Assembly: GCF_963921235.1 (NCBI RefSeq)
Contig: NC_086108.1
Coordinates: 13,764,001 to 13,828,000 of the forward strand
Reading direction: 5' to 3'
Source of the DNA: Mobula hypostoma
Taxonomy: Eukaryota
Length of the DNA: 64,000 nt
Shown here: piece after piece, positions 1-64,000 of the stretch
Position numbering within the stretch: the first letter of the stretch is position 1
Layout of the letters: each line of letters begins with the position of its first letter
Position numbers and translations under genes: made by a program
Notes under the pieces: model-generated
What the model was told of the DNA's origin: nothing
Seen by the model: only the letters and a program-made list of their open reading frames with translations
The model's database searches: none

Positions 1-200
1 GGACCAGGCCTCGAACTGAGCTTCTCCTGGGTTCGGCTTCGTGCTGCGATGCCGTCACCAGCAGAGGGAGCGGTTGCGGGGACGGACAGGGGGCGGGGGC
101 GGGGCAGGACTTCTCGTCGGCCGCCCGGGGTCTGATCCCGATCCCGACCCCGACCCCCCGCTCCCGGCTGTGGGGGGCGAGTGCTGATGGGATCAGTGAA
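1..200. promoter_or_regulatory. CpG-rich promoter-like segment with GC boxes and CTCF-like motif
   Basis: High GC/CpG relative to the rest of the window; tandem GGGGCGGGG boxes at 89-105; CCAGCAGAGGGAGC at 58-71 resembles the CTCF core. Confidence 0.55.
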
Positions 201-1825
201 CGTCTTGTTCTTGTAAATGGTGATTGCAGTCGCCATGAAACTTTAAAGTGCATTATTGCCACCTGCTGAGTTGGAGCGTGGAGCAAAGAGACAGGAAGTG
301 ATCCCACTAAATTCCTCCCCGAACAATGCTTTTCAGAAAGTCAAATACATATTATATACATTACGATGGTAGTGATAACCTAACAAACATGTTAAATTGC
401 GTCTGTCCCAAAGATCTCAGTTCAACAGCAATTGAATAGGTAAGACTCTCCCAACCATTGAGTACATCTACAGGAAACGTTGCCGTAGAAAAGCAGCATC
501 CAACATCGAAGATTCTCTCCACTCAGGCTATGCTATTTTCTCGCTGCTGTCATCAGGTAGAAAGTACAAGAGCCTCAGGACTTACAACATCAAGTTCAAG
601 AACAGTTACTACCCCTTGACCATCAGGCTCTTGAACAATGGGGGATAATTACACTCATTTAAGGACTTTTTTTCTTGTTAATTCATGCTCATTGTTTATT
701 GCTATTTAATCATATCTGCATTTGAACAGTTAGTTTACAGTTTTTGTTCTGTAGATTTGCTATGTCCACAGAAAAAGAATCTCCAGGTTGCCTGTGATGA
801 CATGTATGTACTCTGATAAGAAATTTTACTTTAAAGTTTTGAACCTTGAACTTTGTTTCCTTTGCACTTCTTAGGAACTGCATTTAAATAATATATGCTG
901 CACATATGCAGTCCATACAAATGCCCACATCCTGCATGTTAATTCTGAACAAGGAATTGTTCAACCTAGTATGTCCAGTATGTAAATGTTTATGTATAAC
1001 TTCTTCTTTCCTTTTATACTCATCTCTCAATTGAGTTCCCAGCATCCTCTAAATTTTATATAAATACCATTCTTTCTTTGCCTTATCCCAACTCTGTTGC
1101 CACAGTGAGCAAATAGACTTTTTAATTATGGCTTTCATTTCTCATTTATACAAAGGCAGCACAACATTTACGTCCTTAATTCTAAGTGATTGCTTGGCAA
1201 GAATGTCTGCCACCTCCTCTCCTTCAACCCCAACATGTGCAGGGAGCTGTAAGACATCTACACACAAGCCTGTGTGACTCTGCAGCCTCAACAGATGTTG
1301 TCCAATCTCAAGAAGAATATCTGGTCTACAATTTGAAGTACCTGTTAAAATAGATGTCAAAACCGAGAATGAATCAGAGCACAGAAGCTCATAATCAGAG
1401 TGTACTTCCTCGACCCATTCCAAGGCTAAGATGATATCAATATTCACATCTCGGATGTGAATATTGATACTTTCTCTGATATTCTTTTTTTAATAATCAC
1501 CTGAAACTTTGGAACATAGACAGAAACACCTGAATGATATGTCACTGGATCTTTTGAACCAGCTGTATAGATGTGTAAGGAGCCATAATATATGCTTTGC
1601 ATCTATTGCTGAATTACCTGTGCCATTGATATGCAATCATTCTTCATCTTGAAGGCTTAAATCAACCCAGGCAATGGTAAATACATGGAAGAGCGACAGA
1701 AAAGGGTACACTGGGACTATATTCTACATTAAACGACCCAAGATTTTGTACCCATTCAATTCTCATCCACCCAAAAATGCAGTGCTCACAACACTCTACT
1801 AATGTTACCAATATTGGACGACCCA
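200..1825 (-). mobile_element. Nimb/I-group LINE 3' fragment with RNase H domain (decayed, interrupted)
   Basis: ORF 1142-1447 has SDSFSVL...LPAHVGVEGEEVAD.LAK, an RNase H motif of I-group LINEs; 3' tail near 200-280 (CAGGTGGCAATAATGCAC...AAGAACAAG on -). Confidence 0.65.
437..850 (+). mobile_element. Rex1-like LINE 3' fragment nested in the Nimb-like element
   Basis: Sequence resembles the 3' ends of other Rex1-like copies here (e.g. 23600-23930, 39530-40030); TTGAAC tail. Confidence 0.5.
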
Positions 1826-1829
1826 TTGC

Positions 1830-2270
1830 TTCTGTACTTAGGAGACAGACACTGACTAAGAAGTGAGCTAAAGTGGCATCAACTTCATAGATCCTGTACA
1901 GATTACAGAGGAAGAAGTATTTACTGTCCTGAGGCAAATTAGAGTGGATAAATTCCCAGGGTCTGACAAAGTGTTCCCTTATACCCTGCAGGAGGCAAGT
2001 GCAGAAATTGCTGGGCCCCTGGCAGAGATACTTAAATCATCCTTAGCAACAGGAGAGGTACCAGAGGATTGGAGGATAGCCAATGTTGTTCCACTGTTCA
2101 AGAAAGGCTCTTAAAAATAAACCAGGAAATTATAGGCTGGTGAGCCTGACATCAGTAGAGGGAAAGTTATTGGAAGGTATTCTGAGAGACCAGGTATATA
2201 AGTATTTGGAAAGACATGGAGTGCTTAAGGATAGTTGGCATGGGTTCATGTGTGGTAGGTCATGTCTAAC
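1830..2270 (+). mobile_element. CR1 LINE ORF2 fragment, left part of the copy split by the HERO-like insertion
   Basis: KPGNYRLVSLTSVEGKLLE...HGFMCGRSCLT; continues at 5558. Confidence 0.85.
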
Positions 2271-2332
2271 CTTGTTACATACACTTTTTAGGGTGCATTC
2301 TCCAGTTACTTTATAAGGTAACCGTAACCTTC

Positions 2333-2456
2333 AGCCAGGAGCAGATGTCATCAGGTGGTTCCCAACCTCCACCGAGTGTTTCGACCCCTAACCACGACAC
2401 TCTACAGTTGGTGGGCTGGCAGTGGTGGCCAAATCACTGCCCATCTGCTCCTGGCT
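2333..2456 (-). ncRNA. Putative non-circularly permuted (pseudoknotted) hammerhead ribozyme
   Basis: On -: GAGUGUC(cut)-GUGGUU-AGGGGUC-GAAACACUC...AACCAC-CUGAUGA; stem III GAGUGU/ACACUC, stem I GUGGUU/AACCAC, 15-bp helix 2456-2442/2347-2333; all core nucleotides present. Confidence 0.75.
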
Positions 2457-5330
2457 TCCAGCTCCCCTCCTCTCGCCTACTCCAAATCCAACAAGAGGCT
2501 CATTCTGCTTCTTCCCCCATCCTACGAGCTGCTTGTTTTTTGCTCCTTTCGTCCAGGCCCATATCTGACAACAACCGCCATGCTGATTTGGCTGGGAAAC
2601 CTCTGCAGCCGATCTCCACAGGGAACAACCATGCCTGCCATCCCTTGTCTTTACACTCCTGCAGTAAGGGCTGGTACTTCAAGGTCTTTCTCTCGTGGGC
2701 CCCTTCCCATCCCTCCTCCCACGGCAGTCAACTCAACCAGAATTATTTTCTTGTCTTTGGTTGACCACAGTACAACGTCTGGGAGTTGGGTTGTGTGCAC
2801 CACTTCCGGGAACTGCAACCTCCTTCCCACATTGACCCTCATCTCCCAGGACCTGGCCGTTAGCAGCAGATTGGGCTTTGGTTGTTTGGTTACAAAAGTC
2901 CCAGCTCCCTCTTTGATGAAGGTGATGGCCTTCCTCAAATCTGTGCCAGCCGTCCTCTTCTTGCATCTGTCCCGCTCTAGTGTGTCAGCAAGAGCCAGAA
3001 GCACCTTATCATGGCACCACCTATACCGTCCTTGAGTTAGAGCTGTTTTACACCTGGACAGTATATGAGCCAGTGTCCCCTTTTGACCACAGAGCTTACA
3101 GTTTGGGTCCCCTCTCATCCCCCATGTGTACAGATGTAATGGCGAAAGAAGGGTGTCATACGCAAGAGGAAGGAAATACGGAAGGGCTCCAGTCTCCATA
3201 ACTCTGCCCATGAGATCTTGCGCTTAGGCAGATCCCATTCTGTCCAGGCACCCTGGGACCCTTGTTCCACTGCCTTTGAAATCTGCTTCTCTTCCTCACG
3301 GATCCGTACTTCTGCCTGTATCATGTCTCGCCTGTTCTTTATGCTTGCATTTCCCCACTTCTGGAAGTGAACTGAGCCGAGGCCTTGCCGTCTGACGCAG
3401 GGGTTGCTGATGATATCTCGCAGCTTCAGAAAACACACTGCCTCCTTCACAGTTGCGTGGGCTGCCCACTTGCGCCCAGATCTGGTTGTAACGCCTGCTT
3501 GCTTTACCAAGACGTCACTGGAATCTCTAAAGCTTAATAAAGCTCTGCATTTTGCCACCTTGAATTCCTCCACAACAGATGACAGGGGAAGCTGCAGTTG
3601 CCCAGAACAAATGTAGAGGCCCACTGAAGAGAAGCTTAGGGGAACTCCCAACCATCTCTGCAGGTGCTTGTTGGTTTTCCTCTCGATGCCCTCTACGACA
3701 GTCATGGGGAACTCATAAAGTGTGAAGAGCCAGAGAAGCCTGGGCGGAAGGCCGTATTGGTACAGCCAGGTCTTGAATTTACCGGGAAGTCCGAATTTGT
3801 CGATCTTCTTCAGCCATTTGTCTGTCTGCTTCACAGCATTGGTGACATTGGTCCCATCTGTCAGTGACACATTAAACCACTTCCCCAAGCATTTTATCGG
3901 GTTATCTTTGATGGAAGGGATGACCTCACCCTGAACCTGGAGGCTAAACTTGCTAGTAACTTTGCCCTTTCTGATCACCATACACCTGGACTTCTTGGCC
4001 TTGAAGGCCATCCTCACCCAAGTGGCTACATTACCCAGGGTATCCAATACCCATCTTGCTTCGACATGTGACACAGTTGTTATAGTGATGTCATCCATGA
4101 ACCCTCGTAGAGCCGGCTGAACAATGCCTGACTCCAGCATCCAGCGGGTTACATCTTCTGCTGCTGATAATAGGAGGTTCATTCCCATAATAAATAGGGT
4201 GGGGGAGATGGTGCACCCCGTTGGAATCCCCTTCTGGAGCTCCTGCCAACTAGTTGTGAAATGGGCTGATGTAAATCTGAGTTTGAACCCTCCTAGGTAG
4301 CTGGTGATTATGTCTCGAATAGCTACTGGGATGTAGTAGTGGTCAAATCCTTCTAGGATGAGGTCATGTGGGATAGACCCTAGGCGTTCGCGAGGTCTAA
4401 CCAGACAACTGTTAGGTCGCCTTTTTTCTGCTTGGCCTCATGGATCAAATAGCTAATCATTGAGGTGTGTTCCAGACACCCCGAAAAGCCTGGAATACCG
4501 CCTTTCTGGATGGATGTGTTGATATAGCGGTTCTGCGTCATGTAAGAAGTCAGCCTTCTTGCGAGCACAGAAAAGAAAATCTTACATTCCACATCCAGGA
4601 GAGAAATTGTCCTAAACTGAGCAATTGTGGAAGAAACCTCTTCCTTTAGAATAAAGCATCCCTCTGCCAATTTCCAACTTGATGGAATAGTAGCAATTGT
4701 GGAAGAAACCTCTTCCTTTAGAATAAAGCATCCCTCTGCCAATTTCCAACTTGATGGAATAGTACCTTTGGCCCAGATTTTGCTCATGACCTTCCACAGC
4801 CTCCGAAGAAGTTTTGGGCATTTCTTACACACCATATAAGGTATGCCGCTTGGGCCTGGGGCAGCTGATCCTTTAGCTTTCTGGATGATGTCCTGGATTT
4901 CCTGCCATGTAGGCCATTTGATCCTGTCTTTCCTTGACGAATGGATTGGGGTAGCCGAAGAGGAACTCACTAGGTCTGTTGTTTGGTGCTGAGGCGACTC
5001 AAGTGTGGAGAGATCTTCAGCTCCGTGGGGAGCTTCCTGGCTGGAATTCTCCTTCGTCTCACCGGACACTAAGTTCATGTGCTGCACTTGGGTCACCATT
5101 GATCCACATCTAGACTTACTCTAGTGTATCTTGAACCCTCTGATGTTTTTGCAGACTTTCCTGCAATGACGCCTCACCGTGAATTCCTCTCCGGTCAGTG
5201 TTGTTTGCTTTAGCTTCCTCGGAGTCGTGTTTTCTGTCCTGGCTGTTGCCGGTATGACCGTACTGTTGAGTCTCTCATCCTCCCCCTCTCTCGGGAGACT
5301 CTGGGGGTATTGCTCTTCGTGTTCAGTCGT
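2434..5330 (-). pseudogene. Disrupted single ORF of the HERO-like element (ZnF-RT-CCHC-RLE)
   Basis: Pieces 5121-5354, 4380-5099, 3115-4188, 2651-3211, 2500-2682, then ...SCWIWSRREEGSWKPGADGQ* ending at TGA 2436-2434; stops and frameshifts between pieces; 5' start approximate. Confidence 0.8.
4620..4763. repeat. Perfect 72-bp in-frame tandem duplication within the HERO-like RT
   Basis: 4620-4691 = 4692-4763; peptide TIPSSWKLAEGCFILKEEVSSTIA occurs twice. Confidence 0.95.
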
Positions 5331-5476
5331 AGCCTGAGCGGTGCCCTCTTGCAAGTGCTGCCCACAAGGTTACTAGCCTTGTGAGCCCGTGCCAGTCTTT
5401 CCTGGAGGTCAGCTGTCTCTCCAGCATCACCGACCTTCCTCGGTTGCCATCCAGTCTTTCCTGGAAGCCAATGGTA

Positions 5477-5557
5477 CTTGTTACATACACCTGTTAGGGT
5501 GCATTCTCCAGTTACCTTATAAGGTAACTGTAGCCTTCAGCCAGGAGCAGATGTCAT
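5477..5557 (-). repeat. 81-bp direct repeat of the element's 3' tail (2271-2351) at its 5' end
   Basis: Ungapped alignment, 76/81 identical. Confidence 0.95.
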
Positions 5558-6680
5558 AAAGTCTTATAAAGTCATTCAAGAAAGTTACCAGGAAAGTTGA
5601 TGAAGGCGAGGCAGTGAATGTTCTCTACATGGACTTTAGTAAGGCATTTGACAAGATCCCATGGGAATTTGGTCAAGAAGGTTCAGTTGCTTGGCATTCA
5701 AGATGAGGTAATAAATTGGATTAGACATTGGCTTTGTGGGAGAAGCCACAGAGTGGTAGTAGATGGTTTCCTCTCTGATGAAGGCCTACGGCAGAGATAG
5801 GTGCTGGGTCCATTGTTATTTGTCATCAATATCAATGATCTGAATGATAATGTGGTTAATTGGATCAGCAAATTTGCAGATGACACCAAGACTGGGGTGT
5901 AGTGGTCAGCGAGGAAGGCTATCATGGTTTGCAGTGGGATCTGGACCAGCTGGAAAAGTGGGCTGAAAAATGGCAGATGGAATTTAATACAGACAAATGC
6001 GAGGTTTTGTACTTCTGCAGGACAAACCAGGGTAGGTTTTACATAGTGAACGGTGGGGCACTGAGGAGTATGGTAGGACAAAGGGATCTGGGAATACAGA
6101 TCCATAATTTGTTGAAACTGGCGTCATAGGGAAATAGAGTCGTATAGAAAATTTCTGGTATATTGGCTTCATAAATCAAAGTATTGAGTGCAGGAGATGG
6201 GATGTGATGTTGAAATTGTATAAGATATTGGTGAGGCCTAATTTGGAGTATTGTGTGTATTTTTGGTCACCCACCTGCAGAAAAGATGTAAACAAGATTG
6301 AAAGAGTACAGAGAAAATTTTAAAGGATGTTACCAGGTGTAGAAGACAAGAATCATAAGGAAAGATTGAATAGGTTAGAATTTTATTCATTGGAATGTAG
6401 AAAACTGAGAAGAGATTTGATAGGGGTATGCAAATTTGAGGGGCAGAGATAGGGTAAATGCAAGCAGGCTCTTTCCACTGGGGTTGGGTGGGACAACAAC
6501 CGTAGGTCATGGGTTAAGGGTGAAAGTGAAAAAGTTGAAGGAGATCATGAGGGGAAACTTCTGTGGAATGGACTGCCAACACAAGTGGTGCATGCAGACT
6601 CGATATCAACATTTCAGAGAAGTTTGGATAGGTACATAGATCGTTGGGGATGTGGAGGGCTGTGGTCCCAATGCACACAC
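5558..6680 (+). mobile_element. CR1 LINE ORF2 fragment, right part
   Basis: YMDFSKAFDK, KFADDTK, LEKWAEKWQMEFN motifs. Confidence 0.85.
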
Positions 6681-8509
6681 TAGCTCTCCCACACCCCTCG
6701 GACTCCATACCACACCACATCTCAGGAAAGACATGAAGGTTTGGGAGAGGGACAGAGATTTGGTGAAATGATGACATTTATGGTTCTATTACTATTTATT
6801 ATTTATGGAGCAACTGTAATGAAAACCAATTTCCCCCAGGATTAATAAAGTATGACTATGACTATGACATAGGAGCAGAATTAGCTCATTAGGCCTATTG
6901 AGTCTCCTCTGCCACTTCACCATGGCTCATTTATTTTCCATCTCAACCCCAATCTCTTCCCATAGCCTTTGATGTCCTCACTAACAAAGAACCTTTCAAC
7001 CTCCAGTTTAACTACACCCAATGACTTGGTATCCACAGCTGCCTGTGACAATGTATTCCATAGATTTAAGACTCTCTGGCTAAAAATATTCCTGGTCCTC
7101 TTTGTCTAAAGGGTAGTCCTTGTACCCTGAGGCTTTGTCCTGTAATCCTTAGATTCTGCCACTATTGGAAACTTATCTAGGGCTTTCAATATTCAGTGGG
7201 TTTCAATGAGATTCTACCCCCCCCCCATACTTCTAAACACCAATGCCTACAGGTTCCTTAAGGATATTATACCCCAGGGGTGGTATTAAATGCACCCAAT
7301 GGCATGTGTCTCAAATAGCCTCTAACAACTAAGTCCAGCTCCTGGCCTTCACGTCCGGTGGAACCGTTTCTAGTGATAGGAGAAGGGGCAAAGGCAGGTT
7401 ATTGGCACTTAAAACCTGTCGCTTCGGGCAGATGAGACTCGTTAGCCAACTTGTTTCATCTGCCAACTTACAAATCATGAATGTGGATATTTCAAACAAT
7501 AATAATTCCAACACTGATCCCTGTGGTACACCACTAGTTACGGTCTTCCAGTCCCTAAAAAAAAATCCTCATAACCTCCATCTAATCAGCATCTGCAACA
7601 CTAGTTCTTGTCCACTCTATTATTTTTGCTCTGAGGAAAATAACCGGAGGTTTTTCAGTCTGGTATGATGGCTGATATCCCTCACACCGTCGGCCATCTC
7701 AGTAAAACTTTACTAAACTCACTGAAAACTTCACACCCTTGATTAAGTTGGTGAACACTATTGGATGCCGTGCTCCAGTATTTTATACAGGTTTGATATT
7801 ACTGTCCTGGATCTCTACCTTGTGCCAGTGCTTTTGAATTACAGCATCCCAAAGTTTGGAGTGTTCTAAAATTATTTATAAACTGCATTCAAAGTCCCCG
7901 GCAGTCTTGGTGGAAATTGATCTGTCCCTTCTACATCCTCTGTTCCCAGGATTTCACAGTGCTCCCAGGTGAAACAGCACTTCTTGCAATTGAGTATACT
8001 TCAGCCAGTGTTCACCATATGGTCTTGTCAGCACCTGAGAAACCATACAGGGGGGATAATTTTGCAGAACACCTCCATTCTGTCTGTATCACCTTTTACT
8101 TCAGTCTTCCGCACCATTCCCATTCAAATTTCTCTGTTCTGACCTTCAGCACTGGTTCATTAAAGTCCAAAATAAACTTGAAACTACCACCACAAGTGAG
8201 AAGCTTCTTAACCCCAATTCCATGTATAATCTTTCTCTAACTCTCCCTCTCCCTCTATCTCCCCTCCCCCTCCCCGTCCTCTCCCCTCCCTCCCCTCTCA
8301 CTCTCCTTCCTCACCCTCTTCTTCCCCCCTCCCACCCTCCCTCTCCCTCTACTCCTCCCTTTGGGTCACCATCCCTTTCCCTGACACCACCGTCTCTACC
8401 ACACCCAACTTCCTCTCACACTTGTCACTGACATTCTCTCTCTTTCTCCCAGTGCCACCTTCTCTCTCTCCCCCTCACCCAGGTGCATGCTCTCTCTATT
8501 TTACTTGGG

Positions 8510-8900
8510 GTCCATCCATAGCTCCCTGAGAGTGGCAACTCAATTAGATGAGGTGACAAAGAAGGCATATGGCGTGCATTGTTTGCCTTCATTGGTCACG
8601 GCATCGAGTATAAAAGTCAGGAAGTCAGGTTGCAGCTGCATGAAACATTAGTTAGGCTGCATTTTATGTTTTGTGTGCAGTTCTAGTTACCACATTACAG
8701 GAAGGATGTGGAGGCTTCAGCAAGGGTGCAGAAGATTTAACCAGGATTCGGTCTGGATTAGCGAGCATGAGCGTGAAGGATAGGCTGTGCAGACCTGGTT
8801 TGTTTTCTTTGAAGCATCAGAGACCGAGAGGAGGCCCAAGAGAAGTTTCTAAAATGATGGGAAACATAGATTGGTTATACATTCAGAATCCTTGTCCCAC
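8510..8900 (+). mobile_element. Decayed CR1 3' fragment
   Basis: Similar to the CR1 C-terminus (CVQF..PHYRKDV). Confidence 0.6.
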
Positions 8901-9179
8901 AGTCTGTCAAACAGCAGAGGGTAAAGTTCAACCTAAAAGAGTGTAGCAGGGGAACAAACACTTTGAACCACAGTGTCTGGGGCAAAAACAATGCAGTATT
9001 AAACTAATGTTCTTATTCATGCACAGGACCCACCTCCTATTCAGTTCATTCATGTGTCTAGCAACCTTTTAAACACCACTGTATGCAGGGATAGAGGGAC
9101 ATAGATCATAAGCAGGTAGATGTTTGGCACAGTCATATTGGATGTAAGTGCCTAGTGCTGTGTTGCACTGTTCTGTTTT

Positions 9180-9510
9180 CTCCCCACAATTTCACATACT
9201 CTCCCCTAGTATAACTCTCTTTCTTCCTCTGTGTGTGTATGTCTTGCTCTTTCCTTTTCTTTCTCTCCCTCCCTTTCTCTCACTGTCCTGCCTCTCTTTC
9301 TCATTTCTCCCTCTCATTCCTCTCTCGATCTGCCCACTCTTTTCACTGCTCTGTGCGATTCCTCTCTTTCATACTCCTCCCTCCCTTGCTCTCAACCTGT
9401 GCCTTTCTTGTCATTTCTCTCTCCCCCTCCTTCCATCTCTCTTACTCACACTCCCCCATTCTATTTTTCTCCCTCTGCCTCCTTCTCTCACCCTCTTCCC
9501 ACACATTGTA
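9180..9510. repeat. CT-rich low-complexity tract (similar tracts at 8230-8500 and 15045-15240)
   Basis: Polypyrimidine composition. Confidence 0.8.
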
Positions 9511-10379
9511 CACTCACAGATCATTGGTTGTCCCATGCCTGTCAGTTGCCTGTGCCAGTTGTGTTTCTAATGCAGACCTCAACACCTACACAATGCACAG
9601 ACTCCAACACCTGCAAACTCTGAACTGCTCTTTAGTGCAGTCAATTTACAAGCTGCTTCTGTTGCAAGCTGAGTGCTAACAGGAAGAATTAACCTCTGAC
9701 CTCCCACTGCGCACTCTCTGTTCCAGAATGCGTATATTACTTTGTTCTACTCTAGCATCAACTCCACTTCATTGGGTCGGTGTTTGCCACAAATTAATAT
9801 GTCTGTGGCGTTCAAGAAAGTGGTAAAATTTACCAATTAAATTCATAATATGTTTTATTATTGTCACATGTACCAAGGCACAATGAATACTTCTGTTGCA
9901 TGCTGTTCATTCATTACAGCAGTGCATTGAGATAGTACAAGGTGAGCAGTTACAGAGGGAGTGACGTGCAGCTAAACAATAAGGTATAGAACAAGATAGA
10001 TTATGAGATAAACAGTGCATTCTTATCGTACTACGGAACTGTTTAATAGTCTTATAAAAGCAGGACAGAAGCTGTCCTTGAGTATGCTGGTATATAGTGT
10101 CTAGCTTCTGTTTTTTCTGCCTAATTGGAGGGGGTGAAATGAGAATATCTGGAATGGGTGGGGTCTTTGCCTGTACTGGTTGCTTTACTAAGTCAGAGAG
10201 AAGTAGAGACAGCGTCCATGGATGGGAGGCTGGCTTCTGTACTATGCTGAACTGTGTCCACAACGCCTTGCAGTTTCTTGCAATGACGTGTAGAGCAGTT
10301 ACCATACCAAGCCATGATACCTCTGGATTAGATTCTTTCCATGATGCATCAATAAAAATTGGTGAAGGTCAAAGATTAG

Positions 10380-10641
10380 AACTAAAAAACTTACAGAGGA
10401 GATGTCAGGGGTAAGTTTTTTACGCAGAGAGTGGTAAGTGCGTGGAATGGGCTGCCGGTGACAGTGGTGGAGGCAGATACGATAGGGTCTTTTAAGAGAC
10501 TCCTAGATAGGTACATGGAGCTTAGAAAAATAGAGGGCTATGGGTAACCTTAGGTAATTTCTAAGTAAGTACGTGTTGGGCACAGCTTTGTGGGCCGAAG
10601 GGCCTGTACTGTGCTGTAGGTTTTCTATGTTTCTTTGTTTC
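10380..10641 (+). mobile_element. 5'-truncated CR1 3' end flanked by a 51-bp target duplication
   Basis: TTCTATGT-type tail; 10329-10379 matches 10642-10692 with 1 mismatch. Confidence 0.8.
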
Positions 10642-10692
10642 TAGATTCTTTCCATGGTGCATCAATAAAAATTGGTGAAGGTCAAAGATTAG

Positions 10693-12550
10693 TCCTAAGA
10701 GAAGAATTTGTAGAATGCCTACAAGATGGCTGTTTAGAGCAGCTTGTGGTTAAGCCCACTAAGGAAAAGACAATTCTAGATTGGATGTTGTGTAATGGAG
10801 CAGATTTGATCACAGCGCTTAAGGTAAAGGAACCTTTACGAGGAGGTGATCATAATGTGATAGAATTCAACCTGTAGTTTGAGAGGGAGAAGCAAAAATC
10901 GTGTGTATCAGTATTAGAGCGGAGTAAAAAGATCTGCAGAGGCATGAGGGAGGAGTTAGCCAATGTTGATTGGAAGGGGACACTATCAAGGATGACAGCT
11001 GAATAGCAATGGCCAGAGTTTCTGGGAGCAATTCAGAGAGTTCAGGATAAATACATCTCAAGGAAGGTATTCTAATTGGAGGATGAGGCAACTGTAGCTG
11101 ACAAGGTAAGTCAAACAATTTGAAACTGTGAAAGAGAGGGCATACAATAGAGCAAAATTTAGTGGGAAGCTAGAGAACTTGGAAGCTTTTGAAAAAACAA
11201 TAGAAGGCAACTGAAAAAGCAATAATGAGAGAAAAGATTAAGGTAAGCTTGCCAATAATATCAAAGAGGATACCAAAAGTTTTATTTCAGATATATAAAG
11301 AGCAAAAAGAGAGGCAAGAGTGGATATTAGACTGTTGGAAAATTATGCTGGAGATGTAGTAACAAGGGACAAAGAAATGGCAGACAAATTTAGTAAGTAT
11401 TTTGTGTCAGTCTTCCCTGTTGAAGACACTAGAAGTAGGCCAGACATTCAAGAGTGTCAGGGGACATATGCGAGTGTAGTTGCTATTACTAGGTAGAAGG
11501 GGCTTGGGAAACTGAAAGATCTGAAGTTAGATAAGATAGGTAGATAGCTTATTGATCCCAGAGGAAATGACAGATTCACAGTGGCATTACAAGTGGACAT
11601 ATACAAATATTAAAAGAGAAGCAAGAAAAAATTTTTTAAATGTTACCTCAAACAGTCTGAGAGGAGGTGGTTATCACTTCCCCGGCCGGGCTATAGGTTG
11701 ACTCATTATAGAGCCGAATGGCCAAGGATAAGAATGACCTCGTATAGTGCTCTTTGGAGCAGTGCAGTTGTCTTAGTCTATTATTAAAGTGCTCCTCTGT
11801 TCAGCCAAGGTGGCATGCAGAGGGTGAGAAACATTGTCCGGAATTACCGTAGAGTCCTTTGTTCTACCTCAGCCTTCAGTGTGCCCAGTTTGACTCCCAT
11901 AACAGAGCCAGCCTTTCTAATCAGTTTATTGAGCCTGTTGGCATCATCCATGTCACCTGGACATATGGATTACACCCCAGGGTTTAGAAGGAGATGACTG
12001 AAGAGACTGTGGAGGCATTGGTAATAATCTTTCAAGAATCACTAGATTCTGGAATGGTTTTGGAGGACTGAAAAATTGCAAGTGTCACTCTACTCATTAA
12101 GAAGTGATGAAGGGAAAAGGTGGGAAATTATAGGGCAGTTGGTCTGACTTCAGTGGTTGGGAAGATGTTGGAGTCTATTATTAAGGATAAGGTTTTAGTG
12201 TACTTGGAGGCACATGAGAAATTAAGACAAAGTTAGCATGGTTTTCTAGATGGGAAATCTTGCCTGATAAATATGTTGGAATTCGTTGAGGAAGTAACAG
12301 TCAGGACAAAGGAGAGTCAGTGGATGCTGTTTACTTAGGTTTTCAGAGGTCTTTGGCAAGGAGCCACATAAGAGGCTGCTAAACAAGATAAGAGGCCATG
12401 GTATTACAAGAAAGTTACGAGCATGGATAGACTGGCAGGAGGAAAGGAGTGGGAATAAGGGGGGCCTTTACTGGTTGGCTACCAGTGACCAGCAGTGTTC
12501 TGCACAGTCAGTACTGTAACTGCTTCTTATCATGTTATATGTCAACATTT
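10693..12550 (+). mobile_element. Old CR1 ORF2 (endonuclease to RT), with a nested insertion at about 11540-11950
   Basis: LEQLVVKPT...GDHNVIEF; NYRAVGLTSVVGK-like and GFL.GKSCL-like motifs. Confidence 0.7.
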
Positions 12551-13054
12551 CGGGTTGCAGATACAGAGTTTCAGCAAGAAACATTACCCAATTCTCAGCC
12601 CCCCCCCCCCACAAATGTTACTCAACCTGCTGAGTTCCTCCATCAGATAGCTTGTTGCTGTATTATGTTCCTGATGGCCTTGTTGGCGTTTTTATGTATT
12701 CCAGTGTTGTGATATGCTCAGGTACAACAATGAAGTGGTATCTTACATTTTAAAAGCAGAAATGCTGGAAATAACTCAGCACGGCATGCATCATTAGTGG
12801 AAAAACAATCAGAGATAACATTTCATTAATAAAAAACTCAGCAAAGCAAGTTTTAAATTGTGGGGGAAATGGGGAGGAGCAAGTGAATTAAAGGAAAGGT
12901 GTGTGATAAGATGGTGATCAGGAGATCAGGACAGATCGAATGATACAAATGGGATAGTTCCATTCAGGAGAATGTGGCAAGGGCTGTCGAACAACACAAT
13001 ATGTTTCAGGGAGGTATAAATAGATAAAATCTGATCCAGCAGACAAGAAGAAAA

Positions 13055-13290
13055 GGGGTCGTTGTTGTAGCGTAGTGGTTAACATAATGCCAGTGATTCA
13101 ATTCATTTCCACTGCTGTCTGTGGAGTTTGTACTGTTCTCCCTGTTACCACATGGTCTTCCTCCAGGTGCTCTGGTTTCTCCTACATTCCAAAGACACGT
13201 GTGAGTAAGTCAATTGGTTGCATGGGTGTAATTGGGCATCAATGAGCTCTTTGGGCTGGGATGGCCTACTACCTTCTGTACCTCTAATAA
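13055..13290 (+). mobile_element. tRNA-derived V-SINE-like element
   Basis: A-box TAGCGTAGTGG; central TGTGGAGTTTG...TTCTCCC...CCAGGTGCTCTGGTTTC domain; A-rich tail. Confidence 0.65.
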
Positions 13291-13849
13291 AAAATAATAA
13301 ATTGATTAATTAATTAAAAGTGAACATTGGAAATGTACGCTGCTCTTCAAGCTTATATTGGTTGTCATTGGAGAGAATGGAGTGCAAGTGAGATGGAAAA
13401 GTGAATTGAGAGACATTGGGAGTTCAGGGTCACCCTGATGGACTAAATGGAGGAGTAATGCAAAGTTGCCACTCAATCTATGTTTGTTTATTCCAACAGA
13501 GAGGAGACCATATCATATAAAGTAAACAAATTTGGAAGAAACCTTTTGTTTTCTTATCACTTACAGTATTCTTCTACAGTGAATACATCCACATTCTACT
13601 CACTTATTCCTCATGAAAGATCTACTTATATCCCAGGAGTCAAGCTTAGGGAGCCATGCCTTTATATCTCCCATCTTTCATACTTGTCTTCCTTATCTGC
13701 AGTAATCTCTTTGCTCCCATTTGTCCCAACCTCTGAGTCCTTCAGATTACCAAAGACAAATACTGTATAGGTTTCCTTATGTCAGAAAAAGGGAATTATA
13801 CTGGAGAACGAGGAAATGGCAAATGCTTTGAATCTGATTTCACACAAGG

Positions 13850-14645
13850 TTCAAAGTTCAAAGTAGATTGATTATCAAAGCACATATACGTTAACATATA
13901 CTACCTTGAGATTCATTTTCTTGCAGGTATTTACAGTACAAGTAAAGAATACAATAGAATTTATAAGAAACTAATCAAACATAAACAATGTGCAAAAAAA
14001 ATACTGGAAGTGAGTCTATAGGTTGTAGAATCAGTTCAGAGTTGTGATGAGTGAAGTTGGGAGCCTGATGGTTGTAGAGTAATAACAGTTCCTGCATCTG
14101 ATGGTGTGGGGTCTAAGGCTTTTGAGCCTTTTGCAGGGGAGATGTTGTTGCCAATCTGCATTAACTGGGCTCTGCCAGTGTTGAAATCAAGGATCCAGTT
14201 GTACATAGAGGTATTGAGGTCCAGCTCTTGGAGCTTAGAGGTGAGCTTCCAAGGGATGACAGTGTTGAATGCTGAGCTGTAGTCAATGAAGAGATTCCTG
14301 ATGTATGCAACCTCATAGTCCAGATGTTCCAGAGCTGACTGAAGAGCCAATGAAATGGCACCTGTTGAGATGGATCCAAAATGGAGCGGATCCAAGTCAC
14401 TCCTCAGGCAGGAATTGATATGCTTCATGATCAACCTCCCAAAGCGCTTCATCACAGTGGATGTAAGTATGACTGGATGATAGTCATCGAATCAGGTTAC
14501 CCTGCTCTTGGGTACCAGTGTGATTGAAGTCTGCTTGAAGTAGGTGGGTAGCTCATACTGCTGAAGTGAGAGGTTGAAGATGTTTGTAAACACTATTGCC
14601 AGTTAATTAGCATAAGTCTTCAGTACTCAGCCAGGTATACCGTCT
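13850..14645 (-). mobile_element. Rex1-like LINE RT fragment
   Basis: MKRFGRLIMKHI...LFIDYSSAFNTV...NWILDF. Confidence 0.8.
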
Positions 14646-14700
14646 GCTTTCTAAGGTTTCAATGCTTCTACATTGGTCTCAGAGACCGAGATCACAGCAT

Positions 14701-14890
14701 CACCCACTCTCTGTCTCGCACCCACTCTGTCTCGCACCCACTCTGTCTCGCACCCACTCTGTCTCGCACCCACTCTGTCTCGCACCCACTCTCTGTCTCG
14801 CACCCACTCTGTCTCGCACCCACTCTGTCTCGCACCCACTCTGTCTCACACCCACTCTGTCTTGCACCCACTCTCTGTCTCGCACCCAGT
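14701..14890. repeat. Minisatellite, 16-18-bp unit CACCCACTCT(CT)GTCTCG, about 11 copies
   Basis: Direct reading. Confidence 0.9.
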
Positions 14891-15469
14891 CCCTCTCTCT
14901 CCCCCAGTCCCTCTCTCTCCCCATCACACCCACTCTTTTTCTCTCTTGCACACTCTGAAATGAAACATTGTATCATTTCTTAATGCATGTATGCATTTCT
15001 AAATGACAATAAAAGGGGTCTGTGTTCTCATAATCTAATCTAATCTCTCTCACACCACCCTCTGCGCCCCCTCTCTCCCTCCTTTCCCCCTCACCCCCAT
15101 CTACCCCCTCCCCATCTCCCTCTCCCCTCCCCCTCTCCTCCTCTCCCTCTCCCTTTCCCTCTCCTCCACTTCCTCCCTACCTCACCTCACCCCTCCCCCT
15201 CATTCCCCCACCGGTCTCTCCTCCCCCCCAACTCCTCCTGATGGTGGAGAGTTAGTTGCCAATACTCTTGTCAGAGAACCTGAGGTAAAAAAGCAATGCG
15301 ACAGGTTTTATCATCACAAATCAGTGAGCTGTTTTGTTATGTCTTCCCTCTCGCTGTCTAAGGGGAGATCTCTTTTTCCATTTATTAAGGAGAGTGAGAG
15401 AGAGCCAGTGGTTTGTCCAATTGCCAGGTGAATGACTAGTTTTTGTTGTACTGCAGTTCATGGTCTTTA

Positions 15470-17631
15470 TGCAGTTCATGGCAAATGACACTTAAAGGGT
15501 TGACGGTGGATATGCAATGGCAAGCATTTAAAGATCGCATGGATGAACTACAACAATTGTTCATCCCAGTTTGGCAAAAGAATAAATCAAGGAAGGTAGT
15601 GCACCCGTGGCTGACAAGGGAAATCAGGGATAGTATCAATTCCAAAGAAGAAGCATACAAATTAGCCAGAAAAAGTGGCTCACCTGAGGACTGGGAGAAA
15701 TTCAGAGTCCAGCAGAGGAGGACAAAAGGGCTTAATTAGGAAGGGGAGAAAAGATTATGAGAGAAAACTGGCAGGGAACATAAAAACTGACTGTAAAAGC
15801 TTTTATAGATATGTGAAAAGAAGAAGATTGGTTAAGACAAATGTAGGTCCCCTACAGACAGAAACAGCTGAATTGATTATGGGGAGCAAGGACATGGCAG
15901 ACCAATTGAATAACTACTTTGGTTCTGTCTTCACTAAGGAGGACATAAATAATCTTCTGGAAATAGTAGGGGACAGAGGGTTCAGTGAGATAGAGGAACT
16001 GAGGGAAATACATGTTAGTGGTGTTAGGTAAATTGAAGGGATTAAAGGCAGATAAATCCCCAGGGCCAGATGGTCTGCATCCCAGAGTGCTTAAGGAAGT
16101 AGCCCAAGAAATAGTGGATGCATTAGTGATAATTTTTCAAAACTCTTTAGATTCTGGACTAGTTCCTGAGAATTGGAGAGTGGCTAATGTAACCCCACTT
16201 TTTAAAAAAGGAGGGAGAGAGAAACTGGGGAATTATAGACCGGTTAGCCTGACATCGGTGGTGGGGAAAATGCTAGAGTCAGTTATCAAAGGTGTGATAA
16301 CAGCACATTTGGAAAGCGGTGAAATCATCGGACAAAGTCAGCTTGGATTTGTGAAAGGAAAATCAAGTCTGACAAATCTCATAGAATTTTTTGAGGATGT
16401 AACTAATAGAGTGGATAGGGGAGAACCAGTGGATGTGGTATATTTGGATTTTCAAAAGGCTTTTGACAAGGTCCCACACAGGAGATTAGTGTGCAAACTT
16501 AAAGCACACAGTATTGGGGGTAAGGTATTGATGTGGATTGATAATTGGTTGGCAGACAGGAAGCAAAGAGTGGGAATAAACGGGACCTTTTCAGAATGGC
16601 AGGCAGTGACTAGTGGGGTACCACAAGGCTCAGTGCTGGGACCCCAGTTGTTTACAATATATATTAATGGCTTGGATGAGGGAATTAAATGCAGCATCTC
16701 CAAGTTTGCAGATGACACGAAGCTGGGCGGCAGTGTTAGCTGTGAGGAGGATGCTAAGAGGATGCAGGGTGACTTGGATAGGTTAGGTGAGTGGGCAAAT
16801 TCATGGCAGATGCATTTTAATGTGGATAAATGTGAGGTTATCCACTTTGGTGGCAAAAACAGGAAAACAGATTATTATCTGAATGGTGGCCGATTAGGAA
16901 AAGGGGAGGTGCAACGACATCTGGGTGTCATCATACACCAGTCATTGAAAGTGGGCATGCAGGTACAGTAGGCAGTGAAAAAGGCGAATGGTATGCTGGC
17001 ATTCATAGCAAGAGGATTTGAGTACAGGAGCAGGGAGGTACTACTGCAGTTGTACAAGGCCTTGGTGAGACCACACCTGGAGTATTGTGTGCAGATTTGG
17101 TCCCCTAATCTGAGGAAAGACATCCTTGCCATAGAGGGAGTACAAAGAAGGTTCACCAGATTGATTCCTGGGATGGCAGGACTTTCATATGATGAAAGAC
17201 TGGATCAACTAGGCTTGTACAAGTTGGAATTTAGAAGATTGAGGGGGGATCTTATTGAAACATATAAAATCCTAAAGGAATTGGACAGGCTAGATGCAGG
17301 ATCCCGATGTTGGGGAAGTCCAGAACAAGGGGTCACAGTTTGAGGATAAAGGGGAAGCCTTTTAGGACCGAAATTAGGAAAAACTTCTTCACACAGAGAG
17401 TGGTGAATCTGTGGAATTCTCTGCCACAGGAAACAGTTGAGGCCAGTTCATTGGCTATATTTAAGAGAGAGTTAGATATGGCCCTTGTGGCTAAAGGGAT
17501 CAGGGGGTATGGGGGGAAGGCTGGTACAGGGTTCTGAGTTGGATGATCAGCCATGATCATACTGAATGGCGGTGCAGGCTCGAAGGGCCGAATGGCCTAC
17601 TCCTGCACCTATTTTCTATGTTTCTATGTTT
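15470..17631 (+). mobile_element. Young 5'-truncated CR1 LINE with most of RT and a (TTCTATGT)n tail
   Basis: 319-aa ORF with KSPGPDG, YLDFQKAFDKV, GVPQGSVLGP, FADD; nested in a non-autonomous repeat (15240-17810) related to 24365-25175. Confidence 0.92.
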
Positions 17632-18429
17632 CTTGGCGGGTTTACTACTGCTTGTTTGGTGGGTGGAGGGGGGTTTGGGGTTCTAACTATTTAACTGTCG
17701 CTTATTCTTTGGGGCACTCTTCTGTTTTTGTATATGGCTGTGAAGAACAAGCATTTCAGGATGTATTTTGCATACATTTCTCTGATACTAAATGTTTCTA
17801 TTGAACTATTGAATGAGAACAAACCAGGCCTGATATCCCATGGTCATTTTCAAAGGATTTTGGGGTCATGATCAGATTCTAGGTCCAGACGGGCAGCGAC
17901 TTCAAACAGTTCTCTTCACTGGTGAGAGAAAATGACATTGTTCTGTGTATTGAGGTTGGAGTGGCTGCACTACTGTATGATGGAAACTCATCTGGGAGTT
18001 TTCTGTCCTCATTATACCTGGTGAGCTGGGCCAGAAGTCCGCGCTTCAGTGACCTCGCCCTTATCACTCAGTGACACCAGCTGTGAATTTAGGAAGTTAA
18101 AGTCATATGTACTCCAAGTTTAGAAACATGAAAGTAAAAATGGGCAAGTCCAAGAGTTAACTGGACTGGAACATTTGGGTGGTGTACAACCCTTGGGAGA
18201 CTCTGCTTAGTAACATCTTTCAATGCCTTAGATAATATTTAGAACTACTTGAGCATTACAGAGGAGAGCAACATAAAAATAATACAAAGTGGGTTTTCTT
18301 GGTATCAAATTTGTCCACTATTCATCAGATCAAAGCTGAGCTTCCACCTCACCACCATCTTCTTGCATTGTCCCCCTTCTCTATTAACATCCAAAAAATG
18401 GTGAGTGAAATGCCAACACCTGCCCCAAT

Positions 18430-18995
18430 AGACTCCAAAGCACCCAAACCCACCGTCACCATTGCAGATCAGTCTTCTGGAGAGTGAAGCTGTGGGAAGC
18501 ATCTGGCCAAGATGGTGTCCCTGGCCGTACCTTTGGAGAGTGTATAGATGGTGGTACTTGCAGATAATCTGAATCTCTCCCTGCTTCATTCTGGATATGA
18601 GATGATCACTCAGCTATGGAACCTCTGGACAATGAAGATGTATACATCAGGATGCTCTTTGTTGATTACAGCTCAGCTTTCAATGCTATCATCCCCTCAA
18701 AATTAATCACTTACCTTCAAAACCTCGGCCATGATACCTCCTTATGCAACTGGATCCTTGAGTTTTTTCACTTGCAGCCACAGTCAGTACAGACTAGCAA
18801 CAATATCTCCTCCCCACAATCACCATCAGCACAGGTGCACCACAAAAGTTGTGTGCTTATTCCTCTGCTTCGCTCACTTTATACCTGTGATTGGCCAAGT
18901 ACAGCTCCAATATTGTATTTAAGTTTGCTGATGACACCACTGTTATTGGCTGAATCAAAGGTGGAAAAGAATCAGTATATAAGAGGGAGATAGAA
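18430..18995 (+). mobile_element. Rex1-like RT fragment
   Basis: MLFVDYSSAFNAII...CNWILEF. Confidence 0.75.
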
Positions 18996-19118
18996 ATGAA
19001 TTGAATTGACTTTATTTCTTGCATCCTTCACATACATGAGATGTAAAATTCTTTATGTTACGTCTCTGTCTAAGTGTGCAATGTGCAATCATAGTAATGT
19101 ATAATAATTTGTAATAAA

Positions 19119-19961
19119 TAGAACATAGAACATAGAATAGTACAGCACAGTACAGGCCCTTCAGCCCACAATGTTGTACTGACCATCAAACCCTGCCTCC
19201 CATATAAGCCCCCACCTTAAATTCCTCCATATACCTGTCTAGTAGTCTCTTAAACTTCACTAGTGTATCTGCCTCCACCATTGACTCAGGCAGTGCATTC
19301 CACACACCAACCACTCTCTGAGTAAAAAACCTTCCTCTAATATCCCCCTTGAACTTCCCACCCCTCACCTTAAAGCCATGTCTTCTTGTATTGAGCAGTG
19401 GTGCCCTGGGGAAGAGGCGCTGGCTATCCACTCTATCTATTCCTCTTATTATCTTGTACACCTCTATCATGTCTCCTCTCAGCCTCCTTCTCTCCAAAGA
19501 GTAAAGTCCTAGCTCCCTTAATCTCTGATCATAATCCATACTCTCTAAACCAGGCAGCATCCTGGTAAATCTCCTCTGTACCCTTTCCAATGTTTCCACG
19601 TCCTTCCTATAGTGAGGCGACCAGAACTGGACACAGTACTCCAAGTGTGGCCTAACCAGAGTTTTATAGAGCTGCATCATTACATCGCGACTCTTAAACT
19701 GTATTCCTCGACTTATGAAAGCTAACACCCCATAAGCTTTCTTAACTACCCTATCCACCTGTGAGGCAATTTTCAGGGATCTGTGGACATGTACCCCCAG
19801 ATCCCTCTGCTCCTCCACACTACCAAGTATCCTGCCATTTACTTTGTACTCTGCCTTGGAGTTTGTCCTTCCAAAGTGTACCACCTCACACTTCTCCGGG
19901 TTGAACTCCATCTGCCACTTCTCAGCCCACTTCTGCATCCTATCAATGTCTCTCTGCAATC
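19119..19961 (-). mobile_element. Young CR1 3' portion with an intact 257-aa C-terminal ORF
   Basis: WAEKWQMEFN...RPHLEYCVQFW...FFTQRVV; (TTCTATG)n-type tail on -. Confidence 0.9.
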
Positions 19962-19974
19962 TTCTATGTTCTAA

Positions 19975-20400
19975 TTGGGGTGACTCGGGTCCCCAGTGAT
20001 TCTTCAGGCCCGTTTTTCACACCTGAATTTGTAAATGTCTTGAATCATGGGAGGTTCACAACTACAGATGCGCTGGGCTGTCGTACCACTCTCTGCAGAA
20101 TCCTACGATTAAGGGAGGTACAGTTCCCATACCAGGCAGTACAGGCAGGCAGGATGCTCTCAATTGTGCAACTGTTGAAAGTTCTTAGGATTTGGGGGCC
20201 CGTTCCAAAATTCCTCAACAGTCTGAGGTGAAAGAGGCGCTGTTGTGCCTTTTTCACCACACAGCTGGTGCATACAGACCACGTGAGGTCCTCGGTGATG
20301 TGGATACCGAGGAACTTAAAGCTGTCAACAGCTGTTAACCCTCAACCCCAGATCCATTGATGTCAATAGGGGTTAACCTGTCTCCATTCCTCCTGTAGGT
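19975..20400 (-). mobile_element. Rex1-like 3' fragment
   Basis: VKKAQQRLFHLR...CTIESIL...WYGN. Confidence 0.75.
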
Positions 20401-21559
20401 GGTCTATGCCCCAGTCAGGGTGATGGGCTGAAATAAGTAAGTAAATAAGCTCCAGATATGGTCTCTCAAAGGCGTGAGATAATTGTAGTTCCTTATTTGT
20501 GTATTCGAATCATCTTGCGACAAAGGCTAATATGCCATTTGTCTTTCTTGTTGCTTGCTTTACACCCACATATTGGTCTTCACTGACTCAAGTATGAGCA
20601 CAATGAGATTCCTGCAAATTTCTACATGACCCACTCCCTCAATATTTTCCCAGCAATTTGCTTTTCTTCATCAAAGTGCACGCCATCATATTTTCCATAT
20701 TGTATTCCATCTCCTACATTATAGTCCACTCATTCATCTTGTCCGGATCTCCTTGATGGTTTGTTATATCTCCCCCTATTCACAATCCCTCCAAGATCAG
20801 TACCAGTAAAGCTGGAAGTATGAAATTTGGTGCCCTCAGCCTAATCACTGGTATAGATTGTGAATCTTTGTCTGTAGCCCAAGTATAGTTTTCACATTAG
20901 AGATGAAAGGTTCAACAAGAACACGAAGGGTCACTTGTACATAGTAAATGGTAAATATAAGTGGTTGAGGCAAGCACATTAGATATATTTAAGAGTTTAG
21001 AGGATATGGACCAAGTACTGGGAAATTGGTTTACCTTGAACGTACATCTCAGTCAGCATGGCCATTCGGCCCAAAGGGCCCTTTTCCATACTGTACAACT
21101 CTATGACTTGATGACACTGGCATTAAACATGTTGGTCATTTTCTAATTTCTCTCTCTTTTCACGAATACATTTGTTTCCTTCCAATCTGCGGGAAGAATC
21201 CCAGAACGGCTTCAGAATTCATTGTAAACTTGTTTCAAAATGGACCAGCAAGCTGAGTATCAGTCATGAGGTGCCCTTAACATCAAGGTAGCTAATGGAG
21301 TGTGGTATCACAAACCTGAAATAAATGGATACATCATGTTATTTGAGGTTGAGGTTGATCTTCCAAATCCAGAACATTACTATAGGCGTTTCTTAGGACA
21401 GTGTCCTGGGCCAAACATCTTCGGTTGACATAACAATGACCATCCTTCCATCATAAGGTAGAGAGTGGAAATATTTGCTGATTGGCAAATAAGTGGCAAG
21501 TACACTTGCGTCACAAAAAGTGCCAGCCAATGACCACCTCCAACAACAGAATAAACAAG

Positions 21560-23345
21560 CGACACACACAAAATGCTGGTGGAATGCAGCAGGCCAGGCA
21601 GCATCTATAAGTAGAGGTACAGTCGATGTTTTGGGCCGAGACCCTTTGAAAGAAGAGATAGTGGGTGGGGGGGGATCCAAAATGATAGGAGAAGACAGGA
21701 GGGGGAAGGGATGGAGCTAAGAGCTGGAAAGTTGATTGGCAAAAGGGATATGAGAGGATCGTGGGACAGGAGGCTGAGAGAGAAAGAAAGGGAGATGGGG
21801 GAAGCTCAGAGGATGGGCAAGGAGTATAGTGAGAGGGACAGAGGGAGAAAAAGGAGAGAGAGAAAAATAATATATATAATAAAAAAATAAATAACAGATG
21901 GGGTACGAGGTGGAAGAGGGACATTAACGGAAGTTAGAGAAGTCAATGTTCATGCCATCAGGTTGGAGGGTACCCAGACAGAATATAAGGTGTTGTTCCT
22001 CCAACCTGAGTGTGGCTTCATCTTTACAGTAGAGGAGGCCGTGGATAGACATATCAGAATGGGAATGGGATGTGGAATTAAAATGTGTGGCCACTGGGAG
22101 ATCCTGCTTTCTCTGGCGGACAGAGCGTAGGTGTTCAGCAAAATGATCTCCCAGTCTGCATTGGGTCTCACCAATGTATAGAAGGCCACAACGGGAGCAC
22201 TGGACGCAGTATATCACCCCAGCCGACTCACAGGTGAAGTGTCGCCTCACCTGGAAGGACTGTCTGGGGCCCTGAATGGTAGTAAGGGAGGAAGTGTAAG
22301 GGCATGTGTAGCACTTGTTCCGTTTACAAGTCTAAGTGCCGGGAGGGAGATCGGTGGGAAGGGATTGGGGGGGGGTGACATATGGACAAGGGAGTCACGT
22401 AGGGAGCGATCCCTGCGGAAAGCGGGGGGGGGGAGGGAAAGATGTGCTTAGTGGTGGGATCCCGTTGGAGGTGGTGGAAGTTACGGAGAATTATATGTTG
22501 GACCCGGAGGCTGGTGGGGTGGTAGGTGAGGACAAGGGGAACCCTATTCCTAGTGGGGTGACGGGAGGATGGGGTGAGAGCAGATGTGCGTGAAATGGGA
22601 GAAATGCGTTTGAGAGCAGAGTTGATAGTGGAGGAAGGGAAGCCCCTTTCTTTAAAAAAGGAGGACATCTCCTTTGTCCTGGAATGAAAAGCCTCATCCC
22701 GAGAGCAGATGCGGCGGAGATGGAGGAATTACGAAAAGGGGATGGTGTTTTTGCAAGAGACAGGGTGAGAAGAGGGATAGTCCAGGTCTGCTGTGAGAGT
22801 CCATAGGCTTATAGTAGACATCAGTAGGTAAGTTGTCTCCAGAGATAGAGACAGAAAGATCAAGAAAGGGGAGGGAGGTGTTGGAAATGGATTAGGTAAA
22901 CTTGAGGGCAGGGTGAAAGTTGGAGGCAAAGTTAATGAAGTCAATGAGCTCAGCATGTGTGCAGGAAGCAGCGCCAATGCAGTCGTCGATGTAGTGAAGG
23001 AAAAGTGGGGGCAGATACCAGTATAGGCTTGGAAAATGGATTGTTCCACAAAGCCAACAAAAAGGCAGGCATAGCTGGGACCCATACGGGTTCCCATGGC
23101 TACACCTTTAGTTTGGAGGAAGTGGGAGGAGCCAAAGGAGAAATTATTAAGAGTAAGGACTAATTCCGATAGATGGAGCAGAGTGGTGGTTGAGGGGAAC
23201 TGGTTAGGTCTGGAATCCAAAAAGAAGTGGAGAGCTTTGAGACCTTCCTGGTGGGGAATGGAGGTATGTAGGGACTGAACATCCATGGTGAAAATAAAGC
23301 AGTGGGGGCCAGGGAACTTAAAATCATTGAAAAGATTCAGAGCAT
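21560..23345 (-). mobile_element. Penelope-like element (RT + GIY-YIG), 5'-truncated
   Basis: MDVQSLHTSI, GVAMGT, VIYC..CSRC...YIGET.RL motifs; pLTR-type tail with a partly deleted hammerhead at 21618-21650. Confidence 0.9.
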
Positions 23346-24364
23346 GGTAAACACTTACCTGTGTTATTCAATAGAAACCCCATCACCAAGTCCCTGACCA
23401 TTAACATCCTTGAGTCAGCACTGACCAGAAACTGAACTGGATCAGCTACAGAAAATGTCAGATGCTGGGTGGCCTAACAAATCTTTGAATTTCTATTGAT
23501 GTCCACTGGAGAGCCTTCTGACTGGTTATCACAGCCTGGTCTGGAGGCTCCTAGGCATAGGGTTGCAAGAGGCTGCAAGGGGGAATAGACTTTGCCAGCT
23601 CCACCATAGATGCAACCCTTCCTACCTTTAAGGACATCTTCAAACGGTAGTGCCTCAAGAAAGCAATCTTTGTCAATAAGATCACTCACCATCCGGGATA
23701 TGCTCTCGTCTCATTACTATCATCAGGGAGGAGATACAGGAGCCTGAAGACCCACACTCAACATTTAGAAACGGCTTATTATCCTCCACCATCAGGTTTC
23801 TGAATGTTCTATGAGCCCATGAACATCATTCCTTATGTTTAATTTATGTCATTTTGTGTCTTTGCACTGTACTGTTGCCACAGAACAAATTTTACATCAG
23901 ATATCAGGGATAATAAATCTAATTCTGATTATGTGCTGGACAATTCACCTGCTGGTGCTTCAAGATCCTTATCCCATCTGAGTGTAATAGAATACTCTCC
24001 ATTTGTTTGGAAGACTGCAGCTCCAACAACTCCTAGAATACTAGAAACCATCCCAGAATCAGAATCAGAATTAGGCTTATTATCACTGGCATGTGTCGTG
24101 AAATTTGTTAACTTAGCAGCAGCAGTTCAATGCAATACATAATCTAGAAGAAGAAGAAAAAATAAATAATAAAATAGTAAATAATAATAAATAAGTGAAT
24201 CAATTACAGTATACGTATATTGAATAGATTAAAATCATGCAAAAACAGAAATAATATATACTTTAAAAGTGGGGTAGTGTTCACGGGTTCAATGTCCATT
24301 TAGAAACCATCTGAGACCAAAGCAACACATTGTCCAGCATCAAACATCCCAAACAAACATTGCT

Positions 24365-25175
24365 TTATGTGTTTCGAGTATCTCGTGGTAACAGTGTGTA
24401 CAAAATGTGCTCACCTAATGGCAACTCCTTTGCTTGCATCTTTGGGAACAGCTCTATTTCTACCTTTAATATCTTTATTTTTCCCTTTTAGGGTTCTTTT
24501 GAAGACCCTGACCTGGAGGCTTCAGTTCTTTGCGGGAATGGGACCTGTTCTTGGGGTTTCACGACTGGCCATTATTCAACATGCCAAAGGTTTGGCCTGA
24601 GAATCACGATCATGTTCGGAAGCCTAAGATCTCGGGGCTCTGGAGACGGGGGGATCGAGGGTCGGTGTCACGGCAGGAGACTTGCGTGTCTTTGGGGAGG
24701 CCGGAAAATCTTTCGCTGTGGGCTGAAAGACCCGAGGTCTTTGCGATCTTTGGACACAGGGCTCAAAAAAAGCGACAAAACGGACTTTTAACATTGTAAT
24801 CCAGCGGGTTGTTGTTATGTCTCCTGCTCGCTGTGAAAATGGGGGACACCTCCCTCACCCTTGCTAGTGTCGAATTTTAGATGAAATGCAAGGCCTTTGA
24901 GGTAACTTTGGCCTGTGTTGTTGCTATTGCTTAGCACACGCTTGGGCTCGGTGATGGTACTGATGCATTTTTTTTGCTGGTGGGTGGGGATTGTTGCTCG
25001 CTGCTGCTTACTGGGGAGAGGGGAAGCTCGGGGGGCACTTTAGGGTTCTCACGTTTAACTGTCGTTCATTCTTTGGGGCATTTCTCTGTTTTTGTGGATG
25101 TTTGCGAAGAAAAAGCATTTCAGGATGTATATTGTATACATTTCTCTGACATTAAATATGACCTTTGAACCTTTG
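24365..25175 (+). mobile_element. Non-autonomous Rex1-related retroposon
   Basis: Shares blocks with 15240-15470 and 17630-17810; ACCTTTGA tail. Confidence 0.5.
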
Positions 25176-25479
25176 AATGTGCTGTACCTTCCTCTGATAG
25201 CACCTCCTGAACTCACACACTTCACCTCCAACAAGGGCAAGAGCAACAGCAGCAGGAGATCACCACTACTGGCAAGTTCCTGTCTCCAGTATGTCACACA
25301 ATATCCTAACTTGAAAATATATCATCAATCTTCTATTGGTAGGTATACTGTAAGTCACAGTCATAAAGTGTAAAGCCCCTTGACTGATCCTTTACATCAG
25401 CATCAGCCAGCCATTTGCACATGATCCTACATTAATCCTGTCTTTTATTTCTCTATATTCTCTCCACCCAACCAAGATT

Positions 25480-25660
25480 CTACCACTCACTCATGCACTT
25501 GGTGCAATCAATAGTGGACAGCTAGTTTACCAATCCACATATCTATGGAATGAGGGAGGAAACAGTGCCCCCACAGGCAACCCACACAGTTATAGGAAGA
25601 AAGTGCAAACCCCACACAGACAGCAGTGGAGGTCAGCATTGAACCTGGGTTGAGCACTAT
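25480..25660 (-). mobile_element. V-SINE-like fragment
   Basis: Reverse complement gives CCAGGTTCAATGCTGACC...CTGTCTGTGTGGGGTTTGCAC, as in 50645-50880. Confidence 0.55.
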
Positions 25661-25829
25661 TTTGCACTGGGACCTCCATGCTCAGTGCAGTGTGTTTCCA
25701 GCAACCTTCTGAATGGGTTATAAAATGCTGGTCTTACCAGTGATGCCCAGTATCACAAATTAATACAAAAGGTACTGTAGAGGATACCAACAACATCCAC
25801 AATGACTAATCCCTAGCGTTTCTGAAAGA

Positions 25830-26390
25830 GTGTCAGTAGGGTGGTCTGGATATTGCTGATACCAGACCCCTGTGTTAGGGGCTTCTGTCAGAGATGGTGC
25901 TAATCTCAGACTCGTGTGCTGGCATGTGGGTCTGGGACATTTCTGATCCCAGTCTCGTGTAAGATCCCAGCACTGGGTGTGTGGCACTGGAATGCTGCTC
26001 CCTACAGACAACTGTATTGGGTGGAGTGTCAGTCTGGGTTGGGGCTAACCTCAGAACCCAGTGTTAGGGATTTGGTTCTGGGATGGGGCTGACCACGGGC
26101 AGCTGTATTCGATGTGGATCTAGCTGGTGCTGACCACAGAACACAGTTTTGTGTGGGGGTGTCAGTCAGACTCGGTGCTCAGAGTCCACTGGTATGGATC
26201 TGGGTCTGGGTTGACGACAGATGCTTGTGTTGGGGAATGGATCTGGGACATTGATTACCTCAGAACCCAGTGTTCAGTGGGGGTGTTGGTCTGGGATGAA
26301 CAGAACCCAGTGTTGATGGTGTGGGTGTTGGATGGTGCTGACCTCAGTGTTGGATGGTTGGAGTGGGATGGAGCTGAACAGACGCCAGGG
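25830..26390. repeat. Degenerate about 45-bp tandem repeat (CTCAGAACCCAGTGTT...GGTCTGGGATGG..CTGAC)
   Basis: Recurrent motif visible by eye. Confidence 0.6.
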
Positions 26391-26439
26391 TGTATATTGT
26401 ATACATTTCTCTGACTTTAAACTTTACCTTTGAACCTTT

Positions 26440-27810
26440 GAGTTAGTCTGACCTCAGTGGTTGGGAAGATGTTGGAATCACTTGTTAAGGATTAGATCTC
26501 AGGGTACTTGGAGGCACATGATAAAATAGGCCAAACTCAGAATGGTTTCCTTAAGGGAAAATCTTGCCTGACAAACGTCAGAATTCTTTGTAGAAATAGT
26601 AAGCAGGATAGACAAAGGAGAATTGGTGAATCTTGTGTATTTAAATTTTCAGAAGGCCTTTGACAAGGTGCCACACATGAAGCTGCTTAATAAGAAAAGA
26701 GCCCATGGTGTTACAGGAAAGATACTAGAATGGATGGAAGATTGGCTGATTGGCAGGAGGCAAAGAATGGGAATAAAGGGGACCTTTTCTGGTTGGCTGC
26801 TGGTGACTACTGGTGTTCTGCCGGTGTCAGTATTGGGACAGCTTTTTTTTATGTTCTAGGTCAATGACTTAGATGACAGAATTGATGATTTTGTGGCCAA
26901 GTTTGCAGACAATACCAAGATAGGTGTAGGTAATGTTGAGAAAGCAGGGAGGCTGCTGAAGGACTTAGACAGATTAGGAGAATGGGCAAAGAGTGCCAGA
27001 TCGAATAGAGTGTGGGGAAGTGTATGGTCTTTGGTAGAAGAACAAAAGCATCAACTATTTTCTAAAAAATTCAAAAATCGGAGCTGCAAAGGGACTTGGG
27101 AGTCCTCATGCAGGATTCCCTAAAGGTTAACTTGCAGGTTGAGTTGGCGGTGAGGAAGCCAAATTCAATACTAGCATACATTTCAAGAGGACTAGAATAT
27201 GAAAGTAAGGGTGTAATGCTGAGGCTTTATAAGGCACTGTTGAGGCCACACTTGGAATATTGTGAACAGTTCTGGGCCCCTTATTTAAGAAAGGATGTGC
27301 TGACATTGGAGCGGATTCAGAGGAGGTTCATAAGAATGATCCTGGGAATGAAAGGATTATCATATAAGGAGCATTTGATGGCTCTGGGCCTGTACTCACT
27401 GGAATTCAAAAGAATGAGGGAGGAACTCTTTGAAGCTTAACAAAAGTTTAAAGGCCTAGACAAAGTAGATGTGGAGAGAATGTTTCCTATACTTGGGGAG
27501 TCTAGGACCAGAGAGCACAGCCTCAGAATAGAGGGGTGTCCTTTTAGAATGGAGATGAGGAGGAATTTCTTTCGCCAGAGGGTGATGAATCTGTGGAATT
27601 TGTTGCCATAGGAGGCTGTGGAGGCCAAGTTTTATGTATATTTAAGACAAAGGCTGATAGATTCTTGATTGGTCAGGGCATGAAGGGAAATGCGGGGGAA
27701 GGCAGGAGATTGGGGCTGAGAGGGAAAATGGATCAGCCATGATGAAATAGTGGAGCAGACTCAATGGGCTGCATGACCTAATTCTGTTCCTATGTCTTAT
27801 AGTCTTCTGG
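26440..27810 (+). mobile_element. CR1 ORF2 3' part
   Basis: YLNFQKAFDKV, KFADNTK, RPHLEYC; 3' UTR. Confidence 0.85.
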
Positions 27811-28222
27811 TCTAAACGTGTCCCTCTACATCCACCCATCGTCAACAACTCTACAGTTAGCACCATTTCTACATTCAGGTTCTTTGGTGCAATTATTTCA
27901 CATCACCTCATGTGGGAGAACCATTAGTAAAGAGCTAAGGATTGGTAAAATTCCATCTTGCCCAGAACATCCCGGTGCAATCCTACGCTGCCATCATAGC
28001 GAGCATCCTCACATCAGCCATGACTGTCTGGTTTGGCACAGCACCCTCTCACAATTTACAAACGTACAAAAACTACAGTGAACTGTCAGGTCAGCAGAAA
28101 CTGTGATTGGCTGCAGTCTACCAACACTACAGGACAAAGAAGCAGGTAGGAAAAATCTACCCACTCTGCAAAATGCCTTTTCCAAAAACTCTCTTCTAGA
28201 AAATACTATTAGATCAGATCAC

Positions 28223-28895
28223 TGTAAGCAATGAATTAAGTACTGACTATGTCTGTGACTGCAGTGTGTTTGAATAATTTCTCACAGCTGCCTTCTTTGG
28301 AGCAAGGTGATTAAAGTTCGTCCAGATCCACATAGATGTCTCTGGGCTTTTCACACCTTTTGATTTTGACAAAAAGCAGAACCTGATAGAAATTAGGCAG
28401 AACATTCCTTTCTTAATTAAAGCATAAATTTGACGGATGTTCTTATCTTTGTCATTAAGTTGTGGCTCCAGCAAACCAGGTAGGACATTCTTTTCTTTAA
28501 TTAAGGTGGCTGGAGTGTCTAACAAATTGATTGTACTTTTGTATCAATAGTCCATTAACTTGACCGGAATAGTTATCAAACTGATTGTTCTCTGTATCAA
28601 CAGTCCATTGACTTGACCGGAATAGTTATCAAACTGATTGTTCTCTGTATCAACAGTCCATTGACTTGACCGGAATGGTTATCAAACTGATTGTTCTTTT
28701 GTATCGGTGGCCTTATAACTTCTGACAATTCTGTTATCGGGCAGTGAACTTGTAGAACCGCCAGGGAGATGAGACAGGGTCTCTCCCTGATGTCAGGTCC
28801 AAGTTCACTCGCCGGCTGAGCTCGAAGAAATAAACGGGGGAAAAGATAAGTAACGACCTTTTTGTGCTGTCGTTATTTGATCCAGCAAAGTTACA
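28223..28895 (+). mobile_element. Probable solo LTR with 53-bp enhancer-like tandem repeats
   Basis: TGTAA...TTACA ends; about 3.3 x 53-bp repeats at 28525-28705, then TATAA (about 28713) and AATAAA (about 28829); TSD degenerate. Confidence 0.6.
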
Positions 28896-30499
28896 TTTAC
28901 ACTGTTCCTCACTGGATGTCTAAATAAATAATAAGTAAATAACCTCGCCCAATCTTAAAAGTTTCTTCCTCCAGCAGTTAATCCCCATCCCCATCTATCT
29001 ATTATCCCCATTACTGTTCTGACTGTAAACACGAAACAACTTTTTATAATGCTACTTACATTGGAAATACATGCTGGGTGGTTTTATGTATTTCAGCAAA
29101 TTTTATTCCATACCTGTACTTAACCATTTTATTTTTATATATTTTTAAAAATTCTTTACAATAGTTGAATTTTGTTGTTTTTTTTTTGTTGCTTGTCGCA
29201 CCCTGACCAACACCACAGCAAATTCCTAACACATGTAAATGTATATGGTGAACAAAGTTGATCCTTGCTCCTTGATAAAGATCTGAGTAAGGCTGGAGTT
29301 ATAACTGCTGCTGAAGTACTCAGCAGGTAAGAACATGCAGATACCTGTCGGAGAAAAGCACTTAAACAAGTGGTAAAAGACTGTCCCAGCGCAAGCCTGG
29401 AGAGCTGCGATACAGGCTCACGCCAATTCCAGGAAGGTGCCTTTAGTTGCAGTAAAAGATTGTAGAGGAAATCAAGGACAGTCTCTGAGTGGTAGGGCAC
29501 AAGGGAGACTGTAGATGCTGGATATCTGCATGCACAAAATGCTGGAGGAACTCAGTGGGTCAAGCGACATCCATGGAGGAAATTGTACAGTTGATGTTTC
29601 AGCTTGTGCCCCTCCACTCAAAATGCCGGAGAAACTAAATATGTAAGTCAGCTTTGCTTTTGTGGTCAGTGAGGACACCACACATGTCACCGCTGCTCTA
29701 AAATCTGCATATCACTCTCCTCTACTGATCACAGATGGATTGATGCTGATTATCAAAAAGAAACAAATCTTCAGAATCAGAATCAGGTTTATTACCACTG
29801 AATTAGAAGGCATGAAATGTGTTCTTGTGTAACAGCCATACAGAGCAAAGGCATAGGTTACAAAAATAACTAAGTTGTACATAAAGAATCATGAGGTCAT
29901 GTTCATGAATTCATGGGCTCGTGATAAAATACATTACCTTAGCAGTTCTACTCTGTCCTAAATAAACCATCCACAATTACTGATGAAGCAATAGATCACA
30001 TTCCAAAATATCCAGCGTCTTTGCCACATTTCCCCTAGATGTGGTGGAAGTTCAAAAGTCACTGACATAATTATAATGTAGCAAAGCTCCAGTATCACAT
30101 GGCACACCAGCAGAATCTTCATAAAAGGGTTAGGGTTAGGGCTCCCCTGTTGATTGAGAAACTGGCAGAGCTACTTCAAGTGCTGGGGAATAAGGGAAAG
30201 CACCCCGGGACTTCAAGAATTGCTCAATTACATACTCGTACAAGCATAGTGGAAATTTTCGAGTCTGCGATAATTACAGAGCAATCTATTTACTCCTGAT
30301 TGTTGGTAAATCATTGTTACATACTTGCTAATTGGACTGACCTCAATTTGAGGAAGTTCCACTTTCCATTTCTATAAAGGGCATGGAACTGTAGACACGG
30401 TCTTCAACAAGGCGACCCAAAAAGAAGTACCGAAAACGCAACTGCAGCTTGTTCACTACCTTTCAGAAGTTTGAGAGGAGGGAATTTCACTCAGTTCAC

Positions 30500-33480
30500 T
30501 GTCTGAGTAGAAAAAGGCAGTGAATGGAGAACTGGACTAGTGAGGCGTTATGGTGGAACTGAGAAATAAGAAAGGTTAATGGGGCTATATTACAGGCCAC
30601 CCAACAGTCCTAGGGATTTAGAGGAGCAAATTTGTAAAGGGGTCACAGACTGTTGTAAGAAACACAAGGTTGTTATAGCAGATGTTTTAACTTTTCACAT
30701 AATGACTGGGAATCCCATTCTGCAAAAGGACTAGATGGGATAGAGTATATCAAATCTGTTCAGGAAAGTTTCCTTAATCAGTTCCTAGAAGTCCCAACAA
30801 GAGAGTGTGCAATACTGGATCTGCTATTAGGGAATGAGACAGGGCAGGTGACAGAAGTTTGTGTAGGGGAACACTTTTCATCCGGTGACCACAATGCCAT
30901 TAGTTTCAAAGTTAATATGCGAAAAGATAGGTCTGGTTTAGCATTGAGATTCTAAACTGGAGAGAGGCTAATTTTGATGGTATCAGAAATGATCTGGCAA
31001 GTATGGTTTGGAACAGGCTGTTTTCTGACAAAGGTGTACTTGGGAAGTGGGAAGCCTTCAAAAGTGATATGTTGAGAGTACAAAACTTGTATGTGCCTGT
31101 CAGAATAAAAGGTAACAATAACATGTGTAGGAAGCTTTGATTCTCAAGAGATACCGAGGCCCTGGTTAAGAGGGAAAAAGGGGGTGCATAGGCAAGCAGG
31201 AACAAATTAGATTAGATTAGATTAGATTCAACTTTATTGTCATTGTGTCGAGGTGCTTAAGGAGTATACAGATTGCAAAAGAACACTTAAAAATAAATTA
31301 GGAAGGCGAAAAGAAGGCATGAAGTTGCTCTAGCAGACAAGGTGAAAGGGAATCCTAAAGGATTCTATGGAGCAAAAGGATTGCAAGGGACAAAATTGGT
31401 CCTCTGGAAGACGAAGAACGGTATCCATGTGTGGCACCAAAAAAGATGGGGGAGACCTTAAATGCATTCTTTGCAACTGTATTTATTCAGGAGACAGATA
31501 CAGAGTCTATAGAAGTGAGGCAAAGTGGCATCAACTTCATGAATCCTGTACAGATTACAGAGGAGGAGGTGTTTGCTACCCTCAGGCAAATCAAGATCGA
31601 TAAATCCTGAGGACCTGACAAGGTGTCCCCTTGGCCCTATGGGAGGAAAGTGCGGAAATTACCAGGGCCCTAACAGGGACATTGGAGGATAGCCAATTTT
31701 GTTCCACTGCTTAATAAAGGCTCTGAACATAAACCAAGAAATTATAGGCCGGTGAGTGACATCAGTTGTGGGAAAATTCTTGGACGTTATTCTGAGGGAC
31801 CAGATATATATTTGGCTAGATACGGACTAATTAGGGATGGCCAGCATGACTTTGTGCGTGGTAGGTCATGTCTAACCAATCATAGAGTTTTTCCAAGAAG
31901 ATACAAGGCAGTGGATGTTGCCTACATGGATTTTAGTAAGGTATTGTCACCCAGTTTGGATATGGCCCAAGTGCGGAGTGAGAGACACTGAAGCAGGTCA
32001 CAGACTTTAATGCAAACAATGTTAAAGGGAAAGGAAAACAATAAACACTGGGCCAAAGAGGGCCACTAACTAAAACTCTCAAATGGAAGAAGAAGCCTAC
32101 ACTGCGGTTGAAAAGAGCAACTAAGAATAGAACAAATACCGCTAGTCTTCAGAGTCAGTTGGCTTGACAGTCCAATTTCTCAGGCAAGGTGGAATGCAGG
32201 CAGCGAAATGTGTCTTGTGTCCAAGTCTCGACAAATACTACAATGGAATGAATGGTGTTAAATACTATCACAATGAAATAATAATTAGCTGACACATGCA
32301 TATTCACGAGCGCAATTTCCATATCTACTGCACTGCCGAATCCACGGTTGTGACAGGCATTTGACAATGTCCGACATGGGAGGGTGGTCAAGAAGGTTCA
32401 GTTGCTCAGCATTCAGGATGAGACAGGAAATTGGATTAGACATTGGTTTTGTGGGAGAAGCCAGAGAGTGGTGGTAGATGATTGCCTTTCCGACTGGAGG
32501 GCTGTGACTAGTGATGTGCCGCAGGGATTGGTGCTGGGTCAGTTTTTCATCTATATAAATGATCTGGATGATAACATAGTTAACTGGATCAACAGATTTG
32601 AGGAGGACACCAAGATTGGAAGTATAGTGAACAGTGAGGAAGGCTACCATGGCTTGCAGAGGGATCTGCATCAGCTGGAAAAATGGGCTGAAAAATGGCC
32701 GATGGAATTTAATGCAGACAGTGTGAAGTTTTGCACTTTGGTAGGACCAACTAGGGTAGGTCTTATACAGTGTACAGTAGGGCACTGAGGAATGTGGTAG
32801 AAAAAAGGGATATGGGAACACATGTCCATAATTTATTGAAAGTGGTGTCACAGGGAGATAGGCTCGTAAAGAAAGCTTTAGGCACATTGGTCCTCATAAA
32901 TCATAATACTGAATACAGGAGATGGGATGTTATGTTGAAGTTGTATAAGACATCGGTAAGGCCTAATTTTGGGTATTGTGTGCAGTTTTGGTCATCTACC
33001 TACAGGAAAGATGTAAGCAAGGTTGAAAGAGTGCAGAGAAAGTCTACAAGGATGTTGCTGGGTCTGGAGGACCTGAGTTATAAGGAAAGATTGAAAAGGT
33101 TAGGACTTTATTCCTTAGGACACAGATGATTGAGAGGAGATTTGATAGAGTTACATAAAATTATGAGGGGTATAGATAGGGTAAATGCAAGCAGGCTTTT
33201 TCCACTGAGTTTGGGTGGGACTACAACCAAAGGTTAAGGTGAGAAGTTTAAGAGGAAATTTCCTCACTCAGAGAGTTATGAAAGTGTGGAATGAGCTGCC
33301 AGTGCAAGTGGTGCACGTGAGCTTGATTTCAATATTTAAGATTTTGGAAAAGTACATGGGTGGTAGGGGTATGGAGGGAAATGGTCCTGGTGTGGGTCGA
33401 TGGGAGTAGGCAGTTTAAATAGTTTTGGCATGGAGGGCTTGTTTCTGTGTTACAATTCTCTCTGACTCTTTGACTCTTTG
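30500..33480 (+). mobile_element. CR1 LINE ORF2 (endonuclease + RT), decayed, with nested inserts
   Basis: YYRPPN, GDHNAI, FVRGRSCLTN, YMDFSK, YCVQFW motifs; TGACTCT-type tail. Confidence 0.85.
31945..32355 (-). mobile_element. Solo LTR (Gypsy-like) inserted into CR1
   Basis: TGTCAC...GTGACA termini; 5-bp TSD GGTAT/GGCAT; ATTAAA on - near the 3' end. Confidence 0.8.
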
Positions 33481-33557
33481 TCAATCTCACTGAAGGTTTC
33501 AACACTCGTTGTTGGGGGGTCTTATGGAAAGTCATGGCAAAGTATTTACCCAGAAAA

Positions 33558-33655
33558 ATACACATAAGATACTGGAGGAACTCAGCAGGTCAGGCAGCAT
33601 CTATGGAAAAGAGTAAACAGTCGACGTTTTGGGCTGCGACCCTTCTTCAGGACTC
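33558..33655 (-). mobile_element. Penelope pLTR fragment with degenerate mini-hammerhead
   Basis: Reverse complement: AGTCCTGAAGAAGGGTCGCAGCCCAAAACGTCGACT (G12 mutated to A). Confidence 0.7.
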
Positions 33656-33689
33656 ACAATCAGCACCAAGCAAGCATAAGTTACAGAAC

Positions 33690-34680
33690 TCTTCAGCACA
33701 TGACGTTCTGCCAACCAAAATCAGCCTACTCCACAATCATTCTGGTGTTCCCTCCTACACAGCCCAAAACGCTGCATTTCTGTTCCATCCACGTGCCTAA
33801 GAGTCTTAAATATGCATATTGCATTAGCATCTCCCACCATCGCCAGCAATGCCTTGCAGGCAACTACTCCTTTCAGTATAAAACACTTACCTCTGATATC
33901 GACCCTAAATTTCCACTTACTCATGTTAAATGGATGTCCTCTGGTATTGACCATTGCCACCTGGGAGAGAAGTGCTGGCTGTCAACTCTATCTATCCCTC
34001 TCATAATCTTGTATACCTGTATCAAGTCACCTCTCATCCTCTTCACTCCAAAGACAAAATCCCTAGCTTGCTCAAATCTTCCTCATGGGACATGTTTTCT
34101 AATTCAGGTGTAACATCCTGGTAAACATCCTCTACACCCTCTCTAAAGCTTCCACATCCTTCCTGTAATGAGGTGACCACATCTGAACACTCGAGATCTG
34201 GTCTAACCATAGTTTTATAGAGCTGAAACATCACCCCGTGGCTCTTGAATTCAATCCCCTCCAACTAATGAAGACCAGTACACCATGCACCTTATCAATT
34301 TAGGTGCTAACTTTAGGGGATTTACAGATCTGGACCCCAAGATCCTTCTGTTTCTCCACGCTGCTGAGAATCCCATGATTAACTTTGTATTCTACCTACA
34401 AGTTTAATCTCTCAAGGTGTAATACTTCACCCTTTTCTGGATTGAACATCTGCCACTTCTCAGCCTAGCTATATCTAGTTGTATTCTACAGCAACCTTCT
34501 ACACCATCCACAACACATTCAATCTTCTTGTCACCTGCAAACTTACTAACCCACCTTTTCACTTCCTCATCCAAGTCTTTTATGGAAGTCACAAAGAGCA
34601 GGGGTCCCAAAACAGATCACTGCAGAACACCTCTAATCACTGACCTCCAGGCAGAATACATCCCACCTGCTACCATACTC
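33690..34680 (-). mobile_element. Old CR1 3' fragment
   Basis: GPLLF...SKFAGD; QLYKTMVRPDLE. Confidence 0.75.
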
Positions 34681-34739
34681 TGCCATTATGCACCAACGTG
34701 TACTGAACACCCCAATACACAGAAACAAAATTCTTCTGA

Positions 34740-35200
34740 ATGATCAGCGGCTTTCAGTAGTGGACAAGTTCACAGACGTTGCTAGCAGTCTTGAGATCAG
34801 GCAACATTAGGATAGCAAAAGGCAGCTCTGCTTTAAGAATTAAAGTGTCAGAATGAAGAGGACAAAGCTGAAGATATACTGTACTATCGTCATACCCACA
34901 CTGCTGTACGCTTGCTAGGCATAGACATTGTACAACAGATATCAGACAGATGCCAGACTGCTCAAGGGCATCTAACTTGATTTGTCTGTGCAGAAAATTT
35001 CATACAACAAGGCAAGACTCCAGGCACACGGATTCTGTCCCAAACATAGCTGCACCAAATTTACATGTGGTTAAAAGAATTACAGAGCATGTCAAAAGAA
35101 TGTGTGAGCACAGGTTACCAAATCAGCTACGTTATACAGGCTCAGTGGTTGACAGGTAAAGAGATTTGAAAACTCTCTTAGAACATCCCTGAGGACATTA
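34740..35200 (+). mobile_element. Highly decayed RTE-like LINE fragment
   Basis: TKLKIYCTIVIPTLLYAC-like translation; HVKRM..HRLPNQL.Y. Confidence 0.5.
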
Positions 35201-35491
35201 AACCATCCCAATGGGAACATTGATACTGTACATCCCACTGGGAACAATGTATATTAGATCCTTTTTTGATGTATCTGCATAAAAAGAAAGCTAGAATGGA
35301 AGAATTCAGAGAAAAAGAGAATCTTGAAAATCAAGAACCACTGAAGCCACAGCATCCTTGCTCCTGTCACCAGAATGGTCTAATCACACTTCTTTATACA
35401 TATTATAACACAGTAGAGAAACATGTCATAGTTTTACTAGTTACAAACATCAGTGAGGACACCATAGCAAACCCAAAACAAGGTCAGATGT

Positions 35492-35619
35492 CCTGACGAA
35501 GGGTCCCGGCCCAAAACGTTGACTGTACCTCTTCCTGTAGATGTTGCCTGGCCTGTTGCGTTTCACCAGCAATTCTTGTGTGTGTTGCTTGAATTTCCAG
35601 CATCCGCAGATTTCCTCAT
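35492..35619 (+). mobile_element. Solo Penelope hammerhead/pLTR insertion with 9-bp TSD
   Basis: CCTGACGAAGGGTCCCGGCCCAAAACGTTGACT...; TSD GTCAGATGT at 35483-35491 and 35620-35628. Confidence 0.8.
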
Positions 35620-36249
35620 GTCAGATGTGCAGAGCTGGATCATCTACCCCAAGTAGGGGCAGATGACCTCTCCCTAGAATTGTTGCCTAGTACCCCCTCT
35701 CTCTCTGCTCCTTTAATAGTACTGCCTTGTTTCTTCGCACTGACACCCACAGATTGCCGCACTCTTCCTCTCTCCTGTTACCCTGGAGCTTGCCACTCTT
35801 TGGTTTCCCTCTCCCATTGCCTTTTTCTCCCGTTTTCGCTTACACTCTACTTTCTTTCCCACTCCGTTACCACTCTGATTTATCACTACAGTTTCATTCT
35901 CATTGACCTCTGGTTTCTCTCTGCTGCTGTCCTTACACCCATTTTTATAGTTATTACAGTGAAGGGAGAAACCATTTGGCCCACTGGGTCCTTTCCAGCC
36001 CAAGAGAAGCAATCCCATCCATCACATTCTCCCTCTCCTCATCTCCTGCTAATCTCACTGACATGCCTCTCACCTCTTTTGTTACTGGCCCATAGTGGGG
36101 GTCAGTTCGACAAAGAACCTGACAATTAACTGCTGGATTATCCACTGGTCTTTCTTATCCCTCATTTCTGATTCCCTTCTTTAGCAAATGGGGGATGTGG
36201 GGACTTATTCCCCTTGGTTTACGGGACATAAAAGAGTCTCATGGTGCAG

Positions 36250-38170
36250 TAGACAACACTGTCAGGGCAAACCAGAAAGCACGGCCGACAGCAGAGGTCT
36301 GTCCACTGCTTCGGGATCAGGACACTGCCTCAGAGCAGGGGACAGGACCACTCTAAGTTTGGCAAGTGCTGCGCCCTCCCTCAGGAAGGTAAAGTATGAG
36401 TATACACAAAAATCCCACAGGCACCTTTGTGCACCAGCAACGCTTGGTACATGTGGCAAGGTATACAAGCTATAACCAATTACAAGTTACCCTGCATGTC
36501 AACAACAGCAATGTCTCCCTTCCTGACAGGCTGAGTGCTTCCTATGCAGACTTTGAGCAATTGAATGATGTGACATCGAGGGAAAGCCCCTCTCTCCCCG
36601 AGGAACAGGCACCCTGTCCGGCCACAGCTGAGGTGAGGAGGACCCAGCCAGGGTAACCCCTCACAAAGCTGCAGGGCTGGACAACATACCTGGTCAGGTG
36701 CTGAGGGACAGTGTGGCCCAGCTAACAGAGATCCTAATGGACATTTTTAATATCTCTCTGAAACAGTCTACTGTCCCGACAGGCATCAAGACAGCTGCCA
36801 TCATTCTGGTGCCCAGAAGAGCCTCAGTAACTCACCCAAATGATTACCACCCAGTGGTGCTGACTTCAACAATCACGAAATACTCTGAGTGGCTGGTAAT
36901 GTATTTATAAACTCCCAACTTCCAGTTATATTGGACCCTTTCAAATTCGCCTACCACTCAAACCAGTCCACTGATTCTACAGTCTCAGCCCTCCACTCTG
37001 TCCTTTCCCACTTCGAAAACGACACCTCGTACACCGTAAAGTTGTTCATCAACTTCAGCTCCGCGTGATCATCTTTCAGAGGCTGGTGGGTAAACTGTCC
37101 TCGGTGGGATTCAACGCCCCTCTCTGAAACTGAATCTTGGGCTTCTTGACAGGAAGATCCCAGTCAGTCTGAGTTGGGAGCAACATCTCCAGCTCCATCA
37201 CGCTGATCACTAGTGCCCCCCTCCACCCCCCCGGGTTGTGTACTCAGTCCACTGCTGACTCACGACTGCACTGACAGATCCAGCTCAAACGGTACCATCA
37301 AGCTCCCTGATGATTCTACAGTGACTGGCTCAGCAGTGGCGTACAGACGGGAAGTGGAGAGACTCGTCAAATGATGCAAGAACAACAATTGAGTCTCAGT
37401 GTAGACAAGTCAAAAGAGATAATTGTGGACTTCAGGAAGGCACAGGTCGACCACTCTCCGTTGCATATCCATGGCTCTACCGTGGAGAGAGTGAAGAGTA
37501 CAAAGTTGCATGGTGTGCACATGGAGGACGATCTAACCTGGACTCACAGCACCTCTTCACTAGTCAAGAAGGCACAGCAGCATCTTCACTTTCCAAGGAG
37601 ACTGAGATGTGCAAGGCTCCCCGCCCCGATTCTAACGAATTTCTACAGGAGCACCATCAAGTGTGTCCTGTCTGGCTGCATCATTGTGTGATATGGAAAC
37701 TGAGAGGTGTTGGGCTGCAAGACCCTGCAAAGGCCGGTGAAAACCACCGAGAGGATCATCAGGACCTCCCTCCTCCCTATTTGTGACATTTACCAGCAGC
37801 GTTGCGGACAAAGGGCCCAAAGCATTGTTGAGGATCCCTACCACCCATCCCACAAACTCTTTGACCCATTACCATCATGAAGGAGATACAGAAGCATCAG
37901 GATTAGGACAGACAGACTGGGTAACAGCTTCTTCCCTCAGGCTGAGAGTCTAATGAATACCCTGCCATCACCGAGGTCTCATCACTAGGACAGCGAGCTG
38001 TTTACTGTTTACCTGTGCTGCACTTTACTACATGTATTTTGAATATTTTATTAACTTATTTATAATACAACACTTTGGCTGATGAGCTGTGTGTGATAGA
38101 TGTTATGTGGGTGCACCATGGTTCTGAGGAACATTGTTCTGTGCAGTCAGATGACAATAGCTTGAACTTG
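36250..38170 (+). mobile_element. Rex1-like LINE (RT to 3' end), decayed
   Basis: KAAGLDNIPG, NDYHPVVLTS, KEIIVDFRK, KKAQQHL motifs. Confidence 0.85.
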
Positions 38171-38475
38171 AGTAGGAGAGGAAATTGAAGGAGGTGTGAG
38201 GGAAACTGGCAGCTTGTGATGTTTTGTACATTCTCTACTCTCTCTCCCAGCTATTCCTGCCCGTCTAGTTTTCCCTAGAGGGTTAGTAACTTCAAATTCC
38301 TTTATATTATCATTTTAGGGGATCTGTCCTGGAACCAGCCCGTAAATGGCATCACAAAGAAGGTAAAACAGCACCTCCACTTTCTTAGATGCTTGCTTAT
38401 ATTTGGCATGTCATCTGAGACCTTGGCATCAACTATGGATGCAGAGTATTTGGACTGGTTGCTTCATAGCCTGGT

Positions 38476-39510
38476 AGGTGTTGGGACCACTTCTTTTCAT
38501 GTTGTATGTCAATGATTTGGATGATGGAATTCTTGGGTTTGTGGCCAATTTTACAAATTATACAAAGAGATGTGGAGGAGCAGGTAGTATTGAAGAAGCA
38601 GGGAGCATGCAGAAATACTTAGACAGATTAGGAGATTGGGCAAAGAAATGGCAGATGGAATATAGTGTAGTGTATGGTCATTCACTTTAGTAGAAGGAAT
38701 AAAGGCATAGGCTATTTTCTAAATGGGGAGCAAATTCAGAAATCAGAGGTGCAAAGAGACTTGGGAGTCCTCGTACAGGATTCCCTAAAGGTTAACTTGC
38801 AGGTGGAGTCATGGTGAGGAAGGAAAATGCCACGTTAGCATTCATTTCAAGAGGATTTGAATACAAAAGCAAGGATGCAATGCTGATGCTTTATAAGGCA
38901 TTGATCAGACTGCACTTGGAGTATTGTGAACATTTTTGGATCCCTTATCCAGGAAAAGATGTGCTGCCATTGGAGAAGTTCACAAGAATGATTCCGGAAA
39001 TGAAAGGGTTAACACACGAGGCGTACAGTATTTGATGGCTCTGGGCCTGTACATGATGGTTAGAAGAATGAGAGGGGATCTCATTGAAACCTATCAAATA
39101 TCGAAATGCCTGGATAGAGTGGACGTAGAGAGGACGTTTCCTGTAGCAAATGAGTCAAGGACCAAGGGCACAGTCTCAGAACAGAAACACATTCCTTTAA
39201 AAGGGAGATGAGGAGGACAAACACGAGGAAATCTGCAGATGCTGGAATTTCCAGCAACTTTTATGTGTGTTGGTTGAGATGAGAAGGAATTTCTTTAGCT
39301 AGAGGATGGTGGATCTGTGATTGCCACAGAATGTTGTGGAAGCCAAGTTATTGAGTACGTTTAAAGCGGATGTTGAAAGGATTAGTAAGGGCGTCAAAGG
39401 TTATGGGGAGAAGGCAGGAGAATGGGATTGAGAGGGATTATAAATCAGCTATGATGGGTTGGTGGAGCAGGTTCGATGGGCCGAAAGTACCTATGTTTTA
39501 TGGACTTATG
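38476..39510 (+). mobile_element. CR1 3' part carrying a 58-bp Penelope-derived insert
   Basis: LGPLLF..YVNDLD, LHLEYC; insert 39218-39275. Confidence 0.8.
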
Positions 39511-40429
39511 GTCTGCAGGAGTGGAAAAGTGTACAAAAAAGTAGTGGCTACATCCCAGTCCATCACAGGCAACTTCCTTGCTATCATTGAAACACCTACC
39601 AGAGAGCTCCCAGAAGATAGCAGCATCCATCGACAATGATCCTCACTATCCGGGCCATGCTCTCTTCTGACTACTACCATTGGGCAAGAGGTACAAGAAC
39701 CTTAGGTCCCGCACAACCAGGTTCAGGAACAGTTATTGCCCTACAACCATTAGGCTCCTGAATCATCGTGGATAACTTCTCTCAACTCAACGCTGAACTG
39801 ACTCCAGTACCTACAGACTCACCTTCAAGACCCTACAACTGATGTCCTCAGTATATTTTTTTATTATTTTCACAATTTGTATTCTGTTGCACATTATTTG
39901 TCAGTCTTTGTTTACGCATAGATTTTCATACATTCAATTGTATTTCTTTTATTTTCCTGTAAATCTGCAAGAAAATGAATCCTATTATAGTATACGTGAT
40001 ATAAATATATGCACTTTGATAATTAATTTATTTTGACTGACTTTTTCTCCTTTGCTCTTTCCTTACTGGGAATTTCTTCTTGGAATTGTAGCCGATCCAA
40101 CATGGGCCTCACCTGAGCTTTCCATTCTCCACCCACCATCCAACAGGACGTGAATGAGGGAATTGTTAACTTGGCTTGGAAGTTGTCCACAGATTGACTG
40201 AATCTGTAGTATTTGATTGGAAACTTTTATTTACGTATCGAGATTCTCCCTGCAATGTTCTGGAGCTGAATTCCAAAGCACTGCAGTCACTCTCATAAAC
40301 TCTGTAAAAAAAAAATGCGGAATGTCTCCTGGGAATACTTTGTGGGTTAGGGTCAGGGCTCTCAGATTCTAAAGTTAGTACACACCAGCTAAATTTAGTG
40401 TATTATAGTCAAAAGTATGAGCTGCTTTC

Positions 40430-40765
40430 TTACTGGGGCGGGGTGTATAAAGTTATCTTAGAACACGCCACCAATTCAGTGTACAATCAGTGAAATAAAC
40501 AGGAAGCTTTAGTCAATGTGTGAGCTTTGACGTCACATGTGAAAGCTTTAAAGTTTCTGACCACAGGCAGTTTTTCAGTGAGGAGTACAGAGTAAGCTAA
40601 GAGACACAAGAGAGAGGGAGCAGGAGAGACTTGCCACAGACACAACTCTTTGACAGTGTTTGAGACTCCAGGGCAGACTGAGTGATGAGACTATAGCCCA
40701 AAGAGCAGATCGGGCCCTGAAAATGTCGTCAGGTTGCCTCGGGAGCTGAACAAGTGAGGTGAGTG
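40430..40765 (+). promoter_or_regulatory. Candidate promoter and non-coding first exon (possibly of the KIAA0040 homolog)
   Basis: Non-repeat sequence with GC box 40435-40443, TATAAA 40446-40451, AATAAACAGGAAG (FOX/ETS-like), TGACGTCA 40528-40535 overlapping CACATGTG, and donor GAG|GTGAGT at 40759. Confidence 0.4.
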
Positions 40766-41127
40766 TCAGTTTAAACAGCACAGCACTGGTGCTAAGGCTA
40801 AGTTTCGTTACAAGTTCAGACTGGGCCTGCCAGGTAGATCTAGACTTGATCCAGTAAGGGTGTGGTGAATGACGGAACAAGCTGGCTGCATCACAGTCTC
40901 TGTGGCTCCAGTCTGTCAAGGACTTATTTAAGGCATTCGCATAATATTTTAACTTACTGTGCGTGGGAGATACCCTTATGTGGTGCTGACTGACCCAGGT
41001 ACCTCAGTGCCAGGTCCTGCACACGTGGTAAAAGAGGAATGATTTAACTAGTTTAAACAGCACAGGCTGAGTGTGTTTCTCTGTCAGCCTGTCTCTGTGT
41101 ACCTTAAATACTTCAGTCCTGTTTGGC

Positions 41128-41335
41128 AACACTTGTAAAATACTGCAGGAACTCAGCAGGCCAGGCAGCATCAATGGAAGAGAGTAACCAGTCGACGTTT
41201 TGGGCTGAAACTCTCCGTGAAGAACTGTCTCGGCCCGAAACGTCGACTGTACACTTTTCCATAGAAGCTGCCTGAGTTCCTCCAGCATTTTGTGTGTGTC
41301 GCTTGGATTTCCAGCATCTGCTGATTTTATCTTGT
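41128..41335. mobile_element. Head-to-head inverted pair of Penelope pLTR fragments
   Basis: CAGTCGACGTTTTGGGCTGA... / ...TCGGCCCGAAACGTCGACTG with flanking pLTR tails pointing outward. Confidence 0.75.
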
Positions 41336-42304
41336 TCAGTCCTGTTTGGATATGTGTGTGTGTGTATTTAAGACCAAGACCCAGTGATTAAGAGGAACAA
41401 ACCACTCTAGTCCAGTTCTCTGCTGCTTAAACGAGATAAAACTTTCCTCTTTTACCACGTGTAGAATTGTGGTTGGAGTGGATATCTGAGATCTTGCCCA
41501 TGACTGCTCCATTCCGTTCTTCTCTGTTCATTTCTAGCTCTGGCCATCACTGGAAAGGCCCCTCTCTGCTCTTTAGAGGTGATGAGCTGACGCCTTACAC
41601 CGCTGCCATCCTGTGTGGTTTAAGTGTGAAAGAGGGGTGAATAGGAAGAGCATCAGCCCTTCTCACAAATTCGCCATTAGACATGTATCACAGGGCTGTG
41701 CCAGTATATATAGGCCATCCTTGATTGCTCTGAACTGAGGCTGATCACTCAGAGACAGCCATACCTGCCCAAGGCCCTGTGTCTTACAGTTATTAACCAC
41801 TGATTTATCAGCTCAGTAGCCGTTGATTTGTTGGACAGACTTGTGTAGAAAAAACGCATCCAGCTTCTTAAAGTCATAGCCGTAGAATAGTACAGCGCAA
41901 AAACAGGCCCTTCAGCCCATCTAGTCCTTGATGAACTGCGTATTATACTGCTTAGTCCCTCCGTGTCCCTCCTATCTGTGTACTTATCTAAATTTCACTT
42001 AAATGCTGAAATCAAATCTGCATCCACCACTTCTGCTGGGAGCTCTTTCCACACTCTCATCAATCTGAATGAAGAAGTTCCCACTCATGTTCTCCTTAAA
42101 CAGTTGTAGTCTCACATAAAGTCAGTGGAAAAAACTTGCTTGCATTTAACCAATCTATACACCTCATAATTTTGTCTTGCCTCAGAATCAGGTTTAATAT
42201 CACTGGCACATGTTGTGAAATTTGTTGTTTTGTGGTAGCAGTACACTGTAATACCTAATAATAATAGTAATAATAATAACAACTATAAATTACATTAAGA
42301 ATTT

Positions 42305-44150
42305 TATCCCCCCTCGTTCAATCCCTTCCTACCTATGTTCGTGACACTTCTCATGCTCTTAAACTTTTCGATGATTTTAAGTTCCCTGGCCCCCACCGCT
42401 TTATTTTCACCATGGATGTCCAGTCCCTATATACTTCCATCCCCCATCAGGAAGGTCTCAAAGCTCTCCGCTTCTTTTTGGATTCCAGACCTAATCAGTT
42501 CCCCTCTACCACCACGCTGCTCCATCAAGCGGAATTAGTCCTTACTCTTAATAATTTCTCCTTTGGCTCCTCCCACTTCCTCCAAACTAAAGGTGTAGCT
42601 ATGGGCACCCGTATGGGTCCTAGCTATGCCTGCCTTTTTGTTGGCTTTGTGGAACAATCTATGTTCCGTGCCTATTCTGGTATCTGTCCCCCACTTGTCC
42701 TTCGCTACATCGACGACTGCATTGGCGCTGCTTCCTGCACGCACGCTGAGCTCGTTGACTTTATTAATTTTGCCTCCAACTTTCACCCTGCCCTCAAGTT
42801 TACCTGGTCCATTTCTGACACCTCCCTCCCTTCCTAGTTCTTTCTGTCTCTGTCTCTGGAGACAGCTTATCCACTGATGTCTACTATAAGCCTACTGACT
42901 CTCACAGCTATCTGGACTATCCCTCTTCTCACCCTGTTTCTTGCAAAAATGCCATCCCCTTCTCGCAATTCCTCTGTCTCCGCCACATCTGCTCTCAGGA
43001 TGAAGCTTTTCATTCCAGGACACGGAAGATGTCCTCCTTTTTTAAAGAAAGGGGCTTCCCTTCCTCCACTATCAACTCTGCTCTCAAACGCATTTCTCCC
43101 ATTTCACGCACATCTGCTCTCACCCCACTAGGAATAGGGTTCCCCTTGTCCTCACCTACTACCCCACCAGCCTCTGGGTCCAACATATAATTCTCCGTAA
43201 CTTCCGCCACCTCCAATGGGATCCCACCACTAAGCACATCTTTCCCTCCCCACCTCTCTCTGCTTTCTGTAGGGATCGCTCCCTACGCAACTCCCCTGTG
43301 CATTTGTCCCCCCCCATCCCTCCCCACTGATCTCCCTCCTGGCACTTATCCTTGTAAGCGGAACAAGTGCTACACATGCCCTTACACTTCCTCCCTTACC
43401 ACCATTCAGGGCCCCAGACAGTCCTTCCAGGTGAGGTGACACTTCACCTGTGAGTCGGCTGGGGTGATATACTGCGTCCGGTGCTCCTGATGTGGCCTTT
43501 TATATGTTGGCGAGACCCGATGCAGACTGGGAGACCGTTTTGCTGAACACCTATGCTCTGTCTGTCAGAGAAAGCAGGATCTCCCAGTGGCCACACATTT
43601 TAATTCCACATCCCATTCCCATTCTGACATGTCTATCCACGGCCTCCTCTACTGTAAAGATGAAGCCACACTCAGGTTGGAGGAACAACACCTTATATTC
43701 TGTCTGGGTAGCCTCCAACCTGATGGCATGAACATCGACTTCTCTAACTTCCGCTAATGCTCCATCTCCCCCCGTACCCCATCCGTTATTTATTTTTATA
43801 CGCACATTCTTTCTCTCACTCTCCTTTTTCTCCCTCTGTCCCTCTCACTATACTCCTTGCCCATCCTCTGGGTTCCTCCCCCCCTTTGTCTTTCTCCCTC
43901 TGCTTCCTGTCCCATGATCCTCTCAGATCCCCTTTGCCAATCACCTGTCCAGCTCTTGGCTCCATTCCTCCCCCTCCTGTCTTCTCCTGTCATTTTGGAT
44001 CTCCCCCTCCCCCTCCAACTTTCAAATCTCTTACTAACTCTTCCTTCAGTTAGTCCTGACGAAGGGTCTCGGTCTGAAACGTCGACTGTACCTCTTCCTA
44101 GAGATGCTGCCTGGCCTGCTGCGTTCACCAGCAACTTTGAGGTGTGTTGC
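42305..44150 (+). mobile_element. Penelope-like element (RT + GIY-YIG), 5'-truncated, with 3' pLTR
   Basis: MDVQSLYTSI, GVAMGT, LRYIDD; GIY-YIG ending NIDFSNFR* at about 43757; same family as 21560-23345. Confidence 0.92.
44052..44087 (+). ncRNA. Minimal type I hammerhead ribozyme of the Penelope pLTR
   Basis: AGUC-CUGACGA-AGGGUCUCGGUCU-GAAAC-GUC(cut)-GACU; stem I AGUC/GACU, short palindromic stem III. Confidence 0.75.
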
Positions 44151-44157
44151 AAGAATA

Positions 44158-45325
44158 TAAGTCGTCACTTTTTATTGTCATTTCGACCATAGGCTGCTGG
44201 TACAGTACACAGTAAAAATGATACAACGTTCCTCCAGGACCATGGTGCTACAGGAAACAACACAAAACTACACTAGACTACAGACCTACACAGGACTACA
44301 TAAAGTGCAAAAAACAGTGCAGGGCAGTACAATAAATAATAAACAAGACAATAGGCCCAGTAGAGGACAAATTACAATATAATAATAAATGATGTAGATG
44401 TCAGTCTAGACTCTGGGTATTGAGGAGTCTGATGGCTTAGGGCAAAAAACTGTTGCACAGTCTGGTCGTGAGAGCCCGAATGCTTCGGTGCTTTTTGGCA
44501 GATGACAGGAGGGAGAAGAGTTTGTATGAGGGGTGTGTGGGGTCCCTCATAATGCTGTTTGCTTTGTGGATGCAGCGTGTGGTATAAATGTCCGTAGTAC
44601 TGTAGCGGGAAGAGAAACCCCGATGATCTTCTCAGCTGACCTCACTATCTGCTGCAGGGTCTTGCGATCCAAGACGGTGCAATTCCTGAACCAGGCAGTG
44701 ATGTAGCTGCTCAGGATGCTCTCAATACAACCTCTGTAGAATGTGGTGAGGATGGGTGGGTGGGAGATGGACTTTTCTCAGCCTTCGCGGAAAGTATAGA
44801 CACTGCTGGGCTTTCTTGGCTATGGAGCTGGTGTTGAGGGACCAGGTGAGATTCTCCGCCAGGTGAACACCAAGAAATTTGGTGCTCTTAACGATCTCAA
44901 TGGAGGAGTCATCGATGTTCAGCGGAGAGTGGTCGCTCCGTGTCCTCCTGAAGTCAACAACCATCTCTTTGGTTTGTTTACATTCAGAGACAGATTGTTG
45001 GCTGTGCACCAGTCCGTTAGCCGCTACACCTCCTCTCTGTATGCTGACTCGTCCTTGCTGATGAGACCCACCACGGTCGTGTCATCGGCGAACTTGATGA
45101 TGTGGTTCGAGCTGTGTGTTGCAGCACAGTCGTGGGTCAGCAGAGTGAACAACAGTGGACTGAGCACACAGCCCTGGGGGGCCCCTGTGCTCAGTGTGAT
45201 GGTGTTGGAGATGCTGCTTCCGATCCAGACTGACTGAGGTCTCCCAGTCAGGAAGTCTAGGATCCAGCTGCAGAGGGAGATGTTCAGGCGCAGTAGGCTC
45301 AGCTTTCCAATCAGTTTCTGAGGAA
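44158..45325 (-). mobile_element. Rex1-like LINE 3' part
   Basis: [17 protein letters not shown] on -; KEMVVDFRR, KKAQQ. Confidence 0.85.
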
Positions 45326-45771
45326 TGATTGTGTGATTGTGAATGACTGAATAAATTAAAGAAGTAGTACAAAAAGGACAAAAAATGGATTCATTCTTTC
45401 AATGTCCATTCAGAAATCTGATGGCAGAGGGGAAGAAGCTGTTCCTGAAATGTTGTGTGTGTGCCTCCTTATAGACGGAAGCAATGAGAAGAGAGCGTGA
45501 TCTGGGTTTTGGGGCTGCCGCCTTTTTGAGGCATCACATTCAGAAGGGGTCCTCAATGCTACAGGACACCTACAGCAGAGATGTACCTCCATCAAATCTC
45601 CCCTTATTCTCATACGCTCCAGGGAATAAAGTCTTAACCTATTGAACCTTTCCCTATAAATCAGGTCCTGGCAGCATTCTTGTGAATTTTCTCAGAACTC
45701 TTCCATGCTTCTGATCATGATCTGTTCACAAACACGCATAGGCAGGTGACCAGCACACCAACATCTTATAC

Positions 45772-48414
45772 AAATTTTTTTTTATTTATTCATTTACGGG
45801 ATGTGGGCATCGCCAGCTCAGCCAGCATTTATTGCCCATCCCTAGTTGCCCTTGAGAAGGTGGTGATGAGCTGCCTTCTCGAACCGCTGCAGTCCCTGAG
45901 GCGTCGGTACACCCACAGCGCTGTTAGGGAGGGAGTTCCATGATATTGACCCCACAACAATGAAGGAAAAGCAATATGTTTCCATGTCAGGATGGTGGTT
46001 GACTTGGAGGGGATTTCCAAGTGGTGGTGTATCCAGGTATCTGCTGTTCTCGTCCTTCTAGATGATAGTGGTCATGGGTCTGGAAGGTGCTTCCTTAGGA
46101 ACTTTGGTGTGTTGTTGCAGTGCGTCTCGTAGATAGTACACACTGCTGCAACTGTTCATCGATGGTGGAGGGATTGGATGCTTGTGGAAGGGGTACCAAG
46201 CAAGTGGGCTGCCTTGTACTGGGTGGTGTCAAACTTCTTGAGTGCTGATGGAGCTGCCCTCATCCAGGCGAGTGGTGAGTATTCTATTACACTCCTGACC
46301 TGAGCCTTGTAGATGACGGACAGGCTTTGGGGAGTCAGGAGGTGAGTTACATGCCTCAGGATTCCTAGCCTTTGACCTGCTCTGGTAGCCATGGTGTTTA
46401 TATGGCTAGACCAGTTCCGTTTCCTGTCAATGGTAACTCCCAGGATGTTGAAAGTAGGGGATTCATTGATGGTGATGACACTGAATGTCAATGGATGATG
46501 GTTAGAGCCTCTCATTGGAGATAGTCATTGCCTGGCACTTGCATGGCTCGAATGTTATTTGCCACTTGTCACCCCAAGCCTGCATATTGTCCAGGTCTTG
46601 CTGCATTTGGGTATGAACTGTTTCACTATCTGAGGAGTCATGAATGGTGCAGAACATTGTGCAGTCATCTGCGAACATCCCCACTTCTGACCTTATGACA
46701 GAAGGAAGGTCAGTGATGAAGTAGTTGAAGATGGTTGGTCCTAGGACACTTCCCTGAGGAACTCCTGCAGTGATGTCCTGAGGATGAGACGATTGACCTC
46801 TAACCATCTACCTTTGTGTCAGGTATGATTCCAACCAGCGGAGGGGGCTGAGCTGAATCATCTACTAGGCACTCCCGACTGAAGATTGTTGCAAATGCCT
46901 CAGCCTTATCTTTTGCACAGGTGTGCTGGGCTCCTCTATCATTTGGGATGGAGATATTTGAGGCGCTGGATGTGCAGGACTACAGAGTTTAGGTCTGATC
47001 CGTTGGTTGTGGGACCACTTAGCTGTGTCTATTACTTGCTGCTTATGGTGTTTGGCATGCAAGTAGTCCTTCCTGTATTGTGTCTTCACCAGGGTGATGC
47101 TTCATATTGAGGTATGCCTGGTGTTGTTCTCAGCATGCCCTCCTGCACTCTTCATTGAACCAGGGTTGATCCCCTGGCCTAGTGGTAATGTTAGAGCAGG
47201 AGATGTGCCGGGCTATGAGGTTACAGATTGTAGTTAAGTACAATTCTGCTGCTGCTGATGGCCCACAGCGCCTTATAGATACCCCAGTCTTGGGCTGCTG
47301 GATCTGTTCGAAGTCTATCCCATTTAGCACTGTGGTAGTGCCACACAACGTGGTGGAGGGTTTCTTCAGTGTGGAGTCAGGATTTAGTCTCCACAAATAC
47401 TGTGCGGTGATCACTTCTACCAATGCTCTCATGGACAGATGCTTCCATGGCAGGCAGGTTGGTGAGAATGAGGTCAAGTGTGTTTTCCCCTCTTGTTGGT
47501 TCCCTCACCATCTGCTGTAGTCCCAGTCTAGTAGCTATGTCTAGTAGGACCCGACCAGCTCAGTCTGCGGTGGTACTGCCAAGCCACTCATGGTGATGGA
47601 TATTGAAGTACATTCTGTGCCCTTGCCACCCTCAATGCCTCCTCCAAGTGCTGCTCAACATGGAGAAATACTGATCCGTCAGCTGAGGAAGGATGGGGCG
47701 TAGTAATCTGCAGGAGGTTCCCTTGCCCATGTGTAACCTGGTGCCATGAGACTTCATGGGGTCCAGAGTCGACATTGAGAGTTGCCAGAGCAACTCCCTC
47801 TCTACTGTATACCACAGCGCCACCATCTCTACTAGGTCTGTCCTGCCAGAGAGACAGTACATACTCAGGAATGGTGATGGTGGAGTCCGGAATGGTAACT
47901 GCAAGGTATGATTCTGTCAGTACAACCATGTCAGGCTGTTGTTTGACTAGTCTGTGAGACAGCTCTCCCAACTTTGGCACAAGTCCCCAGATGTTAGTAA
48001 GGAGGACTTTGCAGGGTCGACAGGGCTGGTTTAGCCTTTATCATTTCCAGTGCCTAGGACGATCCTGGGTTGTCTGTCCAGGTTCATTCCTTATTATTTT
48101 CTCTTTAGCAGTTGGATACAACTGAATGCCTTGCTAAGCCATTTCAGAGGGCATTTAAGAGTCAACCACATTGCTGTGGGTCTGGAGTCACATATAGGCC
48201 AGACCAGATAAGGACAGCAGGAATCCTCCCCAAAGGACTTCAGTGAACCAGATGGGTTTTTAAAACAACCGACATGGTTTCATGGTCATCAGATATTTTT
48301 ATTGAATTCAAAGTCACCATCTGCCATGGTGGGATTCGAACTCATATCCCCAGCGTATAACTGGGTCCTTGGATTACTCATCCAGTGGTAATTGTCACTA
48401 TACCAAATCTCCCC
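45772..48414 (-). mobile_element. CR1/L2-group single-ORF LINE (APE + RT, internally deleted) starting with a tRNA-derived head
   Basis: APE (NIWGL.PKLGEL...VLTESYL), RT (GVPQGSVLGP, MFADD), poly(A) tail; A/B boxes at 48330-48410; whole unit sits inside one CR1. Confidence 0.75.
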
Positions 48415-48545
48415 GTCGACATAACATCCCATCTCCAGTACTCAGTACCTTTATTTATGAAGGCCAATGTGCCTAAAGCTCTCTTTACCACCCTCTCTAC
48501 CAGTGACACCACTTTCAAGGAATTATGTATCTGTACTCCCAGATC

Positions 48546-48856
48546 CAGGATGGCGGGGTGGAGATACTTCTCTACCAAAGGAGGTGTAAGGTGCTTCTTC
48601 CTTCCACTAGCCTGGAGATCACGCTTGGGCAAGGCTTAGCACCTGCTTAGTCCCCTCACCCCCGATCAGGGTCACGTGAAGCCATGGGAGCAGGTGGTGG
48701 ATGGTCGTATGAGCAGCAGCTGCACATCACAAGTCCTGGGTATGCAACCACTGACGCCAGGTAGACAATCTCTGAAGAGTATTGATAATGGCTGGGGCCA
48801 CCCATCATGTAAAGACACTGCCCAGAAGAAGGCAATGGCAAACCACCTCTATAGAA
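48546..48856 (+). mobile_element. RTE-related non-autonomous retroposon fragment
   Basis: AGAAGGCAATGGCAAACCAC motif resembling RTE/BovB-related repeats. Confidence 0.45.
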
Positions 48857-49295
48857 AGGAGAGTCAGTGGATGTTGTTTATTTCGATTTGCAGAAGGCCT
48901 TTGACAAGTTACCACACATGGTCTTGTGGTGTAAACGTACTTTCAGCTTTGAACTTTGATGAATCTGTGCAGAATTCCATTCAAGACTAAGTACTTCCAA
49001 AGATTCAATGCCTGGAACTCTGCATCTCCATGTACACATCTGGATCAGAACCTCCTGGCCCTCAATGTAGATTTGAGGAGCCTTTCTCATGACCTTTCCA
49101 ACTGTTGCTCTTTTTTGAATGTGTGTGTCCATGCGTCTCTGATTTGTCCATGGACTCCTTACGTTGCAGTTGCACAAGATTTTGGTGAGGGCCATTGTAA
49201 AATACTTTGGTGAGGTTGCACTCAGCATATTTTGCACTATTCAGGTTATTGGAAAATATTATTAAGCTGGAAAAATACAAAGAAGATTTATGAGA

Positions 49296-50645
49296 CTTTT
49301 GTTGGGACTCAAAGGAGTCTGGGCAGGTTGGGACTTTATTCCAAGGAAGGCGACGGGCCCAGATGGTGTCCCAGGAGGGGTTCTCCGGGCCTGTGCAAGC
49401 AAGCTAGCTGGAGTATTGCTGACATCTTCAACTGCTCCTTGCTTCAGTCTAAGATCCCCTCGTGTTTTAGGAAGGCAACGATAATCCCAGTGCTGAACAA
49501 TAGCAAGGTGGCTGTGGCTCTGACGTCAATTGCTATGAAGTGCTTCGAGAGATTGGTTATGGCACACATCAACCACAGCCTACCGGTCAACCTCGATGCT
49601 TTGCAATTCGCCTACCGGAGCAACAGGTCAATGGCAGATGCCATCTCTCTGGCCCTACATTCCTCCTTAGAAGACCTGGAGAATAAAGACGCATATGTAA
49701 GGATCCTTTTCATTGACTACAGCTCTGCCTTTAATACCATCATTCCAAATAAACTGATTCCTAAGCTCCGGAACCTGGGCCTTAGCACTCAGATCTGCAG
49801 CTGGATCTTCAACTTCCTCACAGACAGGACCCAAGCTGTAAAAATAGGGGACAAGCTCTCCTCTACAATCACTCTGAGCACCGGTGCCCCACAAGGCTGT
49901 GTACTCAGCCCTCTGCTGTACTCACTGTACACCCATGATTGTGTAGCCAAGTTTCCATCAAACTCAATATATAAGTTTACTGATGACATAACAATTGTAG
50001 GCCATATCTCAGATAATGATGAGTTTAAGTACAGAGAGGAAATTAAGAACCTGGTGGCATGGTGCGAAGACAATAACCTATCCCTCAACGTAAGCAAGAG
50101 AAGGAATTGGTTGTTGACTTCAGAAGGAGTAGCGGACCGCACGACCCAATTTACAGCGGTGGTGCGCAAGTGGAACAGGTCAAAAGCTTTAAGTTCATCG
50201 GGGTCAATATCACAAATGACCTGACTTGTTCCAACCAAGCAGAGTTCATTGCCAAGAAGGCCCACCAGCGCCTTTACTTCCTGAGAAAACTAAAGAAATT
50301 TGGCCTGTCCCCTAAAACCCTCACTAAGTTTTATAGATGCACCATAGAAAGCATTCTTCTAGGGTGCATCACAACCTGGTATGGAACCTGACCCTGATCT
50401 GGGCCGTACCTCCCAAATATCCAGACCTGCCTCTGGGTTTTTTTGCACTACCTTACTTTCCATTTTTCTATTTTCTATTTATGATTTATAATTTAAATGT
50501 TTAATATTTACTAATTTTTACTATTTTTAATATTTAATATTTGTAATCCAGGGAGTGGGAAGCGCAGAATCAAATATCGCTGTGATGATTGTATGTTCTA
50601 GTACCAATTGTTTGGCGATAATAAAGTATAAAGTAAAGTAAAGTA
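49296..50645 (+). mobile_element. Rex1-like LINE RT with (AAAGT)n tail
   Basis: [35 protein letters not shown]. Confidence 0.9.
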
Positions 50646-50880
50646 TGTGGCCATAGTGGTTAGTGTAACACTGTAACAGCAGCAGTGACCTGGGTTCAAA
50701 TCTGCCGCTGTCTTTCAGGAGTTTGTATGTTCTCCCCATGACTACATGAGTTTTCCCGGGGTGCTCAGCTTCTTCCCACATTAAGACAGCTGGGTTAGTA
50801 GATTAATTGGTCACATGAGTGTAATTGGGCATCGTGGGCTCGTTGGGCCGGAAGGTGTGCTGTATCTTTAAATAAAAATA
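50645..50880 (+). mobile_element. V-SINE-like tRNA-derived SINE
   Basis: TAGTGGTTAG A-box region, GGTTCAAATC B-box, V-like domain, AATAAA tail. Confidence 0.7.
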
Positions 50881-51875
50881 AATGTGAGAGATTAAGAGGT
50901 GACCTAATAGAAGTGTATAAAACGATGACGAGTAGAGATAGGTTTCTCCCAGGGAAAGGGAATGATGAACGTGGGTGGGTGGATGGTATAGGTTTATGGT
51001 GAGAGGGGAAAGAATTAAAATGTACCAGAGAAAACTTCTTCACATGTTGCCTATGTGGAATGAGCTGCCAGAGGAAGTGGTTGAGGTACATAGAATAACA
51101 ATATTTTAAAGACATTTGGACATGTACACGGACAAGAAAGGCAGGAAAAGTTTAGAGGTGTGTATGCCAAATGGAATTATTGCAGGAATGAATGGGGTTG
51201 AAGGCCTGTTTCTGTGCTATACTCCTCCATCTCTAACCTTACAGGATTTAACTAATACTCGAATCTTTACTCATTAGAGACCAATGGTTGACATCACACT
51301 TGAAAGTACTGAGATTCATTTGCTTTTTTTACCCATTCATTTATCAGAAGCACATCAGTATTTGAGCAGAGATTCACCATTCGGCCCCTTAACAACCAAC
51401 AAGATCACGTCAATCAGCAGGGAAACAGGTCGCTTGGCTCACCATCTCTATGCTGACCAACCGTTTCCCAATCAACCACATTTACTGGCAATGGGTAGTA
51501 GTTAAATGCTATATGAGTTTCTGCCTCCATCACCACCTCAGGCAGGCTGTTCCAGACTCTAAGCACCCTGTAGGAGTAAAGAAAATTTCCTCAGATTACC
51601 TCAACATCTTCTACCCCTTCCCCTAATCACATGCCTGTGGTTTTCCTCAACTTCACCATCGCATTTTGTATCGATATTTCCTCATTCCCTGAATATCCAA
51701 AAATCTGCTGGTATTGGTATTTAACAACCTGCAGCATAGATGTGCCTCCAGAATGGATGGAGGATTCTGAGAGTTTATAAATTACAATAGTGTGTGACAA
51801 AAGTTACAGTCCTTTGGCCCATCTATTCTATGCTGAAGTATTATTTTGCCTCAGCCCATCAACCTGCACCTAGAC

Positions 51876-51956
51876 CAGGGGTTCTCAACCTTCTTTTATG
51901 CCATGGACCAATACCATTAAGCAAGGGGTCTGTGGACCTCAGATAGGGACCCCCTG
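51876..51956. mobile_element. 81-bp hAT-type MITE
   Basis: CAGGGG...CCCCTG termini with perfect 8-bp TSD ACCTAGAC (51868-51875, 51957-51964). Confidence 0.85.
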
Positions 51957-53138
51957 ACCTAGACCATAGCCCACCATAGCCCTCACATCCTGCATTTGTC
52001 CAAACATCTCTTCAGTTCTGAAATCCAATCTGCATCACTACTTCCTCATTCACCACTCTCACCACATTCTGTGTGCAGAAGTCCCGCCCACGTTCCCCTT
52101 AAACTTTTCACCTTTCACCCTTAACCCATGACCTCTAGTTTTAGTCTCACCCAACCTCAGTGGAAAAAACCTGCTTGCATTTACCCTGTCTATGCCTCCA
52201 TCAAATCTCCCCTCATTCTCCTACATTCGAAGGAATAAATTCATAACCTATTCAAACTTTCTTTATAACCCAGGTCTTCAAACCCCAGCAGACATCCTTG
52301 TAAGTTTTCTCTGTAATGTCTCAGCACTAACTTGGCAGGCCGCATGGTCAGTTTTCCAGTTACTAAAACACCCGTCCAATCATTTCCAATTTGCCTTGTT
52401 CCCTTTAGTGGCATGGCATTGTGACAACTCTCGTTCAAACAGTGTCAGCAAAAATAAAAGGCTGGTTATTGACTTCAGAGGGGAGAGCAGTGTACATGCT
52501 CCTGCTTTGTTCAGTGGTGCTGGAGACCAAAGGGTTGAGATTTTCCTGATCTAGAGAGTGAACTTCACTGAATACCTTCTCCTGGTATTAGGGTGAGATA
52601 GGGTTATCAGGGTTAGGTTCCTTGGGTCGGCTTGAGGGGATTTTTCTTACATTGGGGTGAGGACTGGTTTCTGAGGTTAGGGGTGGAGAAGGGTTATACA
52701 GCTCAGGTCAGGAGAGGGTTCCTGGGATTAGGTTTGAGGAAGGGATCTTGAGACTAGGGTTGTGTTTTTTTTTCTGGGATTAAGACTGAGAAGGGTTTCA
52801 GAGTTAGGGTGAGGGCATTCACAGAGTTTGTGGAAAGGAAGGGATTCTTGTGTTTGAGGTGAATGGGAATCCGGTTGAGGAGATGGCGCCTAGGGTTTGG
52901 AATGTGGTGAGGCAGGCAATTTCTGGTTATAATGTCAATAGGCAATGGTCACTGTGTGTTCGGTGTCTAATCCAGTGTCATTTCTTAATTTCTGCAGGGT
53001 CAGGAGTGAGATCAGCCTTTCAGTGTTTCCTATCCAGGTGAGGGAGTCAGCAGCCGGCACCTGGAGTGAGTTTCAACCGTGTCTGTTTTGTGAGGAGAGT
53101 GAGTACAGTTTGCACTGAGAGCTAGGCCGGCTGTGGCA

Positions 53139-53420
53139 ATGATGGAGCAGTTGAATTCGTTTGTGCATGCACTATGGCAGCTGATTGTGAACAAGCACTC
53201 CGAGGGGATGTTTAACTCCATCTGCCTGGTGGTGCTTCTGATCCTGCCCCTGCTGCTGCTGCTCCTCACTCTGTGTCTGTGCTGTCAGGGCTGCTGTGGC
53301 CATGGCTCCTGCTGCAGCTGCTGCCACTGCCGGCAGGGTCGCAAGAAAACATTGGATGACCTTTGGATTTCAAGGCAACCTCAGCCCATCATGATGGAAA
53401 ACCTCCCTACGTCGGTGTGA
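53139..53420 (+). CDS. KIAA0040: KIAA0040 homolog, small single-pass membrane protein (93 aa; second in-frame ATG at 53142)
   Basis: MEQLNSFVHALWQLIVNKHSEGMFNSICLVVLLILPLL...CC..CC...DDLWISRQP..MME matches the vertebrate KIAA0040 pattern as recalled (KH.EG..N.ICL.VLL.LPLL, CCxCC, DLWIS.QP); upstream acceptor TTTCTGCAG at 52989-52997. Confidence 0.9.
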   Translation: MMEQLNSFVHALWQLIVNKHSEGMFNSICLVVLLILPLLLLLLTLCLCCQGCCGHGSCCSCCHCRQGRKKTLDDLWISRQPQPIMMENLPTSV

Positions 53421-54403
53421 CTCTGTTGTGGACATCTGTAACCTCAAACTCCACGTATCCCCTCCCCTTCGGAAAGCAAGACCACAGCTTAGCGGGCCAC
53501 ATCTGGAGGAATCACCTCACACACTGCTGCTGAATCCTCAAGGACCTTTATTCCTGAGTAATCCTGGCTGTGCTGGGTGGGTCAGTCCAGGGCTTTCAGA
53601 AACTCCCACTCTTCCCCTCTGCTTTGTTCTCACCAGCTCACAGTGCAGGAATGGGGGTAACCATTCCAGTCGAGCACTGGACTCTACACACCACCTCCCG
53701 GCTCTCTACAATGCTTCAAAGATAGATCTTGTGGTGTGGGCTCTTCTGCTACTGATGGATAATGGTTTATGTCATTGTATAGTGTTTACAAGTCTGTTAC
53801 AGCGTGACTGAGCAATACAAAGAGACACTTGTGATGTAGACACATGTGCCCACTCGGGTCTTCAAACCGACCCGCAGTTCTGGAACTTATTCTTTATTGG
53901 ACCACACTTCCTATTGGAAAAAAAATTCCGAAGAATGATCAGGCTTCTTAAGCTGGCGAGGTCCGCATCTGGCCGTGAAAACCCACTGGCTGATATGCGC
54001 CTGTAACTGTTCAGTGACGGGTTTTGCAATGAATTGGGGCAAGTATGTTAATGGGCTGGCCGGATTGGGTGGGCAGCCGGACTCTGTGCCTTCAAGTTTT
54101 CTCCTTATTTTAATGGATGTATTGACTTTCTGTTTAAAGCTTGCAGTGGAATCCCTGTTTGAAGGAATTAGTTTCTTCCAACTTATATGGAACAGCTGTC
54201 AGCACGTGGAAACCACTTAACCCAGTGCTATGGGTGAAGGCAGAGAACTACCACAGGTCGCTCACCTCCTTGTCTTCCTGTCCAGTCCACGTGTTGAGGG
54301 ACTGGTCGTCAATGAGGATGAGGTGGGGAGTTTGGACTCAATGTACTCTGTGCCTGCACCTCCTCATAACATGGTCAACAGCAATGTTACATTTGTGCAA
54401 AAA

Positions 54404-54409
54404 AATAAA
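54404..54409 (+). terminator. Candidate poly(A) signal of the KIAA0040 homolog
   Basis: AATAAA after about 1 kb of unique 3'UTR-like sequence. Confidence 0.4.
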
Positions 54410-55242
54410 ATATTTTCCATTGTGATGGGTCCATACCAACTGTTCTGCCGTACCAATTTTCGAAGTTTTTTTAAGATTCATACTGATTGTATATAAAGTA
54501 AATACTCTGGGGGGAGAAGGATGTATGCACTTCAACCACAATTGACACAGCTTATTGGACTACATGGATCTGTCACATGCATTAACCAGCCACCACCCTA
54601 TACATTAACAAGCACATGCAAGACCAAATCCTCAGATTGCCCTGGCATTTCTTCAAGCAGTGTCTGGCCTTCTATCTGCCCAGTTTGGCATAGGGAAGGG
54701 GTTCACTAGATGAGATTGGTACATAAGACAAGATCCATTCTTAGTAGCTGTGCTGTACATTTCCACACAGGGATGTCATTTAGGTTCAATGTTCTGTATT
54801 TTCCACTGAATGATAAAAGTCAAAACGGAAGTTAAGTTTATTGTTAAATGCATGAATTCAGACAAAGAAAAGCTGACTTGTGCCAGCATCACAGGATCAA
54901 GCAGCATTCACAAGAAAAACATAAATTATACATAAATTATACCCAATTTTTACAAAAGAACACGATAGCACAAACTAATGGAAATGGTCATGGTTTTATA
55001 GTGATGAGGATCACAGAGTTTTGTTCAAGAACAAAATGGTTGAAGGGAAGTGGTTCTTGAACCTGATGGTGTCTACCCGATCGTAACCATGAGAAGATGG
55101 CATAGCCCAGATGGTGGGGATCTTTGATCTGATTTTATTTTATTAAAAGACACAGTGCAGAATCTTCCAGCCCTTTGACCTATCTGACCAATGCCTTATA
55201 AAGCTTCAGCAATACATCTGTGTTTTTTTCTTGTTCTAATTC

Positions 55243-55497
55243 GCTGGTGGCGCAGTGACATCAGCGCCGAACTCCGGAGCGAAGGTTCACGAGTTCGAAT
55301 CCAGTCAGGGCCGCTCCTGGGCACGTTTTCCATCTGTGCTGAGTTGAGTGTCAAACTCGCAACTCGGCCTCGTAAAAAAAAAAGACTGCGCTGTGAGAAG
55401 GAGGTGGGGTACCACTCACAGAATCTTTCCTCCAAGACAGCCACTTGAAAAAAGTGGTCACCAAGGCTCTGGCAGAGTATGGCACACAAAAAAAAGT
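55243..55497 (+). mobile_element. tRNA-derived SINE
   Basis: A-box TGGCGCAGTGA, B-box GAGTTCGAATCC, A-rich internal tract and tail. Confidence 0.7.
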
Positions 55498-57305
55498 TCT
55501 CTCAAAATGAATGTTATCACTTTATTTGCTTTCCTTGCTACTGACTCAACCTGCAAGTTAATCTTTAGGGAATTCTGAGTTAGCTTTCCTTTGCTCCTTT
55601 GTATGTCCAACTTCTGAATTCTCTGAAAACAGCCTACACCTTTATTCTTCCTACCAAAGTGCATAGCCCCATACTTCACAATGGAGTATTCCATCTGCCA
55701 CTTCTTTGTCCAGTCTCTCAATCTGTACAAGCCTTTCAGCAGATTCACTGCCTTAGCAACACTATCTGTTCTTCAATCTATCTTGTTATCTTCTGCAAAC
55801 TTGGCCACAATGCCATCAATTTCTTCATCTAAATCATTAACGTATAAAGTGAAACACTGCCATTTCAACACTTGATCCCTGTGTAAGTCCATGACTCACC
55901 AGCAGTCATCCGAAAAGGGCCCTATTGTTCCCACTCCCTGCCTTCTGTCAGTTGGCCTATCTTCTAATCATGCTGGCACCATGTTGAGTAGCTTTATGTA
56001 TAGCACTTTATGAAAGGCCTTCTGAAAACCAAATAACCAAATAGGTGACATCCACGAATTCCCTTTGTCTGTCCTGCTTGCTACCTCCTCAAAGAATTCA
56101 AAGAGATTTGTCAGGCAAGACCTCCCCTCAAGGAAATCATGTTGACTTTGACCCATTTTGTCATGTGCTTCCAAGTACTCTGAAACTTCATCCCTAACAA
56201 TGGACTCTAAAATCTTACCAGCCACTGAGGTTAAACTACCCAGTCTATATTTTTCTGTCTTCTGTCTCACACTTCTTAAACATTGGTGTCATACTTGTGA
56301 TTTTCAACCCCTCTGAGACCCTCCCAAACTCTAGTGATCCCTGAGAGATTAGGGGTATATCAACCTTGGGTGATTTATTCACCTTCAGGCCTTTCAGCTT
56401 TGCCCAACACATTCTTTCAAGTAATAGCCACTACATGCACCTCTACCCCTGACTCTCTTGAATTTTTGTATGCTACTGGTGTAATCTACAGCAGAGACGG
56501 ACACAAAATACTCATTTTGCTCCTCTGCTATTTCTCTATTCCCCAGTGTTATTTTCAAGTGGCCTGTTGTCCACACTTGCCTCTCTCTCTTACTCTCTAT
56601 GTTCTGAAAAATCATTTAGAATCTTGTTTATATTTCAGGTATTGCTTAATTTACCATTGTATTTCATCTTTTCCTCCCATATAGCTTTCTTGGTTGCCCT
56701 CTGTTGGTTTTTAAAGGCTTTCCAATCCTTTGACTCCCTACTAATCTTCTCCATTTTGTATGCCTTCTCTTTTGCTTTGATGTTGTTCCTGACTTTCCTT
56801 CCCTTACTTGCCCCATCCTCCCCTGGTGAATTTCTGGGAATAATTTGGGAGCCATTCAATGAAATTCTGCTGTGGCTCCCAAATTACTCCCACAGACCCC
56901 TGCCATTGTTGTTCCCACCACCTTCCCTTCCAATCATCTTTGGCCAGCTCCTCCCTCATCCCTCTGTAGTTACCTCTACTCATCTGTAATACTCCTACAT
57001 CAGACTTCAGCTTCTCCTTCTCAAACTGCAGGGTGAATTCTATGGTCACTACCTCCTAAGAATCCTCAATGAGTCTGCCTCATTACATAGCACCAAATCC
57101 AGAAATGACTGCTTTGGCCACAAGCTGCTCTAAAAAAATCCACTTGTAGACATTCCACAAATTCTTCTTGCACTCCATTAGCAACCTGATTTTTCCAGTC
57201 TCTCTGCACATTGAAGTCTCCCATGATTACTGAACGTTGTCGTTCTCATGTCATTTTTCTGTCTCCTGGTGGATTTTGCTCTCCACATCCTGACTACTAT
57301 TCAGA
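55498..57305 (-). mobile_element. Old CR1 ORF2
   Basis: YRLGSLTSVAGKILE, GRSCLTNL, FQKAF on -. Confidence 0.8.
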
Positions 57306-59310
57306 GGCAGAGGAATGGCAAAGGAAAGAGTGAGTTGGAAAATTCAATATTGAGCTGAGAAATATTGAGACACTATGCCTCAATGGAAGATGAGATTTTG
57401 TTCTTCAGGTTTGCATTGGGCTGCGTTCTAACTGTGCACAAGGCTACAGATTGATTTGTCTGAATGCAAATATGATAGGAATTAAAGTGACAGGCAACCG
57501 GTGGGGTCACTCTTGTGGACTGAACACAGACACTCTGGCTGCTGAACACCCTCTATGGATTTGTTTCTGCAATGCAGGGGGAGGCCACATTGATAAAACC
57601 TGATACAGTGCATTGGATTGGAGGTGCAAGTGCATCATTATTTCACCCTGAATGGAGGAAGGAGAGCGGGTATAGGTATAGATATTCCAAGCCCTATGAT
57701 TAGCTGGGAAAATTCCAGAAGAACAGGAGTGGTAGGCGGGATTGGAAGTCACATAGGGAGAGAAGTCTGTGAAATGAAAAGGAGCCAAGAATATGTGTCT
57801 GGTGGTGGAATCAAATTGAAATGGGTGAAGATTATGAAGGATGACCAGTTCAATGTAGAAATTGGCGTGCAGGAGGGAACACTCTTCTTGATCTGTTGGG
57901 GAGGAGAGGGATGAAAGTAGGGCTGTGGTACACAGATGAGGTATAGTCAAGGACTTCTTCCACCATGGTAAAGGGAAACCCACCAATCAGAAAAAAAATG
58001 TAGATAGTTCAGAGTCAACTTCCCAAAATGTCATAGAAACAGAAATGTCATGGCAGCACAGAAACAAACATCTTCACCAAGAATTAATAACAGATATGTC
58101 AGTTTCTGCCTCCTCCACCCACTTCATAGCAACACTGTTCTTCTTCAGATCTCCTATAAGCCTTTTACCTCTTACCCTTTGCCCTTTAGTTTACCACACT
58201 TTTGCTATTCTAATTTTGTATCTCTCTGTCAATCCTTCCTCATCCTCCTCCACTCCAATTCTCTCCTCATAGCTGAAATGTTCCATCCAAGGCCACATCC
58301 TGGTGAATCTCCTTTGCTCCCTAATCTACAATCATGACATTACTCCAGAGTAGGGACTATTTCTCATCAAAGCCAGAGCAATGCTGATGGAGAAACTATG
58401 GGAATGGAATATCATTCTTATAGGAGGCCGAGAGGGAGGAACTATAGGTGAGAGAACAGAGGGAGTCTTTGGGCTTACAATAACAGTTTCTAAGTCACTC
58501 ATCCCCTGGGATGAATCCAGAGGTAGAGATGGATCATATAAAGATAAGAGCAAAGTAAAGAGTAGAGACCTTTAGTATTTTACCATCTTCTTGTTGTGAG
58601 TTAGGCTGACAACAAATATTTATTCTTAGTCTATGGGCTTCCATAGCTATTTCACTCTACCTTACCCCCACCTCTGCTACATTTGCTCTAGCAATGCGAC
58701 CCTCTCATTGATGTCACTGAAATGTCTTCCTTCTTCCTGAACTATGGCTTGGATCCAGTTGACTGGAGATGACTGCATATGCATGAATGCAATCAACACA
58801 CCATAGTATGAATATGACTCCGAGACCACAGTGATTAACAATCATTTTGGGTGTCTTGGTGGGAAGACCCAAGCATTTGAAAAATTACATGTAACTCAAA
58901 AGAAACATTATGAGGACATTGAAACTACAGAAATTGTCCTGTTACCTTTGTTGTAACATATCAAAATGTGCTGTTGTATTGGGTCAGGGAGTCTCTCTGT
59001 CTGTCTGTCTGTCTATCTGTCTCTCTCATAACTCCAAAGGCTCCCAAATAAGGACTTTTATATCTATCAGCTGTCTCTCTTTGGTGACTTTGTTCCCAGT
59101 TACAACATTCCCCTTCCTTCCTGGACAGAGAAGCTCCCCTAGTCCTCAGTTTTCATAAGCCCAACTTCCGTATTCAACAGATAAACCTTCACATGTTCCA
59201 CCACGTCCAACAAGACTCCATTCTGGATATACCTTCCCTTCCTCACCCCTTTTAGCAATTTAGTGGGATCTCTCCCTTTGCAGTTCTCTGATCTGATCTC
59301 CTCCTGTCAC

Positions 59311-60744
59311 TGTCATGGTCCGGTCCGTGAAGTCCGCATTCCAGTTCATGGTCCGGTCCGTGGACTCAGGACTCTGGGTCTTCCAGCTGTCCCTCGTTTG
59401 GTTGAGTTAAGCATAGGCACCTGATTCCCATCTTGGGGCTTGGAATATAAGTAGCCTTGGGGTTGAGTGTGGGCTGCTGGTTTGTCTTGTCAGTCCCCCT
59501 TGGAGCAACCTGCTGGTGGAAGGCTAGAGTGGCCACTTGTCATCTTTAGGCCATGTTGGAAAACCATTGCTTCCTGGAGTCTTACTGTTGGTAGTTGGAG
59601 CTGTCTTTGTGGTATGGATTTGGCTGTTTCCTGGGCCAGCTGAGTGGCTGCCAGCCACTCTGAGCTAGGTAGGGATCTGGTTGTTTCTGTAGCCAGCTGA
59701 GGTTGCTGGCCAAACTGAGACTCGGAGCTACCCTGGAGCAGAGATGGAACTGTCTGTTGTTCTTTGGTGTTTGTCTCTTCTTGTCCTTGCCTCTGTGGGG
59801 TAAGCCAGTCTGTTTTGCCATTGCCCTGCAGGGGGTCCTGTCTTGTCTTGTCTTTGCCTCTGTTGGGTAAGTCTGGCCATTCTGTCATTACCCAACAGGT
59901 GGACCTGTCCCACCTTGGTGTGGAGAGGTTGAGTCACGGCTTGTTTAAGTGTAAGTCCTGGCTCTATGTCTATGTACTGTTCTGTCTTATGTTGGAGTTG
60001 TGTTAACGATGAGTCCGGGCTTTTTGAAGCACAAGTCCTGGCTCTACATTGATGTTCAGTTCCCAGTCAGTCTCTCAGCTCCAGCCTCCGAGTTATCAGC
60101 CTCCACTTTTCAAGATGGAAATCCCGCGTCCAAGCTCCAAGAGCCCAAGCCTCGAGGATCCCGCAGCCAAGCTCCAAGGGCCCAAGCCTCGAGGATCCCG
60201 CAGCCAAGCTCCAAGAGCCCAAGCCTCGAGAATCCCGCAGCCAAGCTCCAAGAGCCCAAGCCTCGAGGATCCCGCAGCCAAGCTCCAAGAGCCCAAGCCT
60301 CGAGGATCCCGCGTCCAAGCTCCAAGAGCCCAAGCCTCGAGGATCCCGCGTCCAAGCTCCAAGAGCCCAAGCCTCGAGGATCCCGCAGCCAAGCTCCAAG
60401 AGCCCAAGCCTCGAGGATCCCTCAGCCAAGCTCAGGCCTCTAGACCCCAGCCAGTCCTGTCCTGAAGCCATGTGATGTCCTTGCCTGGTTCTGGGGTCCA
60501 AGCCCGAGGCAAGACCCAGGTTCTGGGTCCTTGTTCAGTCTTGGGCTCGGAGTCGAAGCCTTGTCTCCTAGTCCATGGTTTCTAGTCCTGGTCCCGCTTT
60601 CCCTAGCCCAAGTCTGCGTTCTTGTTCCTGGTCCTGGTCTGAATCCTGTCACGTCCCTAATCTAGTCAAGTCCTGTTCCTTGTACTTCAGTGTCTATCTT
60701 GCATTTGGGTCCACCCTTGCTCCCAGCACTCCCCCATTGTGACA
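59311..60744 (+). mobile_element. 1434-bp solo LTR with an internal 37-bp minisatellite
   Basis: TGTCA...TGACA termini; perfect 5-bp TSD GTCAC (59306-59310, 60745-60749). Confidence 0.85.
60120..60433. repeat. 37-bp tandem array, about 8.5 copies
   Basis: ATCCC recurs at 60121, 60158 ... 60417; unit GATCCCGCAGCCAAGCTCCAAGAGCCCAAGCCTCGAG. Confidence 0.95.
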
Positions 60745-62361
60745 GTCACTCTGTCTTACAGCAATTTCCCATGTAACTGCTGGAAATACAACAATCTAAC
60801 TAACTTTCCTACTCACCATGCAGGGACCCAAACAGTCCTTCCAGATGAAGCAGTGATTCACTTGCACTTCTTACAACATTCAGTGATCTCCCCTACACTG
60901 GAGAAACCAAGCCTGTGCCCTGTCCACAGGACTGTTTTAGCCCAGAGTTTTCTGTTGCCTGTCAGCCAGAATGAGAGTGGGATAATGAATTAAAGTGGAA
61001 AACAACGGGAAACAAACAGAACTAATGTGAGGTTTGGATCTAAAATGCCAACAATTCCTTGTCCCCATAGATGCTGCTCAACTTGCTAAGTTCCTCTAGC
61101 ATCTTGATGGCAAAGGCTGGGGCAAGAGTAAAGTGATCAACTGGTACCAATGCATAATGGTCAATGGTTAGTTTGTGACTAGTTCTTGGCTACTGTAGAA
61201 AAACATTTGGGACCAGGGCTCTGGATGGTGCTCCTGCCAGTTTGTTGAGTAGGCTTCCTCAGTAGGAATCAGGTAGACTCCCAGAGAGAGGTTTCACATG
61301 AAAGGTTTCATCTCTTCCAACATGGAGTCCATTTGCTATTGATTGCTAAGAGTCCAGAGCATTTATTCTTTTGGATCTGTGCAGAAGATAGGACTGAATA
61401 GGTCTGCTGGTACTTGGACATCCTCCACAGGTCAGTGAGATCTGAGACTTTATGGGGCGTGCTGTCAGTGGAAGCTGAGAGGTCAGTTTGCATGACAAGT
61501 TCATACCTGTCAATCACCTCTTCCTCCAGGAACACCGGAGCATCTCCATGCCTATAGAATATAGCAGGCTGGACACGTTTCAAACACACAGCTCACGCAG
61601 ATCATGTGGGATAGTCAAGGCCTCGGTAACTCTCACCATACATTCTGCAGCAGAGATGCGGCCCAAGCTGAAATGTGTATAGAGTCATGAAATGGAATGG
61701 GTGACCCACCTACCTGAATACCTTCCCTTGATTCAGCAGAGCTGTGACCAAAGGTGAGGCAAGCCCTGGTCTAAACGAATGTTGTATTGAATGGACCAGT
61801 TGACGTGGATTATATTGTCCAGCACTGAGCCCAAGTAGGGCAACATGGTCTATTGGACTCTTCTTATCTTTGGGATTCTGCTACAAGGCTGGGTTGTTAA
61901 TGGTTTGACTCAAATGGGACACCTTATTGAGCATAAGACCACAAGAAATTGCAGCGATGGGAATGCAGCTTAGCCCATGATCGACGTCGCCTACATTTCC
62001 CACTACTTCGGCAAAGCAGCCAACAGTTAGATTAATCTTAGAAAAGGTTAAAGGGTCAGAACAAGATTTTGGGCCAAATGGCCTTTATTATGCCACACTC
62101 TGTTCTATTAGCATAATCATGGACCCAATGCAATCCCATTCATTCTTTCTTTTCCCTCTTCCATCATGCAGAAGATACAATAGCTTAAGAACACATACCA
62201 CCTGGCTCAAAGACAGCTTCTTATCAGACTTCTCATACACCAAGAGATGAACTCTCGATCTCCCATGGCCCTAACATTTTATTTGTCTACCTGCGCTGCA
62301 CTTTCTCTGTAAATGCAACATTACATTGTGTTCTGTTTTCACTTTGCATTATCTCAATGGA

Positions 62362-62985
62362 CTAGATTAGATTATGAGGACACTTAGTCCTGTCTTATTG
62401 TCATTTAGAAATGCATTACGAAATGATACAATATTCCTCCGGTGTGATATCACAAAAACACAGGACAGACCAAGACTGAAAAATGAACAAAAACCACAAT
62501 TATAACACATAGTTACAATGGTGCATCAATACCATAACTTGATGAAGAACAGGCCATGGCACAGTAAAGAAGTTCAAAGTCTCTCAAATGTCCCACATCT
62601 CACACAGATGGGAGAAGGAAGAAAACTCTCCCTGCCATGCCCGACCACAGTCCGACTCTGAGTCGTCCAAAAGCTTCGAGCCTCCGATCAGCCCTCTGAC
62701 ACCGAGTACCGAGCACCATCTCTATCCAAACGATTTGACCTCGGCCTTGGTTGCCAGCAGCAGGCAAAGCCGGGGATTTTGGGGCCTTCCCTCCGGAAGA
62801 TTCTCGATCGCCCAGTAACAGCCACAGTAAACCGGCGTTTCAGAAATTTCTCCAGATGTTCCTCTATGCTTTCATATCTGTCTCCATCAAATCAAAATTG
62901 TCCACGGCCTCTATTTAACAGATACGATATCATTTTCACTGGAGAGTTGCGCGCGCTGCGTCGCGCTGCCATCTTCTCCTCCCAC
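62362..62985 (-). mobile_element. Non-autonomous retroposon with AAGATGGC head and (TAATC)n tail
   Basis: Tail shared with 14960-15045; 5' GGAGAAGATGGCAGCGCG on -. Confidence 0.55.
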
Positions 62986-63002
62986 CAGACTTATGTATTT
63001 AA

Positions 63003-64000
63003 TTAAGATGGCGCTGGTAACTGGCGACTCTGCACGTGCTCTCCTGAGCAAACTGCCCTTTACACTATCCTATACCCAAGAAACCCTTCTAAACCTCCAA
63101 TCTGCTACATCTAGCAAGATCAACAACACCCTGTCAAAGCTACTGACCCAGCTGCAGACCACTGTGCCAGAACTGCTTCTTAAACTCTGGATCGCATCTG
63201 GACCTGATGGCCTGGTCTGAGGCCCACCATGTTCCCGGAGACCCGTGGTCTGCTACCGTGCTGGAGTACTTGGAGACACGGCCCATTCTAAGAGCACCTC
63301 CAGAGCAGATGACCACACAGAAGTGATGGCGGAGACCTCAAGGTGCCCCAGACGCTTCCCCGGAGCGACCACCATAAAGCCCCGTTGGTGGCCATCCACA
63401 GCTGCCGGAAGTGAGGCCTCCGCCGCTGACCTCGGAAATCGAGCCCGAGGCTCGGCTGGAGAAGAGGTCTCCGCAACCATGACTCAGTTTACGGACTTGT
63501 TTCAGCCAGGAGCCCGGCCATCCGGGATTAAGTGTCAGCTTCGGGGCCCGACCCAATCGACAGCCCTGGCCCCTGGCAGCGGAGCCTCCCCTGTCACTCG
63601 GCCCGACCTGGAGCACCCGACGACACGACCCACTGATCGATCCCTGCGGGACGCGTCACCTACCTCAAAGAGCTGACAACAACACACTGCATCAATGGAG
63701 ACCTGGAAAGATGCACTATTTACTGAGGAAGCATGGGAAAAGAGCTGGGCTGCTGGTCAGATTGAAGTTGAGGGGCTTCAGGGTCCCTATGCCCACCATC
63801 CTATTAACTAATGTGCAAGCCATAGAGAACAAGGTGGATGATCTTAAAGGGAGACTCACCTACTGCAGGGAGATGCAGAACTGCTGTGTATTCTGTTCCA
63901 CCGAGACCTGGCTCTCCCCTACCACTCCTGATTGTGCCATCCAACCAGAGGGATTTTCAATCCATCGGATAGACCACACGGCGTCTTTGGGCAAGACGAG
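63003..64000 (+). mobile_element. 5' end of a Rex1-like LINE (5' UTR and start of APE), running off the window
   Basis: AAGATGGCG head; PTILLTNVQAIENKVDDL...CSTETWL...FSIHR from about 63790. Confidence 0.75.

What the first reader, a model, noticed from the sequence alone, without database searches (positions are those of the whole stretch)
2271..5557. Non-LTR element with an LTR-like 81-bp terminal redundancy lying wholly downstream of the ribozyme cut
Seen: the 3' tail (2271-2351) is repeated directly before the 5' UTR (5477-5557, 76/81 identity). The repeat is element sequence, not a TSD, because the CR1 host reads continuously across the insertion (...TGTCTAAC | AAAGTCTTATAAAG...). The 5' copy starts inside CUGAUGA, 44 nt past the predicted cut. 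Inference: this resembles Penelope pseudo-LTRs. The template could be a tandem/read-through transcript cut at an upstream ribozyme, or a circular RNA copied for more than one unit. Either would link ribozyme cleavage to RLE-LINE replication.
Basis: partly seen in the sequence, partly recalled or inferred. Interest (0 to 1): 0.78.

Follow-up and report, generated by a model that had tools for sequence, protein, structure and literature searches.

The report
LINE with rewired hammerhead, rolling-circle footprint
This dead jumping-gene copy belongs to a family in which most near-full-length copies carry a variable-length piece of their own tail in front of their head, and the tail holds a conserved RNA fold with a hammerhead core in an unusual strand order, which likely cuts the RNA to unit length so that it would be closed into a circle and copied more than once round.

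Summary
The 81-bp terminal repeat is real (76/81), but it is one draw from a family-wide spread. Of 75 genomic copies reaching the element's head, 48 carry their own tail in front. The lengths run from 11 to over 2,200 nt, and the tail-to-head joint is seamless in 46 of 48. 3' ends are fixed. The element is an RLE (R2-superfamily, likely HERO/Zebulon-type) LINE; partial tandems were reported for Zebulon in 2003 (title seen, content recalled). The stronger finding is the ribozyme. A six-helix hammerhead-core fold lies at 36 of 39 related ORF ends, with strong covariation. It has the pseudoknotted S-G-C order known only from metatranscriptome RNAs, but stem II comes from upstream, so the chain is opened between A9 and G10.1. 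I found no description of this wiring. Best model (55%): two ribozyme cuts, ligation into a 3.7-kb circle, internal priming, copying past one turn. Cleavage and circles are untested. The scan noted this family twice before on other DNA of this genome.

The parts
2271..5557 (-). Whole insertion: 81-nt tail copy plus one decayed unit of an RLE non-LTR retrotransposon (family unit about 3,726 nt)
   Evidence: aligns to natural copy L095 at 92-93%
5477..5557 (-). 5' copy of the 3' tail (partial tandem); too short to hold a ribozyme, which needs about 181 nt
2271..2351 (-). 3'-terminal 81 nt, with two terminal stem-loops; ends at the family's fixed 3' end, no poly(A)
2338..2451 (-). Permuted hammerhead-core fold: P0 2451-2442/2347-2338; hairpin 2441-2418; stem II 2417-2413/2387-2383; I-II helix 2411-2407/2366-2362; stem III 2402-2397/2379-2374; C17 at 2396; stem I 2395-2390/2360-2355; GAAA 2382-2379; CUGAUGA 2354-2348. 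G10.1 is changed to A in this copy
2434..5476 (-). Broken single ORF region: head hairpins, N-terminal Cys/His finger, RT, CCHC finger, restriction-like endonuclease; its stop codon lies inside the ribozyme's 5' hairpin
   Evidence: stop position read from the sequence
4907..4913 (-). Site of a deletion of about 570 nt (unit 585-1155) in this copy
4620..4763 (.). Perfect 72-bp tandem duplication private to this copy
1872..2270 (+). Host LINE fragment, left of the insertion (CR1 label recalled from its motifs; outer limit approximate)
5558..6660 (+). Host LINE fragment, right of the insertion, continuing the left part (outer limit approximate)

Best explanation
The repeat is one case of a family-wide partial tandem in an RLE-type LINE, likely made because reverse transcription primes at a fixed internal site on a circular, unit-length RNA and runs past one turn. 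Shown: fixed 3' end, seamless tail-to-head joint, smooth spread of repeat lengths across the cut site, and a conserved hammerhead-core fold 125 nt before the 3' end. Inferred: a copy whose 5' repeat is at least about 181 nt has two ribozymes one unit apart; read-through transcription and two cuts would free a 3.7-kb monomer with 5'-OH and cyclic-phosphate ends; ligation would close it; the element's endonuclease and RT would prime 125 nt past the seal; synthesis would tend to stop near one full turn. Long-repeat progeny would be new source copies. Short-repeat ones, like this one, would be dead ends.
For: 3' ends: 25 of 29 host-bounded ends lie within +0..+4 of one site. 5' ends: 48 of 75 copies cross the joint, 32 of 48 pass -125, 27 of 48 hold a whole ribozyme; joint free of indels in 46 of 48. 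Repeats reach 2,239 nt (L093), and L129 crosses the joint twice. 26 of 30 copies reaching unit position ~320 end between +294 and -260, against at most 17 of 42 in the first 570 nt of a first pass. No two independent copies share a 5' host flank. No scar at the cut: 1 indel in 7 positions over 135 sequences, background 0.22 per position. TSDs, where clear (3 of 32 complete copies), enclose repeat and unit together. Long repeats share rare alleles and deletions with their own unit: L104 13 alleles and a 15-nt deletion, L121 10 alleles, a 14-nt and a 1-nt deletion. Ribozyme: 91% of cells paired against 67% shuffled and 35-45% slid; 31 of 38 pairs change on both sides; found at 36 of 39 related ORF ends. 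Tail runs into head in 14 of those 39 contig ends. Precedent for cut-ligate-copy-round models: retrozymes and Penelope (passages).
Against: No RNA evidence: cleavage, ligation and circles are untested. The two repeats of one copy are not always from one source: 23 of 123 transversion sites disagree where about 1-2 would by chance, and 3 of the 9 longest pairs share no rare allele. This can be later gene conversion, since L102 and L118 are about 1% apart over their heads and 4-12% elsewhere. But conversion could equally have made the shared rare alleles, so that test is confounded both ways. Two copies do end at -124/-125. A hammerhead with helices inserted between A9 and G10.1 may not cleave. 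A capless circle needs an unshown way to be translated. The tail-to-head contigs of relatives are short-read assemblies, and 7 pairs among the 39 ends are near duplicates.
Confidence: 0.55

Rival explanations
1. Linear tandem template. Only the upstream ribozyme cuts, or none does; RT copies a terminally redundant linear RNA, and long repeats are renewed by homologous switching onto the 3' part of the same or another RNA.
For: Seamless joints and no scar at the cut fit. Repeat pairs from different sources and weak linkage along the element (r2 about 0.1) fit switching. Penelope tandems are transcribed from the upstream partner.
Against: An RNA cut at -125 should give a hard stop there: 2 of 48. 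Uncut read-through should sometimes carry 5' host flank: none shared among 75 copies. The same fold would have to cut in one place and not in the other. Linkage does not decay with distance (permutation p = 0.11), and conversion explains some mosaics.
Confidence: 0.27
2. Cut linear monomers, never ligated; RT jumps end to end at the cut, as R2 RT can (recalled; title seen).
For: Gives unit-length periodicity and mixed-source repeats; two copies end at -124/-125.
Against: Every copy longer than 125 nt would need a jump. No 125-nt stand-alone copy among 42 (nearest 129), and no extra indels at the cut in 135 sequences.
Confidence: 0.1
3. Two separate events: a copy inserts at the head or tail of an earlier one, or a DNA-level duplication, with no link to the ribozyme.
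For: Some LINEs and Penelope elements insert beside their own copies.
Against: 46 of 48 joints are unbroken, without the short 3' repeats or host letters seen at true 3' ends. TSDs enclose both parts. Stand-alone copies sit in varied flanks.
Confidence: 0.05

Closest known systems
Zebulon / HERO-clade non-LTR retrotransposons (Bouneau et al. 2003, Genome Res 13:1686; title seen in a reference list; text not held; content recalled)
   Same: Fish-type RT plus restriction-like endonuclease element with partial tandem structure and no strict target; HERO described as the mostly non-specific RLE clade.
   Different: I recall no ribozyme or circular-RNA model for it, and searches found none. Sequence identity to Zebulon itself was not measured.
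Type-SGC hammerhead ribozymes (Eckert et al. 2023, PMC10085705; parts 3-5 of 8, passages and a supplement search read)
   Same: Order cleavage site, GAAA, CUGAnGA; short linker from stem I to stem II; extra helix tying stems I and II.
   Different: There stem II follows CUGAnGA directly, and the paper says no known alignment has more than 1-2 nt inserted there. Here stem II's 5' strand lies upstream, and a closing helix plus a hairpin sit between A9 and G10.1. SGC RNAs were not found in genomes of known organisms; these sit in animal LINEs.
Penelope-like elements with pseudo-LTRs (PMC8557442 passages; PMC6765202 section 11)
   Same: Full copy preceded by a 5'-truncated copy; hammerhead inside the repeated tail; circle model proposed.
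   Different: Different RT and GIY-YIG nuclease, minimal type I dimer hammerheads, frequent inverted copies; none of the 51 loci shows an inverted copy.
Retrozymes (PMC7229834 and PMC7761336, passages)
   Same: Ribozymes one unit apart yield circles, shown in vivo; cDNA of more than one unit proposed.
   Different: Non-coding, 170-1,000 nt, type I or III hammerheads; this element is 3.7 kb and autonomous.
R2 with a 5' HDV-like ribozyme (PMC6765202 section 11)
   Same: Same protein superfamily (E 1e-15 to solved R2 proteins); ribozyme frees the RNA from a read-through transcript.
   Different: HDV-like fold at the 5' end, fixed rDNA target, no terminal redundancy.

Membership tests
R2 superfamily (RLE) non-LTR retrotransposon | Single ORF with N-terminal finger, RT, CCHC finger and restriction-like endonuclease | tested here: met
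   RVT_1, zf-RVT and a weak restriction-endonuclease hit; best solved relatives are R2 proteins; 422 homologs
HERO clade | RT phylogeny groups with HERO reference elements | not testable with these tools
   No named HERO sequence was available. Indirect: bivalve homologs at 45-58% identity, and a paper finds Hero the only R2-type clade in bivalves
HERO clade | Mostly no strict target site | tested here: met
   Varied flanks; definition
Zebulon | Partial tandem structure | tested here: met
   48 of 75 copies; the feature rests on the paper's title and recall
Zebulon | Close sequence likeness to the pufferfish element | not tested
   No Zebulon sequence obtained; the second homolog search could not be made
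Type-SGC hammerhead | Block order S-G-C with crossing stems I, II, III and a I-II helix | tested here: met
Type-SGC hammerhead | Stem II begins directly after CUGAnGA (intact block C) | tested here: not met
   2.48 of 5 pairs there against 2.32 in the cross-family control; upstream strand 4.83 of 5, first pair G-C in 26 of 29
Hammerhead ribozymes | Site-specific self-cleavage after NUH | not testable with these tools
   Needs a bench assay; no Rfam family matches
Penelope-like elements | GIY-YIG endonuclease and Penelope-type RT | tested here: not met
   No GIY-YIG hit; R2-type protein
Penelope-like elements | Partial tandem forming a pseudo-LTR that holds a hammerhead | tested here: met
   (works-like only)
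Retrozymes | Non-coding, short unit | tested here: not met
   3.7-kb unit with an ORF
Retrozymes | Circular RNA in vivo | not testable with these tools
   Only assembled contigs were offered
LTR retrotransposons | Fixed-length terminal repeats and integrase | tested here: not met
   Repeat length 0 to over 2,200 nt; no integrase hit

The most novel reading that the evidence does not exclude
A whole clade of autonomous animal LINEs replicates through a 3.7-kb circular RNA made by a new hammerhead architecture (pseudoknotted, core opened between A9 and G10.1, overlapping the ORF's stop codon), with internal priming on the circle: a protein-coding, TPRT-driven counterpart of retrozymes and viroid-like circles.
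Probability: 0.45. Interest if true: 0.88.

Novelty: new variant of a known kind. Interest (0 to 1): 0.72.

Why it matters
LINEs are defined as lacking terminal repeats and as priming at the 3' end of a linear RNA. If this clade uses a ribozyme-made circle, the unexplained partial tandems of Zebulon-type elements get a mechanism, and the long-proposed but unproven circle model for Penelope pseudo-LTRs becomes testable in an R2-like enzyme for which biochemistry exists. The fold itself breaks an assumption used in hammerhead searches (stem II next to CUGAnGA), so such searches would miss it. It would be the first pseudoknot-permuted hammerhead tied to animal genomes that I could find, with dozens of natural variants ready for assay.

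Tried and rejected
Rfam: nothing but one chance snoRNA hit in window 1-9000 and nothing in 6 relatives. Plain MFE folding misses the core. Canonical stem II after CUGAUGA: rejected. Pistol or twister readings: considered from recall only and dropped once the hammerhead core covaried. Pile-up at the cut: 2 of 48 second-pass ends and 0 of 42 first-pass ends at -124/-125. Repeat-versus-unit haplotypes as proof of one template: confounded by gene conversion. Linkage against linear or circular distance: no trend. No RNA holder listed; only contigs, which cannot show ends or circles; one contig of an unlabelled run bridges the tail-to-head joint. Viral contigs: no relative. One search used a wrongly delimited unit and was redone. 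12 of 41 descriptor hits were dropped before counting (3 judged false, 9 duplicates or second copies). The descriptor itself demands the core letters, so their conservation is not independent; the 7 ORF-end hits added by the model also have H17 not G, but 3 have G12 changed. Bouneau 2003 and one recalled classification paper are not held. A second homolog search to place Zebulon could not be made, which leaves clade membership open.

Full report
Observation. Window 2271-2351 and 5477-5557 are direct repeats with 5 mismatches in 81. The element reads on the minus strand, so the repeat is its 3' tail placed before its head. Each host flank aligned separately to 3 intact host-LINE copies closes to within 1-4 nt, so the repeat is not a target duplication. 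The CR1 label for the host is recalled from its motifs.

What the element is. Broken frames give RT, zf-RVT and a weak restriction-endonuclease hit. A less broken natural copy (L100) is closest to solved R2 proteins (E 1e-15) and has 422 homologs; the named ones among the 120 listed are from fish, lancelets and bivalves, and listed identities run 45-73%. HERO is described as the mostly non-specific RLE clade, and as the only R2-type clade in bivalves, so HERO is likely but was not tested by a tree. The unit is about 3,726 nt. This copy lacks about 570 nt, has a 72-bp duplication and lacks 14 nt at the tail-to-head joint: it is dead.

The repeat across the family. The first search used a query holding the tail and was biased, so I searched with head-only queries. 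These gave 120 loci and 76 distinct rows; one row duplicates another locus, leaving 75. 22 end inside the head, 5 within 10 nt of the joint, and 48 cross it: 16 by up to 125 nt and 32 by more. 27 of the 48 are long enough (182 nt or more) to hold a whole ribozyme. The longest seen are 2,239, 1,925, 1,775 and 1,678 nt. L129 crosses the joint twice. The joint has no indel in 46 of 48; the window copy is one of the two exceptions. Only 2 of 48 end at -124/-125. Searches score 40 candidates each, of about 180-250 for the head and 1,200-1,300 for the tail, so these are samples.

3' ends and flanks. Of 30 loci found by a 3' UTR query, 29 end in host DNA and 25 of these within +0..+4 of one site, often with a short repeat of the last letters and no poly(A). 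Clear TSDs occur in 3 of 32 complete copies and enclose repeat and unit together. No two independent copies share a 5' flank (one segmental duplicate counted once). Stops crowd near one full unit: 26 of 30 copies that reach unit position ~320 end between +294 and -260, while at most 17 of 42 end within the first 570 nt of a first pass (some of those are internal deletions).

The ribozyme. Rfam finds nothing. A scan of metagenome contigs gave 74 loci with relatives at 36-83% identity to the query. At 39 ORF ends with 200 nt or more of room, a descriptor finds the motif in 29 and a covariance model adds 7; 7 pairs are near duplicates. The order is: P0 5' strand, hairpin, stem II 5', I-II helix 5', stem III 5', H17, stem I 5', stem II 3', GAAA, stem III 3', I-II helix 3', stem I 3', CUGAnGA, P0 3'. 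On an alignment of 22 sequences, 91.1% of cells pair against 67.4% shuffled and 35-45% slid; 31 of 38 pairs change on both sides, in all six helices. The structure was read from these sequences, which favours it in the slid control. In 29 motifs the letters after CUGAnGA do not pair with those before GAAA (2.48 of 5, control 2.32), while the upstream strand does (4.83, control 4.0 with the same best-of-window search), starting with G-C in 26 of 29. In this genome 14 of 37 3' ribozymes keep all 16 core letters; the window copy has G10.1 changed to A. In 14 of the 39 ends the contig runs from tail into the next head, so the joint is clade-wide, with the caveat of short-read assembly.

Do both repeats come from one template? 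Across 31 copies with both repeats, segregating sites agree in 115 of 144 cases against 81 expected, and 100 of 123 transversion sites against 79. L104 and L121 share 13 and 10 rare alleles and rare deletions between their repeats. But 23 disagreements are far above chance, and L101, L115 and L117 share no rare allele. One search shows that copies exchange sequence after insertion (L102 and L118 are about 1% apart over the head and 4-12% elsewhere). So this test leans towards one template but is confounded both ways.

Mechanism. I commit to the circle model at 55%. Read-through of a long-repeat copy would pass two ribozymes one unit apart; two cuts and ligation would give a unit circle; priming at the fixed site 125 nt past the seal and copying beyond one turn would give seamless repeats of any length. 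It explains the fixed internal 3' end, the smooth passage through -125, the lack of a scar there (1 indel in 7 positions over 135 sequences), the lack of 5' flank carry-over, and the renewal of long repeats. Cleavage, ligation, circles and priming are all inferred. Rivals: linear tandem RNA with homologous switching (27%), end-to-end jumps between cut monomers (10%), separate insertions (5%).

Comparison with what is known. An earlier scan note pointed me to Zebulon. I saw only the title of Bouneau et al. 2003 (text not held), and recall that it reports partial tandems, so the tandem itself is likely known. Eckert et al. 2023 (parts 3-5 of 8, passages, supplement search) validated type-SGC hammerheads, found none in genomes of known organisms, and assumed stem II sits next to CUGAnGA; this fold has the SGC order but fails that feature. 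Penelope pseudo-LTRs and retrozymes are the functional parallels (PMC6765202 section 11; passages of PMC8557442, PMC7761336, PMC7229834). Passages of PMC13725137, PMC10162972, PMC13580325, PMC7650587, PMC7599744 and PMC2684134 added no description of it. Ten searches listed no paper linking a hammerhead to HERO or Zebulon. The library lacks most subscription journals and Repbase Reports, and I did not see Eckert's figures, so a prior description is not excluded.

Verdict. Observation confirmed, interpretation partly supported. A known kind of element with a likely known tandem habit, plus a conserved ribozyme-like fold of apparently undescribed wiring that makes a circular-RNA route testable. 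My ribozyme and family results came before I saw the two earlier notes on this genome, which reach a similar reading; they are not independent support. Interest 0.72; new variant of a known kind.

Noticed in passing
window 2434-2451 (- strand): The ORF's last codons form the 5' strand of helix P0 and its stop codon lies in the ribozyme's hairpin, so a terminating ribosome could unfold the ribozyme.
   Followed up: no
window 5380-5476 (- strand); L142, L148, L155, L159, L167, L196, L197 heads: The head holds repeated short hairpins with purine-rich six-base loops, conserved across distant families; in L099 the frame is open from the joint. Candidate protein-binding or cap-free translation element.
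   Followed up: partly
L102 and L118 (same contig, 6 Mb apart): About 1% apart over the 5' repeat's last 186 nt and the first 400 nt of the head, 4-12% further on: recent ectopic gene conversion between dispersed LINE copies.
   Followed up: partly
L091-L141: Segregating sites of the family are weakly linked, with all four allele pairs common at short distance; cause unresolved.
   Followed up: partly
L147:85-7266: Two different families (68% DNA identity) joined tail to head without a visible seam; real cross-family tandem or assembly chimera.
   Followed up: no
L099, L100, L128, L217: The few clear TSDs are long (about 30-60 nt); most insertions have none.
   Followed up: partly
L181:4983-5105, L182:527-649: The fold occurs away from the end of the matched ORF in two distant relatives, perhaps in another or non-autonomous element.
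   Followed up: no
listing: Many homologs come from contigs of 3.6-4.0 kb, the unit length; expected for collapsed repeats as well as for circles.
   Followed up: no

Follow-up and report, generated by a model that had tools for sequence, protein, structure and literature searches.

The stretch of DNA analysed here, hereafter the window, comprises 64,000 nt of the Mobula hypostoma assembly GCF_963921235.1 (NC_086108.1:13,764,001-13,828,000) and carries, on its minus strand, a retrotransposon copy with a hammerhead-like motif at 2333-2456. The element body (2434..5476, minus strand) consists of a 5' region and a single ORF, broken by stops and frameshifts, with a reverse transcriptase (RT), a CCHC knuckle and a restriction-like endonuclease (RLE) domain. 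The motif straddles the ORF stop codon (TGA, 2436-2434) and is followed by a tail (2271..2332) that runs to the fixed 3' end of inserted copies at 2271, 125 nt past the predicted cut and presumably the point at which the RT is primed. The 5' end of the window copy bears a direct repeat of its own 3' end, 81-86 nt long; the element's last 81 nt are repeated at 5477..5557 on the same strand, a partial tandem without room for an entire second ribozyme. The first-pass annotation of this DNA had overlooked the 5' terminal repeat and the partial tandems described below, both of which bear on function. In a search with the 3' end, the best 40 of 1,866 candidates were scored and 30 were fetched; these were 94-96% identical, and all 30 ended at the equivalent of 2271. 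The window copy is a dead element. Its RT region includes a perfect 72-nt in-frame tandem duplication (4620-4763), and its flanks (1142-2114 and 5700-6130) are fragments of other LINE families, the peptides of which we take to be RNase H-like and CR1-like.

Hero elements are described, in the passages covered of PMC9004415, PMC13580325 and PMC7650587, as dispersed copies with a single ORF containing RT and restriction-like endonuclease, and as occurring in fish, lancelet and marine invertebrates. The window ORF matched RVT_1 (E=6e-11), zf-RVT remaining below the cut-off, and shows the Hero arrangement of one ORF with RT, CCHC knuckle and C-terminal restriction-like endonuclease. Its homologues (120 of 187 listed) are 42-77% identical and belong to teleosts, lancelets and bivalves, which matches the Hero host range, and its copies lie in unrelated flanks with no fixed target. 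The C-terminus is of RLE type with an RxD...ELTVPWE motif, which we read as the RLE motif. The element protein gave no match to a GIY-YIG domain, and neither of the features that define Penelope elements, a GIY-YIG endonuclease and a telomerase-like RT, was found. It is thus highly probable that the host is a Hero-clade RLE non-LTR retrotransposon, as the first-pass annotation had proposed, the name itself being our assignment from the host range.

Read 5' to 3' on the minus strand, the motif begins with the 5' strand of P1 (2442..2456), made up of the final ORF codons, and continues with the P2 hairpin (2418..2441, paired 2441-2435/2424-2418, with the stop codon inside it), the 10.x strand of stem II (2413..2417), one base, the 5' strand of P3, the helix of stem I-II interaction (2406..2411), three bases, and the 16.x strand of stem III (2402-2397) with N17 (2396; together 2396..2402). 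The predicted cut between 2396 and 2395 is followed by the 1.x strand of stem I (2390..2395), a short linker, the 11.x strand of stem II, GGGUC (2383..2387), and G12 A13 A14 running into the 15.x strand of stem III (together 2374..2382, with GAAA at 2382-2379 and the 15.x strand at 2379-2374). After six further bases come the 3' strand of P3 (2362..2367), 0-2 bases, the 2.x strand of stem I (2355..2360), the core segment C3-A9, CUGAUGA (2348..2354), and, immediately 3' of A9, the 3' strand of P1 (2333..2347). The P1 strands (2456-2442/2347-2333) form a perfect 15-bp inverted repeat in the window copy. P2 adjoins both P1 and stem II directly, and the path from A9 through P1 and P2 to G10.1 therefore holds no unpaired base. 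Judged by sequence, a perfect four-way junction results from P1, P2, stem II and the core, with P1 as one arm, and we infer that in the active conformer stem II is stacked on the core and P1 on P2.

All strands listed in the first-pass annotation were recovered at their minus-strand coordinates when checked against the sequence, the 15-bp helix being perfect, and the hammerhead core that it claimed was confirmed: a core-only descriptor (cut site, GAAA and CUGANGA in this order, with stems I and III of 5 bp each) gave one match in the window and none in 200 dinucleotide shuffles of it. Its proposal that the 15-bp helix may replace stem II was not upheld. The true stem II is 2417-2413/2387-2383, the supposed linker GGGUC is its 11.x strand, and the segments CCAACU and GGUUGG constitute the stem I-II interaction helix. 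The substitution had been suggested because the bases following A9 and those preceding GAAA do not pair in the window copy. An early idea of GUC:GAC pairing overlapping G8-A9 was likewise dropped once the real 10.x strand had been identified.

The base at 2417 is A in the window copy and G10.1 in the family. In column 2417, family A contained G in 79 and A in 30 of 110 copies, and the older family B contained G in 33 of 34; A at this position reads as CpG decay of G10.1. With G at 2417, as in most copies of families A and B, 2417-2413 pairs with 2387-2383, restoring G10.1-C11.1. The full model, when allowed at most one mismatch per helix, gave one match in the window and none in 100 shuffles. 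The strict full model does not match the window copy, owing to the A at 2417, and an R10.1-Y11.1 pair was not found in this copy itself. An Rfam scan of window positions 1-10000 returned no hammerhead match at E<=5, as expected because the strand order is permuted. The 124-nt stretch folded 5.0 standard deviations better than its own shuffles, chiefly via P1 and P2, and nested minimum-energy folds formed P1 and P2 and left the core unformed. With A.C at 10.1-11.1 and a predicted minimum-energy fold that breaks the core, the ribozyme of the window copy is probably impaired.

Eight families of the element (A, B, D, E, F, G, H and I) were compared, all from one genome (3.48 Gb) that was queried with distant protein ends and motif variants. 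The rows kept after anchoring and duplicate removal were 28/30 for family A, 21/30 for B, 9/12 for D, 24/24 for E, 16/20 for F, 10/20 for G, 17/17 for H (sampled at 17 of 20 loci) and 19/20 for I. Covariation in related elements, on which the first-pass annotation had made its reading depend, was evident: over the eight family majorities, 23 of 30 pairs changed on both sides and only 1 of 240 cells was broken. The double-changed pairs were distributed over stem I (5/5), stem II (4/5), stem III (2/5), P3 (3/5), the junction-proximal pairs of P1 (3/3) and P2 (5/6), in addition to the 3-8 core pair. The sole broken cell is a U.C in stem III, carried by the majority of the sampled family E copies. 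It should be stressed that these 23 double changes are not independent events, the families being kin from one genome, and that they represent three or four independent sets of stems. Identity is 46-53% between the C-terminal domains of A, E, H and I, and 44-47% between the RTs of A and E; in a midpoint-rooted tree of 51 protein ends, A/B stood opposite D/E with bivalve and lancelet proteins between them, the deep nodes being weakly supported.

GAAA, U4 G5 A6 and A9 were invariant in the eight family majorities, and N7 was free (A in family E). N17 was C, A or U in these majorities and never G, which supports the placement of the cut between 2396 and 2395 by the first-pass annotation; in 80 A/B copies the counts at N17 were C63, A9, U8 and G0. 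In family I, 18 of 19 copies have U3-A8 in place of C3-G8; this core covariation has been described for hammerheads (PMC4209133, in the part covered). The hammerhead core (C3-A9, G12 A13 A14, A15.1-U16.1 and an N17 other than G) was present in all eight majorities, one of them with U3-A8. G10.1 was also present in all eight, with 10.1-11.1 being G-C in seven families and G.U in H; the stem I-II contact was present as the P3 helix, and P1 after A9 and P2 before G10.1 were found in 8/8 families. Spacing was near-fixed, with 21-22 nt from G10.1 to the cut and 27-29 nt from G12 to position 3.

An alignment of 13 real copies, including the metagenome locus L092, had 95.8% of its cells paired and 18 of 33 pairs double-changed (7 of 9 in P1), with stem I omitted because MAFFT misaligned it by one column between family groups; stem I was counted in the motif-anchored family comparisons. 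The covariation score of this alignment was 0.589 against 0.249±0.022 in shuffles, none of 500 shuffles scoring as high, and slid controls were 28-45% paired. The number of double-changed pairs was reached by 24 of 500 shuffles, and that of further pair types by 437 of 500.

An intact core together with the first four pairs of stems I-III was found in 11 of 28 family A copies. Outside the genome, the motif was present in decayed form in L091 and L092, two of three loci on metagenome contigs (the third, L093, ends before the 3' end), and in short contig ends from other runs, which showed GUA triplets and one-sided stem changes and, in one RNA-run contig, a change of U16.1 to C; four such runs, all consisting of contigs, contained neither joints nor ends at the motif. 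Prokaryote genome records contributed four loci, and the motif was absent by eye in the two with a 3' end, L126 and L128 (30-33% identity); these RLE retrotransposon fragments (L125, L126, L127 and L128) are most likely eukaryotic contamination. Viral contigs yielded 1 weak and 0 protein loci, and their 0 and 18 pattern matches were due to chance. The tail also contains a hairpin (window 2305-2322, minus strand) with a 6-bp stem in the family majority; the stem is kept in families A and B while the loop changes, which makes it a candidate binding site for the element protein. A more decayed relative of families A/B, L170, has an internal deletion across the cut.

The motif is almost certainly a complete hammerhead, having stems I, II and III plus a I-II helix in the SGC/CSG/GCS cyclic order, whose ends would leave through a two-helix insert at A9/G10.1. 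Its strand order (II-a, S, G, I-b/CUGANGA) does not match the circular order C-G-S, without core pseudoknot, of types I, II and III; the pseudoknotted, non-circular order recognised in the first-pass annotation was thus confirmed. Eckert et al. 2023 described non-circularly permuted hammerheads of type SGC (HRIMA-1) and type CSG from metatranscriptomes and metagenomes (PMC10085705). In the passages covered of that paper, these resemble the present motif in the cyclic order of cut site, GAAA and CUGANGA, the two core pseudoknots, the full core, the short linker between stems I and II, and a helix joining the far sides of these two stems. They differ from it (PMC10085705) in that the Hero motif has a two-helix domain, with both RNA ends, between A9 and G10.1, and has both other block links closed. 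In the hammerheads of Eckert et al., no more than 1-2 inserted bases separate CUGANGA from stem II ('block C'), and the search patterns demand CUGAUGAG or CUGAUGAUG (PMC10085705, in the part covered); a single inserted base at 9/10.1 is known in natural hammerheads (PMC4209133; SGC-1 oligos, PMC10085705; passages covered). The chain opening seen in our alignments lies within block C, deemed unbreakable by the discoverers of the SGC/CSG class. The comparison with permuted-hammerhead models that the first-pass annotation had called for thus gave agreement in cyclic order and disagreement in where the chain is open. What is new here is the connectivity and the host; the cyclic order itself is that of the known SGC/CSG class.

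A full-text literature search turned up no paper that describes Hero elements with a ribozyme, a non-circular hammerhead in the genome of a eukaryote, or helices that are inserted at 9/10.1. Weinberg et al. 2015 reportedly found hammerhead variants with extra helices, which could bear on the novelty of the insert. The passages covered of PMC13725137, PMC10162972, PMC6155905, PMC7229834, PMC13580325, PMC7650587 and PMC5678591 added no such report, and those of the Hero literature (PMC9004415, PMC13580325, PMC7650587) mention neither a ribozyme nor a terminal repeat.

Inserted copies end 85-125 nt downstream of the predicted cut with the cut site intact, and more than 99% of copies read through this site. 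Pattern searches were directed at copies with a 5' end near the predicted cut. For families D-G, 50 of 51 matches were inspected and 10 proved to be true truncations within -8..+7, the rest being internal deletions, decayed copies and chance; six of the ten fell at -3..+1 (one with a mismatch), none at -8..-4 and four at +3..+7. Four of 12 matches in A/B were true truncations (three at -2..+1, one at +2), and none of the four matches in H was one. The combined pile-up of 5' ends at the cut had p ~0.013 if microhomology was allowed for, a choice made once the data were known, and p=0.14 when restricted to strict +1; the 5'-end signal at the cut is weak. Copies starting at the cut amounted to ~0.4% of 3,329 anchor matches, at an assumed detection rate of one half. 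Short solo copies were seen whose start coincides with the cut or is no more than 3 nt away (L162, L164, L168, L236, L242, L244, L250 and L263), as were two near-full-length copies starting at or one base after it (L032 and L160). Most copies starting at the cut, being short, fit RNA that was cut and left unjoined. Internal deletions ending at or beside the cut, often with short microhomologies, were seen in L248, L258, L261, L265, L272, L163 and L169; such deletions could reflect template switching at a nicked site. We regard it as very likely that the RNA of active elements would be cut site-specifically after N17.

The 5' regions of family A were examined at the best 30 of 40 scored loci out of 302 candidates, of which L047 and L050 look duplicated, leaving 29. 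In 25 of these 29 loci the sequence continued upstream into the element's own 3' end: four began at the junction, eight reached 15-83 nt upstream, one began at the predicted cut and 16 beyond it, and a whole second ribozyme lay upstream in 13. Of 20 tandem junctions, 19 were seamless and alike in length and sequence, and short tail repeats occurred at none of the 20 as against 27 of 65 free ends. The free 3' ends lie in unrelated sequence. In family E, upstream repeats of 216, 294 and 1,610 nt were found (L281, L283 and L391), the long partial tandem of 1,610 nt being that of L283, and the same layout was seen in family F, in family I (a 249-nt upstream repeat in L392, one of six loci fetched) and in the metagenome locus L092. 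A suspected tandem trimer resolved into a single unit carrying a 294-nt repeat and, apart from it, a truncated copy. Target-site duplications were mostly absent, exceeding 7 nt in 2 of 46 copies and measuring at most 7 nt in 44. The upstream pieces were much shorter than ordinary copies. The drop-off of 5' ends in the second round was, per 100 nt with rising distance, 0.57, 0.37, 0.27, 0.18 and 0.09, and in the first pass 0.05-0.08 (26 unselected copies; small numbers). Four 5' ends (window 5557, L034, L049 and L092; that is, 3 of the 29 plus L092) fall at equivalents of 2349-2353, inside CUGAUGA just past P1, possibly reflecting RT stalling at the pseudoknot. Long or short inverted repeats occur in the flanks of L291, L285, L286 and L288.

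The relation of the motif to the ORF differs between families. P1a is coding in A, B, D and H, and the ORF stops just before P1a in E and I. In most families P1 and P2 share sequence with the final codons and the stop, and for this reason folding of the ribozyme could, speculatively, be gated by translation. A near-intact family E copy, L281:1507-5005, has a frame of 1166 aa; the upstream terminal repeat supplies the first AUG of this frame, and the start therefore exists only across the tail-to-5' junction, and in family A an equivalent AUG is followed by a stop. Near the ORF end of family I, L393:3737-4466 holds ~11 copies of a 65-66-nt tandem repeat, which is also found, in variable copy number, in L395 and L397.

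As the inserted copies keep the cut site intact, their template was either uncut or rejoined there, and copies longer than a unit with seamless joints call for a template without ends. We consider it reasonably likely that the Hero element would replicate through a ribozyme-made circle, internally primed and at times copied for more than one turn. Read-through transcription would yield the RNA of a longer-than-unit copy, from which two ribozymes would excise an RNA of exact unit length, and its ends (2',3'-cyclic phosphate and 5'-OH) would be joined by the ribozyme or by a host ligase. The RT-RLE protein would then start target-primed reverse transcription from a fixed position inside the RNA that lies 85-125 nt downstream of the cut, and the RT would copy across the rejoined cut site, sometimes continuing beyond one turn. 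Such copying would make the partial tandems and renew master copies with two ribozymes; the RT would meet its own cDNA in the second round, which would give the faster drop-off, and a cut RNA that stayed linear would yield no more than a short, dead-end copy with its start at the cut. For Penelope elements a similar circle model has already been proposed (PMC4209133; review PMC6765202; passages covered).

The ribozyme may instead be active on a template that stays linear, trimming or limiting read-through RNA while uncut RNA is copied and the tandems arise by end-to-end template jumping of an R2-type RT; its role would then be 5' processing, translation start or the destruction of excess RNA. 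The R2 RT has reportedly been found to copy across non-continuous templates. The four of 29 full-length copies that begin at the junction fit a linear RNA starting there, L032 and L160 are near-full-length with starts at or one base after the cut, and cleavage as slow as that of SGC ribozymes, 0.007-0.19 per min (PMC10085705, in the part covered), would leave uncut RNA. Jumping is, however, expected to affect a minority of copies and to leave ragged joints, whereas 25 of 29 loci continue upstream, 19 of 20 joints are seamless and tail repeats are missing; moreover, with neither a circle nor a jump, successive generations could only shorten the upstream repeat. We therefore regard a linear template as rather unlikely.

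The tandems could also arise if new 5'-truncated copies inserted exactly at the 5' end of an existing copy (self-targeting), with the ribozyme freeing the element RNA from such co-transcripts. RLE elements are often site-specific, and the upstream pieces do have variable, 5'-truncated ends. This is nevertheless improbable, as the free 3' ends sit in unrelated sequence, the tail repeats of 27 of 65 free ends are absent from all 20 junctions, and the upstream pieces are much shorter than ordinary copies. We give equally little credence to the motif being a hammerhead relic that has lost cutting and is kept as a protein-binding or priming structure. Such a relic would agree with the read-through of the site in more than 99% of copies, with the stem III mismatch of the abundant family E and with the G.U at 10.1-11.1 in H, but the catalytic positions are invariant in eight families while the stems turn over, and an N17 that avoids G, a free N7 and a C3-G8 pair that covaries to U3-A8 form the pattern of selection on catalysis. 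Finally, a fold with the 15-bp helix in the place of stem II and with GGGUC as a mere linker can hardly be correct: P1 does lie directly after A9 in all families and the window copy has A at 2417, but stem II covaries at 4 of 5 pairs, G10.1 is kept in all eight families, and a stack of P1 on the core is possible only as an inactive conformer of the junction.

The element modelled here as replicating through a circle can be compared with three known systems, in the passages covered of the papers cited. Like the Hero element, Penelope elements with pseudo-LTR hammerheads (PMC4209133) are autonomous retrotransposons with a hammerhead in terminal direct repeats and with partial head-to-tail tandems, for which a circle and more-than-unit reverse transcription have been proposed; they also share the U3-A8 variant and the tolerance of a base between 9 and 10.1. 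They have a GIY-YIG nuclease, a telomerase-like RT and minimal type I hammerheads thought to dimerise (PMC4209133), whereas the Hero element, an RLE LINE, carries a hammerhead that is complete, monomeric and doubly pseudoknotted. Animal non-LTR retrozymes (PMC7229834) also consist of hammerhead-bearing tandem units, with circular RNA intermediates, the circle being only proposed for Hero; unlike Hero, with its own RT and nuclease and a unit of ~3.5 kb, they are non-autonomous, a few hundred bases long and equipped with type I hammerheads. Like Hero, R2 (PMC6765202) belongs to the RLE non-LTR elements, and it leaves its co-transcript by means of a self-cleaving ribozyme. In R2/L1Tc (PMC6765202) this is a 5' HDV fold present in one copy, with a linear template primed at the 3' end, unlike the hammerhead at the Hero ORF stop and the inserted copies that read through the cut.

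If our interpretation is true, no non-circularly permuted hammerhead with an evident job would have been known from a eukaryotic genome before this one. The hammerhead core can open at A9/G10.1 via a four-way junction, a connection excluded by the design of published searches, and many further hammerheads opened at this point may have been missed; the junction also offers a new place of attachment for sensor domains. The circle model of Penelope-type tandems, long proposed and unproven, could be tested cleanly on this R2-related element, whose ribozyme is simple and monomeric and of which near-intact copies exist (L281). RLE elements are under development as tools for gene insertion, and one with priming inside a circular RNA would, if true, be directly relevant. 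More tentatively, and with somewhat less than even confidence, we suggest that an ancient RLE LINE clade (Hero and its kin in fish, lancelet and molluscs) could replicate via a circle made by a seventh, undescribed hammerhead connectivity, the junction of which would serve as a translation-gated switch, with the RT primed inside the circle. Priming inside a circle, and not at the 3' end of the RNA, would contradict the usual view of how target-primed reverse transcription works in this group.
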